A DNA stretch of 64,000 bases, from positions 10,788,001 through 10,852,000 of the forward strand of contig OX597839.1 in the NCBI GenBank assembly GCA_951406725.2. Reading direction: 5' to 3'. The notes beneath the pieces are model-generated. The model saw only the letters and a list, made by a program, of their open reading frames with translations. It was not told where the DNA came from and made no database searches. This stretch comes from Octopus vulgaris (lineage: Eukaryota). Both the position numbers and the translations under genes were made by a program. This document shows positions 1 through 64,000 of this stretch, in pieces; the first letter of the stretch is position 1, and every line of letters begins with the position of its first letter.

Positions 1-3000
1 CTAAAGATTTCTATCAGTGAAATTGTGTCTAAAATGTCTATAGATAATGTCTCTAAAGGCAGAGATTACTGACCTTGCTTCCAAAATCTTTAGTGAAGCA
101 ATGTCTAAACATTTTGACAACTGGACTTGGGTATAAATTCACTAGTGAAGCAATATGTAAATATTTCGATCACTGGCCTTGGGTCTAAAATCTCTAGTGA
201 AGCAATATCTAAACATTTCGACCACTAGCCTTGGGTCTAAAATCTCTAGTGAAGCAATATCTAAATATTTCGACCACTGGCCTTGGGTCTAAAATCTCTA
301 GTGAAGCATGTCTAAACATAGAGATTTGCTGGCCGTGGGACTAAAATCTGCACTGAAGCAATATCTAAACATTTTGACCACTGGCCTTGGGTCTAAAATC
401 TCTAGTGAAGCAATGTCTAAACATTTAGAGCACCAGCCTTGAGTCTAAAATCGCAAGTGAAGCAATATCTAAACATTTCGACCACTGGCCTTGGGTCTAA
501 AATCTCTAGTGAAGCAATGTATAAACATTTAGAATGCTGGTGCTGGGTCTAAAATCTCAAGTGAAGCAGTGTCTAAAGATTTCTATCAGTGAACATGTGT
601 CTAAAATCTCTAGAGATAATGTCTCTAATGGCAGAGATTACTGCCCTTGGTTCAAAAATCTGTAGTGAAGCAAAGTCTAAACATTTAGATTGCTGGCCTT
701 GGGTCTACAATCTCTAGTGAAACAGTGTCTTAAGATTTCTTCTAGTGGACTTGAGCCTAAAATCTGTAGAGATAATGTCTCTAAAGGCAGAGTTTACTGC
801 CCTTTGTTCAAAAATCTCTAGTGAATCAATGTCTAAACATTTAGGTTGCTTCCCCTGCGTCTAAAATCTGTAGTGAAGCGAAGTCTAAACATTTAGACCA
901 CTGGCCTTGGGTCTAAAATCTCTAGTGAAGCAATATCTAAACATTTCGACCACTGGCCTTGGGTCTAAAATCTCTAGTGAAGCTATGTCTAAACATTTAG
1001 ATTGCTGGCCTTGGGTCTAAATTCTCTAGTGAAGCTGTGTCTAAATATTTCTGTGAGTGAACTTGAGCCTAAAATCTCTAGAGATAATGTCCCTAAAGGC
1101 AGACATTACTGCCCTTGGTTCAAAAATTTCTAGTGAATCAATGTCTACACATTTAGATTGCTGACCCTGGGTCTAAAATATTTAGTGAAGCAGTGTCTAC
1201 AGTATTCACTCATTGCTTGTGAGTATAAGATCTTTAGAGAAAATTCAGCTAAAGATGTAGATCACTCACTTTGGGTGTAAAATTTCTAGTGAACTAGATC
1301 TAAATATTTACATCGCTGGCCTTGTTCTAATACCTGTAGTGAAGCAATGTCTAAAGATTTAGACCATAGACTTTGGGTCCAAAATGTCTTGTGAGGGTAT
1401 AGCTTAAGATTTATATCACTGGCCTTGGATCTTAAATCACTAGCAAAGCAGTATCCAAATATGTATATCACTGGGACTGGGTGTAAATCTCTAGTGGAAA
1501 CAGTTTCCAATTATTTTGATCACTGATCTTGCATCCATCATCTATAGACTACTTATATCTAACATGTTGCATTTTTGACATTCGGTCTGAATGTTTTTTG
1601 CTAAAATGTATCCAGATCTGTTGTCTAAACTCACCAATCATATATATTGGATCCCACTGGCCTTCTGTTTTTAATCTCTAGCGAAGCTCTATCTAGTGTT
1701 GAAGCTCACTGTCCTTCTGTCAAATATCTTCATTGAAGCGCTTTCTACAGATTTCGGTCACTGGCATTCTGTATAAAATCTTTTGGTAATCTGTATATAA
1801 AGATTCAGTCTAATCATCTTGGGTTCTAAAATTATTAGTGATGTTGCATCTAAAGATTTAGATCCTTTTACTTCTATAAAAAATCTCTAGTGAAGCTGTG
1901 TCTAAGTATTTAGATCGCTGGTCATCATTCCCAAATCTTTTGTGAAGTTGTTTCTAAAGATCTAGATCTCTTTCAGTTGGTCTAAAATCTGACTAGAGAC
2001 TGTGTCAAAAGATTTAGCTCACTGGCCTTTGGTCTAAAAACTTTAGAAAATCTTTAGTGAAGCTGAGATCACTGGCTTCAGTCTAAAATTTCTTATTTCT
2101 TTATTGCCCACAAGGGGCTAAACATAGAGGGGACAAACAAAGACAGACAAAGGGATTAAGTCGATTACATCGACCCCAGAGCGTAACTGGTACTTAATTC
2201 ATGGACTCCAAAAGGATTAAAGGCAAAGTCGACCTCGGCGGAATTTGAACTCAGAACGTAGTGACAGGCGAAATACCTATTTCTTTACTACGCACAAGGG
2301 GCTAAACATAGAGGGGACAAACAAGGACAGACAAACGGATGAAGTCGATTACATTGACCCCAGTGCGTAACTGGTACTTAATTTATCGACCCAGAAAGGA
2401 TGAAAGGCAAAGTCAACCTCGGCGGAATTTTGAACTCAAAACATGACCAGAGACGAAATACCGCTAAGCATTTCATCTGGTGTGCTAACGTTTCTGCCAG
2501 CTCACTGCCTTAATGTCTAAAATTTCAGTCTAAAATTTCTGAAGATTTTGACTCACTGGCATTCCTTCTCAAATCTGACCTTCAGTGTGAAATCTTTGGC
2601 TTTTCATCTAAAATCTGTAGTGAATCTGTGTCTAAACATTTCAGCAACAGACCTTGGGTTGAAAATCTATCGGAAAGCTATATGTAAAGCTTTAGATCCC
2701 TGGCCTTTGACCTAAAATCTTTAGTGAAAATGTGTCCTGATTTGTTTTCAAAACTCTCAGATCACAGGCATTGGTCTAATGCTTACTGTTCTTGTGTCTA
2801 AAGTCTCTAAGGAGTCACTGCCTAGATATTAATTTTACTGCTTTTGTAGTTGGTTTCTAGAGACACAGTATCTAAGATTTAGACTCTTAGCATTGAGTCT
2901 ATAATCTCTAGCTAATCTGTGCTTAAGATTTAAATTACTGACCTTGGCTCTAAAATCTCTCGTGAATATGTCTAAAGATTTAGATCACTGGCATTGGGTC

Positions 3001-4075
3001 TAAAGTCACTAGCAAAGCCATGTTTAAAAATTTATATCACTACTCTTTGGCTTAAAATCACTAGTCTTACTTATATCCTTGACCACAGTCTTAACATCCT
3101 TTTTGAATCTGAGAATATTTAATACAGTCTCTGATTTTGGGTTTAAAATTTCTGGAGAGACTGTGTGTCAATAATATTTAGACAAGTGGCCTTGGGTATA
3201 GATTCTCTACAGAGATCACAGGTCATTATTGAAACCAGTCCCATGAATTTCCATGAGAGGCTTTGTGATAAAAATCTGCCATGAAATTGTGTCCAAAAAT
3301 TTTCCATCACTGGCCCTTGACCTTCCAACTCTAAAGACAGTATTGTAAATGTGTAGATCACCAGCTCTGGATGTAAAATCTCAAATCAGATGTGTCTTGA
3401 CATTTAATTTCCATACCTTATATAAAAAATTACAGGTCACAGATCGCAGGTCTATAATTTTTAGTAGGATTATTGCCTTATGACTTTGATCACTGGCCTT
3501 CGGTCTAATTTTACTTTTAAAACAGTCTCTAAGGATTTATATCAATGAACCTGTCTCTAAAATGTCTTGTGAGACTGTGCTTAAAGATTTAGTTCTCTGA
3601 CCTTTGGTCTCAAATCACAAGTGAAACTGAGTCTAAATGTTCACATGGCAGGTTTTGAATATAAAATTTATCATCAAACTAAGTTTAAAACATAGTTCAC
3701 TGACCTGGGACTTAAAATCTGTTGTTAGATTTCCTCAAATTGTTAGACTATGTCTCAAAATCTAAAGTAGTGTCCTTAGGCACAATGTCACAAAAGGAAA
3801 TGTACCTAATGATTTAGATCATTGACTTTGCATTCCAGATCTCAAGTGAGATGGTTTCTAAAGATTGATTCTAAACTCTCTCTTGAAATTGTCTATATAG
3901 ATATTTGATCATTGACCCCGGGCCTAAAAGCTCCAGTGTGACTGTACCTAAGGCTTTATGTTACAGGCATTGTCAGAAATTTTTCAAAATCTTTGATAAA
4001 CATTTACATGATTGCCCCTGGGTCAAACATTTCTAGTGAAACTAAGTCCAAAAATGGGTCTATAATCTTCATAAA
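1..4075 (+). repeat. 52-bp satellite array, forward orientation, progressively more degenerate to the right
   Basis: Unit gggtctaaaatctctagtgaagcaatatctaaacatttcgaccactggcctt recurs at 181, 233 and 285 (period 52). Variant blocks recur near 1, 573, 730 and 1040. A SINE interrupts it at 2093-2514. Confidence 0.9.
2093..2514 (-). mobile_element. tRNA-derived SINE family A (head plus two body units)
   Basis: B-box-like gttcaaat and core ctttcatcctt..gtcgataaattaagtaccag on the minus strand. 12-bp TSD gtctaaaatttc at 2081-2092 and 2515-2526. Confidence 0.9.
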
Positions 4076-4224
4076 TACTGTCATTAGAGTTTTTAGGTCC
4101 AAGGCTAGCCACCAAAGTATTTAGGCATAGATTCGTAACAGATTTTAACTACAAGCACTCAGATCAAAATTTAGGGGCACAGATCCAATATCAATTTCAG
4201 ACCTCTGGCGAGTGATTTAAATCT

Positions 4225-7200
4225 TTAGATTCAGTTTTACTAGAGATTTTAGACTCAAGCCCAGGACTCAAAACATCAGACACAGTCTCAATAGTGATTT
4301 TGGACACAGTGTTAGTGTCCTAAATATTTAGATTCAGTTTTACTAGAGATTTTAGACACAAGGCCGGGACTCAAACATCAGACACAGTCTCAATAGTGAT
4401 TTTGGACACAGTGTTAGTGTCCTAAATCTTTAGATTCAGTTTTACTAGAGATTTTAGACTCAAGGCCAGGACTCAAAACATCAGACACAGTCTCAATAGT
4501 GATTTTGGACACAGTGTTAGTGACCTAAATCTTTAGATTCAGTTTTACTAGAGATTTTAGACTCAAGGCCAGGACTCAAATCATCAGACACAGTCTCAAT
4601 AGTGATTTTGGACACAGTGTTAGTGTCCTAAATATTTAGATTCAGTTCTACTAGAGATTTTAGACACAAGGCCAGGACTCAAAACACCAGACACAGTCTC
4701 AATAGGGATTTTGGACACAGTGTTAGTGTCCTAAATATTTAGATTCAGTTTTACTAGAGATTTTAGACTCAAGGCCAGGACTCAAAACACCAGACACAGT
4801 CTCAATAGGGATTTTAGACACAGTGTTAGTGTCCTAAATATTTAGATTCAGTTTTACTAGAGATTTTAGACTCAAGGCCAGGACTCAAATCGTCAGACAC
4901 AGTCTCAATAGTGATTTTGGACACAGTGTTAGTGTCCTAAATATTTAGATTCAGTTCTACTAGAGATTTTAGACATAAGGCCAGGACTCAAACATCAGAC
5001 ACAGTCTCAATAGTGAATTTGGACACAGTGTTAGTGTCCTAAATATTTAGATTCAGTTTTCCTAGAGATTTTAGACTCAAGGCCAGGACTCAAAACATCA
5101 GACACAGTCTCAATAGGGATTTTGGACACAGTGTTAGTGTCCTAAATATTTAGATTCAGTTTTACTAGAGATTTTAGACTCAAGGCCAGGACTCAAAACA
5201 TCAGACACAGTCTCAATAGGGATTTTGGACACAGTGTTATTGTCCTAAATCTTTAGATTCAGTTTTACTAGAGATTTTAGACTCAAGGCCAGGACTCAAA
5301 ACATCAGACACAGTCTCAATAGTGATTTTGGACACAGTGTTAGTGACCTAAATCTTTAGATTCAGTTTTACTAGAGATTTTAGACTCAAGGCCAGGACTC
5401 AAAACATCAGACACAGTCTCAATAGTGATTTTGGACACAGTGTTAGTGACCTAAATCTTTAGATTCAGTTTTACTAGAGATTTTAGACTCAAGGCCAGGA
5501 CTCAAAACATCAGACACAGTCTCAATAGTGATTTTGGACACAGTGTTAGTGTCCTAAATCTTTAGATTCAGTTTTACTAGAGATTTTAGACTCAAGGCCA
5601 GGACTCAAATCATCAGACACAGTCTCAATAGTGATTTTGGACACAGTTTTAATGTCCTAAATCTTTAGATTCAGTTTTAATGGAGATTTTAGACTCAAGG
5701 CCAGGACTCAAAACATCAGACACAGTCTCAATAGTGATTTTGGACACAGTGTTAGTGACCTAAATCTTTAGATTCAGTTTTACTAGAGATTTTAGACTCA
5801 AGGCCAGGACTCAAAACATCAGACACAGTCTCAATAGTGATTTTGGACACAGTGTTAGTGACCTAAATCTTTAGATTCAGTTTTACTAGCGATTTTAGAC
5901 TCAAGGCCAGGACTCAAGACATCAGACACAGTCTCAATAGGGATTTTGGACACAGTGTTAGTGTCCTAAATCTTTAGATTCAGTTTTACTAGAGATTTTA
6001 GACTCAAGGTCAGGACTCAAAACATCAGACACAGTCTCAATAGTGATTATGGACACAGTGTTAGTGTCCTAAATCTTTAGATCCAGTTTTACTAGAGATT
6101 TTAGACTCAAGGCCAGGACTCAAAACATCAGACACAGTCTCAATAGGGATTTTGGACACAGTATTAGTGTCCTAAATCTTTAGATTCAGTTTTACTAGAG
6201 ATTTTAGACTCAAGGCCAGGACTCAAATCATCAGACACAGTCTCAATAGTGATTTTGGACACAGTGTTAGTGTCCTAAATATTTAGATTCAGTTTTAATG
6301 GAGATTTTAGACTCAAGGCCAGGACTCAAAACATCAGACACAGTCTCAATGGTGATTTTGGACACAGTGTTAGTGACCTAAATCTTTAGATTCAGTTTTA
6401 CTAGAGATTTTAGACTCAAGGCCAGGACTCAAACCATCAGACACAGTCTCAATAGTGATTTTGGACACAGTTTTAATGTCCTAAATCTTTAGATTCAGTT
6501 TTAATGGAGATTTTAGACTCAAGGCCGGGACTCAAAACATCAGACACAGTCTCAATAGTGATTTTGGACACAGTGTTAGTGTCCTAAATCTTTAGATTCA
6601 GTTTTACTAGAGATTTTAGACTCAAGGCCAGGACTCAAAACATCAGACACAGTCTCAATAGGGATTTTGGACACAGTGTTAGTGTCCTAAATCTTTAGAT
6701 TCAGTTTTACTAGAGATTTTAGACTCAAGGCCAGGACTCAAAACATCAGACACAGTCTCAATAGTGATTATGGACACAGTGTTAGAGTCCTAAATCTTTT
6801 GATTCAGTTTTACTAGAGATTTTAGACTCAAGGCCAGGACTCAAAACACCAGACACAGTCTCAATAGGGATTTTGGACACAGTTTTAGTGTCCTAAATCT
6901 TTAGATTCAGTTTTAATGGAGATTTTAGACTCAAGGCAAGGACTCAAAACATCAAATACAGTCTCAATAGGGATTTTGGACACAGTTTTAGTGTCTTAAA
7001 TCTTTAGATTCAGTTTTACTAGAGATTTTAGACTCAAGGAGAGGACTCAAATACTCAGACACAGTCTCAATAGTGATTTTGGACACAGTTTTAGTGGCCT
7101 AAATCCTTAGATTCAGTTTTACTAGAGATTTTAGACTCAAGGCCAGGACTCAAAACATCAGACACAGTCTCAATAGTGATATTGGACACAGTTTTAGTGT

Positions 7201-9470
7201 CCTAAATCTTTAAATTCAGTTTTACTAGAGATTTTAGACACAAGGCCAGGACTCAAACATCAGACACAGACTCAATAGTGATATTGGACACAGTTTTAGT
7301 GTCCTAAATATTTAGATTCAGTTTTACTAGAGATTTTAGACTCAAGGCCAGGACTCAAAACATCAGACACAGTCTCAATAGTGATTTTGGACACAGTGTT
7401 AGTGTCCTAAATATTTAGATTCAGTTTTACTAGAGATTTTAGACACAAGGCCGGGACTCAAACATCAGACACAGTCTCAATAGTGATTGTGGACACAGTG
7501 TTAGTGTCCTAAATATTTAGATTCAGTTTTACTAGAGATTTTAGACTCAAGGCCAGGACTCAAATCATCAGACACAGTCTCAATAGTGATTTTGGACACA
7601 GTGTTAGTGACCTAAATCTTTAGATTCAGTTTTACTAGAGATTTTAGACTCAAGGCCAGGACTCAAAACATCAGACACAGTCTCAATAGTGATATTGGAC
7701 ACAGTTTTAGTGTCCTAAATGTTTAGATTCAGTTTTAATGGAGATTTTAGACTCAAGGCCAGGACTCAAAACATCAGACACAGTCTCAATAGTGATTTTG
7801 GATACTGTGTTAGTGACCTAAATCTTTAGATTCAGTTTTACTAGAGATTTTAGACTCAAGGCCAGGACTTAAAACATCAGACACAGTCTCAATAGTGAAT
7901 TTGGACACTGTTTTAGTGTCCTAAATATTTAGATTCAGTTTTAATGGAGATTTTAGACTCAAGGCCAGGACTCAAACATCAGACACAATCTCAACAGGGA
8001 TTTTGGACACAGTTTTAATGTCCTAAATATTTAGATTCAGTTTTACTAGAGATTTTAGACTCAAGGCCAGGACTCAAACATCAGACATTCTCAACAGGGA
8101 TTTGGGACACAGTTTTAGTCTCCTAAATATTTATATTCAGTTTTACTAGAGATTTTAGACTCAAGGCCAGGACTCAAAACACCAGACACAGTCTCAATAG
8201 GGATTTTGGACACAGTGTAGATGTCCTAAATCTTTAGATTCAGTTTTACTTGAGATTTTAGACTCAAGGCCAGGACTCAAAACATTAGACACAGTCTCAA
8301 TCGAGATTTTGGACACAGTTTTAGTGACCTAAATCTTTAGATTCAGTTTTACTAGAGATTTTAGACTCAAGGCCAGGACTCAAAACATTAAACACAGTCT
8401 CAATAGAGATTTTGGACACAGTGTTAGTGTCCTAAATCTTTAGATTCAGTTTTACTAGAGATTTTAGACTCAAGGCCAGGACTTAAAACATCAGACACAG
8501 TCTCAATAGTGAATTTGGACACTGTTTTAGTGTCCTAAATATTTAGATTCAGTTTTACTAGAGATTTTAGACTCAAGGCCAGGACTCAAACATCAGACAC
8601 AGTCTCAACAGGGATTTTGGACACAGTTTTAATGTCCTAAATATTTAGATTCAGTTTTACTAGAGATTTTAGACACAAGGCCAGGACTCAAACATCAGAC
8701 ATTCTCAACAGGGATTTTGGACACAGTTTTAGTCTCCTAAATATTTATATTCAGTTTTACTAGAGATTTTAGACTCAAGGCCAGGACTCAAAACATTAGA
8801 CACAGTCTCAATAGAGATTTTGGACACAGTTTTAGTGACCTAAATCTTTAGATTCAGTTTTACTAGAGATTTTAGACTCAAGGCCAGGACTCAAAACATT
8901 AGACACAGTCTCAATAGAGATTTTGGATATAGTGTTAGTGACCTAAATCTTTAGATTTAGTTTTACTAGAGATTTTAGACTCAAGGCCAGGACTCAAAAC
9001 ATTAGACACAGTCTCAATAGTGATTTTGGACACAGTGTTAGTGACCTAAATCTTTAGATATAGTTTTACTAGAGATTTTAGACTCAAGGCCAGGACTCAA
9101 AACATCAGACACAGTCTCAATAGAGATTTTGGACACAGTGTTAGTGACCTAAATCTTTAGATTCAGTTTTACTAGAGATTTTAGACTCAAGGTCAGGACT
9201 CAAAATATCAGGAACAGTCTCAATAGTGATTTTGGACACAGTTTTAGTGTCCTAAATATTTAGATTCAGTTTTACTAGAGATTTTAGACTCAAGGCCAGG
9301 ACTCAAAATATCAGAAACAGTCTCAACAGGGATTTTGGACACAGTGTTAGTGACTTAGATCTTTAGATTCAGTTTTACTAGAGATTTTAGACTCAAGGCC
9401 AGGACTCAAAATATCAGACACAGTCTCAATAATGATTTTGGACACTATGTTAGTGTCCTAAATCTGTCAA
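4225..9470 (-). repeat. Homogeneous 103-bp higher-order tandem repeat (dimer of the 52-bp unit), about 51 copies
   Basis: gacacagtctcaatag at 4381 and 4484 (period 103). The halves actagagattttagactcaagg... and atagtgattttggacacagtg... are both diverged 52-mers. Confidence 0.95.
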
Positions 9471-10099
9471 CACAGCTTCAAGAGTTTAAACTGAAGGATA
9501 GTGATCAAAATCTTCACTAATAAAAGCCAATGATCTAAAACTTTAGATACAGATTCATTACATATTTTAGATATAAAGATGCTGATTGAAATACTGATGT
9601 CAGTTCTTGGGTCAGTGATTTAGATCTTTCATCTTGGTGTTACTAGAGATTTCAGACTCATGGTGAGTGACCTAAAACATTAGACACTGTCTCAATAGTG
9701 ATTTGGCGCACAATATTAGTGGCCTAAATCTTTAGACACAGCTTCATTAAATATTTTAGAGCAAAGGCCAGGGAACTAAATCTTGACAAAGCTTTACTAA
9801 AGATCTGGGCACAGGTTGAATAACAATTTCAGACCACTGGTAGATGATTTAAATCTTTAGTCTCGGTTTTAAACTCGATGTCAGTGACCTAAAACATTAG
9901 ACACGGTCTTAAGTGATATGGGACCCAATGTTTGTGACCTAAATGCTTAGGCATAGCTTCACTAGAGATTTTAGACCCAAGTTCAGTAGTCTAAATTTGC
10001 AGACACAGCTTAACTAAAAATTTTTGACCGAAAGACAATGATCTAATCTTTAGACACAGACTCACTAGTAATTTTAAACCTAATGTAAGTGATATAAAT

Positions 10100-10280
10100 A
10101 TTGATTTCAAATTTTGGCACCAGGCCAGCAGTTTTGGGAGAAGGGCTAAGTTGATTTAATTTGACCCCAGCGTTCATCTGGTACTTATTTCATCAACCCC
10201 GAAAGGATGAAGGGCAAAACTGACTCAGCATTTTGGTCAGCATGCTAATGATTCTGCCACCTTGCCCCACCCCTTAAGGT
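10100..10280 (-). mobile_element. SINE-A variant with alternative tail (A2)
   Basis: Same core as SINE-A, ending in ...ctggcctggtgccaaaatttgaaatcaata on the minus strand. Confidence 0.75.
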
Positions 10281-10300
10281 TATGTAAATATTGAGATACA

Positions 10301-10715
10301 TTCTTTCTTTTTTCTTTGTTGCCCACAAGGGACTAAACATAGAAGGGACAGACAAAGGGAATAAGTCGATTACATCAACCCAAGTGCGTAACTGGTACTT
10401 AATTTATCAACCCTGAAAGGATGAAAGGCAAAGTCGACCTCAGCAGAATTTGAACTCAGAACGTAGCAGCAGACGAAATACCTATTTCTTTACTATCCAC
10501 AAGGGGCTAAACACAGAGGTGACAAACAAGGACAGACGAATGGATTAAGTCGATTACATCGACCCCAGTGCGTAACTGGTACTTATTTAATTGACTCCAA
10601 AAGGATGAAAGGCAAAGTCGACCTCAGCGGATTTTGAACTCAGAACGTAGTGGCAGACGAAATACCGGCAGGCATTTCGCCTGGCGTGCTAACGCTTCTC
10701 CCACCTTGCCACCTA
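10301..10715 (-). mobile_element. SINE-A dimer
   Basis: Head plus two bodies. TSD attgagataca at 10290-10300 and 10716-10726. Confidence 0.9.
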
Positions 10716-11044
10716 ATTGAGATACAGTCTCACCAGATGCTTTACACCTAAGGCCAGCTAACTTTCTGAACTCAGCAGCTCAAGTGATTCTGAATCTATG
10801 GCCAGTGATCTTAGATCTTGAGTCAGAATCTCACTAATCATTTTAGATTGCATCTTTGGACTAAGTTTCACTAGAAATTTTTAAGCTAGAGCTGATCATG
10901 TGAACTTTCAATAATAGTTTATTTTTAGTGTTTTAGGTAAAAGGCCAGTTAAATAAATCTTTAGATTGAATCACATCAGAGATTCTATACCCATGGTCAA
11001 GAATCAAATATCCATCAAGACTGTTCTATATTTAATAGATGGGG

Positions 11045-11200
11045 AATTATGTACATTATTTACATTCGACGGATACTTGTCCTCATCTTGTTTGTTGTTA
11101 ACACAATGGTTCGGCTGATACACACTCCAGCCTTCTTCAGGTGTCTTGGGAAAATTTCAAACTTGGGTTCTCATTCCTAAGGTATTTTTCGGTGTTGTTA
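11045..11200 (-). mobile_element. Short repeat, probable Penelope-type terminal fragment, with a degenerate hammerhead
   Basis: Reverse complement of 19425-19570. Minus strand reads gacac-CTGAAGA-a-ggctg..cagcc-GAAC. Confidence 0.7.
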
Positions 11201-11308
11201 TTATTATTATTATTATTAACCACTACACCATATGCCCATGGGCATATGGTGTAGTGGTTAAGAGCATGACCTGAACAATAACAATAGTAATAACAATAAT
11301 AATAATAT

Positions 11309-11630
11309 AGGAGTGGCTGTGTGGTAAGTAGATTGTTTACCAATCATATGGTTCCGGGTTCAGTCCCACTGCGCGGCACCTTTGGCAAGTGTCTTCTACT
11401 ATAGCCTCGGGCCGACCAAAGCCTTCTGAGTGGATTTGGTAGACGGAAACTGAAAAGAAGCCTGTCGTATATATGTATAGGTATATATATATATATACGA
11501 CGGGCTTCTTTCAGTTTCTGTCTACCAAATCCACTCAGAAGGCTTTGGTCAGCCTGAGGCTATAGTAGAAGACACCTACCCAAGGTGCCACACAGTGGGA
11601 CTGAAGCCGGAACCATATGGTTGGTAAGCA
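11309..11630. mobile_element. Inverted pair of SINE family B 5' halves around a (TA)n spacer
   Basis: 11309-11470 is forward and 11496-11630 is its reverse complement. Confidence 0.85.
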
Positions 11631-12085
11631 GGCGAGCTGGCAGAGACGTTAGCACGCCGGGCGAAATGCGTAGCCGTATTTCATCTGCCGTTACGTTCTG
11701 AGTTCAACTTCCGCCGAGTTTGCCTTTCATCCTTTCGGGGTCGATAAATTAAGTACCAGTTACGCACTGGGTCGATGTAATGGACTTAATCCCTTCACCT
11801 GTCCTTGTTTGTCCCTTCTGTTTTTAGCCCCTTGTGGGCAATAAAGAAATAAATATATGCCAGAATATTATTTTCAAATTTTAAAACAAGGCCAACAAGT
11901 TTGGAGGAGGGAGTAAGTCGATTACGTTGACCCCCCGGTGCACAATTGGTACTTACTTAATAGACCTTGAAAGCATGAAAGGCAAAGTTGGCCCTGACGA
12001 CATTTGAACCCAGAACGTAAAAACGGAAGAAATGCTGCTACGTATTTTTTCCAGACTGGTAACGATTCACCCTGCTCGTCGCCTA
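11628..12085. mobile_element. SINE-A monomer (+, 11628-11852) followed by SINE-A2 (-, 11870-12085)
   Basis: ggcgagctggcagagacgttagc head through the gtgggcaataaagaaata tail, then a reverse copy with the A2 tail. Confidence 0.85.
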
Positions 12086-12348
12086 ATATACATGCCTGAA
12101 TATTAAGATCCAGTTCCTGGCTGATAAAATGCAGATGAGACAGCTTGTAAATGTTATAATCATTGATTTAAGGAATAAAATCAATAATTCGACTGCATCG
12201 CAAAATTCAGATCACTGCTTCTATTACTTGCGATTTGAGAAATTGCAATCAGAACTGTCTCTAAAGATTTAGGTTACTAGATTTCGCTTTTAAGCCTAAA
12301 ATGTTAGACCTCTGTTGAATCTAAAATCCAAATGAGACTGTGTCTTAG

Positions 12349-12746
12349 TCTATATATATGAAGCTGAATTTGTCTGTGTGTATAGCAGGTATGGTAGCCT
12401 TCAACTAATACTATCTCCTCCGAGACCCTGCAGCGCAAGTTGACCAAAATTGAGAGTATGATAGAAGGCTTGCTCTTCATTCCGTAGAAGAAAAAATTAA
12501 AATCGGACCATGTTAAGACCAAAAATTATTTGCATCAAAAAGTTGCTTTTTTTTCTATGAAAATCCCTAATTTTTTTACGATTTTTTGACTACTGTGTTG
12601 TCGTTTTTCAGAGTATTTCAACCAGAAAAATGTTCACTTAAAGAGAATAACAAGCTACATAATGCAAACTTTTTACTTTTCAAAAATTCCAATTCTAAAG
12701 GGTCGAAAAGAAAACAAACCCAAGCCACCCTGGGCTATACTGTTAG
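12349..12746 (+). mobile_element. Non-autonomous Helitron-like element
   Basis: Starts TCtatatatat and ends with a subterminal hairpin ccca..tggg then gttag|t (a CTAG-like end). It interrupts the satellite. Classification is inferred from the termini only. Confidence 0.5.
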
Positions 12747-13149
12747 TCATTAACTAAATACTTAGATCGGTGAATGAAAACCTTATATTTTTAGTACGGC
12801 AGAAACTATATATACAGATTAATCGCTTTCAGGCTAAAATATTCATGGAAAAACATCTAAATTGTTAAATCACTGTCCTTAATACTTAAATTTCATACGA
12901 CGATTAAAGATTTATATCATTGATCTAAGGTCTAAAATCACTTATGAAACTGTGCAACTGGCCTTGGATCTATAATCAATATTGATATCAAATTTTAACA
13001 CAATGCCTGCAAGTTTGGCGGAGGAATAAGTTGATTATCTGACCGATGGTCTTGTTTATAATCGCAGTTTGTTCACTGATCCGGACTGACATTGGCCAAT
13101 CGTCGGACACAACAGCGAATAGCATATCTACGTTTGAATCTGCTGGAAA

Positions 13150-14225
13150 TATATTGATTTCAAATTTTAGCACAAGGCCAGTAATTTCATGGGGAGGAGG
13201 TAAGTTGATTATATCGACTCCAGTGCTCAACTGGTACTTATTTTATCGACCCCGAAAGGATGAAAGTCAAGGTTGATCCCGGTGGAATTTGAACTCAGAA
13301 CATAAAGGCGGGCAAAATGTCGCTAAGCATTTTGCCCAGCATGCTAACAATTCTGTCCGCACACTGCCTTATCTCCAATCAATATCATTATTGATTTCAA
13401 AAATCAGGTCATCGATTTAAGATCTCAAAATACCCTAGGGCAACGAGTGCAAATTATGTGTACAGACAATAAATCTTTAAAAATCTTCAGGAGTGGTTGT
13501 GTGGTAAGAAGTCTATTTTCCAACCACATGGTTCTGAGTTCAGTCCCACTGCGGGACACCTTAGGCAAGTATCTTCTATTGTAGCCTCGGTCCAACAGAA
13601 ACCTTGTGAGTGGATTTGGTTGACAGAACTGAAAGAAAACTATCGTGTGCATATATATTTGAACTCAGAACGTAGCGGCAGACGAAATACCTATTTCTTT
13701 ACTATCCACAAGGGGCTAAACACAGAGGGGACAAACAAGGACAGACGAATGAATTAAGTCGATTACATCGACCCCGGTGCATAACTTGTACTTATTTCAT
13801 TGACCCCGAAAGGATGAAAGGCAAAGTCGACCTCGGCGGAATTTGAACTCAGAACGTAGCAGCAGACGAAAAAACGCTAAACATTTCGCCCAGTGTGCTA
13901 ACGTTTCTGTCAGATTGCCGCCATCAAAAGACATGATAGTTTCCCTCATGGTAACTACCGCAGTATAGTTTGTTTTACCAGAATATCCACGTTTAAGTGG
14001 GGATAAGTATTGGATTCAAATTTTGACACAAGGCCAGGAATTTGGGGGAAGGGTGCTAGTCGATTACATCGACCCCAGCGTTCAACTGGTACTTAATTTA
14101 TCGACCCCTGGAAGGGATGAAAGGAAAAGTCGACCTCGGTGGAATTTGAATACAGAACGTGCAGACAGACGAAATGCTGTTAAGCATCTTTCCCGGCATG
14201 CTAACGATTCTGCCAGCTTGCTGCC
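13150..14225. mobile_element. SINE cluster: A2 (-, 13150-13372), B 5' half (+, 13488-13655), A (-, 13657-13925), A2 (-, 14005-14225)
   Basis: Direct similarity to other copies in the window. The last copy is flanked by TSD tttaagtggggat at 13992 and 14226. Confidence 0.85.
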
Positions 14226-14401
14226 TTTAAGTGGGGATTAATGTTACCTCTTGGCATTAACACTGTTTCTGTCGCTAATATATATATTTTTAAACAAGCT
14301 AACTGGCTCATCGCGACACCAGTGCCTGTTTTGGCACTGTTACTCTGTTATACCGCTGGCCGGGAGATGAATCGCTGCTATGTCTAGCGGTCGAGTGTCC
14401 A

Positions 14402-14442
14402 TCACTGATGAGGCTAAATAAGGTTGAAATCACGTGATCTGG
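14402..14442 (+). ncRNA. Type I hammerhead ribozyme motif (family HH-B), stem II weakened
   Basis: tca-CTGATGA-ggct-aaataa-ggtt-GAAA-tcacgtga-TC-tgg. Palindromic stem III and AUC triplet. Paralogues near 15860 and 60783 have a better stem II but decayed cores. Confidence 0.7.
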
Positions 14443-15169
14443 CAGTTTTGGCGCTGGAGGTGGCGGCGACTTGTCTCCCCGTTAGTAATATAAACAAGGA
14501 CGCATTTTGTACCAAAAGTCAATATGAGAATTTCTCTCGTGGTACCTACCACAGTATAGTTTGTCTTAACAGAACATCCGTGTTTAAGTGGGCATAAATA
14601 TTATTTCTCAGTGTATAAAGGACTTAAATCACTAGCATTAAGTTTATATCCTTAGTCAAAGTCTGTTCAAATATTTTTGATCATTGAGCGAGGTTTTAAA
14701 TCTTTTACGACGCTGTGTCTAAATCATTTAATCGCCAGCCTTTAGTCTGAAATCATCTGTGACATTTTGTCCAATGATTTACAACATTCATAAATGAATG
14801 TGTCTATAGAATAAGATCACTTGTCTGAGCTTTAATATCTCTAATGAGACAATGTGTAAATATTGAATTTTAAAATCAATAATGAGATTGAGGCTAAAGA
14901 AGTCAATCACTGGCTGGCTGTTGATATTTATGGCATTGATCTTCAGTCACAAATACTTAGTCTGTGTGTAAATATTTTCATTATTGATCCCTGTGCCTCA
15001 AATTCTACTGAAGCTTTTCTTGTATGTAAACTTTCAGGTGAGTTTAACTGCTAGGACCATTCACTGGATTAAAAATATATCATCTGTAGTTAGTTTGTAT
15101 CTTAATCCTATCTTAATCCTTAAATCGTTGAGCTTCAGAGTGGCTGTCATTAAAGATTGAACACATTGG

Positions 15170-15570
15170 ACCAAGGGGGGAATTACAACCGTGTTTCGTG
15201 GTCTGCTACCACAACAGCTCCTTTATAGGATCCAGTTAGCTCAAGACATCATCAGGAGGAACCACGTCCGGTTTCGGCCCCTACTCCTCTACCGTTTTGA
15301 CGTGCCCCCCCCCCCTTCGGAAGTGTCTTCAGCTCTGGTGTTGGGTGCATGTCTTCTTTCTTCTGTTCCCTGGCCTCTTCGATGTATCGTCAGCAAGTGT
15401 CAGCCGGTGACTGACTGACTTGTTAAATTTTTCCCTTTAAATACCTGCCGCTAGGCTCCAGCAGGCAGCCCCAGCAAGTTGTCACATGATACTGTCTCAC
15501 CTTAACTGACTAGTGAAGGCGCGTAGTTTTAGCCCGCGCATTTTCTAAACGATCGTCACCTGTCATGTGA
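15170..15570. mobile_element. Unclassified GC-rich interspersed repeat (second partial copy at 57243-57430)
   Basis: About 180 bp nearly identical between the two loci (ccgtgtttcgtggtctgctaccacaacagctcc...). Confidence 0.65.
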
Positions 15571-15649
15571 TTCAGACAACTGATATAATATCTTAATCCA
15601 CGGTGAGACACTGTGAATTGCAGGAGGTCTCAAATCATTATCGAGAATT

Positions 15650-16110
15650 TGGTAGAAGAATTAAATGACTCCAAAAGAGTCTTTGGAGTAACGTTACTCA
15701 ATAGGGTACGTAGCTGGGAGATCAGAGAGGCTCTCCAGATTGAATCTCCAGATTAAGAGATTACAGCTCCGACATGTGGTAAGAATGTATTGGCACTGTT
15801 ACTCTGTATATCGTTGGCCGGGAGACGAATCGCTGCTATCTCTAGCGGTCGAGTGTCCATCATTGACAAGGCCAAACAAGGTTGAAATCACATGATCTGG
15901 CAGGTTTTACGGGAGAAAGCAATCGGCAGGAGACCCAGGAGTTGACTACAAGCAAGATAATTGGATAACATCCATGATCTCCATCAGTCTCACTTAGAGA
16001 TTGGGCTGGATCAATTAGAGGCGGTCGTTTCTGACAGCACCCGATGGAATGCATGCTTGAGGACTTTGCCCCCCACGACCTTCCCAAAAATAAGAGAGCG
16101 AAAAAATGAG
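15650..16110 (+). pseudogene. Decayed RTE-type LINE ORF2 C-terminus, interrupted by an HH-B copy at 15790-15915
   Basis: Conceptual translations RVFGVTLLNRVRSWEIREALQI and LDNIHDL..QLEAVVSDSTRWNACLRTLPP resemble RTE C-termini. Confidence 0.6.
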
Positions 16111-16194
16111 ATGATATGGGAGTTAAATGACCAGCAAGTAAATCTTTAGGCCATTGAACTTAAATCTCAGATTTCATTGACACAATGTCTCTCT

Positions 16195-16415
16195 CTATCC
16201 GTTCAGTCGAAGTCGACTCTCGGTCACTCGTTGGATCAGTATCCTCCAGTCAGTTCTATCCTGGGCCGCTTCTTTCAGATTGGCTATGTCCATTCCGGTA
16301 TCACTCTTGATGGTGTCAAGCCAGCGGGTTCTTGGTCAGCCTCTTCGTCTCTTGCCACTGACCATTCCGAGCATGATGTCCATCTCCTGGGATTTTCTCC
16401 GCATAATATGGGGAA
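16195..16415 (-). pseudogene. RTE/BovB-like LINE ORF2 C-terminus
   Basis: Minus strand reads HIMRRKSQEMDIMLGMVSGKRRRG*PRTRWLDTIKSDTGMDIANLKEAAQDRTDWRILIQRVTESRLRLNG*. Confidence 0.85.
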
Positions 16416-18749
16416 GACCTGGCCACCTACCCCAGTATCCTGGCCAATATACTCTATGGATCAAAAGTGTAAGACACACTGTCTAAATTCTTGGATTACA
16501 GTCCTAACGTCTCAAGTTTAAGTGACTCAGTAGGAAATCCATTCATTACTGGCCTTAAAGCTCAAATCTCAATAATACAATATATTTATATAACTGGTGT
16601 ACTGGTCTAAAATTTGATATATTAATGACATAAAATGTAAATCCTTCGATCCTAGCCTTAAATTGAAAACATTGTCGGCTCAGTCTTTACATCGCTACAT
16701 CATTTCCTTCACATCTCAGATTTAAATAATATGCTAAACTTTAGATCAACGGTTTAAGTCTCAAATATCACTGACAGACTTTATAAACCATTAGAATGCA
16801 GGCTTTAATTTTCAAATATTAATTATGCATTATCTAAATCCTTGATTTAAGGGCTTTAAGTCTTAGAGCTTAATTATATGGAATGTAAATCGCTAAATCA
16901 CTGGCCTTGAGTTGCAAATTTCAATGTCATGTTATCCAAAGATCGCTAGTCGTACATCTCAACTTTAAATGTTGCAGTAAAACTTAAGATTACTGACTTT
17001 GAGTCTAAGATCTCATCGACAGACTGCATAATTGATTTGAACACAGGCTTTGGATCTCAAATATTAATGCCACAGAATCTAACTCATTGGTTCGGCAGAG
17101 TTAAGACTCAAATTTCACTAAACGAAAACCACAGGCCTTGAATCGTAAGCTTCAATGTCACGTCATCTAAATGTTTAGAATGCTGGCAGTACGTTTCAAA
17201 TTTAAACGACACATTATGTAATCGTTTAGATCACTGGCCTGAATTCTGAAACTTCTGTGAATTACTATGTACATACTTAAATCTACGTTCAGTGACACAT
17301 TATTTAAAATTATTAGATCAGTAGCATCTAGTCTTAGTCATTAAGCCATTAGGCTTAACAGTCAATTTTAGTGACACTAAACCGGAAGTCTCAGTGTTAT
17401 GCAATACAAATATTTAGATCACTGGTCTTAAATCTCAAAGGTCATTGACATACCATATAAATCCTTGGTTCAATGATCCCACAGCTCAATTCTAAGTTTC
17501 TAAACCCTTTTATTACAGGCCTATTTCTCAATTGGTTGTGCAGGGGCAGTGTTCAGGAAAATGAACAAGATCTGGGGTCAGCATTGACCTTTAAATTTTG
17601 GGGAAAAAAGTGTGGATTATACTCGAGGATTTACGGTATTTAGATCACTAGTCACTCAAATCTCAGTGTCACAATACATAAATTTATAGATCAAAAGGTT
17701 TATTTCTCAAATATGTATGACACACTGTGCAAATACTTAGATCACTGACTTTAAGACTCAAATCTGATTGACAAACTATCTAAATCCATAGATTAGAAGC
17801 TTTAAGTCAGTCACTGAAAAGCTATTTAAATCATTAGATCACATGTCTTAAGTCTTAAATCTCAATGAGTCACTATCAAATTCATTAGTCACGGGTCTAA
17901 AAATTTTAATTACTTCTTTTATGTAGAAAGTCCACTTCACCTGGCGTGTAAATATTTACATTACAGGTGTTATAATACAAATATTATTAACCTGGTATCT
18001 AAATTTGTAAACACAGAACACTGGTCTTGAGCTTCAAACTTCACTGACACAATATCTAAATCACTAGACTTAAGTCTCAAATTTAACTGACACTGTGTTC
18101 AAATGTTTCGATTACAAAGCATAATTCAGAAATCCCATTAGATCATCACCCTTAAGCCTTAGATCTGACACTGTATCTAAATGCTTAGATCACAAGGCTT
18201 AATTCACAAACCTCTGTGACAAGTTATGTAAACCAATTGATCACTCTTCACGATTCAGTATGTAAATATTTACATCAGTGACGTTATGATTCAAAACTCA
18301 CTAACACGGTATGTAAATCTTTAAATTACTAGTCTTAACTCATAAATCTCAGTGACAGAGTAAGTACAGATTTTGATCACTCACCTTAAGTCCCAAATCA
18401 ATATGACAAAATATTCAAATCTTTAGATCCATGGCCTTTGTTCTGAAATATTAATGATAGGGTATCTCATCGCAAGCCTTAAGATCAAATCTCATTGATA
18501 CAGTATATAAATCCTTGGATTATTGGTTTTAAGTCTAAAATTTCATGGATATAGTATATGCATGATTAGATCACTGGCGTTAAGTCTAAAATCCCACTGA
18601 CACAACATGTAAAACCGCTGATGATGGGTCTTACGACTGAAATATTAATGACTTGTGTAAATTTTGTATGCTAGGCATTAAGTCTAAGATCCCACTGACT
18701 GCTCATATCTCTATGACTGCGTACCTATATCACAAGACTACAAGGATAA

Positions 18750-19030
18750 CGTCTCAAATCTCAATGAAAGAGTACCTTAGTCACAAAACATACAGAAGTA
18801 TGTCTCAAATCTCAGTGAAAGAGTACCTTAGTTACAAAACTACTGAGGTATGTCTCAAATCTCAATGAAAGAGTACCTTAATTGCAAAACTACTGAGGTA
18901 CATCTCGAATCTCAATGAAAGAGTACCTTACTCACAAAACTACTGAGGTACATCTCCAATCTCAATGAAAGAGTACCTTACTGACAAAACTACTGAGGTA
19001 GGTCTCGAATCTCAATGAAAGAGTACCTTT
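18750..19030 (+). repeat. Local 50-bp tandem amplification, about 5.5 copies
   Basis: tctcaaatctcaatgaaagagtacctta..acaaaactactgaggta starts near 18751, 18802, 18852, 18902, 18952 and 19002. Confidence 0.9.
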
Positions 19031-19059
19031 GGGGCTTGGATAATTCACCTTTGTGAACA

Positions 19060-19345
19060 TAGGGGTTTCGTTCAAAATCCTCAAACAACCCTTATTCAGG
19101 GATCTTTTGAGCAGGATGGGCTACTCGATTTGAAGAAAATTCTAACGGGGCCCCACCTGCAAGGTCATGCACTGTTAATGTTGATATGAGATCACTACGT
19201 CGCGCACATATAGTTGTGATGCATGTGCCTGGTGTACTCTTATCAGAAGGGTAGTCATGATGGGTATACTGGGCTTCGTATATATTACCCCAGTGTCACT
19301 TTGATGGCATGCACTGCTCTCTCACTCAGTAATAATAATAATAAT
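19060..19345 (+). mobile_element. Retroposon 3' end with a (TAA)n tail (further copies at 57445-57610 and 57758-57880)
   Basis: Shared gatatgagatcac...gatggcatgcactgctctctcactca followed by (aat)n. Confidence 0.75.
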
Positions 19346-19353
19346 AATAATAA

Positions 19354-19384
<31 letters not shown>

Positions 19385-19475
19385 AAAATAATAATAATAA
19401 ATAATGATAATAAATAATAATAATAACATCGAAAAATACCTTAGGAATGAGAACTCCGGTTCAAAATTTCCTCAA

Positions 19476-19521
19476 GACACCTGATGAAGGCTGGAGGGTA
19501 TATCAGCCGAAACGTTGTGTT
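19476..19521 (+). ncRNA. Minimal type I hammerhead ribozyme motif (HH-A), Penelope-like
   Basis: gacac-CTGATGA-a-ggctg-gagggtatat-cagcc-GAAAC-GTT-gtgtt. Stem I 5 bp, stem II 5 bp, loopless palindromic stem III (aacgtt), GUU site. Confidence 0.85.
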
Positions 19522-19847
19522 AACAACAAACAAGATGAGGGCAAATATCCGTCAAATGTAAATAATGTAAAGAGTGCAACACCCTAACCACTAAGTCATT
19601 ATCTGCTCGATTATATTGCTTGCATTAATTCTCAAATCTCTAACACACAACATGCATTCAGACACAGCTCTCACTGCTACAGTACGTACATCCTCAAATC
19701 ACCAGCTTTATAACTGACAGAATGTATATCATCAGAGCACTAAACCTTAAATCATAATCCTTTATGACACCATACCTAAATCTTTAGAACCTTGGCCTTC
19801 AGTCTGAAATTTTAATCAAACAGTTTCTAATTCCTTAGATTACAAAA

Positions 19848-19900
19848 TGTGGAAGCGCAATGGTCCAGTGGTTAGGGCAGCGGACTCGTGGTCGGAGTTC
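19848..19900 (+). mobile_element. SINE family C head fragment (tRNA-derived)
   Basis: gcgcaatggtccagtggttagggcagcggactcg matches 59297 and 43570. Confidence 0.7.
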
Positions 19901-20295
19901 CAAGTACCCATTGTTTTCTGAACTACACTAACTAAACTTTAAAATTTTCAAACGAATTTCATATCAAACAGCTCTAATTTCCTACTCCGATAAATTTACA
20001 ATAATTCTTTCTTAGTAAATACAATGAAGGCTAAGTTTTGCCAGTGAAGCCATAGCAAGACAAAAACCTATGCTGGGTCCTCTCCGTACAATTTTCAGTT
20101 TGCAAATATTTGCTCTGTGAATTATGCCTGTAACAATGGCGGTTACACGTCGACTGTGTACCATTGCCATCTGTGGGGAAAAAGGTAAAAAATAAATTAA
20201 GTATAACAAGAGATATTATATTCTTAATAATAAACTGCCATATGTACAGTGAAGAGTGAGATTCAACACGATGGCTTGTATATTTATTCTTGATA

Positions 20296-21063
20296 AGTAT
20301 CACTTGAAAAGGAAAGTGGGAGTAGAGAGGCAAGTTTTGTCTAGCGAATGTTTCAAAAAAAGATGGGTGAATGTAGCAAGGATGGCACATATGGATGACG
20401 AAGCCACCTTGAGCATAATCCTATGAACCCGGGAAATTTTAAAACAGAGAGTTACTTACTTGTGAATAAATGTGTTAACATGTGACATTATTGACCAAGG
20501 TTACCATGGTCTTTTCCGTAGGCTTTTCTTTCCACGGATAAACCTTATCTACTTCCCCCTTTACACGTTACATCATGACATTTCTGTGATACACGATCCC
20601 TATTGATCGTTTTTTTTTCTCATTTTGCGATCCCTTTTGATCGAAAACCTACTCCTTTTTTATTTTTTTCTTTTATTTTTCTTTTATTTTTTTTCTCCCC
20701 CCAAAGACAAAGCCACCTTGAGCATAATCCTTTGAACCCGGAAAAATTTAAAACAGAGAGTTACTTGCAAGTAAATGTGTTAACATTTGACATTATTGAC
20801 CGAGGTTACCGTGGTCTTTTCCGTAGGCTTTTCTTTCCACGGATAAACCTTACCTGCTTCCCCCTTTACACGTTACATCATGACATTTCTGTGATACACG
20901 ATCCCTATTGATCGTTTTTTTTTCTCTTTTTACGATCCCTTTTGATCAAAAATCTACCCCCCTTTTTATTTTTTAATTTAATTTTTTTTCTCCCCCAAAA
21001 GAAAAGCTCTACTTTGAAATTTGTGCCCTCTATGTTCAACCCTGTGTGGCTAATAAAGAAACA
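20296..21063 (+). mobile_element. 5'-truncated LINE (L1/Tx1-like ORF2 end plus 3' UTR with an internal ~310-bp tandem duplication)
   Basis: Translation YHLKRKVGVERQVLSSECFKKRWVNVARMAHMDDEATLSIIL*. aagccaccttgagcataatcc is duplicated at ~20401 and ~20711. 11-bp TSD tattcttgata at 20285-20295 and 21064-21074. Clade assignment is tentative. Confidence 0.8.
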
Positions 21064-21518
21064 TATTCTTGATATGCCCCAGCATAATGCTTAGCGGCAT
21101 TTCGTCCGTCTTTACGATCTGAGTATGTAAACGTGTAAATAATATTTCACCAATGTTGTAATTCTTCATCGTATAATTATTTCTGTTTAGTTCTACAATG
21201 CTCTCTCAATAAAACATATTGACACTAACATAACCAACATTTTCATGGTAAATGTTTGCTGGTTTGAAAGCAACCAGCGATCTAACGAGTCATCAACAGC
21301 TAAGCAGTCAACCATTAAGTGTTTCAACTTTTCTAATTACGTTTGTCATTAACTTAAACCAAACAGTTCATAAGTAGCTTCATCAGCGTTCATTCAACCG
21401 ACATGGCAGACCTCCTCATTCGTTGCGCTGTTCCTGCGGTGAGAGGAGACAGCTTTCACAGAGCCCTAACGAATACATACATACATATATATACATACAT
21501 ACATACATACATACATAG

Positions 21519-21576
<58 letters not shown>

Positions 21577-21586
21577 ATATATATAC

Positions 21587-21644
<58 letters not shown>

Positions 21645-22057
21645 TAATATATATATATACATATATATATATATAATGTATGTATATGTATATATATATT
21701 ATATATTTATGTATGTATATGAAGTATATATTTACGTATATATGCATATATGTATGTATGTATATATTTATATATATGCATATATATACACACACACATA
21801 CCCATACACACACACACATATATATATATACATGTGTGTGTGTGTGTAGATATATACATACATGCATGAATTTCAATATATACATATATCTATATGTATT
21901 CATATAACATATGCACGCATACACTTAGACATACATCTATCTATCTGTATATATATATATATATACAAAAAAATCATGTTTGTATATATATATATATAAA
22001 ATTAGATGCATACATATATACATATATATGTATATCTGTGTGTATATATATATATAG

Positions 22058-22788
22058 ACTCCTTCCTCTCATTTGTCCAATCCTTCCACCCTGCCCTCGA
22101 ATACTCCTATACTGTTTCCAACACTTCTGTCGCATTTCTCGACATTTCAGTCAACACACACAACTCTGCTCTCACTACTTGCATCCACTACAAACACACC
22201 GACTCACACTCACCTTAACTTCTCTTCTCACCCTACCCTCACCAAGCTCTCCATCCCCTACTCTCAATTCCTCCGTCTGCGCAGGTTCAGACTCAACACA
22301 TGGCTCGCCACTTCATCCTTCGTGGATATCTCCTCACCATTATCCACAAAGCCATCGCCAGAGCACGTTCCGTGGACCATACCTCTGCTCTCTCTTCCCG
22401 CACCCGCCCCGCCATTGTCATCTCCCATTTCCCCTCACTTACCACCCCTCCACCGCACCATTTTCCGAGTCTTCCAGCGACTCCAGTCCGACCCCTTCAT
22501 AGGCATCCAACATCATCCGTATCATACCACCGACTCCTTTACCCGCATTTCTAGCAACGTCATTTACTGCATCTCCTGCTCTTTCTGCCCCTCTCTGTAT
22601 ATTGGTCAAACGGGACGCCACTTGGCTGGCCAGTTCGTGGAGCACCTCTGAGACATCAGACTTGGCAATGACACCCCAGTCAGGAGAGATAGAAACAAGG
22701 AGAGCATCAAACTAATACACCTGCTTGTTGTTCCTACACCTGTCTTCGTCATTTGTTTTTCTGTAAATTTCAACTGCTTATATATACA

Positions 22789-22790
<2 letters not shown>
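22058..22790 (+). pseudogene. Penelope-like retroelement fragment (RT C-terminus plus GIY-YIG endonuclease), frameshifted
   Basis: VAFLDISV..IHYKHTDSH / LNFSSHPTLTKLSIPYSQFLRLRR and FTRISSNVIYCISCSFCPSLYIGQTGRHLAGQFVEHL (VIY...YIG motif). Confidence 0.9.
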
Positions 22791-22828
<38 letters not shown>

Positions 22829-22830
<2 letters not shown>

Positions 22831-23212
22831 CATAGGAGTGGCTGTGTGGTAAGTAGCTTGCTTACCAACCACATGGTCCCAGATTCAGTCCCACTGCGTG
22901 GCACCTTGGGCAGGTGTCTTCTACTATAGCCTCGGGTCGACCAAAACCTTGTGAGTGGATTTGGTAGACGGAAACTAGAAGAAACCCATCGTATATGTAT
23001 ATATATATATATGTATGTATATATATATATGTATGTGTGTGTATATATTTGTGTGTCTGTTTGTCCCCCCCCCCCCAGCATCGCTTGACAACCGATGCCG
23101 ATGTGTTTGCGTCCCCATAACTTAGTGGTTCGGCAAAAGAGACCGATAGAATAAGTACTAGGCTTACAAAGAACAAGTTCTGGGGTCAATTTGCTGAAAC
23201 AAGTAAAAGAGT
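22829..23212 (+). mobile_element. SINE family B (tRNA-like head, CORE-like ccttgggcaagtg, internal microsatellite, gaaacaagtaaaagag tail)
   Basis: Matches more than 12 other copies in the window. Confidence 0.85.
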
Positions 23213-23861
23213 ATATATATATATATATATATGTATATGTATATATATGTATATGTACACACACACACACACACACACTCATACATACATGTGTATTTAT
23301 GACTGTGTATTTATGTATGCATATATGTATATATATTTCATTAAATACATGACTATGTTCCAATTTTATGCTTTCTATCTATTATTTTTCATATTGTCTT
23401 GTTAGCTTTTTTTACAATTGTATGTATGCATTTATATATGTATATATATGTATGTATATCTATCTACCAATCTACCAATCTGTCTGTCAGACTGTCTGCC
23501 TGCCTGCCTGCCTGCCTGCCTAGTAAACGTATTACAATAAAACGAAACTGTTCCGCACACAGAGTTTGTCGAGATTGCAGATATTTTCTAGAACCGTATC
23601 AGAGGTAGTCACCATTTAACGTTGCTTCGTTTAACATCGTTTCGTTATAATGTTGATGAGAAATAACATAAAACGAAATAGCATAAAAATTCATCTTACT
23701 GTTCGTCTCTCATATTTGATTTTATTTGATTTTATTTGATTTGATTCTCTTTCTTGATAACTTATGCTTTTTGTTTTCAATAACATCAAATAAACAAATA
23801 ACGATAATTAAAATAAAACACAAGTCACTCGCTTTTGCTTGATGATCATCACCTAATACTA

Positions 23862-24414
23862 TTGGGTTGTCCGGAAAGTTCGTGCCGATTTATAGTAGTT
23901 TACATTTCGACTTACTTTAGAACATAGTTGAGTTCATAAAGTAGGATTTGACTACACCTCCATTTAGAGCCAGTTTAAGCTATCTTTTCGTAGAAGAAGA
24001 TTTATGTTCCTATAACCTGTGTTATAAAATGGAAGATAAGAAAGTTCATGTTCAGCACTTGATGCTTTGGGAACCAAACAAAAATTGCTGCAGTTCGGCT
24101 GGGATGTGTTACCCCAACCTCCAAATTCACCAGATATTGCTCCTTCGGATTTCCACTTATTCAGGTCTCTGCAGAATAGTCTTAATGGTAAAAATCTCAA
24201 TTCCTTGGATGACATAAAAAGATACCTTGATGAATACTTTGCCATGAAACCACCTCACTTCTGGGAAGAGGGTATTTTCAAGTTAAAGGAAAGATGGAGA
24301 TGCATTGTGTAACAAAATGGTTCATATTTGGTTGATTAAAAATGTAATGGCAAGTATTTATTGACCTTTTTTTTTTTCCTTTAAAAATCGGCACGAACTT
24401 TCCGGACAACCCAA
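23862..24414 (+). mobile_element. Internally deleted mariner transposon
   Basis: TIRs ttgggttgtccggaaagttcgtgccgattt / aaatcggcacgaactttccggacaacccaa with TA on both sides. Remnants MEDKKVHVQHLMLWE and GWDVLPQPPNSPDIAPSDFHLFRSLQN..GIFKLKERW (mariner YSPDLAPSD-type motif). Confidence 0.95.
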
Positions 24415-24472
24415 TACAATCTTTAAAACATCAACCGTCAATTTCACAGATACATACTTACATTCATGCATG

Positions 24473-24504
<32 letters not shown>

Positions 24505-25884
24505 GACAGAGGAACACACACGTGCACACACAAATATTTTCAAATTACAACAAAACGTAAAATATATATAATAAACAATAACAACCAATGAATGAAATTG
24601 CATTTACCAGATAATACACTTGTAAAGCAGGCTCAAGTTGATCTTTATTAATCTAATTAAAACTTTTATAAATAGCTCTTCTTTTTTACTTTTTTTTCTA
24701 TGGAGAACAAAGTGTTACCTTTACAATTTTCGACTAACAATTTGCTTTCTGCTGGCCTTTCGACACGGTATTAAATTAAAATTATAATAAATTGTGACCA
24801 ATAAATAAATGGAGAGAGAGAGACTATAGATTAAGGCTAAGAGGCTGAGCGGTGGACTTACTCTACGAAGTGTATCAGATTTTAAATTAGCTAGATTTAT
24901 GCTGTCGTCTGGTTTTGACAGAGTGGTAGAGGTAGAAAGTGGTCCATACAATTTTCAGTTTGCAAATATTTGCTCTGTGAATTATGCCTGTAGCAATGGC
25001 GGTTACACGTCGACTGTGTACCATTGCCATCTGTGGGGGAAAAGGTAAAAAATAAATTAAATATAACAAGAGATATATTGTTGTATTTAGGAATGGTCAT
25101 TTTGCCAGTTCAGCCAATAAAAACACACGCACTATATATTTGGTGTTACTTTGCTTCAGTGTTATTTATTTTTTACATTAATCTTAATCTTATTTTGGCC
25201 AGAGTTCTTTCGTCACACTCCTGTGACCGCATCAGTGGTCCTTTGCTTTCTTCTTTCTTATTTGTGTGTCTCTCTTTATGTACAGTGAAGAGTGAGATTC
25301 AACACGACGGCTTGTATATTTATTCTTGATATGCTCCAGCAAAATGCTTAGCGGCATTTTATCCGTCTTTAAGATCTGAGTTCAAATTCCACCGAGGTCA
25401 ACTTTGCCTTTCATCCTTTCGGGGTCGATAAAGTAAGTACCAGTTGAGCACTGGAGTCGATATAATCAACTTACCTCCTCCCCATGAAATTACTGGCCTT
25501 GTGCTAAAATTTGAAATCAATATATTTCCAGCAGATTCGAATGTAGATATGCTATTTGCTGTTGTGTCCGACAATTAGCAGATGTCACTGCGGATCAGCG
25601 AACAAACTGCGATTATAAGCAAGACCATCGGTCGGATATTCCTCATTAATGAGACACAACATGTCGAAGCACTGGTGTCCCAGAATCCTTTGTATTAATG
25701 AATCGAGTGTCTTATGAATATATATTCATTGAAAAGGAGAAATTGTTCTCTTGAAATGAATACAACAGCGATTAGCATATCCACGTTCAAATCTGCCAGA
25801 ATGTATAAAGAATAAATATTCAAAGCACGGTATATTCTTATTAACGTGGGCAATAAAGAAATAAGAAATGGTAAATGGTTAAAG

Positions 25885-26800
25885 ATGGCTAGCTGGCAGA
25901 AACGTTAGCATGCCGGGCGAAATACGTAGCCGTATTTCGTCTGCCGTTACATTCTGAGTTCAAATTCTGCTGAGGCTGACTTTGCCTTTCATCCTTTCGG
26001 GATCGATAAATTAAGTACCAGTTCCGCACTGCTATCGATATAATCGGCTTAATCCATGTGTCTGTCCTTGTTTGTCCTCTCTATGTTTAGCCCCTAGTGG
26101 GTAATAAAGAAATAGGGTAGTAAAGAAATAGGTATTTCGTCTGCCATTACGTTCTGGGTTCAAATTCCGCCGAGGTCGACTTTGCCTTTCATCCTTTCGG
26201 GATCAATAAATTAAGTACCAGTTACGCACTGGGATCGATATAATCGACTTAATCTGTGTGTCTGTCCTTGTTTGTCCTCTCTATGTTTAGCCCCTTGTGG
26301 GTAGTAAAGAAATAGGTATTTCGTCTGCCATTACGTTCTGGGTTCAAATTCCGCCGAGGTCGACTTTGCCTTTCATCCTTTCGGGATCAATAAATTAAGT
26401 ACCAGTTACGCACTGGGATCGATATAATCGACTTAATCTGTGTGTCTGTCCTTGTTTGTCCTCTCTATGTTTAGCCCCTTGTGGGTAGTAAAGAAATAGG
26501 TATTTCGTCTGCCATTACGTTCTGGGTTCAAATTCCGCCGAGGTCGACTTTGCCTTTCATCCTTTCGGGATCAATAAATTAAGTACCAGTTACGCACTGG
26601 GATCGATATAATCGACTTAATCTGTGTGTCTGTCCTTGTTTGTCCTCTCTATGTTTAGCCCCTTGTGGGTAGTAAAGAAATAGGTATTTCGTCTGCCATT
26701 ACGTTCTGAGTTCAAATTCCACCGAGGTTGACTTTGCCTTTCATCCTTTTGGGGTCGATTAAATAAGTACCGGTTACGCACTGGGGTCGTTATAATCGAC
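25885..26800 (+). mobile_element. SINE-A with one head and five head-to-tail body units (period 184 bp)
   Basis: ggtatttcgtctgcc restarts at 26131, 26315, 26499 and 26683. Confidence 0.92.
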
Positions 26801-26859
26801 TAAAAAATCCTGTAAGACGGTGCTCCAGTAAGGCCGCAGTCAAATGACAATCAAGTAAA

Positions 26860-29410
<2,551 letters not shown>

Positions 29411-30310
29411 GTATATTTACCACACCAGAAAGGAGAAGCTTTATTAAAAGATTACAGATTCAAGTCATCACTGCAACTGTAAAAATCTGTAAAACTTTCC
29501 AAAAGTTTACCTTTTAAGAATATATGCATATGTCTTGACATATAACTATATGCATGGAATACATACTTAAAACAAGACATATAAAACTGCACATGCATTG
29601 ACTCCAAATACTGCACATGTACACACATACATGCAAAAATACCCTGTTGATGTTGTTGAAATTTCAGTGAAGGAGCCTTGGATCTAGGTTAGAAACTGGC
29701 TCTTTCGCTATTGGCAAGAAATCTTGAAACGAAACTGCTTAATGGCATACACACACACACACACACACATATGGTGGCTATCGATTCGTAGTTAACTAGG
29801 ACCAACTTCTGCACTCTTTTCGGCCTTTCTCTTCCTATCCATACCCCTCATGATATCTTGACCACCAACTATCACTCCTTTTCATTTTCTCTTCTTTCTT
29901 TCTTTCTTTCTTTCCTTGCTGATTCCCTTTAACCATTCTTTTCATTTTAACATACACATCTTTTCTCTCCCTTCTATCAACTTACTAGCACCAATACATT
30001 CTCAAAATTTAATTCACACCACAAGACCCCTTTGAATGAACAGCACATGGAATTTACATCTCCACACTTTCTATTTGTAATGACAAAATATGAACTCGTA
30101 TCGGAATTTACATACCATGGACAAGAAGCATCTCTACCACTCCTACACACCACTTTCCTCGGATAATGGAACTGCAACTATAACATCCTACATATATTTT
30201 TATTTTTACTTTTATTCTCTTATTTCCCTTTATACTTCTTATTTCCATCTTTTTTCAGAAAAACTCCTTTTATTGAACTCTGCTATTTCCCTCTATGTAA
30301 CCATCTCACA

Positions 30311-30362
30311 TAGTCTCTGATGAAGAGATATCCTTAGTATCCCAGAAACAGCTTTAAGACTA
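30311..30362 (+). ncRNA. Type I hammerhead motif (HH-C), slightly decayed
   Basis: tagtct-CTGATGA-a-gagata-tccttag-tatccc-a-GAAA-cagctt-TA-agacta. Perfect 6-bp stem I. Related 3' halves gaaacagctgtaag lie on the minus strand at ~61911 and ~63084. Confidence 0.75.
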
Positions 30363-30559
30363 ACTTTCTCGTTATAAATATCCTGAAAATTCCTCACAGC
30401 CTTGACATTGTTATAATTTTATTTAACATATACATGTTCATACAAGACCCGTATTAGACCCCTCACACGTTTTATTATTGAACCGAGAGTTTAACTACGG
30501 TCCTTCTATAGCACTTATATAGCCTTACCTGCCACCTGGGTCTTCTGGATACCAATGCC

Positions 30560-30671
30560 TCTTATATATATATGTATATATATATATATACATATATATA
30601 TACATATATATATACATATATATACATATATATATACATATATATATATACATATATATACATATATATAT

Positions 30672-30712
<41 letters not shown>

Positions 30713-30725
30713 TTATATATATATT

Positions 30726-30765
<40 letters not shown>

Positions 30766-30845
30766 CATATATATATACATTTATATATGTATATATATAT
30801 ATACATATATGTATATATGTGTATATATATATATACATATATGTA

Positions 30846-30887
<42 letters not shown>

Positions 30888-31060
30888 CATATATATTTAT
30901 ATATATAGTATATATACACATATATATAATATATATATATGTATATATATATATACATATATATATATGTATATATACTTATATATTTATATATATACAT
31001 ATATATTTATATATATATATGTATATATACATATATACTTATATATATAATGTATGTTAT
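30560..31060. repeat. (TA)n/(TACA)n microsatellite
   Basis: Directly visible. Confidence 0.95.
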
Positions 31061-31066
31061 ATATGT

Positions 31067-31329
31067 CATCATCATCATCATTTAGCATCCGCTTTCCATG
31101 CTAGCATGGGTTGGACGGTTCAACTGGGGTCTGTGAAGCCGGAAGGCCGCATCAGGCCCAGTCTGATCTGGCAGTGTTTCTACGGCTGGATGCCCCTCCT
31201 AACGCCAACCACTCCGTGAGTTTAGTGAGTGCCATTTACGTGCCACCCGCACAGGTGTCACATGGAGCTGGCAAACGGCCACGAACAGATGGTGCTTTTA
31301 CGTGCCACTGGCACGGGGGCCAGGCGAGG

Positions 31330-31330
<1 letters not shown>
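31067..31330 (-). mobile_element. Retroposon with a (GAT)n tail, RTE-associated-like (related pieces at 61738-61795 and 61930-62045)
   Basis: catcatcat-ttagcatccgctttccatgctagcatgggttggacggtt is shared between the loci. Confidence 0.65.
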
Positions 31331-31362
<32 letters not shown>

Positions 31363-31568
31363 TAGATAGATAGATAGATATAACATTTATCGCGAAAATA
31401 AGATGTGTGGGTTCGATTCCCACGCGTACTTAACCATTTATTTCCGTCGGAGGTTTATATGCCCTAATATCAGACTGTTTCTATAACCAGTATACGGTGA
31501 ACACTTATACGCATAAGTTTATAATTATATTTTACAGAATTCTCACTCGTCACCGTTTCTTAACATAA

Positions 31569-31611
<43 letters not shown>

Positions 31612-31989
31612 CAAACACACAGACACATCTGAGAGAGTCTTTATATTGCGCCTCTGAATGATTGATATGCTCTCAGACAATATAATCAGTGAATGTTATA
31701 CAAATTGATAATCGATATCATTCGAGGAAACTCAATATTATTCATAGATAACGATTAGATAATGTACCTCGGGTATTATTACATATTTTTCATTCATTTT
31801 TTTTTCCATCCGTCAAATACCCTGAAAGTGATATTCTATTAGCAGACGATAAAAAAAAATTATTATGCACTTGGTGGTTTTGTTTGCTTACTTAAGTCGT
31901 GACAATGGTAGACATAAAAACGAAAAGATTTGAATTAAAATCCTTCTCCAGTCTTAGATTATCGAAAATGTTCCAAATTAAGTTAAGTC

Positions 31990-32010
31990 AAATATTATTA
32001 TTATCATTAA

Positions 32011-32055
<45 letters not shown>

Positions 32056-32060
32056 CATTA

Positions 32061-32109
<49 letters not shown>

Positions 32110-32255
32110 GTAAAAGAAATCATCATTATCATCGACATCATCATCATAATTGTAATTATTATTATTATTATTATTATTATCATTATTATTATTATTGTTA
32201 TTATCATTATCATTATTATTATTATTATCATCATCATCATTATCATCATCATCAA

Positions 32256-32290
<35 letters not shown>
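31990..32290. repeat. (ATT)n/(CAT)n microsatellite
   Basis: Directly visible. Confidence 0.95.
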
Positions 32291-32292
<2 letters not shown>

Positions 32293-32347
32293 CGCCTTGC
32301 CCTCACTCAAATTTTGGGCTTTGTGCCAAAATTAGGAAGAATTATTA

Positions 32348-33150
32348 AGGAGATGGAATGGCAGAAACGTTAGCACACTGGACAAAATGCTTTGTGACAT
32401 TTAGACTGTCTTTATGTTCTAAGTTCAAATTTCGGCAAGGTCAGCTTTGTCTTTCATCCTTTCAGAGTCGATAAAATAAACACCAGCTCAGTACCAGGGT
32501 TGGTGTTATCGACTTCAACATCCACTCAAAACTGCTGGCCTTGTGCTAAAATTTCAAAGAATATTAGTGTTAATGTTCTTTTCTACTTTAGGCACCTGGC
32601 CCGAAAATTTTTTGCAGTGGGCCAGTCGATTAGATCGACCCCAGTATGCAACTGATACTTAATTTATCGACCCCAAAAGGATGTAAGGTAAAGTCAACCT
32701 CTGCGGAATTTGAACTCAGAACGTAACGGCAGATGAAATACCTATTTCTTTACTACCCACAAGGGACTAAATACAGAGAGGACAAACAAGGACAGACAGA
32801 CGGATTAAGTTGAATATATTGACCCCAGTAACTGGTACTTATTTAATCGACCCCGAAAGAATGAAAGGCAAAGTTGACCTAGGCGGAATTTGAACTTAGG
32901 ATGTAAAGACAGACAAAATACCTATTTCTTTACTACCCTCAAGGGACTAAATACAGAGAGGACAAACAAGGACAGACAGACGGATTAAGTCGAATATATT
33001 GACCCCAGTAATTGGTACTTATTTAATCGACCCCGAAAGGATGAAAGGCAAAGTCGACCTCAGCAGAATTTGAACTCAGAACGTAACGGCAGACGAAATA
33101 CTGCTAAGCATTTCGCCCGGCGTGCTAACGCTTCTGCCAGCTCACCACCA
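32348..33150. mobile_element. SINE-A2 (+, 32348-32565) and SINE-A with three body units (-, 32575-33150)
   Basis: Similarity to the other copies, with repeated junction gaaatacctatttc. Confidence 0.85.
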
Positions 33151-33404
33151 TTTTGAAATCAATATTTGTCGCTTGAAATCAATATCAGCGTTAACATTAA
33201 TGCTGTGTTAGTATAGTGTAATATTAGCACAACATTAGTGTGGTACTAATGTTACATTAGCGAAATAGTGTCACTTAACTGTAAGCATCAGTGTAAGTAC
33301 AGTGTAGCATTAATATAACTTTAACGTTAACCTAAACGCAAATATTGGTGTACCATTAGTGTATTTCTCTGAGTATTGTTAGTGTTGCATGAGTGGTATA
33401 TTTA

Positions 33405-33624
33405 ATGGGGATGTCCGGAAAGTATGTGCCGATTTATAGTAGCTTACCTTTCGACTTACCCTCCTAGGCACCTCAATTCTGGGAAGAGGGTATTTTCAAG
33501 TTAAGATGGAGACGCATTGTGCAACAAAATGGTTCATATTTGGTTGATTAAAAATGTAATGGCAAGTATTTATTGACATTTTTCTTTCCTTTAAGAATCG
33601 GCAAAAAGTTTCCGGACAACCCAA
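33405..33624 (+). mobile_element. 220-bp MITE of the same mariner family as 23862-24414
   Basis: Same TIRs (slightly decayed), TA flanks and shared subterminal sequence. Confidence 0.9.
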
Positions 33625-33754
33625 TAGTAAATTGGTGACCCATGTTAGTATATATAAGGGTCCATGAAAAGGGTTTGCCTTAGATGTATTTATTGCAGGA
33701 AACAGCTTGGTTTCTTTCTCTAACATTTTACATAGTTCAAGCTACACAAGTTAA

Positions 33755-34273
33755 TACCATAAATCCTTGAGTATAATCCGCAATTTTTCCCCAAAATTTA
33801 AAGGTCAAAATCCCTAGTGCGTACTATATACGAGGTTAAAAATGAAAATTATTTTCTAAGCAATGTCCAAGTCTCTATTTGCTGTCCAGCAATGTTTATT
33901 CAGATGCATTTTGTGATGTCGTGCCTGAAAATACCTTAAGCTAAGCCTGAAAGCAATGAAGTCATAAAAGAATCATCCATAACTTTCAGTAAGCAACATT
34001 TATTAAACGTTATTACTGTTATTTCTTTATTTTCTGCAAACAAAATGTACAAAAAAGCTGCACATTTGCATCATGTCATATATACAACAATAATAATAAA
34101 GGACGTTATCGTATACATTTTTACAAACCAAGGACGTTATATATACCTCCTTGACTCAAATTAGAGAAGGGGTGCGTATTATACACAAGGTTTAGGTTTT
34201 TCAGAGGTACAGCCCCCTAAAAATCCCATGCGTATTATACTCAAGGGTGGACTATACTCGAGAATTTACGGTA
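33755..34273. mobile_element. Non-autonomous Tc1/pogo-like DNA transposon
   Basis: TIRs taccataaatccttgagtataatcc / ggactatactcgagaatttacggta. A fragment of one end also lies at 17583-17638. Confidence 0.8.
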
Positions 34274-34661
34274 TTTAAAAAAGACAACACCACAACCACT
34301 ACCCTTATAAGTACCCACGACCATTTGGATATCGGTGTAACATCGGCGTTATACATGAAACTGTGTCACCGGCGTAACATCGCTACATAAGAAAGAAAAG
34401 AGGCCGGACGGGGGTATAATTGAACGGAGGCCAATTTCGATTGTTCTGGAAATTGTGTCTTTTAATTACCATTCTGAGAGACTGGAATATGTCCAAGTAT
34501 TAGCGAATTCTAATGGAATATTGGAAGAGTAATCATTGAACAGCAATAAATCTTGCAGACCGTTCGTGTCACAATAACTGTGTTTGTGTTTCTATGCGAG
34601 CATGTGTTTGTTGACGCACTGAAACACACACACACACACAGCCACATGTGTGTGCATATGT

Positions 34662-34699
<38 letters not shown>

Positions 34700-34973
34700 C
34701 ATATATATAGAGAGATACATTATTCATTTAACGGAACTATGTCGAAGTTTCGCCTGCAATGGCTCATCATGTATGAATACATATAAATTCATATACTACA
34801 TGTTTGTGTGTGTGTGTGTGTGTTTGTGTGTGAGTCTGTGCGTGCTGGTGTGTGCATGCGTGTGTGCGTGTAGGTACAGCCGTGGCTGTGAGGTTAAGAA
34901 GATTGCTTCCCAACTGTGTGGCCTGGGTTCAGTTGCAATGCACGGGACCTTGGGCAAATGAAACAGCTCAAAG

Positions 34974-35017
<44 letters not shown>

Positions 35018-35097
35018 CTATCTACATTCAGTCGCCATGATAGATCACTACACACATTTTTTCTCTCCTTGTTTCTCTCCTTGTTTTTTCTGTGTCC

Positions 35098-35133
35098 CTT
35101 TCTGTAGAAGAGCGTAGGCTCGAAACGTAAAAG
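35098..35133 (+). ncRNA. Minimal hammerhead-like motif with a variant core (HH-D)
   Basis: cttt-CTGTAGA-a-gagc-gtag-gctc-GAAAC-GTA-aaag, inside the repeat at 35040-35225. Confidence 0.6.
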
Positions 35134-35741
35134 ACTTTTTCTATTCCTGAGCGTTATACTAATACATCTGTTTGTTTTGTACACCACCTGTCTTCGTCTT
35201 TTGTCTTTTTCGTGAACTCTCCCTATATATATATATATATATATATATAACTACATTTGTGTTCTCTTTTTTATGTTTAACCCCACACCTAGGACCAACC
35301 CTGAGTCAGATCTACGTTTTAAATTGGTTTTGGTACTTTCATATTTTACAGTATCCTACAAACACTTCATATTTTCGTTGTTTTACCTTACTATGAGCTC
35401 AGTGTTATTGTGCCTAGCCATTTCTGGCGTCATACTTGATTCTATTGAGTCCTATGACTAATCTATATACATATATATATTATGCATCTTTTATCTTTTA
35501 CTTGTTTCAATTATCAGATTGTGGCCATACTGGGGCATCGCACTAAAGAATTTTTAGTCCAATGAATCGATCCTAATACTTTATTTAAGCCTGGTACTTA
35601 TTCAATTGATCTCTTGCCGACCCGCTAATGTTACGGGGACATAAACACACCAACTCCAGTTGTCAAATGGGGTGGGGAAGCTCAGACACATAGGCACACA
35701 CATAATACTTACATACATATACATACATATTCATACATATA

Positions 35742-35782
<41 letters not shown>

Positions 35783-36250
35783 AACAGTAGCATTGTCCTC
35801 TATGGGACCGCCACATTTAGTTGATAATATATGTATATATATATATATTATAGATATTACAATACAATAGTATTATTTTCCAGCGAAATAAAGCACCTTA
35901 AAAATAGAATTATAAATAGGGAATAGTGGCACAACAAGGTTCCAGTTTTTGCTGGAAATAGCTGTCGATAACCGTTTGACACTAGTTAAAGCTTCACTGA
36001 ATGTATAGAAGCAAAGATACGTGCGGGCGGTGAATATAAAGAAAAATTTTCGTCTTACCTCTAGGAAGAATGCCAGAGAAATAGGCAACCTACAACTGGG
36101 GTTTCGAAACTTTCAGAATACGCTAGGTTCTCGTCGGTTGGGTCTACAGAAAAGACCAAATTTAAAATATCCTCTGCATCAATGCCTGTATACTTGGCCA
36201 AAGGCTCCAGCCACAAACATCGCTTTTCGTTTGTTAAGAAGGTGGAAATG

Positions 36251-36491
36251 TGGTTTGAAGGCAGCGAGCTGGTGGAAACGTTAGCACGCCGGGCGAAATG
36301 CGTAGCTGTATTTCGTCTGCCGTTACGTTCTGAGTTCAAATTCCGCTGAGGTTGACTTTGCCTTTCATCCTTTCGGGGTCAATAAATTAAGTACCAGTTA
36401 TGCAATGGGGTCGATATAATCGTCTTAATATCCCTTTGTCTGTCCTTGTTTGTCTTCTCTGTGTGTAGCCCCCTTGAGGGCAGTAAAGAAA
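36251..36491 (+). mobile_element. SINE-A monomer
   Basis: 16-bp TSD taagaaggtggaaatg at 36235-36250 and 36492-36507. Confidence 0.9.
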
Positions 36492-36639
36492 TAAGAAGGT
36501 GGAAATGCGTCATGATGTTGGGAGAAGACTTGACTGCTCTTCTCCATCTGACTGCAGAGGGCGATACCGAGTAAAAAAAACAAAAAACAAGCTGCTTCAT
36601 TGTCATCGCTTTTGCTGTCACTGCTGCTGGCATTCTTGT

Positions 36640-37125
36640 TAATGTCATTATTATTATTATTATTATTATCAATGTTATTATTGCTGCTGTGTTGTTATTT
36701 ATTCATGTCCATGGCAGTGTTGTTGTTGTTGTTGTTGTTGGGGATGACATTCATATCATTGCCGTTGTTGTTGTAATTACTCGTGTTGTTATTTTTGATG
36801 ATTATGTAGTTGTTGTTGCTGTTGGTGGTGGTGATGGTGGTGGGTGGTGGTGGTAGTGGTGGTGGTGGTGGTGGTGGTGGTGGTGGATGGTGGTGGTGGT
36901 GGTGGTGGTGGTGGTGGTTGGGTGGTGGTGGTGGTGGTGGTGGTTGGGTGGTGGTGGTGGTGGTGGTGGTGGGTGGTGGTGGGTGGTGGTGATGGTGTTG
37001 ATGTTCCTTTTTTGTTGTTGCTGATGATGATATTGTTATTTTTTGTTGTTGTTGTTATTGTAGTTGTGATTGTTGCTATTATTATTGTTGCTGCTGTTGT
37101 TGTTGCTGTTCTTGTTGTTGTTTTT
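36640..37125. repeat. (GTT)n/(GGT)n microsatellite
   Basis: Directly visible. Confidence 0.95.
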
Positions 37126-37959
37126 ACCATTAGATCATAAAGTCAGCGACGAGGGTTGATCGAGGGCAGCTGGGGTGATTAGGGTGAGTAGGAACAGGGT
37201 GGGAGAATGGAAGGTGAGGTTATGTAGGCCGACTCGCAGTGTGGTTCAGAGGGTGAGTAGAGGTGTGAGTACAGGAAACAAGCTAAGTAGCAGGGCATGT
37301 GCCATTTCTAACGCCACCTGATCTGACCTTTAAGCGCTAAAGGTCACCTTCCAACAATTCATTGATTCTTGCCATTAATACACAGACTGGATGTGTGTGT
37401 GTATGTGTGTATGTTTGTGTGTGCGTGTGTGTGTGCACGAACACGTATGTGTGGGCACGGTGCATGTGTGTGTGCGTGTGAATATGTTGTGGTATATGTG
37501 TGCGTTTGTGTGGTGTAGTATACATATGAGCCTGTGCATACGTGTTTATGGTGTGTGTGTGTGTATGTCTTATCATTGCTGCTTGGCTTCAGGTCAACCC
37601 AGCCATGACTATCCACTCTTTTCTTTGTGCGGGGAACCTAGGGCCACATTATCCAATGTTTCAAGAACAAAATCCAACAAATGTGGGATACAAGTTAATT
37701 CATTTTATGTTGAAAGGAAAAACGTTTCGGAAGGTGGTCTTTCATCAGGAAACAGCAGATAAGTCAAAAAGAAATGGACAAAAGAAAGCTACGTGGGAGA
37801 AGGTTTTACGATGGAAGCTACAAAGTGAAACGAAATAAACGGCGGAAGTGGGTAGATCGGGATATCATTTCTAAACTATAAGAGCATTTTCAGCCAAGTG
37901 GAATAATGTATCAGTGTGTTTCTTAGAGCCAAGAAAAGTGTGATAATAATAATAATAAT

Positions 37960-38522
37960 AATGGTTTCAAATATTTCCACAAGAGCAACCATTTTGGGAG
38001 AGGGGATGAGTCGATTGCATCGACCCCAGTGTTTCACTGGTACTTAATTTATTGACCCCGAAAGGATTAAAGACAAAATGAACCACGGCGGAATTTGAAC
38101 TCAGAACGTAGCGACGGGAGAAATACCTATTTCTTTATTACCCACAAGGGGCTAAACATAGAGGGGACAAACAAGGACAGACATAGGTATTAAGTCGATT
38201 ACATCGACCCCAGTGTGTAACTGGTACTTAATTTATCGACCCCGAAAAGATAAAAGACAAAATCGACCATGGCGGAATTTGAACTCAAAACATAGCGACG
38301 GGAGAAATACCTATTTCTTTATTACCCACAAGGGGCTAAACATAGAGGGGATAAACAAGGACAGACATAGGTATTAAGTTGATTACATCGACCCCAGTGT
38401 TTCACTGGTACTTAATTTATTGACCCCGAAAAGATAAAAGACAAAATCGACCGTGGCGGAATTTGAACTCAGAACGTAGCAACGGGAGAAATAACGCTAA
38501 GTATTTCGTCCAGCGTGCTAAT
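37960..38522 (-). mobile_element. SINE-A with three body units and an A2-type tail
   Basis: Repeated gaaatacctatttc junctions at ~38120 and ~38303. Confidence 0.85.
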
Positions 38523-38524
38523 GA

Positions 38525-38825
38525 AAAGAACTGATGAACATGGATACGAAGACTAGAAAAGTGTTGACAGTGCATGGAGCCGTCCACCCTAAGAGTGACA
38601 CTGATGGGTCGCACTTGTCCAGAAGAAAGGGTGGGAAAGGTTTAATCATTTGCCAGAACTATATCGAAGAGGAGGAAAACAGTTTAGGACGGGATGTAAA
38701 AAGTACCGCGGAACCATTGTTGAAGCATGTGAAGAAGGCCGGTGTCATTAAAACTGGTGTGTTAAGAAAGAAAAGGCTTAAAGAGGAAAAGAACACAAAA
38801 ACCGAAACAGCATGGAAGGAGATGC
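38525..38825 (+). pseudogene. R4/Dong-like LINE RT C-terminal fragment
   Basis: MDTKTRKVLTVHGAVHPKSDTDGSHLSRRKGGKGLI matches the D.KTRK.LT..G..HPKSD..RLY..R..GG.GL signature. Confidence 0.75.
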
Positions 38826-38864
38826 TGTTTTTTGAGATCAGTGACGAAAAGTTACTCTCTCTTT

Positions 38865-39260
38865 TACTCTTTTACTCTTTTACTTGTTTCAGTCATTTGA
38901 CTGCGGCTATGCTGGAGCACCGCCTTTAGTCGAGCAAATCGACCCCGGGACTTATTCTTTGTAAGCCCAGTACTTATTCTATCGGTCTCTTTTGCTGAAC
39001 TGTTAAGTGACGGGGACGTAAACACACCAGCATCGGTTGTCAAGCAATGCTAGGAGGACAAACACATACACATATATACATATATATACATATATACGAC
39101 TGGCTTCTTTCAGTTTCCGTCTACCAAATCCACTCACAAGGCATTGGTCGGCCCAGGGCTATAGCAGAAGACACTTGCCCAAGATGCCACGCAGTGGGAC
39201 TGAACCCGGAACCATGTGGTTGGTTAGCAAGCTACTTATTACACAGCCACTCCTGCGCCT
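38865..39260 (-). mobile_element. Full-length SINE-B
   Basis: Reverse complement of the family consensus. Confidence 0.9.
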
Positions 39261-39321
39261 ATTTAGTTACTGGAAAAATGACATAAGTATTTGCATTGGG
39301 ACCCCTTTCATCGAAAACCAG

Positions 39322-39378
39322 TGATTGGCGTACGCTGATGACAGGTCAATACCTAGAAACTGCAGTCCGTGCGTATCA
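39322..39378 (+). ncRNA. Extended type I hammerhead ribozyme (HH-E) with a GUC cleavage triplet
   Basis: tgat-tg-gcgtacg-CTGATGA-c-aggt-caat-acct-a-GAAA-ctgcag-TC-cgtgcgt-atca. Stem I 7 bp plus bulge plus 4 bp, stem II 4 bp, palindromic stem III. Confidence 0.85.
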
Positions 39379-40293
39379 TTTAGGTTGACGAGGGAAGGAT
39401 GACCTCCCTTTGCAAATACCGTTAGGGCACAGAAAGTGTGCCTATGGCCAGCTGGAGGAGATGTTCTCCTGGGGCTACAAGCTACAGTAACACCGACCCT
39501 TAGTGGTTAGCCATATTGAGATGGCAAATATACCTCACAAATAATAACATAATTAATAATTATAATTTCTTTAATAATGATAATAGTAATTATTATTGTT
39601 ATTATTATTTGCTGTTTTTGTTGTATTTCATCCTATAATATTATTTTCAATGTCTAGGGACCTTGTGATCAATAGATGAAATTATCATAACTACAGTCAT
39701 TATTATTATTGTTGTTGTTGTTGTTGTTGTTATCACTATCATCATCATCAACAACATTCTCCTTTTTCTTCTTCTTCTTCTTCTTTAATATTATTATGGT
39801 GATGATAGGGAAAATTATTCAATCGGTCAAAATATTTATTTCCCATTCTTATTCGCATTCTATCAAACCAGTCACTCGTCATATTTATGAACGAATATAT
39901 TAATAAATTAATATACGAATAAATGAATAAATTAATACATTAATTAATTAATGTTAGATACATACGTAAGTTCGGTCATTGCCTCCTCACAGACGTCAGG
40001 CGATTCCCCAAATCCCTCTAAATACGCATACTTGCATACATGTATACATATATTCATACAAACATATATACAGGCATAACAGCGTGTGCATGCACACATA
40101 CACATACACGCAGACACACACACATAAACATGCATACATACATAAATATGGCAAAGATACAAGCATGCATTTATAATGAACATGCATACATGCATAACAT
40201 ATGTATACATACATGCATCCATATAAGCATATACACCTAACATTTTTTTTTTTTTTCTCTGTCTTCCCTTCTCGGGATCTTTCCTTCTCCTTT

Positions 40294-40329
40294 GTTTCCG
40301 ACGAAGAGCTCCGCTCGAAACGTTAAAAC
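40294..40329 (+). ncRNA. Minimal hammerhead-like motif (HH-D2)
   Basis: gttt-CCGACGA-a-gagc-tcc-gctc-GAAAC-GTT-aaaac. The paralogue on the minus strand at 62061-62087 has a canonical CTGATGA core but is truncated. Confidence 0.65.
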
Positions 40330-40499
40330 CTCCTTCTTCCCGTCTTTCCTGAGCGTCCAATAATATTTTATTTGTTCCACGTCCTCGCGTTGCTGTGTTT
40401 TTTTGTGTTTTCTTGTTTGGATTAACTATATATATATATATACATATATATACACACATGCATATAAATAATACAAAATAAATGTGCCCTTTTTTAAAG

Positions 40500-40725
40500 C
40501 CTAGCCAGACTCATGCCCGGTTTCCCAGTTTCTATGATGTATGTGTTCCCCAGCTGGACGGGACGCCAGTCCTTCGCAGCGTTACTCATTTTTGCCAGCT
40601 GAGTGGACTGGAGCAACGTGAAAATGAAGTGTTTTGCTCAAGAACACTACGCGTCGCCCGGTCTAGGAATCAAAACCACAATCTTATGATCATGATGCTG
40701 ACACCCTAACCACTAAGCCATGCAC
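40500..40725 (-). mobile_element. SINE-C-related tRNA-derived SINE (related copies at 43565-43865, 59297-59422, 61632-61712, 62205-62430)
   Basis: A-box tggcttagtggttag, B-box-like gtttcgattcc, and 3' domain ctgcga.ggactggcgtcc.gtccag. Confidence 0.8.
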
Positions 40726-42496
40726 CTCACATACATGTATATATATATATATATATACACACACATATATGCATATATACATAATGAATAAATATGCCTA
40801 CATATTACACATATAAAATACGCGAATACATACACATGCATACATATACATATATGCACGCATGTTTGCATACGTGCATATGCATAACATATATACATAA
40901 TATACATGTATACATACATAACATGCATATACACAGACATAATACGCATGCATTCATACTAACTGACATACAGCACAATACAAACAAAGATATAGAGACA
41001 AAGATATATAGATATACACGCATAACTTACATACATTCGCATACACATACATACTTTCATACATACATACATAAATACATAGACACATACATACATACAT
41101 ACATACATACATACATAACATAATACATTCATATATACATACATAACATGCATATACACAGACATAATACGCATGCATACCTAAGAAACTTGCATAAATA
41201 CATACATACATACACACACGCACGCATATCATGTCTGCATACAAACATACAAGTATTCTTACATACAGGTATACATGCAGATATATACATTCATACATAC
41301 AAATATGCATACATACTAACAGACATACAGCAGAATACAGACATATATATAGAGACAAAGATATATAGACATACACGCATAACTTACATACATTCGCATA
41401 CACATACATACATACTTTCATGCATACATACATACATACATATTTTCATACATACACATACATACATACATACATAACATAATACATTCATATATACATA
41501 CATGCATACATACATACATACATGCATACATACATACATGCATACATACATACACACATGCATACATAACATACATACATTCATCATACATATATACGCA
41601 TGTACGTATATACGTCCTTCAAAAGATATAAAATCTCAACCTAACAACAAGCTCATCGTTCACAACACCTTTGCACTTCCAGTCTTGACACCAGTATTTG
41701 ACCTTTACATTTGGTCAGTAAAAGAACTTATCAAGGTGGATGTAGGAACTCAGAAACTGTTCAGTTGGTAGTAGTAGTAGTAGTAGCAGTAGTAGCAGTA
41801 GTAGTAGCAGTAGAAGTAGTAATATTGACATGAATGGCCATGTAGACAGAATTCATTTCCTGTACAAGTAAAGCAGTCCATGGCCTTAAATCCGTACTAA
41901 CAACATACGAGAACTGATTTGTAACAGTGAATCAACGTCTTCGACAGAGAAAAGAGAACTTTACAAACGAAGATGAAAACATCATGCGGAGAGCTAATGA
42001 ATGTGTTTGAAATATAAACTAGCATTGATCTCGCTTCAAGGAACGTTTGAAAATCCTGTTTAACAAAACAATGAAAACGAAAACGAAAAAGAAAAAACAA
42101 AAACAAACCAATTCACTTAAAAGGTTGTATATAAGCAACAGGAAAGAAAACACAGGGTACAGAAACAACCAAAAATAAAAAAGACAAAGCATTCCCTCTA
42201 GATTTACCATTATCGATAAACGTTTCAACTGCAAATGCATGCTGTTCACCAGTTCAAACGATGGTGGTGGCTGACAAAGAGAAAGAAAAAGCGTGGCTGC
42301 ATGGTAAGAAGTTTGCTTCTTAACCACAAGGTCCTGGGTTCAGGTCCACTGCTTGGCGATTTGGGCAAGCGTATGCTACTGTAGCTGCGGGCCGACCAAA
42401 TCTATGTGAGAGGATTTAGAAGACGGAAACTGAAAGAAGCCCGTAGTAGATAGACTGATAGGTAGGTAGATAGATAGATAGATAGATATATGGATG

Positions 42497-42566
<70 letters not shown>

Positions 42567-42644
42567 GGATAGATAGACAAATAGATAGATAGATAGTTAT
42601 GTTCACACACACATATATATATAACACTATGAGTGTGTCTTGGT

Positions 42645-42813
42645 AGGAGTGGCTGTGTAGTAAGTAGCTTGCTTACCAACCACATGGTTCCGGGTTCAGT
42701 CCCTCTGCGTGGCACCTTGGGCGAGTGTCTTCTACTACAGCCTCGGGCCGACCAAAGCCTGGTGAGTGGATTTGGTAGCCGAAAACTGAAAGAAGCCAGT
42801 CGTATATGTGTGC

Positions 42814-42851
<38 letters not shown>

Positions 42852-43070
42852 GTGTGTGCGTGCGTGTGTGCATGTATGTTTGTGTGTCTGTGTTTGTCCC
42901 CACCAACATTGCTTGACAACCGATGCTGGTGTGTTTACGTCACCGTAACTTAGCGGTTCGGCATAAGACACCGATAGAACAAGTACTAGGCTTACAATTT
43001 CCTTGACTGAAGGCGGTGCTCCAGCATGGCCACAGTCAAATGACTGAAACAAGTAAAAGAGTAAAAGAGT
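42645..43070 (+). mobile_element. Full-length SINE-B (a partial copy also at 42290-42450)
   Basis: Family consensus with internal (TG)n. Confidence 0.9.
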
Positions 43071-44559
43071 CTATCTGGGGCATAGTGTGGTAACTAGGAC
43101 AGTCTGGAATGGAGTAAGACCACGGAGTAATTATATAAATATTATCTATTACAATAGAATATATACCATTTTGTGCCGTTGAAACAGCTGTTGAGTACAT
43201 TTAATTTCTGAACAATATATTAAATTTATATTTTTCTGCTTCTAATTGTAAATATGTTGCTCTCAGCAATCGTTCGAGTCGATTCAGTATATATATATGT
43301 AAATTTGTTCCACCAGGATTTACCGCATTGTAATAACGTTTCGGGGTTTAAAGATGTTATTACTTCAGCTTTCAATTACCGTCGATGTATTTTTGATATT
43401 TTTGTACTTCAATTCCATATATAGAGATAGATATCTACTCACACACACATAAGTACATACGTTGTGCCAAACACATACATTCACTCACATAAGTAAAACA
43501 TTTCTTTTCGTTTGTTTTTCTTCATAAGCGCACATAGATATCCACATATCTATGTATGTGGATGTGGGGGCACATGGGCCTAGTGGTTAGAGCAGCGAAC
43601 TCGCGGTCGAGGGATCGCAGGTTCGAATCTTAGACCGGGCGATGTGTGTGTTTATGAGTGAAACACCTAAGCTCCATGCGGCTCCAGCAGAATGTAATGG
43701 CGAAACTTCTGCTGACTCTTTCGCCACAACTTTCTCTCACTCTTTCCTCCTGCATCTTGCAGCTCACCTGCGACGGACTGACGTCCTATCCAGGTGGGGA
43801 ACTTATACGCCAAGGAAACCGGGAAACCGGCCCTATGAGCTATGCGTGGCTTGAGAAGGAACAAACGAAGAAGAAAAAGAAGAATGTATGTGGATATGAC
43901 TGTGCTTGGTTCTGTATGTGTGTTGCAGAGGGAGTCTCTGTTCGGTTGGTTGACATTCTAAAGATAATCATGACTCCTACAATTCTTGCCCCCCTATATT
44001 AGTGTTGCAGAGAGATCCTCTGTAGAGTTGGTCAACATGCTAAAAACTACAGCCATATCTTCTTGAAACCACGCTATTTTCAACGGCTATACATGAAGCC
44101 GTTGCGCGATTGGTCGACATGCCAGAAACAACAGCTGTATCTCCTTTAGATCACACATCTCAGCATCTTAGTAAAACGGCACTTTGGATAATGTGGCTCT
44201 TGGTTCTCTGTACATAGGAAAAAAATACAGGATGGGCACGGTTGGAATGCCCTTGATTATTTGGTCTGGTCGATTAGTACTGACCCAAGGACAACAACAA
44301 CAAAGATAGCAACCGGTTCTTATGTTCTGCACACTGATGTGTACGTAAACACAGAAATGCACCAATATTTCTGCATACAAGCGCACGAATACAATTGTAT
44401 ACACACATGCACAAAAGTGCACACAGAAACTCAGCATTGCAAGTAGTCTGTAAAAGTGCAGCAGCCTCCAAGGCTGCAACAGAAATGCAATTTGTTGTTT
44501 GGGAAATGCAGATGCAGCTAATCTCTGGCAAACGGGAGGATTTTTGCACTGCAGATAAA

Positions 44560-45082
44560 AATAGTAACAACAATGGCGACAGTTGCAACAGCGGCATCTG
44601 CAGCAGTGATAGCAACTATATGCAAATCAACAAGGAATATTACCACCAGCAGCAGCAGTAGGGGCCGGTGTAGCAGCAGGGGTTGCAGTAAAAGGTCAAC
44701 AACAAAACTAAGCGCTATAATGATAACTGCATTATTAAGAGTTGCAGTAAAGGACAACACGATTAAGAAGGGCAGCGGCAGCAGGGACAACAGTAGCAGC
44801 AACAGCAGCAGCGATAGCAACAAGAGGAGCAATAGAAATGACAACAACAACAACAACAAAAACAGGAACAAGAACAAGGAGGGCAGCAGTAACAATAACA
44901 ACAACAAAAAGAACAAAAAGTAACAGCAGTGAGAACAACAATAACAACTACTACTGTTACAAGAGAGAGGGGGGAGAGGGAGAGAGAGTGAGGGAGAGAG
45001 AGAGAGACTATAAACACAACTACAACAAGAATAATAGTTTCGATAAGAATAACAGCTACTACTACTACTACTACTACTACTG

Positions 45083-45114
<32 letters not shown>

Positions 45115-45115
45115 G

Positions 45116-45208
<93 letters not shown>

Positions 45209-45225
45209 ATAATAATAATAATAAT
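44560..45225. repeat. Degenerate (CAA/CAG)n and (TAC)n microsatellites
   Basis: Directly visible. Confidence 0.9.
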
Positions 45226-45234
45226 CTTTTCTTT

Positions 45235-45509
45235 TAAAGGCACAAGGTCTGAAATTTGGTGGAAGGGGACTAGTCGATTACATTGACCCCCAGTGTTTCA
45301 CAGGTACTTAATTCCTCGACCCCCGAAAGGATGAAAGGCAAAATCGGCCATGCTGGAGCACCACCTTTAGTTGAGCAAATCGACCCCAGGACTTATTCTT
45401 TGGAAGCCCAGTACTTATTCTATCGGTGTCTTTTTGCCGAACCGCTAAGTTACAGGGACGTAAACACACCAGCATCGGTTGTCAAGCGATGTTGGAGGGA
45501 CAAACACAT

Positions 45510-45540
<31 letters not shown>

Positions 45541-45665
45541 TATATACATATATACAACAGGCTTCTTTCAGTTTCCTTCTTTCACCTTTCCAAGGTGCCA
45601 TGCAGTGGGACTGAACCCGGAACTATGTGGTTGGTAAGCAAGCTACTAACCACACAGCCACTCCT
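45235..45665 (-). mobile_element. SINE-A2 fragment joined to a deleted SINE-B
   Basis: Similarity to both families. Confidence 0.75.
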
Positions 45666-46208
45666 GTAATAATAATAATAATAAGAAGAAGAAGAATACA
45701 ACCACTATTACTATTACTACAGCTACCACTACTACGTCAACTACTACTACAGGAGTAGTAGAAAAAAACAACAGCAGCAAAGACTGCACAAGTAGCAACA
45801 ACAAGAAGAAGAACAAAGGCAACAGCAGCAGAAGTAGGAGCAGCAGCAACAACAACAGCAACACTAGAAACAGCAGCAATATCTGCAGCAACAAAGAAAA
45901 AGCCGAAGGACAACAGTTAAAGCAGAAATGACAAAAACAACAACAGCGGCATCAAAAACTGCAATTGTATCTGCAGCTGCACCTACAACAACAGCAACAA
46001 TAACGACAGGTGTGCAGCTATGTCAATATATTGACAAGAGATATAACATCCTATGGTGCATTTCGCATAACAGCAGCTCGCTGCTGGGAGATGTGTGCAC
46101 AAAATATATAGAGTTACAAAATGGCTGCCTGCATTAGAGTGTCTGTGTATATGTATTTGTACATGCACATATATATATACATTATATACATACATGTGTA
46201 TATATATG

Positions 46209-46255
<47 letters not shown>

Positions 46256-46304
46256 GTATATATATATATATGTATGTATATATATGTATATATATATGTA
46301 TATG

Positions 46305-46344
<40 letters not shown>

Positions 46345-46639
46345 TATACATATATGCACACACACATGTAGATATGTCTTTAAATGTATATGTATGTAGA
46401 TGTGTAGGTATTTAGTATATGTATGTATATGTGTGTGTGTATGCATTTAATATAGATGGAGAGGAAGATGTGCGTATACATGTGTGTGTGGATGTGCCTG
46501 TGTCCTTAATTAAACACATCAACACTCAGTGGCCTAACCATGTTCCTATGAACATGTAGCTCTAAGGCTTATACAATCTATGTATCCATTTGTTTCTTTA
46601 TCTATCTGTCTGTGTGTCTGTCCGTCCGTCCGCTTGTCT

Positions 46640-47935
46640 AGAACTTTTGGTGCTCTCACAGCCTTATTTAGCCCTCACAATTTGGTTTTATCCCCAACTC
46701 CAGCTGCTGTAGTTGAGTTTCTTGAGGACATAACCTGAGTTATTGATGGCAGCTCATGGGTGGATACTGTCTACCCTGATTTTGCTAAAGCCTTCAACTA
46801 TGTACCACACAAACGACTCATGGTAAAAATCCCTGCAGTGAGTGTGAAGGATGATCTCTATAACTGGCTGAAGTCCTTCATTCTCGGCCAGAAAGATGTA
46901 GTTTCAGTTCTAGGACATCGTTCTACACCCTACATGATTACTTCTGGTGTACCACAGGGATCTGTTCTTGGACACTTACTGTTGGTTGCATATATTAATG
47001 ATATAGATGCCAATTTGAGGAATGTTTCAGTGCTGAAATATGCAGATGACACCGAGCTGTACCTTGAAATAAAAAGAACAGATCCTATCCTGCAATCAGA
47101 CCTGGATACAATGCAACAGTGGACCTCTGACTGGCAACTCAAGCTAGCTGCAGACAATTGTGTCACCATGCATTTTGGGAGGAAAAATCCAGCCTTTACA
47201 TACTCCCTCAGCAACACCAATCTCAAGAAGTCTTCTAGTGGACAAGATCTGGATATTATTATAAACAGCATTCTGCATTGGACAAACCACTTATCTAAGA
47301 TTGTCAAAAAGGCTGAGGGGGTGCTAGCATCACTCAGTAAGACCTTTGTCAGCCACTCTCCAGCTATCTATTTAAAATTGTATACGACAATGGTATGTCC
47401 ACACTTGGAATTTGCATCACTAGTCTGGGACCCCTCTCTTGCTCAGCATATAAATCTCCTGGAAACTGTTCAGAAATGTGCAACAAAGCGAATACCAGCC
47501 GCCAGACATCTACCATACTCTGAATGTCTTGCATTCCTGGGCATGGATACATTGAAGCCCAGACGTCTGGCAACTGACTTGATTGACACCCACAAGATTA
47601 TCCACCATAATTCCAACAACAACCTTGGGTACCTTTTTGAATTCCATATGACAAATACTCACGGACATGCTTATAAAAATAAAAAAACATTTTCATTTGC
47701 TGAGTCAAGAAAGTTAGAGCTCTTGAAAGAGATGTCCGCCCAAAACATCTGGCAACTGACTTGATTGACATCCACAAGATTATCCACCATATTTCCAACA
47801 ACAACCTTGGGTACCTTTTTGAATTCCATTTAACAAATACTCATGGACATGCTTTATAAAATCAAAAAACATTTTCATTTGCTGAGTCAAGAAAGTTAAA
47901 GCTCTTGAAAGAGATGTCTGCCAAAAAATCTGACG
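46640..47935 (+). pseudogene. CR1-clade LINE reverse transcriptase (5'-truncated, decayed) with a ~182-bp 3' tandem duplication
   Basis: ORF 46760-47764: DFAKAFNYVPH, SGVPQGSVLG, KYADDT, LYTTMVCPHLEFA..LETVQKCATK. tctggcaactgacttgattgaca recurs at ~47566 and ~47748. Confidence 0.92.
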
Positions 47936-47991
47936 CAACCTGTATATATATATATATATATGTATATACACACATACATACATACATACAT

Positions 47992-48025
<34 letters not shown>

Positions 48026-48211
48026 TGATTGACACACACACACGTACATATACATATATGTGTTTGTGAGTGTGTATGTATGTATGTATGTATATGTGTG
48101 TATATATATATATAGATAGATAGATAGATATGTAGATATATATATATATACATAAGTATATATTAGAGCCCCAACCCGACCAAAGGGAGTGTATTTAGCA
48201 GAACCCTGGTA

Positions 48212-48248
<37 letters not shown>

Positions 48249-48512
48249 ACGCATATTTGTGTTTGCCACCCACCACCGACTGACAACCGTTGTTGGTTTG
48301 TTTGCATGCCCATAACTTAGCATTTCGGTAAAAGAGCCCAATAGAATAAGTACAAGACTGTAAAAAAAAAAAAAACAATATTGGAGCTTATCTCTTTCAT
48401 TAACGCTTCAAGGCAGTATCCCAGCATGGCCACGGTCCAATGACTGAGTAAAGTAAAAGATTACACACACATATATTCATATCTTGTTTCTCTCCTTGTT
48501 TTTTTCTGTGTA

Positions 48513-48550
48513 TCTTTCTGTCGAAGAGCGTAGGCTCGAAACGTAAAAGA
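48513..48550 (+). ncRNA. Second HH-D variant hammerhead motif
   Basis: tcttt-CTGTCGA-a-gagc-gtag-gctc-GAAAC-GTA-aaaga. Confidence 0.6.
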
Positions 48551-48644
48551 CTTTTTCTATTTCTATTCCTGAGCGCTATACTAATACATTTGTTTGTTTG
48601 TACTCCACCTGCCATATATATATACGCACACACACATACATATA

Positions 48645-48678
<34 letters not shown>

Positions 48679-49099
48679 GATATATACACACACAGTGAGA
48701 GAGAGAGAGGTACAATTAAAACATCACCTTGTTTGACATCTAACTCCTTTTTACAGTTGTAGTGATAAAATTGCATAACTGACGGGGTGGTCATGGATAG
48801 TATGCAGTTTATCATGACAGTGCTCAGTCCGGACTGACCGAGGGTTAAACAATAATAACTGTACCAGCAAAGAAGCCACTACGTAATCGCTCAACTGTGA
48901 AAAAATAGCAGCTAATTACCTCTGAAATTTCCATCTTATTGTCTTAAATAAGTGAAGCTTACTTTTGATATAGACCAATCTATTATAACATGAGATGGTC
49001 ACGACTGGAATGTGCTTGATCATAGGTCTGTTGGATCACTGTTGGCCTGGGGCTAAACAACATTATCTACTATGCTATGTTCTGCTGTGCACTACCACA

Positions 49100-50275
49100 C
49101 TTCACAACAGCATGCACCACTTCCATACATACGCTGCAATACATATATTACCATACATGCACTACCTAAGATATACTATCACTCAAACCACAACCATACC
49201 TCTACAACCACATACACTCTATCATACATATACTAACAAAAATAATACCGTACATAAGCTACCATACATATACTACTGAAGATATACTACCACTCACACC
49301 ACAACCATACCTCTACAACCACATACACTCTACCATACATATGCTACCATATATTCACTAACAAAAATAATACCGTACATAAGCTACCATACATATACTA
49401 CTGAAGATATACTACCACTTATATCACAACCATACCTATACTACCACATACACTCTACCATACATATACTAACAAAAATAATACCCTACATAAGCTACCA
49501 TACATATACTACTGAAGATATACTACCACTTACATCACAACCATACCTATACTACCACATACACTCTACCATACATGTACTACCTTACATTCACTAACAT
49601 ACATAATGCCATACATACGCTGCCATACATATGCTACCATACACGCACTACCTAAGATATACTACCGCTCACACCACAACCATACCTATACTACCACATT
49701 CACTCTACCATACATGTACTACCATACATTCACTAACATACATAATACCATACATACGTTGCCATACATATGCTACCATAAACACACTGGCTAAGATATA
49801 CTACAACTCACACCACAACCATACCTATACTACCACATACACTCTGCCATACATGTACTACCATACATTCACTAACAAAAATAATAGCCTACATAAGCTA
49901 CCATACATATACTACTGAAGATATACTACCACTCACACCACAACCATACCTATACTACCACATAGACTCTACCATACATTCACTAACATACATAATACCA
50001 TACATACGTTGCCATACATATGCTACTATACACGCACTACTGAAGATATACTACCACTCACACCAGAACCATACTTATACTACCACATGCACTCTACCAT
50101 ACATACACTATCATACCTACAGTGTCACACATACATACCATACGCTACCGTACATATATTACCATACATACACTACCATGTACTACAGAACATATACTAC
50201 TACACACACCAATACCATACATATACTACCATATATAATACCATACATATACCACCACACACACACACCTATACT
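49100..50275 (+). repeat. Complex minisatellite of ctaccatacat-type subunits with ~111-125-bp higher-order blocks
   Basis: aagctaccatacatatactactgaagatatactaccact recurs at 49256, 49381, 49492 and ~49896. Confidence 0.85.
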
Positions 50276-50469
50276 GTACAACAATATATATATATATATT
50301 TATATATATATATATATATATAAATGCATGTATATATAAGATTCTAGCACCTATTTCATGCCACCACTTCAGATACCACCGCCCATACTGCACTAAACAC
50401 TTCAGTGTTACCAGACATTAAGAGACCAGTTGAAATGTCATTAAAATATTACAGTAATTAGCTTTGGTG

Positions 50470-50482
50470 GTTGCCTAGCAAC
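50470..50482. promoter_or_regulatory. RFX X-box motif GTTGCCTAGCAAC
   Basis: Matches the GTNRCC(N0-3)RGYAAC consensus in a short non-repetitive island. Function is unproven. Confidence 0.4.
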
Positions 50483-50738
50483 AGCCGCTAGCGCCAGGTC
50501 TTGTCCAAATTCACAGCAGCAGCAGCAGCAACACCAGCTGCTGTCACAACAATTGCAGCAACAGGTGCAGCAGCAGTTGTAGTAGTAGTAGTAGTAGTAA
50601 TAGTAGTAGTAGTAGTAGCAGTAGTATGATCTCACCAACAGTGGCCTATACACCGAACTCCCTAACATCACTACCTATCAATTTATCTATCTATCGATCT
50701 ATCAGTTTATTTATCTTTCCCCATCTATCTCCTTCTCT

Positions 50739-50845
<107 letters not shown>

Positions 50846-50939
50846 CCTCTCTCTCTCTCTATTTCTTTCTCTTTGTCCATCACGCTTCCTCCACGTTTAA
50901 CTGCCTACATACGTGTATATGCACATGTGTGTGTGTTTA

Positions 50940-51345
50940 CTCTTTTACTTGTTTCTGTCATTTGACTGCGGCCATGCTGGAGCACCGCCTTTAGTCTAGC
51001 AAATCGACCCCCCAGGACTTATTCTTTGTGAGCCTAGTACTTATTCTATCGGTCTCTTGTGCCGAACCGCTAAGTTACGGGGTCGCAAACACACCAGCAT
51101 CGGTTGTCAAGCGATGTTGGAGGGACAAACACAGACACACAACATATACACACACATACATATATACATCTACATATATACGACGGGCTTCTTTCAGTTT
51201 CCGTCTACCAAATTCACTCACCAGGCTTTGGTTAACGCAAGGCTATAGTAGAAGATACTTGCCCAAGGTGCCACGCAGTGGGACTGAACCCAGAACCATG
51301 TGGTTCATAAGCAAGCTACTTATCACACAGCCACTCCTACGCCTG
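50940..51345 (-). mobile_element. Full-length SINE-B (3' half also at 52000-52200, 5' half at 53325-53490)
   Basis: Family consensus. Confidence 0.9.
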
Positions 51346-51445
51346 TCTACATATCTGTATACGCTTGTATTTATGTGCATAAAAATATACACACATACGC
51401 ATATATAATATGCGTACACACATGCACCACATACATTCATGTACC

Positions 51446-51482
<37 letters not shown>

Positions 51483-52600
51483 ATGTATGTATGTATGTAT
51501 GTATGTATGTATGTGTGTATGTATGTATGTATGTATGTATGTATGTATGTATGTATGTATGTATGTATGTATGTGTGTGTGTGTGTATGTGTGTATGTAT
51601 GTGTGTATGTATGTATGTATGTATGTATGTATGTATGTATGTATGTATGTATGTATGTATGTATGTCTGTGTGTGTGTGTGTATGTGTGTATGTATGTGT
51701 GTATGTATGTATGTATTCATGGATGGATAAATACATACGTGCCTGTATGCATGTATGTATATATCAAAGCTTGTATATATGATTGTGTGTGTATGTATGC
51801 ATGTATGTATGTATATGTGTGTGTATGTCTGTATGTATGTATGCAGGTATAAACGTATGTAAAGTTGTCTGAACGTAAAAGGCATCCACACAAACACCTA
51901 CACACACGCAAATAGCTACACATGCATAATACAGGGGATTCAGTACAGTTTCCGGCTAAACATCCAACTATAAGTTATTGATCAATCTCGGAGAAGCAAT
52001 ACTTGTTTCAGTCATTTGACTGCGACTATGCTGGAGCACCGCCTTTAGTCGAGCAAATCAACCCCAGGACTGATTCTTTGTAAGCCTAGTACTTATTCTA
52101 TTGGTCTCTTTTGCCGAACCGCTAAGTTACGGGAATGTAAACACACCAGCATCGGTTGTCAAGCGGTGTTGGTGGAGACAAACACAGACACACAAACATA
52201 TACACACACATACATATATACATACATACATACATACATACATACATAAATACCTACCTACATACATATGTGTGTGTGTGCATATCTGCGTGTGTGTGTG
52301 TATATCTGCACACTTGAAGATACATGGCAATTGTTGGATCATATTGATGCAATAAGTTGTATGATTCGTAAAACACTCATCAATTACTGGCTGATACTAA
52401 ATGGATGGAAATGACTGTAGTGATTTGGATAAAAGCATGTTCATTCCTCCTTCTTGTAATAAGACTCTGTTCTATGAATTCTTCGGATATTAATGAGTTC
52501 CCACATGTATGACCAGTCTGATAGTATATGCTAGACGATAACCAAAGAGAATCTTTGGAAAGCATGTTATAAAGTTATTACCAAGATGATACTAAGTAGA

Positions 52601-53025
52601 TATTAAGGTGGCGAGCTGGCAGAAACATTAGCGCGCCGGGCGAAATGCATAGCCGTATTTCGTCTGCCGTTACATTCTGAGTTCAAATTCCGCCGAGGTC
52701 GACTTTGCCTTTCATTCTCTCGAGGTTGATTAAATAAGTACCAGTTATGCACTGGTGGTCGATATAATCGACTTAATCCATTTGTCTGTCCTTGTTTGTC
52801 CCCTCTGTGTTTAGCCCCTTGTGGGGAATAAAGAAATAGGTATTTCATCCGCCACTGCGTTCTGAGTTCAAATTCCGCCGAGGTCAACTTTGCCTTTTAT
52901 CCATTCGGGGTCGATTAAATAAGTACCAGTTATGCACTGGGGTTGTTATAATCGACTTAATCCATTTCTCTGTCCTTGTTTGTCCCTTCTCTGTTTAGCC
53001 CCTTGTGGGTGGTAAAGAAATAGAC
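52601..53025 (+). mobile_element. SINE-A dimer
   Basis: TSD actaagtaga at 52591-52600 and 53026-53035. Confidence 0.9.
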
Positions 53026-53489
53026 ACTAAGTAGACAAATAGAGAGAGAGAAGGGGGGCAGATAGATAGATAGATAGATAGATAGATAAATTTGATTTTG
53101 ATAACCTTGCTTTGGAATTGTATGGATAATAACCGTTCTAAATTCTGGTGCCTCAACTTAAGTACCATAGTCAACTGAATCTAAATTTTTGCTGAACTCA
53201 TCTACCATACCCAAATTATATAGATGTGTGTATATATATATGTTTCAAATGTATATAACACAAAAGACAAGAACAGGTGAAGGAACAACAAGCAGATATA
53301 ATAATTTAACGCTCATGAAGAACATGACGGGCTTCACTCAGTTTCCGTCGCCTCAATTCAATCACAACGCTTTGGTTGGCCCGAGGCTATAGTAGAAGAC
53401 ACTTGCCTAAAGTACCACATAGTGGAACTGAACACAGGACCATGTAGTTCGAAAGCAAATTTCTCACCACACAACCACACCCTGCTCCT

Positions 53490-53524
53490 ATATATATATG
53501 CGTATATATGTGTGTGTATATATA

Positions 53525-53570
<46 letters not shown>

Positions 53571-53653
53571 TATATATATATATGTACATATATATCTATA
53601 TACTCATACACACATATATATATATATATGTACATATATATATATACATATAT

Positions 53654-53684
<31 letters not shown>

Positions 53685-54313
53685 CATATGTATATGTATA
53701 TATGTGTATATATATATATATATACAAACATATGTATATGTATGTATATATATATATATATATATATATACATACATATGTATATGTATGTATATATATA
53801 CATATATATATACATACACACATAAACATGTAGATGGTGTGTGCGAGTGTTAGTGTGTGTGTGCGTGTGTATTGGTGTATATTTATGCTTCCTTCCGAAC
53901 ACCTATAAAAACAAGCGCAGAAGATGGCTAACTAGTTAAATAGATATGCGTATGTACACTTATATGTATGTGCATGTATATGTTATGCATGCATGTCTGT
54001 ACGTGTCTATGTATATATGTGTAAAAATATAGAATATACTTTGGTTTTGTTTATTTTCAATCTCTAATTGGTGTTTATATGAGTGTAATGTTTACACGGG
54101 GAAACAGGGTGGATGTATGTAATGTGTGTGCGTGTGCGTATATATATATATATATATATATACATATATGTATATGTATATGTATATGTATATATATATG
54201 TGTGTGTCTATATATATATATATATATACATATATTTATATATATATATATGTATCTCTATATATATGTATATATTTATATATATGTCTATAAATATGTA
54301 TGTATATATATAT

Positions 54314-54371
<58 letters not shown>

Positions 54372-54383
54372 TTTATATGTATA

Positions 54384-54476
<93 letters not shown>

Positions 54477-55100
54477 TATGTATGTATGTATATATGTGTG
54501 TGTGTGTGTGTATATATATATATAAAATGTATGCGCACATATATATATATGTGTCCATCCAAAGACACGTATACATATTCATACTGACACACATGCCATA
54601 AACACACACACAAACACACTCGCCAATACACCATCATTTGGCCTAGTAAATGAAAATGTATATGTGTGTGAATGTCTGTGTCTGTGTGTGTATGTACATG
54701 CATATATGTATATACATATCTAGACACATAGCTATACTTATACATATATATATATATATATGCTAATATATATATAAGCGAATATATGTGTGTGTGTATA
54801 TATATATATAAGCGAATATATATATATGCAAGTATGCATTTATATATATATACATACATATATATATAGATATTTGTATGTATGTACATATATATATATA
54901 CATACATAGATATATATATATTTACACACACATATATACTTGTGTATGTGTGTGTGTGCTTGTGCGTATATTTGTGTGTGTGTGAGCATGCATGCCTATT
55001 TGCTTAGATGTAAATACATACCAACGTATGCATGCATATATTCACACGTATATAGTATATATATATATATATATATAGATAGATAGATAGATAGATAGAT
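53490..55100. repeat. Compound (TA)n/(TG)n microsatellites
   Basis: Directly visible. Confidence 0.9.
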
Positions 55101-55339
55101 AATGGAATATCAAAATACATCCAGACGGAAACACATAAAACTAACCAGCTATAATTGCAACTAAATCAACTCTGACATGAAAAAGGATAATGAGACTGAA
55201 AAAACGGTCGAGACAGCAACTGGTCATGTGATGGTGTGGAGTTCATTCCAGACTTGTGTTAGTCATCATTCAGCTAATGTGTACATATGAGTGTATGTGT
55301 ATGTGTTTACATGTACATATGTATATATGTGTATGTGTA

Positions 55340-55748
55340 TAGGCACAGGAGTGGCTGTGTGGTAAGTAGCTTGCTAACCAACCACATGGTTCCGGGTTCA
55401 GTTCCACTACGTGGCATCTTGGGCAAGTGTCTTCTGCTATAGCCCCGGGCCGACCAATGCCTTGCAAGTGGATTTGGTAGACGGAAACTGAAACAAGCCT
55501 GTCGTATATATGTATATATATATATGTATGTGTGTGTGTTTGTGTGTCAGTGTTTGTCCCCCTAGCATTGCTTGACAACCGATGCTGGTGTGTTTACGTT
55601 CGATCAAAAAGAGACCGATAGAATAAGTACTGGGCTTACAAAGAATAAGTCCCGGGGTCGATTTGCTCGACTAAAGGCAGTGCTCCAGCATGGCCGCAGT
55701 CAAATGACTGAAACAAGTAAAAGAGTAAAAGAGTAAAGAGTAAGAGTA
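55340..55748 (+). mobile_element. SINE-B
   Basis: Family consensus. Confidence 0.9.
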
Positions 55749-56169
55749 TCTAATATCATCTTACAGCATGCTTCCTAAAGCTTCTCTGCAGGTATCGGCT
55801 ACCAAATGCTATCATATTGTGGTATTCTCCTTGCACTGGATATATATGTAGAAATCCGTTAGTTCAGGCAGGATTCATACAAAATAAATGATAGATTGAG
55901 CAGGCTTGAATGTAAATCACTGCAATTGTTTCTGTGCCTTAGCATCAGCTGTTAATTGCTGAGATTTTCAGAAGTTATTCACACTGGTTTGATATTTTGG
56001 TACCAGGCCAGTAATTTCGTAGAAGGGTGGTAACTCAAGTACGTCGAAAGGATGAAAGCAAGTTGGTTGGTTTTTTTTTTATTAAGTTCCTAGCTTATCC
56101 CTATTGTCAGTGTGTCACAAGGCCAAGTGCAGCACTTATTGTTATAAACGTGAATTTACAATCTGGATA

Positions 56170-56371
56170 CTCTTTACTCTTACTTGTTTCAGTCATTTGA
56201 CTGTGGCCATGCTGGAGCACCGCCTTTAGTTGATTGCATAAATCGACCCCAGGACATATTCTTTGTAAGCCTAGTACTTATTCTATTGATCTCTTTTGCC
56301 AAACCGCTAAGTTACGGGCACGTAAACACACCAGCATTGGTTGTCAAGCGATGTTGGGTGGGGACACACAA

Positions 56372-56408
<37 letters not shown>

Positions 56409-56615
56409 CACACACATACACACACACACACACATATATATATGCATATATACGACAGGCTTCTTTCAGTTTCCGTCTACCAAATCCACTCACAAGGCTT
56501 TGGTCGGCCCAAGCCTATAGTAGAAGACACTTGCTCAAGGTGCCACGCAGTGGGACTGAACCCGGAACCATGTGGTTGGTAAGAAAGCTACTTACCACAC
56601 AGCCACTCCTACGCC
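56170..56615 (-). mobile_element. SINE-B
   Basis: Family consensus, reverse strand. Confidence 0.9.
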
Positions 56616-56624
56616 TATATAGAA

Positions 56625-57235
56625 GTTAGATATAAAAGCTGGAGGCTTCAAAGCAGTTTCCCGTTGTTACACCTTCTTCTCTTTGATTTTCGAAAAGATA
56701 TTCACATCAACAGGACAACTGACCTCTACGACAGTAAATACTTTTTTTTTGTTCGTCCTAAATAACAATATCCGGCCTGTTATGCTTGCATTTCACAGAA
56801 GTTTTGATGGGAAAGATTCACCGGTATTCCTTGTGTTGATGCTTATGTATGTATTCCATAACAGAGGGGCTCTCTGTATTTACTCCAGAACAGTCTTTTT
56901 GCCAAATGACATTGTATATTGTTTTGCGACAACGTCACGCCACAAAGGGAGGAAGTACATTGATGACATTTTGGTGTGGCTGCTGATCACGTGTGATGTC
57001 TTCCACACGAGTATGACATAGTCTACAGTTGCACCTTGGGACTCCAAGGACTTCACTATCTCTTTTGCTCATTAGATATTTCGTAACATTCTCCTGTCCT
57101 TGGATTGCAAATGCTTGGCCTTCGAAGTATGATATGATGTAGAAATCAGGAGTCCAAGTTAGTCTTTGCTTCATGTTGAAGTTACTGTCTCCAAGTCTCC
57201 AGGAAACATACCCAAGAATAATCTCCTTTTTGGTG
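56625..57235 (-). pseudogene. R4/Dong-type LINE C-terminus (zinc knuckle plus restriction-like endonuclease), decayed
   Basis: Minus strand FEGQAFAIQGQENVTKYL..CRLCHTRVEDIT and KCKHNRPDIVI*DEQKK/VFTVVEVSCPVDVN (PD..E motif). Confidence 0.85.
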
Positions 57236-58319
57236 GGGAGTGGAATTAGAACCGTGTTTTGTGGTCTGCTACCACAACAGCTCCTTTATAAGGATCCAGT
57301 TAGCACAAGACATCATGAGGAGGAACCACATCCGGTTTCGGCCCCTACTCCTCTACCGTTTTGAAGTGGCAGCGCCCCCCCCCCTTTCGGAGTTGTCTTC
57401 AGCTCTGGTGTTGGGTGCATATCTTGTATGTTAGTCCAGCTGTTTATCTTGATATGAGATCACCATGTCGCACGCACATGGTTGTGATGCATGTGCCTAG
57501 TGTACCCTTATCAGACGGGTGATCATGATGGGTATACTGGGCTTCGTATATTTTACCCCAGTTTCACTTTGATGGCATGCACTGCTCTCTCACTCAATAA
57601 TAATAATAATAATAAAAATAATAATAATAAGAAGAAGAAGAAGAAGAAGAAGAGGAATCCTTTCTATTATAGGCTCAAGGCCTGAATTTTGTGGGGAGTG
57701 AACTAGTCTATTACATCGACCCCACTGGTATTTAATTTAATAATAATAATAATAATAGTGCCTAGTGTACCCTTATCAGACAGGTAGTCATGATGGGTAT
57801 ACTGGGCTTCGTATATTTTACCCCAGTGTCACTTTGATGGCATGCACTGCTCTCTCACTCAATAATAATAATAATAACAATAATAATATCAATAATAATA
57901 ATAATGATAATAATAATAATAATAATGATAATAGCAATAATAATAATGATGATAATGATTTCGTTATTTGCATTAGCTACAACGATAAAAATCTATAAAA
58001 AAAACAACAACAAGAACAGGGAGTGGGCACATTCCTCTATGTGTGTGTGTGCGTGTGTGCGTACCAACATACGTGGATTTATTGATATTCCTTCGGACTA
58101 CTTGCCTCATTGATTATTGAACTGGTACATCATGTGTATAATTCTGTATGCAAGCGTGAGTGTGTGTATGTGTGTGTAGAGAGAGAGAGAGAGTGTGATA
58201 GAAATATATATGTGCATATATATATACATATATATATACACACACACACATATATATATATGTATATGTGTTTGTATGTATATATATATATATATAAACA
58301 CACACATATATGTAAATAA

Positions 58320-58369
<50 letters not shown>

Positions 58370-58445
58370 ATATATTTGTAAATGTCGAACGATGAAAATG
58401 AGTGCTCAACACGTGCATTGGTGGATATAATTTCACAAATAAAGA

Positions 58446-58476
<31 letters not shown>

Positions 58477-59734
58477 CACATACATACATATATATATATG
58501 CAAATACATATATGTGTATATATTTATACATATATATATATATATATGCACATATACATATTTATGTATATATGTTTGTGTGCGTGCATGTGTGTGTTTG
58601 TGTGTATTATACACACACACACACATATATAAATACAGAAACGTATATACCTATGTTTAATATGTGTGTGTACATATGTGTGTACGTGTGTGTGTGTGTG
58701 TTTATGTTTGTATATTATCTTGCATGTGTATCAATGCACAATAATCCGCAGTATTGTGTGTGTGTGTGGTATGACATGTGTGTGTGTGCGTGTGTCAGTT
58801 GATGCAAAAAATAATCGTGATGTTTTGTTCGTTATTTTTGTTGGCTTTTTTTCTTGTTATTCTTACCCATCATCTTTACAGTAAATTTATCGGCAGGAAC
58901 CAATAGAATTCTCTCGAGTTTGCGAACAAGAAAGAAATACAGCATAGAATTCTGGAATCCTGCAACAGATGAACATTTCAAAGGCATACAGAGCTTGCGC
59001 TGAGCTGTTGAAGACATATTTGCAGGAATAAGCAAATATTGGGAAAAATATCGGTTTCAAATTTTGGCACAAAGCCAGCAATTTCTTAGCTGATACTTGT
59101 TTTATTGAAACCGAAAGGATGAAAGACGAAGTCGATCTCGATGGAATTTGACCTCAGAGCATGAAGACAGATGAAATGCCGTTAGTCATTTTGCTTGGCG
59201 CGATTCTGCCAGCTCGTCTCTCTAGATAGGTAAAAATATATATATATATTAGTTGGTCAAATAAAGGTCTTTAGAGTGAAATTAGTGTCTTCGCAGTGGA
59301 GGCGCAATGGCCCAGTGGTTAGGGCAGCGGACTCGCGGCCGTAGGATCGCGGATTAGGCCCCTAGACCGGGCATTGTGAGTGCTTATTGAGCGAAAACAC
59401 CCAAAGCTCCACAAGGCTCCACTACGAAATTTCTGGAAACGAGTGTTGAGCAGTTAGTGATGGGATGGTACATGATCCATTAAGGACTAGTGAAGGGAAT
59501 TTTATAACCTCTCCTAGTCCAAGACCATGCTTCATGGTGAAGAACCATACACTTTGCGAGGTGCTGCCGTTGGTGCTTTGGTCGATAGCAGACTTAAACA
59601 GATGAAGGAACGGAACAAAACAGTATGGTTCTAGAGGGACTATACCCTGGTAAGACTGATGCCCACCAATGGGACACATCCCACAGAAAGTAGCATTGAT
59701 GAACGCCCTTAAAACCATTGAGCAGTTAGTATAT

Positions 59735-59990
59735 TCACAGAATCCTTCTCAAGCATCTTTGGTGTAACACATCAAGGTTTCTGTCATTTTCTAGAGTGGC
59801 CTTCGATGTCTCACTAGCATAGAGAACTGTTGGTACAACAATGCTATTATACAGGCGAATTTTTGTGCATAGTCCGACGGCGATGACGAACCAGATAACG
59901 CACATTTTCTGAAATACGGTCGCGGTTTTGCTAATTCCATGCTTGTCATCACTCTCAAAACTGCCATTGTTACTGATGATGCCACTTAAG
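59735..59990 (-). pseudogene. RTE-clade LINE RT C-terminal fragment
   Basis: ISKTATVFQKMCVIW..TKIRLYNSIVVPTVLYASET..LDVLHQRCLRRIL. Confidence 0.85.
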
Positions 59991-60298
59991 GCCATTCAGT
60001 GAAATCATCACAAAACGAAGGTTAAAACATGCAGATCACAAAAGCTGCTGTTGCTAGAACAACACCATTCTAAAACTGTTTTCAAATGAACACCACCCAA
60101 GGGGAAAAGAAAGAAAAGAAGATCGAAAACAACATGGTGCAGATATATATATATAACTAGCATGAAAGAGGTTTGAGAAGAGGCCGGATAACGAACTGGC
60201 AAAACCATGTAACCAATGAAGCATTTTAAAAAGAGCCAACACAAGACCACTTAGCGAAATCATCACAAAACGAAGATTTCAAAAATATATATGTATAT

Positions 60299-60698
60299 AG
60301 GCGCAGGAGTGGCTGTGTGGTAAGTAGCTTGTTTACCAACCACATGGTTTTGGGTTCAGTCCCACTGCGTGGTACCTTGAGCAAGTGTCTTCTACTATAG
60401 CCTCGGGCCGACTAATGCCTTGTGAGTGGATTTGGTAGACGGAAACTGAAAGAAGCCCGTCGTACATATGTATGTAAATATATGCGTGTTAGTGTTTGTG
60501 TGTCTGTGTTTGTCCCCCTAGCATTGCTTGACAACCAATGCTGGTGTGTTTATGTCCCCGTTACTTAGCGGTTCGGCAAAAGAGACCGATAGAATAAGTA
60601 CTGGGCTTACAAAAGAATGAGTCCCGGGGTCGAGTTGCTCGATTAAAGACGGTGCTCCAGCATGGCTGCAGTCAAATGACTGAAACAAGTAAAGAGTA
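60299..60698 (+). mobile_element. SINE-B
   Basis: Family consensus. Confidence 0.9.
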
Positions 60699-60714
60699 TA
60701 TATATTAGCGACAG

Positions 60715-60990
60715 AGGGCACTGGCATTCTGTATATCGCTGGTGGGGAGATGATTCGCTGTCGCCTCAGGCAGCTGAGTGTCCATCATTAACAAGGCCAA
60801 ACAAGGTCGAATTTACGTGATGCGGGGATCTCAGTGCTGAAAATGGCAGGGATTGATTTCCCTGCTAGCGAAGCAAGAATGCATTTTGCACTAAGAAGCC
60901 AATATGGAAGTTTCTCTCGTGGTAAGTACTTCAGTATAGTTTGTTCCAAGAGAACATCCACGTTTAAGTGAGGATAAATAAATATTACCC
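60715..60990 (+). mobile_element. Third copy of the hammerhead-bearing HH-B repeat (decayed core)
   Basis: Aligns by eye to 14332-14600, including the tttctctcgtggta..cagtatagtttg..gtttaagtg tail. Confidence 0.75.
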
Positions 60991-63142
60991 CTCGAAGATT
61001 TAAAACTAGCAGGCTATCAGAACAACACCATTCTATCATGATGAAAGGCAAAGTCGACCTCGGCGGAATTTGAACTCAGAACGTAACGGCAGACGAAATA
61101 CCGCTAAGCATTTTGCCCGGCGTGCTAACGTTTCTGCCACCTCGTCACCAATACCACCACCACCATCACCACTAACAATAACAACAGCATCACTGTTTCC
61201 ATTGCCATCATCACAGCCACCTTCACAACCCCACCATCACCATCACACCGCCCCATCCCAGCTCCGACCCTGACCCCACCACCCACCTGTCGCTGCCGTC
61301 ATCGGATAGGATGGATCAGGCCATCGGGTGAGTCTGTTCCGAAGATCATTCCGCCACCCTCCTTTGGCCGAAGATAAGCAGGCAACCTTTGCTGATATAT
61401 ATCGGATATCAGAACAACACCACTGAGGGGAAAAGACGGAAGAGCTAAACCATAAACTACATAGCGCAGGACATACATAACCGGCATGAGAGAGGCTAAT
61501 ATCATATTGCTGGATGCAGAGAAAACCACATCCAACAGAAACCAGTGATACCAGCTTGCTTCCCAGTGAGCTCAGAAGCTCAGTAGGAAGTGAAACTGAG
61601 GTGAACTGATTTAGCTGTATGCTAGTCGAGAGTGGAGGCATGTGGTTTAGTGGCTACAGTGTTGGACTCTTGATTGTAAGATTGTGGTTTCGACCCCTGG
61701 ACCGGGTGACCGGATGATGCAAATGACTGCTACAAATCATCATCATCGTTTAGCGTCCGTTTTCCGCGCTAGCACGGGTTGAACGGTTCGACTCAGTGTA
61801 CATAAAGGAATGTACATAAAAAAGTGTACATAAAAGAGTGATGTTGTATAATAAGTAGAATATATATAAAAAAGTATATAAGTAAATATAAATATAAGTA
61901 TAGAATACATCTTACAGCTGTTTCGGCCGGAGTGTAGTGGGTGCTTTTTACGTGCCACCTGCACAGGTACCAGGGGGGTCCGGCATCGGCCACGATCGGT
62001 TGGAGCTTTTAACGTGCCACCGGCACGGGAGCCAGCCAAGGTGGAGTTGGCAACAGCCATGTTCGAGCAGAGCTCTTCATCAGAAACATAGGAAAAGGAA
62101 AGATCCAGAGAAGGGAAGACGGAGGAAAAAAAATCGCCAACAGTACACACGCGGTCACATTATATATATATGTATGTATGTGTATGTGTGTGTGTGTGTG
62201 TGTGTGTGGAGGCCGTGGCTTAGTGGTTAGGGTGTTGAACTCATGATCGTAAGGTTATGGTTTCGATTCCTGGACCGGGTGATGCGGTGTGTTCTTGAGC
62301 AAAAACATTTCATTTCTCGTTGTTCCGGTCTACTCAGCTGGCAAAAATGAGTAATCCTGCGATCGACCGGCATCCCGTCCAGCTGGGGAACTTACACACC
62401 AGAGAATCTGGGAAACCAGCCCTTATGAAAGAAGTCTTATATATTACCCTATTTGAAGAAAGAAGTCTTATATATTACCCTATTTGACAGGTCCCTGATT
62501 TCAATGTTTCGTTGATACTCCGAATTGTTTCCGTTTCTTTGTGTTCCATAAGATTGTTCAAAATTACCTTTTTTTTCCCCTTTTTCTTTCTCAGTTCTTA
62601 ATTTGACAGCTAAAATAAACAAGAATAAACTGTGGAAGTAAAACTATTAGCATAAATCAATAGAAGAAAATCTGTGCTTCAAAATGGTATGTTCCTTGAG
62701 CATGGTTAAATAAATGGTAACTCGAAAATAAGCATCAATTTTTAAAATGAAAAAAAAAAACTGCAATCATTTTTACGCCACCTTAATTTAGCATCAACCT
62801 AAGACGTATACTTGTTAAGAGTGTGTGTGTATAGTAGTATGTGTGTATGTTTGTGCGTGTACATGTGCATCTGTATGTAAGTATGTATGTATATACACAT
62901 ATACACATACACATACATTTATATTTATATACATATATACATATCTGTATTTATAGATGGACAGACAGACAGATATATGCATACATACATGCATACATTC
63001 ATGCATGCATACATACATATAATCATATATACACATTAGAAAATGTTAAGACAAAACAATAAACGTTTATGTGAACTTCATTAGCTTACAGCTGTTTCCG
63101 TTATAAGATGAAGTGGACTCACAACTGAGTACATGAGTAACA

Positions 63143-63311
63143 CAGGAGTGGCTGTGTGGTAAGAAGCTTGCTTACCAACCACATGGTTCCGGGTTCAGTC
63201 CCACTGCGTGGCACCTTGGGCAAGTGTCTTCTACTATAGCCTCAGGCCAACCATAGCCTAGTGAGTGAATTTGGTAGACGGAAACTGAAAGAAGCCTGTC
63301 GTATATGTATG

Positions 63312-63400
<89 letters not shown>

Positions 63401-63640
63401 CTGTCTGTGTATGTGTGTGCGTGTGTTTGTGTGTCTGCGTTTGTCATCCCCGCAACATCGCTTGACAACTGATGTTGGTGTGCTTACATCCCCGTCACTT
63501 AGCGGTTCGGCAAAAGACACCGATAGAATAAGTACTGGGCTTACAAAGAAATAGTCCTGGGGTTGATTTGCTCGATTAAAGGCGGTGCTCCAGCATGGCC
63601 ACAGTCAAATGACTGAAACAAGTAAAAGAGAGTAAAAGAG
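63143..63640 (+). mobile_element. SINE-B with an expanded internal (CTAT)n(TA)n(TG)n
   Basis: Family consensus. Confidence 0.9.
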
Positions 63641-64000
63641 ATTAAGTGCAATTTATTTGAGAAAAACATTTGCACAATGAAAGCATTACCAAAGAGAAAG
63701 TATATATGCGGGGGCGATGAAAATCAGGGGCTTCTCCCATTATTGAAATGAGAGTAATTCTAACGTGTGTGTACAGGTATAGAGGAAGAGTAAATAGAGC
63801 TATCCTAAATGTGTGTGTGTGCATGTGTGTGCGCGTGTGTATACTGCGTTAAATGAAACACTAATGAATAAAAAATCTGTAAATAATAATAATTATTATT
63901 TGCTTAAAACTTATAAGCCTACTAATACCCAGTTATTTTTCTGTCAAGGGCTTATACGCGCCAATATTAGACTCTTTTCTTTAGCCTATACACAATGAAC

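Follow-up and report, generated by a model that had tools for sequence, protein, structure and literature searches.

Hammerhead-bearing retrozyme-like repeats of Octopus vulgaris and the LINEs that insert at a fixed word within them

Metazoan non-LTR retrozymes were described from mussel (350-390 bp), axolotl (Rtz_353/HHR_Amex2) and coral by Cervera and de la Pena (2020, PMC7229834), in the main text of which cephalopods are absent. According to that text, stem II of the axolotl HHR_Amex2 ribozyme is mismatched at its base, and cleavage is stronger in the dimer. For retrozyme dimers of Xenopus, eight of nine were reported without cleavage in a preprint (bioRxiv 10.64898/2026.07.22.740005). As regards Penelope-like elements, uncleaved RNA was described as the main template of the anole element and ribozyme mutants were inserted normally (PMC11167929); the tail of such insertions was explained there by two internal start sites downstream of the hammerhead. 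Inverted partners were described as typical of Penelope-like insertions (PMC8557442), and a U3-A8 covariation has been noted in the Penelope-like elements of schistosomes (PMC4209133). Some Tx1 elements have U2 genes or other transposons as their targets, the target-specific members of the clade including Tx1L (into Tx1D), Keno (into U2) and crocodilian Tx1-Mar (into Mariner-N4), and 'satellites' are given among known Tx1 targets in the legend of Fig. 3 of the same work (Kojima 2015, PMC4494074). Two points are open for animal retrozymes, namely their mobiliser and their transcription; the Penelope two-start signature and the U1/U2-type motif reported below make both directly testable.

The DNA analysed here (the window) was a stretch of 64,000 nucleotides from Octopus vulgaris. 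The feature under study is very probably a genuine member of a non-LTR retrozyme family and, by itself, an ordinary new one. With the metazoan retrozymes as described in PMC7229834 it shares a type I hammerhead with extended stem I, a non-coding unit of ~350 bp, a GC content below 45% and the occurrence of tandems, and with HHR_Amex2 the mismatch at the stem II base and the 2-bp stem III. Unlike those retrozymes, as far as they are portrayed in that source, the octopus copies are mostly dispersed monomers or partial tandems rather than long arrays, and the octopus subfamilies, known here from genomic sequence, swap core and stem II variants. A first new point of the analysis is a LINE with a fixed target in a retrozyme. 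Neither a cephalopod retrozyme nor a retrozyme-targeting LINE was found in the full-text literature searched, with Repbase, subscription journals and supplements outside its scope.

A ~250-nt GC-rich island at 39295..39545 with a (TAA)-like ending had been proposed by the sequence-only reading. GC content was 48% over these 251 nt and 44% over the full unit. The real element is a 354-bp unit, the window copy of which (38826-39539, + strand, single ribozyme) starts far upstream of the proposed island, represents unit positions ~56-354 and is split by an inserted repeat which we take to be a SINE; the (TAA)-like sequence beyond 39539 belongs to the flanking DNA and is no tail. The parts of the window copy were as follows.

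38826..38856 (+): 5' piece of the retrozyme, unit positions ~56-86, with a T-run, ATCAGTG and the first copy of the SINE duplication
38837-38843 (+): ATCAGTG, putative snRNA-type promoter element and 5' arm of a covarying hairpin
38850-38856 (+): AGTTACT, first copy of the SINE target duplication, read directly from the sequence
38857..39264 (+): unrelated abundant SINE-like repeat inside the retrozyme copy, with a 7-bp duplication
39265..39539 (+): main body, unit positions 80-354, with 95% identity to a natural reference unit (L006)
39287..39309 (+): upstream arm of a modelled long-range stem, predicted to pair with 39390-39419 and to extend stem I
39310..39323 (+): empty target word of L1/Tx1-type LINEs, ~14 bp of which are duplicated upon insertion
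39310 (+): predicted transcription start
39321..39334 (+): 5' strand of stem I (distal 5 bp, internal loop, proximal 6-7 bp)
39335..39367 (+): hammerhead core, stem II, GAAA, palindromic stem III and GUC, with the predicted cut after 39367
39368..39379 (+): 3' strand of stem I
39390..39419 (+): downstream partner of 39287..39309 in the long-range stem, an alternative pairing to the hairpin at 39391-39409
39426..39539 (+): conserved hairpins in which compensatory changes occur, up to the first fixed 3' end at 39539

The SINE parts the putative promoter element from the predicted start, and the motif is thereby displaced by ~415 bases. Because only one ribozyme is present, the window copy could not yield a circle by itself, and it falls outside the definition of an 'active' retrozyme as worded in the 2026 preprint (two consecutive ribozymes). 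With one ribozyme, a displaced promoter element and an empty target site, it is probably inert.

By direct reading, CTGATGA was located at 39335-39341, stem II at 39342-39355 (CAAT loop, basal C·A), GAAA at 39356-39359, the stem III palindrome ACTGCAGT at 39359-39366 and GTC with its C at 39367; the CUGAUGA/GAAA core, the GUC triplet with a cut after C39367 and the palindromic stem III that had been claimed were thus all confirmed. The conserved core and the three helices are in type I order. The C·A mismatch noted at the base of stem II is also present and is the norm of the family, and the extended stem I was found as described: it consists in the window copy of 7 bp followed by a bulge and a distal stem, its internal loop being 3x1 in most family copies and a UG bulge in this one. 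The letters of the proposed CAAU loop are in place; its closing U-A is broken in 17/54 distinct copies, and a six-base loop II is the better description. No frame of at least 120 aa in the window covers the ribozyme. When the 64-kb window was scanned with a descriptor on both strands, two matches were obtained, the retrozyme hammerhead and one at 19481. The latter is a small Penelope-type hammerhead (19467-19522, CTGATGA at 19481) with a long stem II and minimal stem III. Among the Penelope-like terminal repeats that were inspected, none matched the sequence of the retrozyme, which had been suggested to be distinct from the minimal Penelope hammerheads nearby.

Comparison with Hammerhead_1 by Infernal, a check proposed at the outset, gave no hammerhead match for the window copy even at E<=10; on the whole window nothing reached the Rfam gathering level, and the matches at E<=10 were unrelated, mostly to microsatellite-driven microRNA models. 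A subfamily-B copy was aligned over all 45 positions of Hammerhead_1 (RF00163) with 18.1 bits and E=0.03, below the gathering threshold of 34 bits. The fold of the 251 nt is weak (z=-1.85), and in the minimum-energy fold of the window monomer stem I was kept and the core was mispaired with stem III, at ~9 kcal/mol below the hammerhead fold. The three downstream hairpins named earlier lie where they had been placed, one of which (39391-39409) competes with the covarying long-range stem. The window copy by itself is unpersuasive as a ribozyme, and the case is carried by the family evidence.

For the stretch, 3,628 first-look candidates were obtained from the 2.8-Gb genome, 40 of which were scored (39 at other places), with 93-96% identity for the best matches among them. 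The unit length of 354 bp was derived from tandem overlaps and, at 44% GC and non-coding, lies within the range used for non-LTR retrozymes (non-coding, 150-450 bp, GC <45%). The exact core pattern of one subfamily occurred 225 times and its reversed control 0 times. Family sequence was also met by chance in 3/33 loci (123.6 kb) that had been chosen for an unrelated protein, which suggests roughly tens of thousands of family pieces. Tandems with two cores were present in 3/55 loci, and two exact cores lie 354 bp apart at G000:C11:67969241/67969595. At the level of the family at least two consecutive ribozymes, as in non-LTR retrozymes, were therefore found; the high copy number, tandems and covariation that had been set as genomic checks were all observed. 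A second retrozyme family (L069, L087, L130, L172-L201; 2,477 first-look candidates) has a unit of 365-375 bp which is colinear with the first (alignment score 161, shuffle maximum 82). Its core carries U4C, its stem II has a basal U·U, its palindromic stem III is longer, and its insertions reach up to about three units. Units of different subfamilies were combined in three single insertions (L002, L004 and L175), which suggests two RNA templates in one event.

Covariation was analysed on 59 natural copies (54 distinct), taken from 92 anchored segments after visual selection for a ribozyme region without interruptions. Two-sided changes were found in 8/20 pairs, and the covariation score was reached by 0/500 shuffles, a result inflated by kinship; slid controls gave 1-4 two-sided pairs, and all such counts reflect few inherited events. 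Position 7 was the sole core position with all four letters among the 59 copies. At positions 3 and 8, C3-G8 occurred in 47/59, U3-A8 in 8/59 and U3·G8 in 4/59 copies; the base of stem II was the canonical G-C in 8/8 U3-A8 copies and C·A in 45/47 C3-G8 copies. Stem III was palindromic in 51/59, with five different palindromes. As judged from these alignments, the core is conserved beyond chance, and the 3/8 covariation, the free position 7 and the alternative palindromes are ribozyme-specific. For ribozyme biochemistry, the core variants present among the subfamilies (C3-G8 with C·A versus U3-A8 with G-C) are a natural resource. The long-range arms that flank the ribozyme could be paired in 16/16 copies, 13/16 cognate pairs beating all 100 shuffles, and family-2 upstream arms were paired far better with family-2 downstream arms; the stem so formed would join both ends of a cut monomer. 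In the hairpin region 39426..39539, two-sided changes were found in 6/43 pairs (19 copies).

Insertions were surveyed at 55 distinct loci (60 minus 5 duplicates), which were best matches; long copies are thereby favoured, though such a choice would not impose the ends. More than one unit was present in 29/55 loci, and in 23/55 a truncated partner lies in inverted orientation, its 3' end facing outward. Of 81 segment ends, 34 were at unit positions 352-5 and 32 at 40-54, and 1 was near the cut site; two fixed 3' ends ~48 nt apart, ~170 and ~220 nt beyond the cut site, thus take 66/81 segments. The sites are varied and AT-rich, with duplicated 3' ends; duplications of at least 8 bp were counted in 17/55 loci, a figure that is without a null model and may include overlap with the element ends. 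Two fixed 3' ends, partial tandems and inverted truncated partners are the features of a non-autonomous Penelope-like element and were found likewise in family 2, and from these three features a Penelope-type mobiliser is inferred. By analogy, a Penelope-type reverse transcriptase is likely to re-insert the retrozyme, and 39426..39539 is likely to be its binding and initiation region, a role taken over from the anole system (PMC11167929).

The two fixed 3' ends, the partial tandems, the inverted 5'-truncated partner and the AT-rich sites are shared with Penelope-like elements as described for PAc of anole (Frangieh et al. 2024, PMC11167929) and for non-autonomous elements of Chlamys (PMC8557442). 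The octopus retrozyme differs from the elements of these accounts in being frameless, in a hammerhead of full rather than minimal size and in a tail of 42-49 nt versus 30-40. Autonomous partners were sought with a GIY-YIG fragment of the window, Pfam PF01541 and a divergent GIY-YIG sequence (150 of 5,700-9,900 candidates scored in each search), and among 114 Penelope-like loci of at least five families no terminal repeat shared with the unit was found, versus 24/57 Xenopus families that match known elements according to the preprint (bioRxiv 10.64898/2026.07.22.740005). Matches to the unit at Penelope-like loci were rejected as unrelated neighbouring insertions. Two further observations were made on Penelope-like sequences. 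At 22058-22651 (+) of the window lies a degraded GIY-YIG end of a Penelope-like family with 9,898 first-look candidates, the terminal repeat of which is unrelated to the retrozyme. A young Penelope-like family (L148, L153, L221:2245-4587) has many open frames of 781 aa, and its terminal repeat contains repeated GATTGGTC and TGATGACGTC motifs, a TATA-like box and a minimal hammerhead-like motif.

Taken together, a full cycle appears probable, in which a 354-bp non-LTR retrozyme is transcribed from a putative snRNA-type promoter of its own, cleaved and circularised from tandem loci and re-inserted by a Penelope-type enzyme. ATCAGT would drive transcription from the 39310 word through tandem units; two ribozymes, probably paired as a dimer, would free a 354-nt monomer, the ends of which would be held by the extended stem and then ligated. 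The Penelope-type enzyme would start internally and copy around the RNA, by which the promoter would be restored, and L1/Tx1-type LINEs would borrow the promoter of the host retrozyme.

The strongest rival, which we nevertheless consider rather unlikely, retains the Penelope-type mobiliser with uncleaved tandem read-through RNA as the template, cleavage being rare or confined to 5'-trimming, and has no circle intermediate. It accords with the single segment end near the cut site among 81, with the presence in every subfamily of some trait that weakens the ribozyme (stem II base C·A or U·U, U3-A8, or U4C), with the in silico misfolding of the monomer and with the dispensability of cleavage in vitro in the anole system (PMC11167929). 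Repeat identity was 94.1% within an insertion versus 92.7% between loci (higher within in 19/25), which is a weak sign of copying from one circle and, as an excess, small enough to suit read-through as well. Against this rival, the long-range arms that would hold the cut ends covary between families, and the retrozymes of coral, mussel and axolotl generally occur as circles according to PMC7229834. Linear templates should moreover be 5'-shortened in each round, yet 29/55 loci exceed one unit and family 2 reaches about three. The cycle through a cleaved and circularised monomer is the preferred reading.

Four loci were found to break at one unit position into a common 5.3-kb sequence, which is a LINE with a zinc-knuckle ORF1 and an ORF2 of endonuclease, reverse transcriptase and zf-RVT. 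Its best solved relative was LINE-1 ORF2p (E 1.7e-57, versus 1.4e-23 for R2), and a homologue was found in Argonauta; by its architecture we take it to be of the Tx1 type. Three full copies were bounded by a 14-bp duplication of the word 39310-39323, and the fourth was followed by the word together with a related LINE. In a search with the 3' region of the LINE (target-free query), 40 of 236 candidates were scored, including the query copy, and all 40 were at the fixed site: 36 lay in family 1 and 2 in family 2, whereas the remaining 2 were stacked before another LINE (LINE-target loci L061, L062, L063, L064, L066-L095 and L130-L141). Exact LINE 3' ends were followed by the target in 36/36 cases, which overlap the 40 and were collected with a pattern that drops matches with C at the last position. 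Host-matched duplications of 8-16 exact bases were present in 11/12 extended loci and absent from 1/12. Pairwise likeness was 97% among LINE ends and 75% among hosts, and since the LINEs are far more uniform than their hosts, the insertions are taken to be independent events and to have entered the unit later. That Tx1 elements had hitch-hiked inside a moving retrozyme was rejected, the duplications matching the host subfamily and the LINEs being more uniform than the hosts. In assembled contigs of four runs with four organism codes, unit and LINE were both covered at 85% likeness, and a joint that skips the LINE was present in 3/4 runs (main table), such contigs being without information on ends, strand or level. 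In L079, two pieces of LINE end plus retrozyme lie tail to tail around a GATA repeat.

With this evidence, the alternative reading of the unit as a LINE 3' UTR or tail, or as a SINE that a Tx1-type LINE has moved, is largely refuted and very improbable. It would account for the Tx1-type 3' ends that adjoin the ribozyme in 38/40 scored copies and for the LINE fragment that abuts the window copy; the host-matched duplications with unit sequence on both sides and the 97% versus 75% likeness point instead to later entry of the LINE, and the varied, AT-rich retrozyme sites with duplicated 3' ends are unlike those of a site-specific LINE. Neither a constant LINE body upstream nor a simple tail downstream, as a ribozyme in a LINE 3' UTR would have, was found. 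The fragment abutting the window copy is a degraded LINE frame directly upstream of it (38525-38825, +) without a Pfam match, presumably R4/Dong-like by its motif, and is a chance neighbour. Of the two alternatives in the sequence-only reading, the retrozyme-like element thus stood and the ribozyme-bearing LINE 3' UTR did not, the window LINE piece flanking 0/59 other loci and the copies being tailless. That a DNA transposon (MITE) or satellite bears a hammerhead-like motif by chance, with terminal inverted repeats as the inverted ends, is hardly credible: 23/55 loci do resemble inverted repeats and the window copy is without an Rfam match, whereas the inverted arms are free in length and missing from 32/55 loci, and the 3/8 covariation, free position 7 and alternative palindromes are specific to a ribozyme.

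L1/Tx1-type LINEs thus insert at the 39310-39323 word of the retrozyme, and one family inserts also at +1 of U2. The latter is a sister family with 82% identity to the first LINE (L263-L292; L293-L297, G000:C3:20.78-20.84 Mb and C23:43.31 Mb), in which, among 30 loci, 19 were in the retrozyme, 3 at a retrozyme-type word plus another LINE, 4 at +1 of full U2 genes, 1 at a U2 word plus LINE, 1 otherwise stacked and 2 elsewhere, giving 22/30 retrozyme-type and 5/30 U2-type cases, 4/5 of the latter in one array. Both LINE families exceed the threshold of Kojima for target specificity (>20% of copies in one target). They resemble Tx1-clade LINEs, as presented in PMC4494074, in the APE-RT-zinc-finger ORF2, the zinc-knuckle ORF1, a fixed multicopy target, a duplication of ~14 bp, stacked insertions and the linkage of U2 targets with transposon targets, and differ from those presented there in having as target a ribozyme-bearing retroelement, with its predicted start just 5' of the ribozyme, and in the use by one family of U2 +1 as well.

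The U2-inserted full-length copies have a 14-nt retrozyme-type leader whose first base is exactly at ATCG, as would be expected if the donor RNA began at that host base. Retrozyme site and U2 share little beyond ATCG. As extrapolated from 288 kb, the words TTCATCG and TTTATCG occur at ~175,000 and ~243,000 sites per genome, respectively, and because they are so frequent, targeting by a short word is doubtful. In all retrozyme rows compared, from both families, ATCAGT precedes the LINE target word by 56-60 bases. It was found at -60..-56 in 27/30 U1 loci (four distinct upstream types, most loci in one array), the other three U1 loci being of a fifth upstream type without it, and in 6/6 U2 upstream stretches with at most one mismatch (one mismatched); it was in 0/30 U6 matches, many of them probably pseudogenes, with an exact background of 0.06% of positions. 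The likeness to U1/U2 is limited to 6-7 bases, and ATCAGTG doubles as an arm of a covarying RNA hairpin. As a second new point, its position suggests an snRNA-type promoter in the retrozyme, and ATCAGT is presumably a proximal sequence element of the kind found in snRNA promoters. Newt satellite 2 reportedly has an snRNA-type promoter, an observation attributed to Coats et al. in 1994 (PMC2220036). The octopus repeat would resemble that satellite as a hammerhead repeat with an internal snRNA-type promoter, and is unlike it, as described in that source, in that the promoter is predicted from position and motif; it would be an extension from amphibian to mollusc. A variant U6 array (L311-L315, G000:C1:139.42 Mb) has octamer-like and TATA-like upstream motifs and no ATCAGT.

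LINE ends were absent from the 30 U1 and the 30 U6 loci, and the promoter motif alone is therefore insufficient for LINE targeting. The fixed LINE site marks the predicted start, which makes the LINE a natural probe of the retrozyme, and the jump between retrozyme and U2 allows one to ask which of three possible guides directs a LINE: a promoter complex, the endonuclease of the LINE or RNA pairing. A tentative extension, possible and held with reserve, is a three-tier chain of parasites, in which a promoter-bearing ribozyme circle would be copied by Penelope enzymes and LINEs would home to ATCG snRNA-type starts, guided there by the promoter complex and not solely by sequence. The retrozyme would serve them as a mass-produced safe stand-in for U2; it would also provide their transcription start, and its hammerhead ~58 nt downstream would form the 3' end of their RNA.

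Several minor observations were made at the LINE target loci. A 1.6-kb ORF1-only zinc-knuckle element is also at the retrozyme site (L301-L302, 7452-9050 of two neighbouring stretches); it ends at that site in L302, and 5' ends resembling its own occur in stacks behind further LINE copies (L290, L292). One LINE copy has a different duplicated word, AACAGCGGAC (L300:2050-2064 and 7595-7610). Short inverted fragments of the retrozyme 3' end were seen ~400 bases downstream of U2 genes (L297:950-1012 and 8270-8330).
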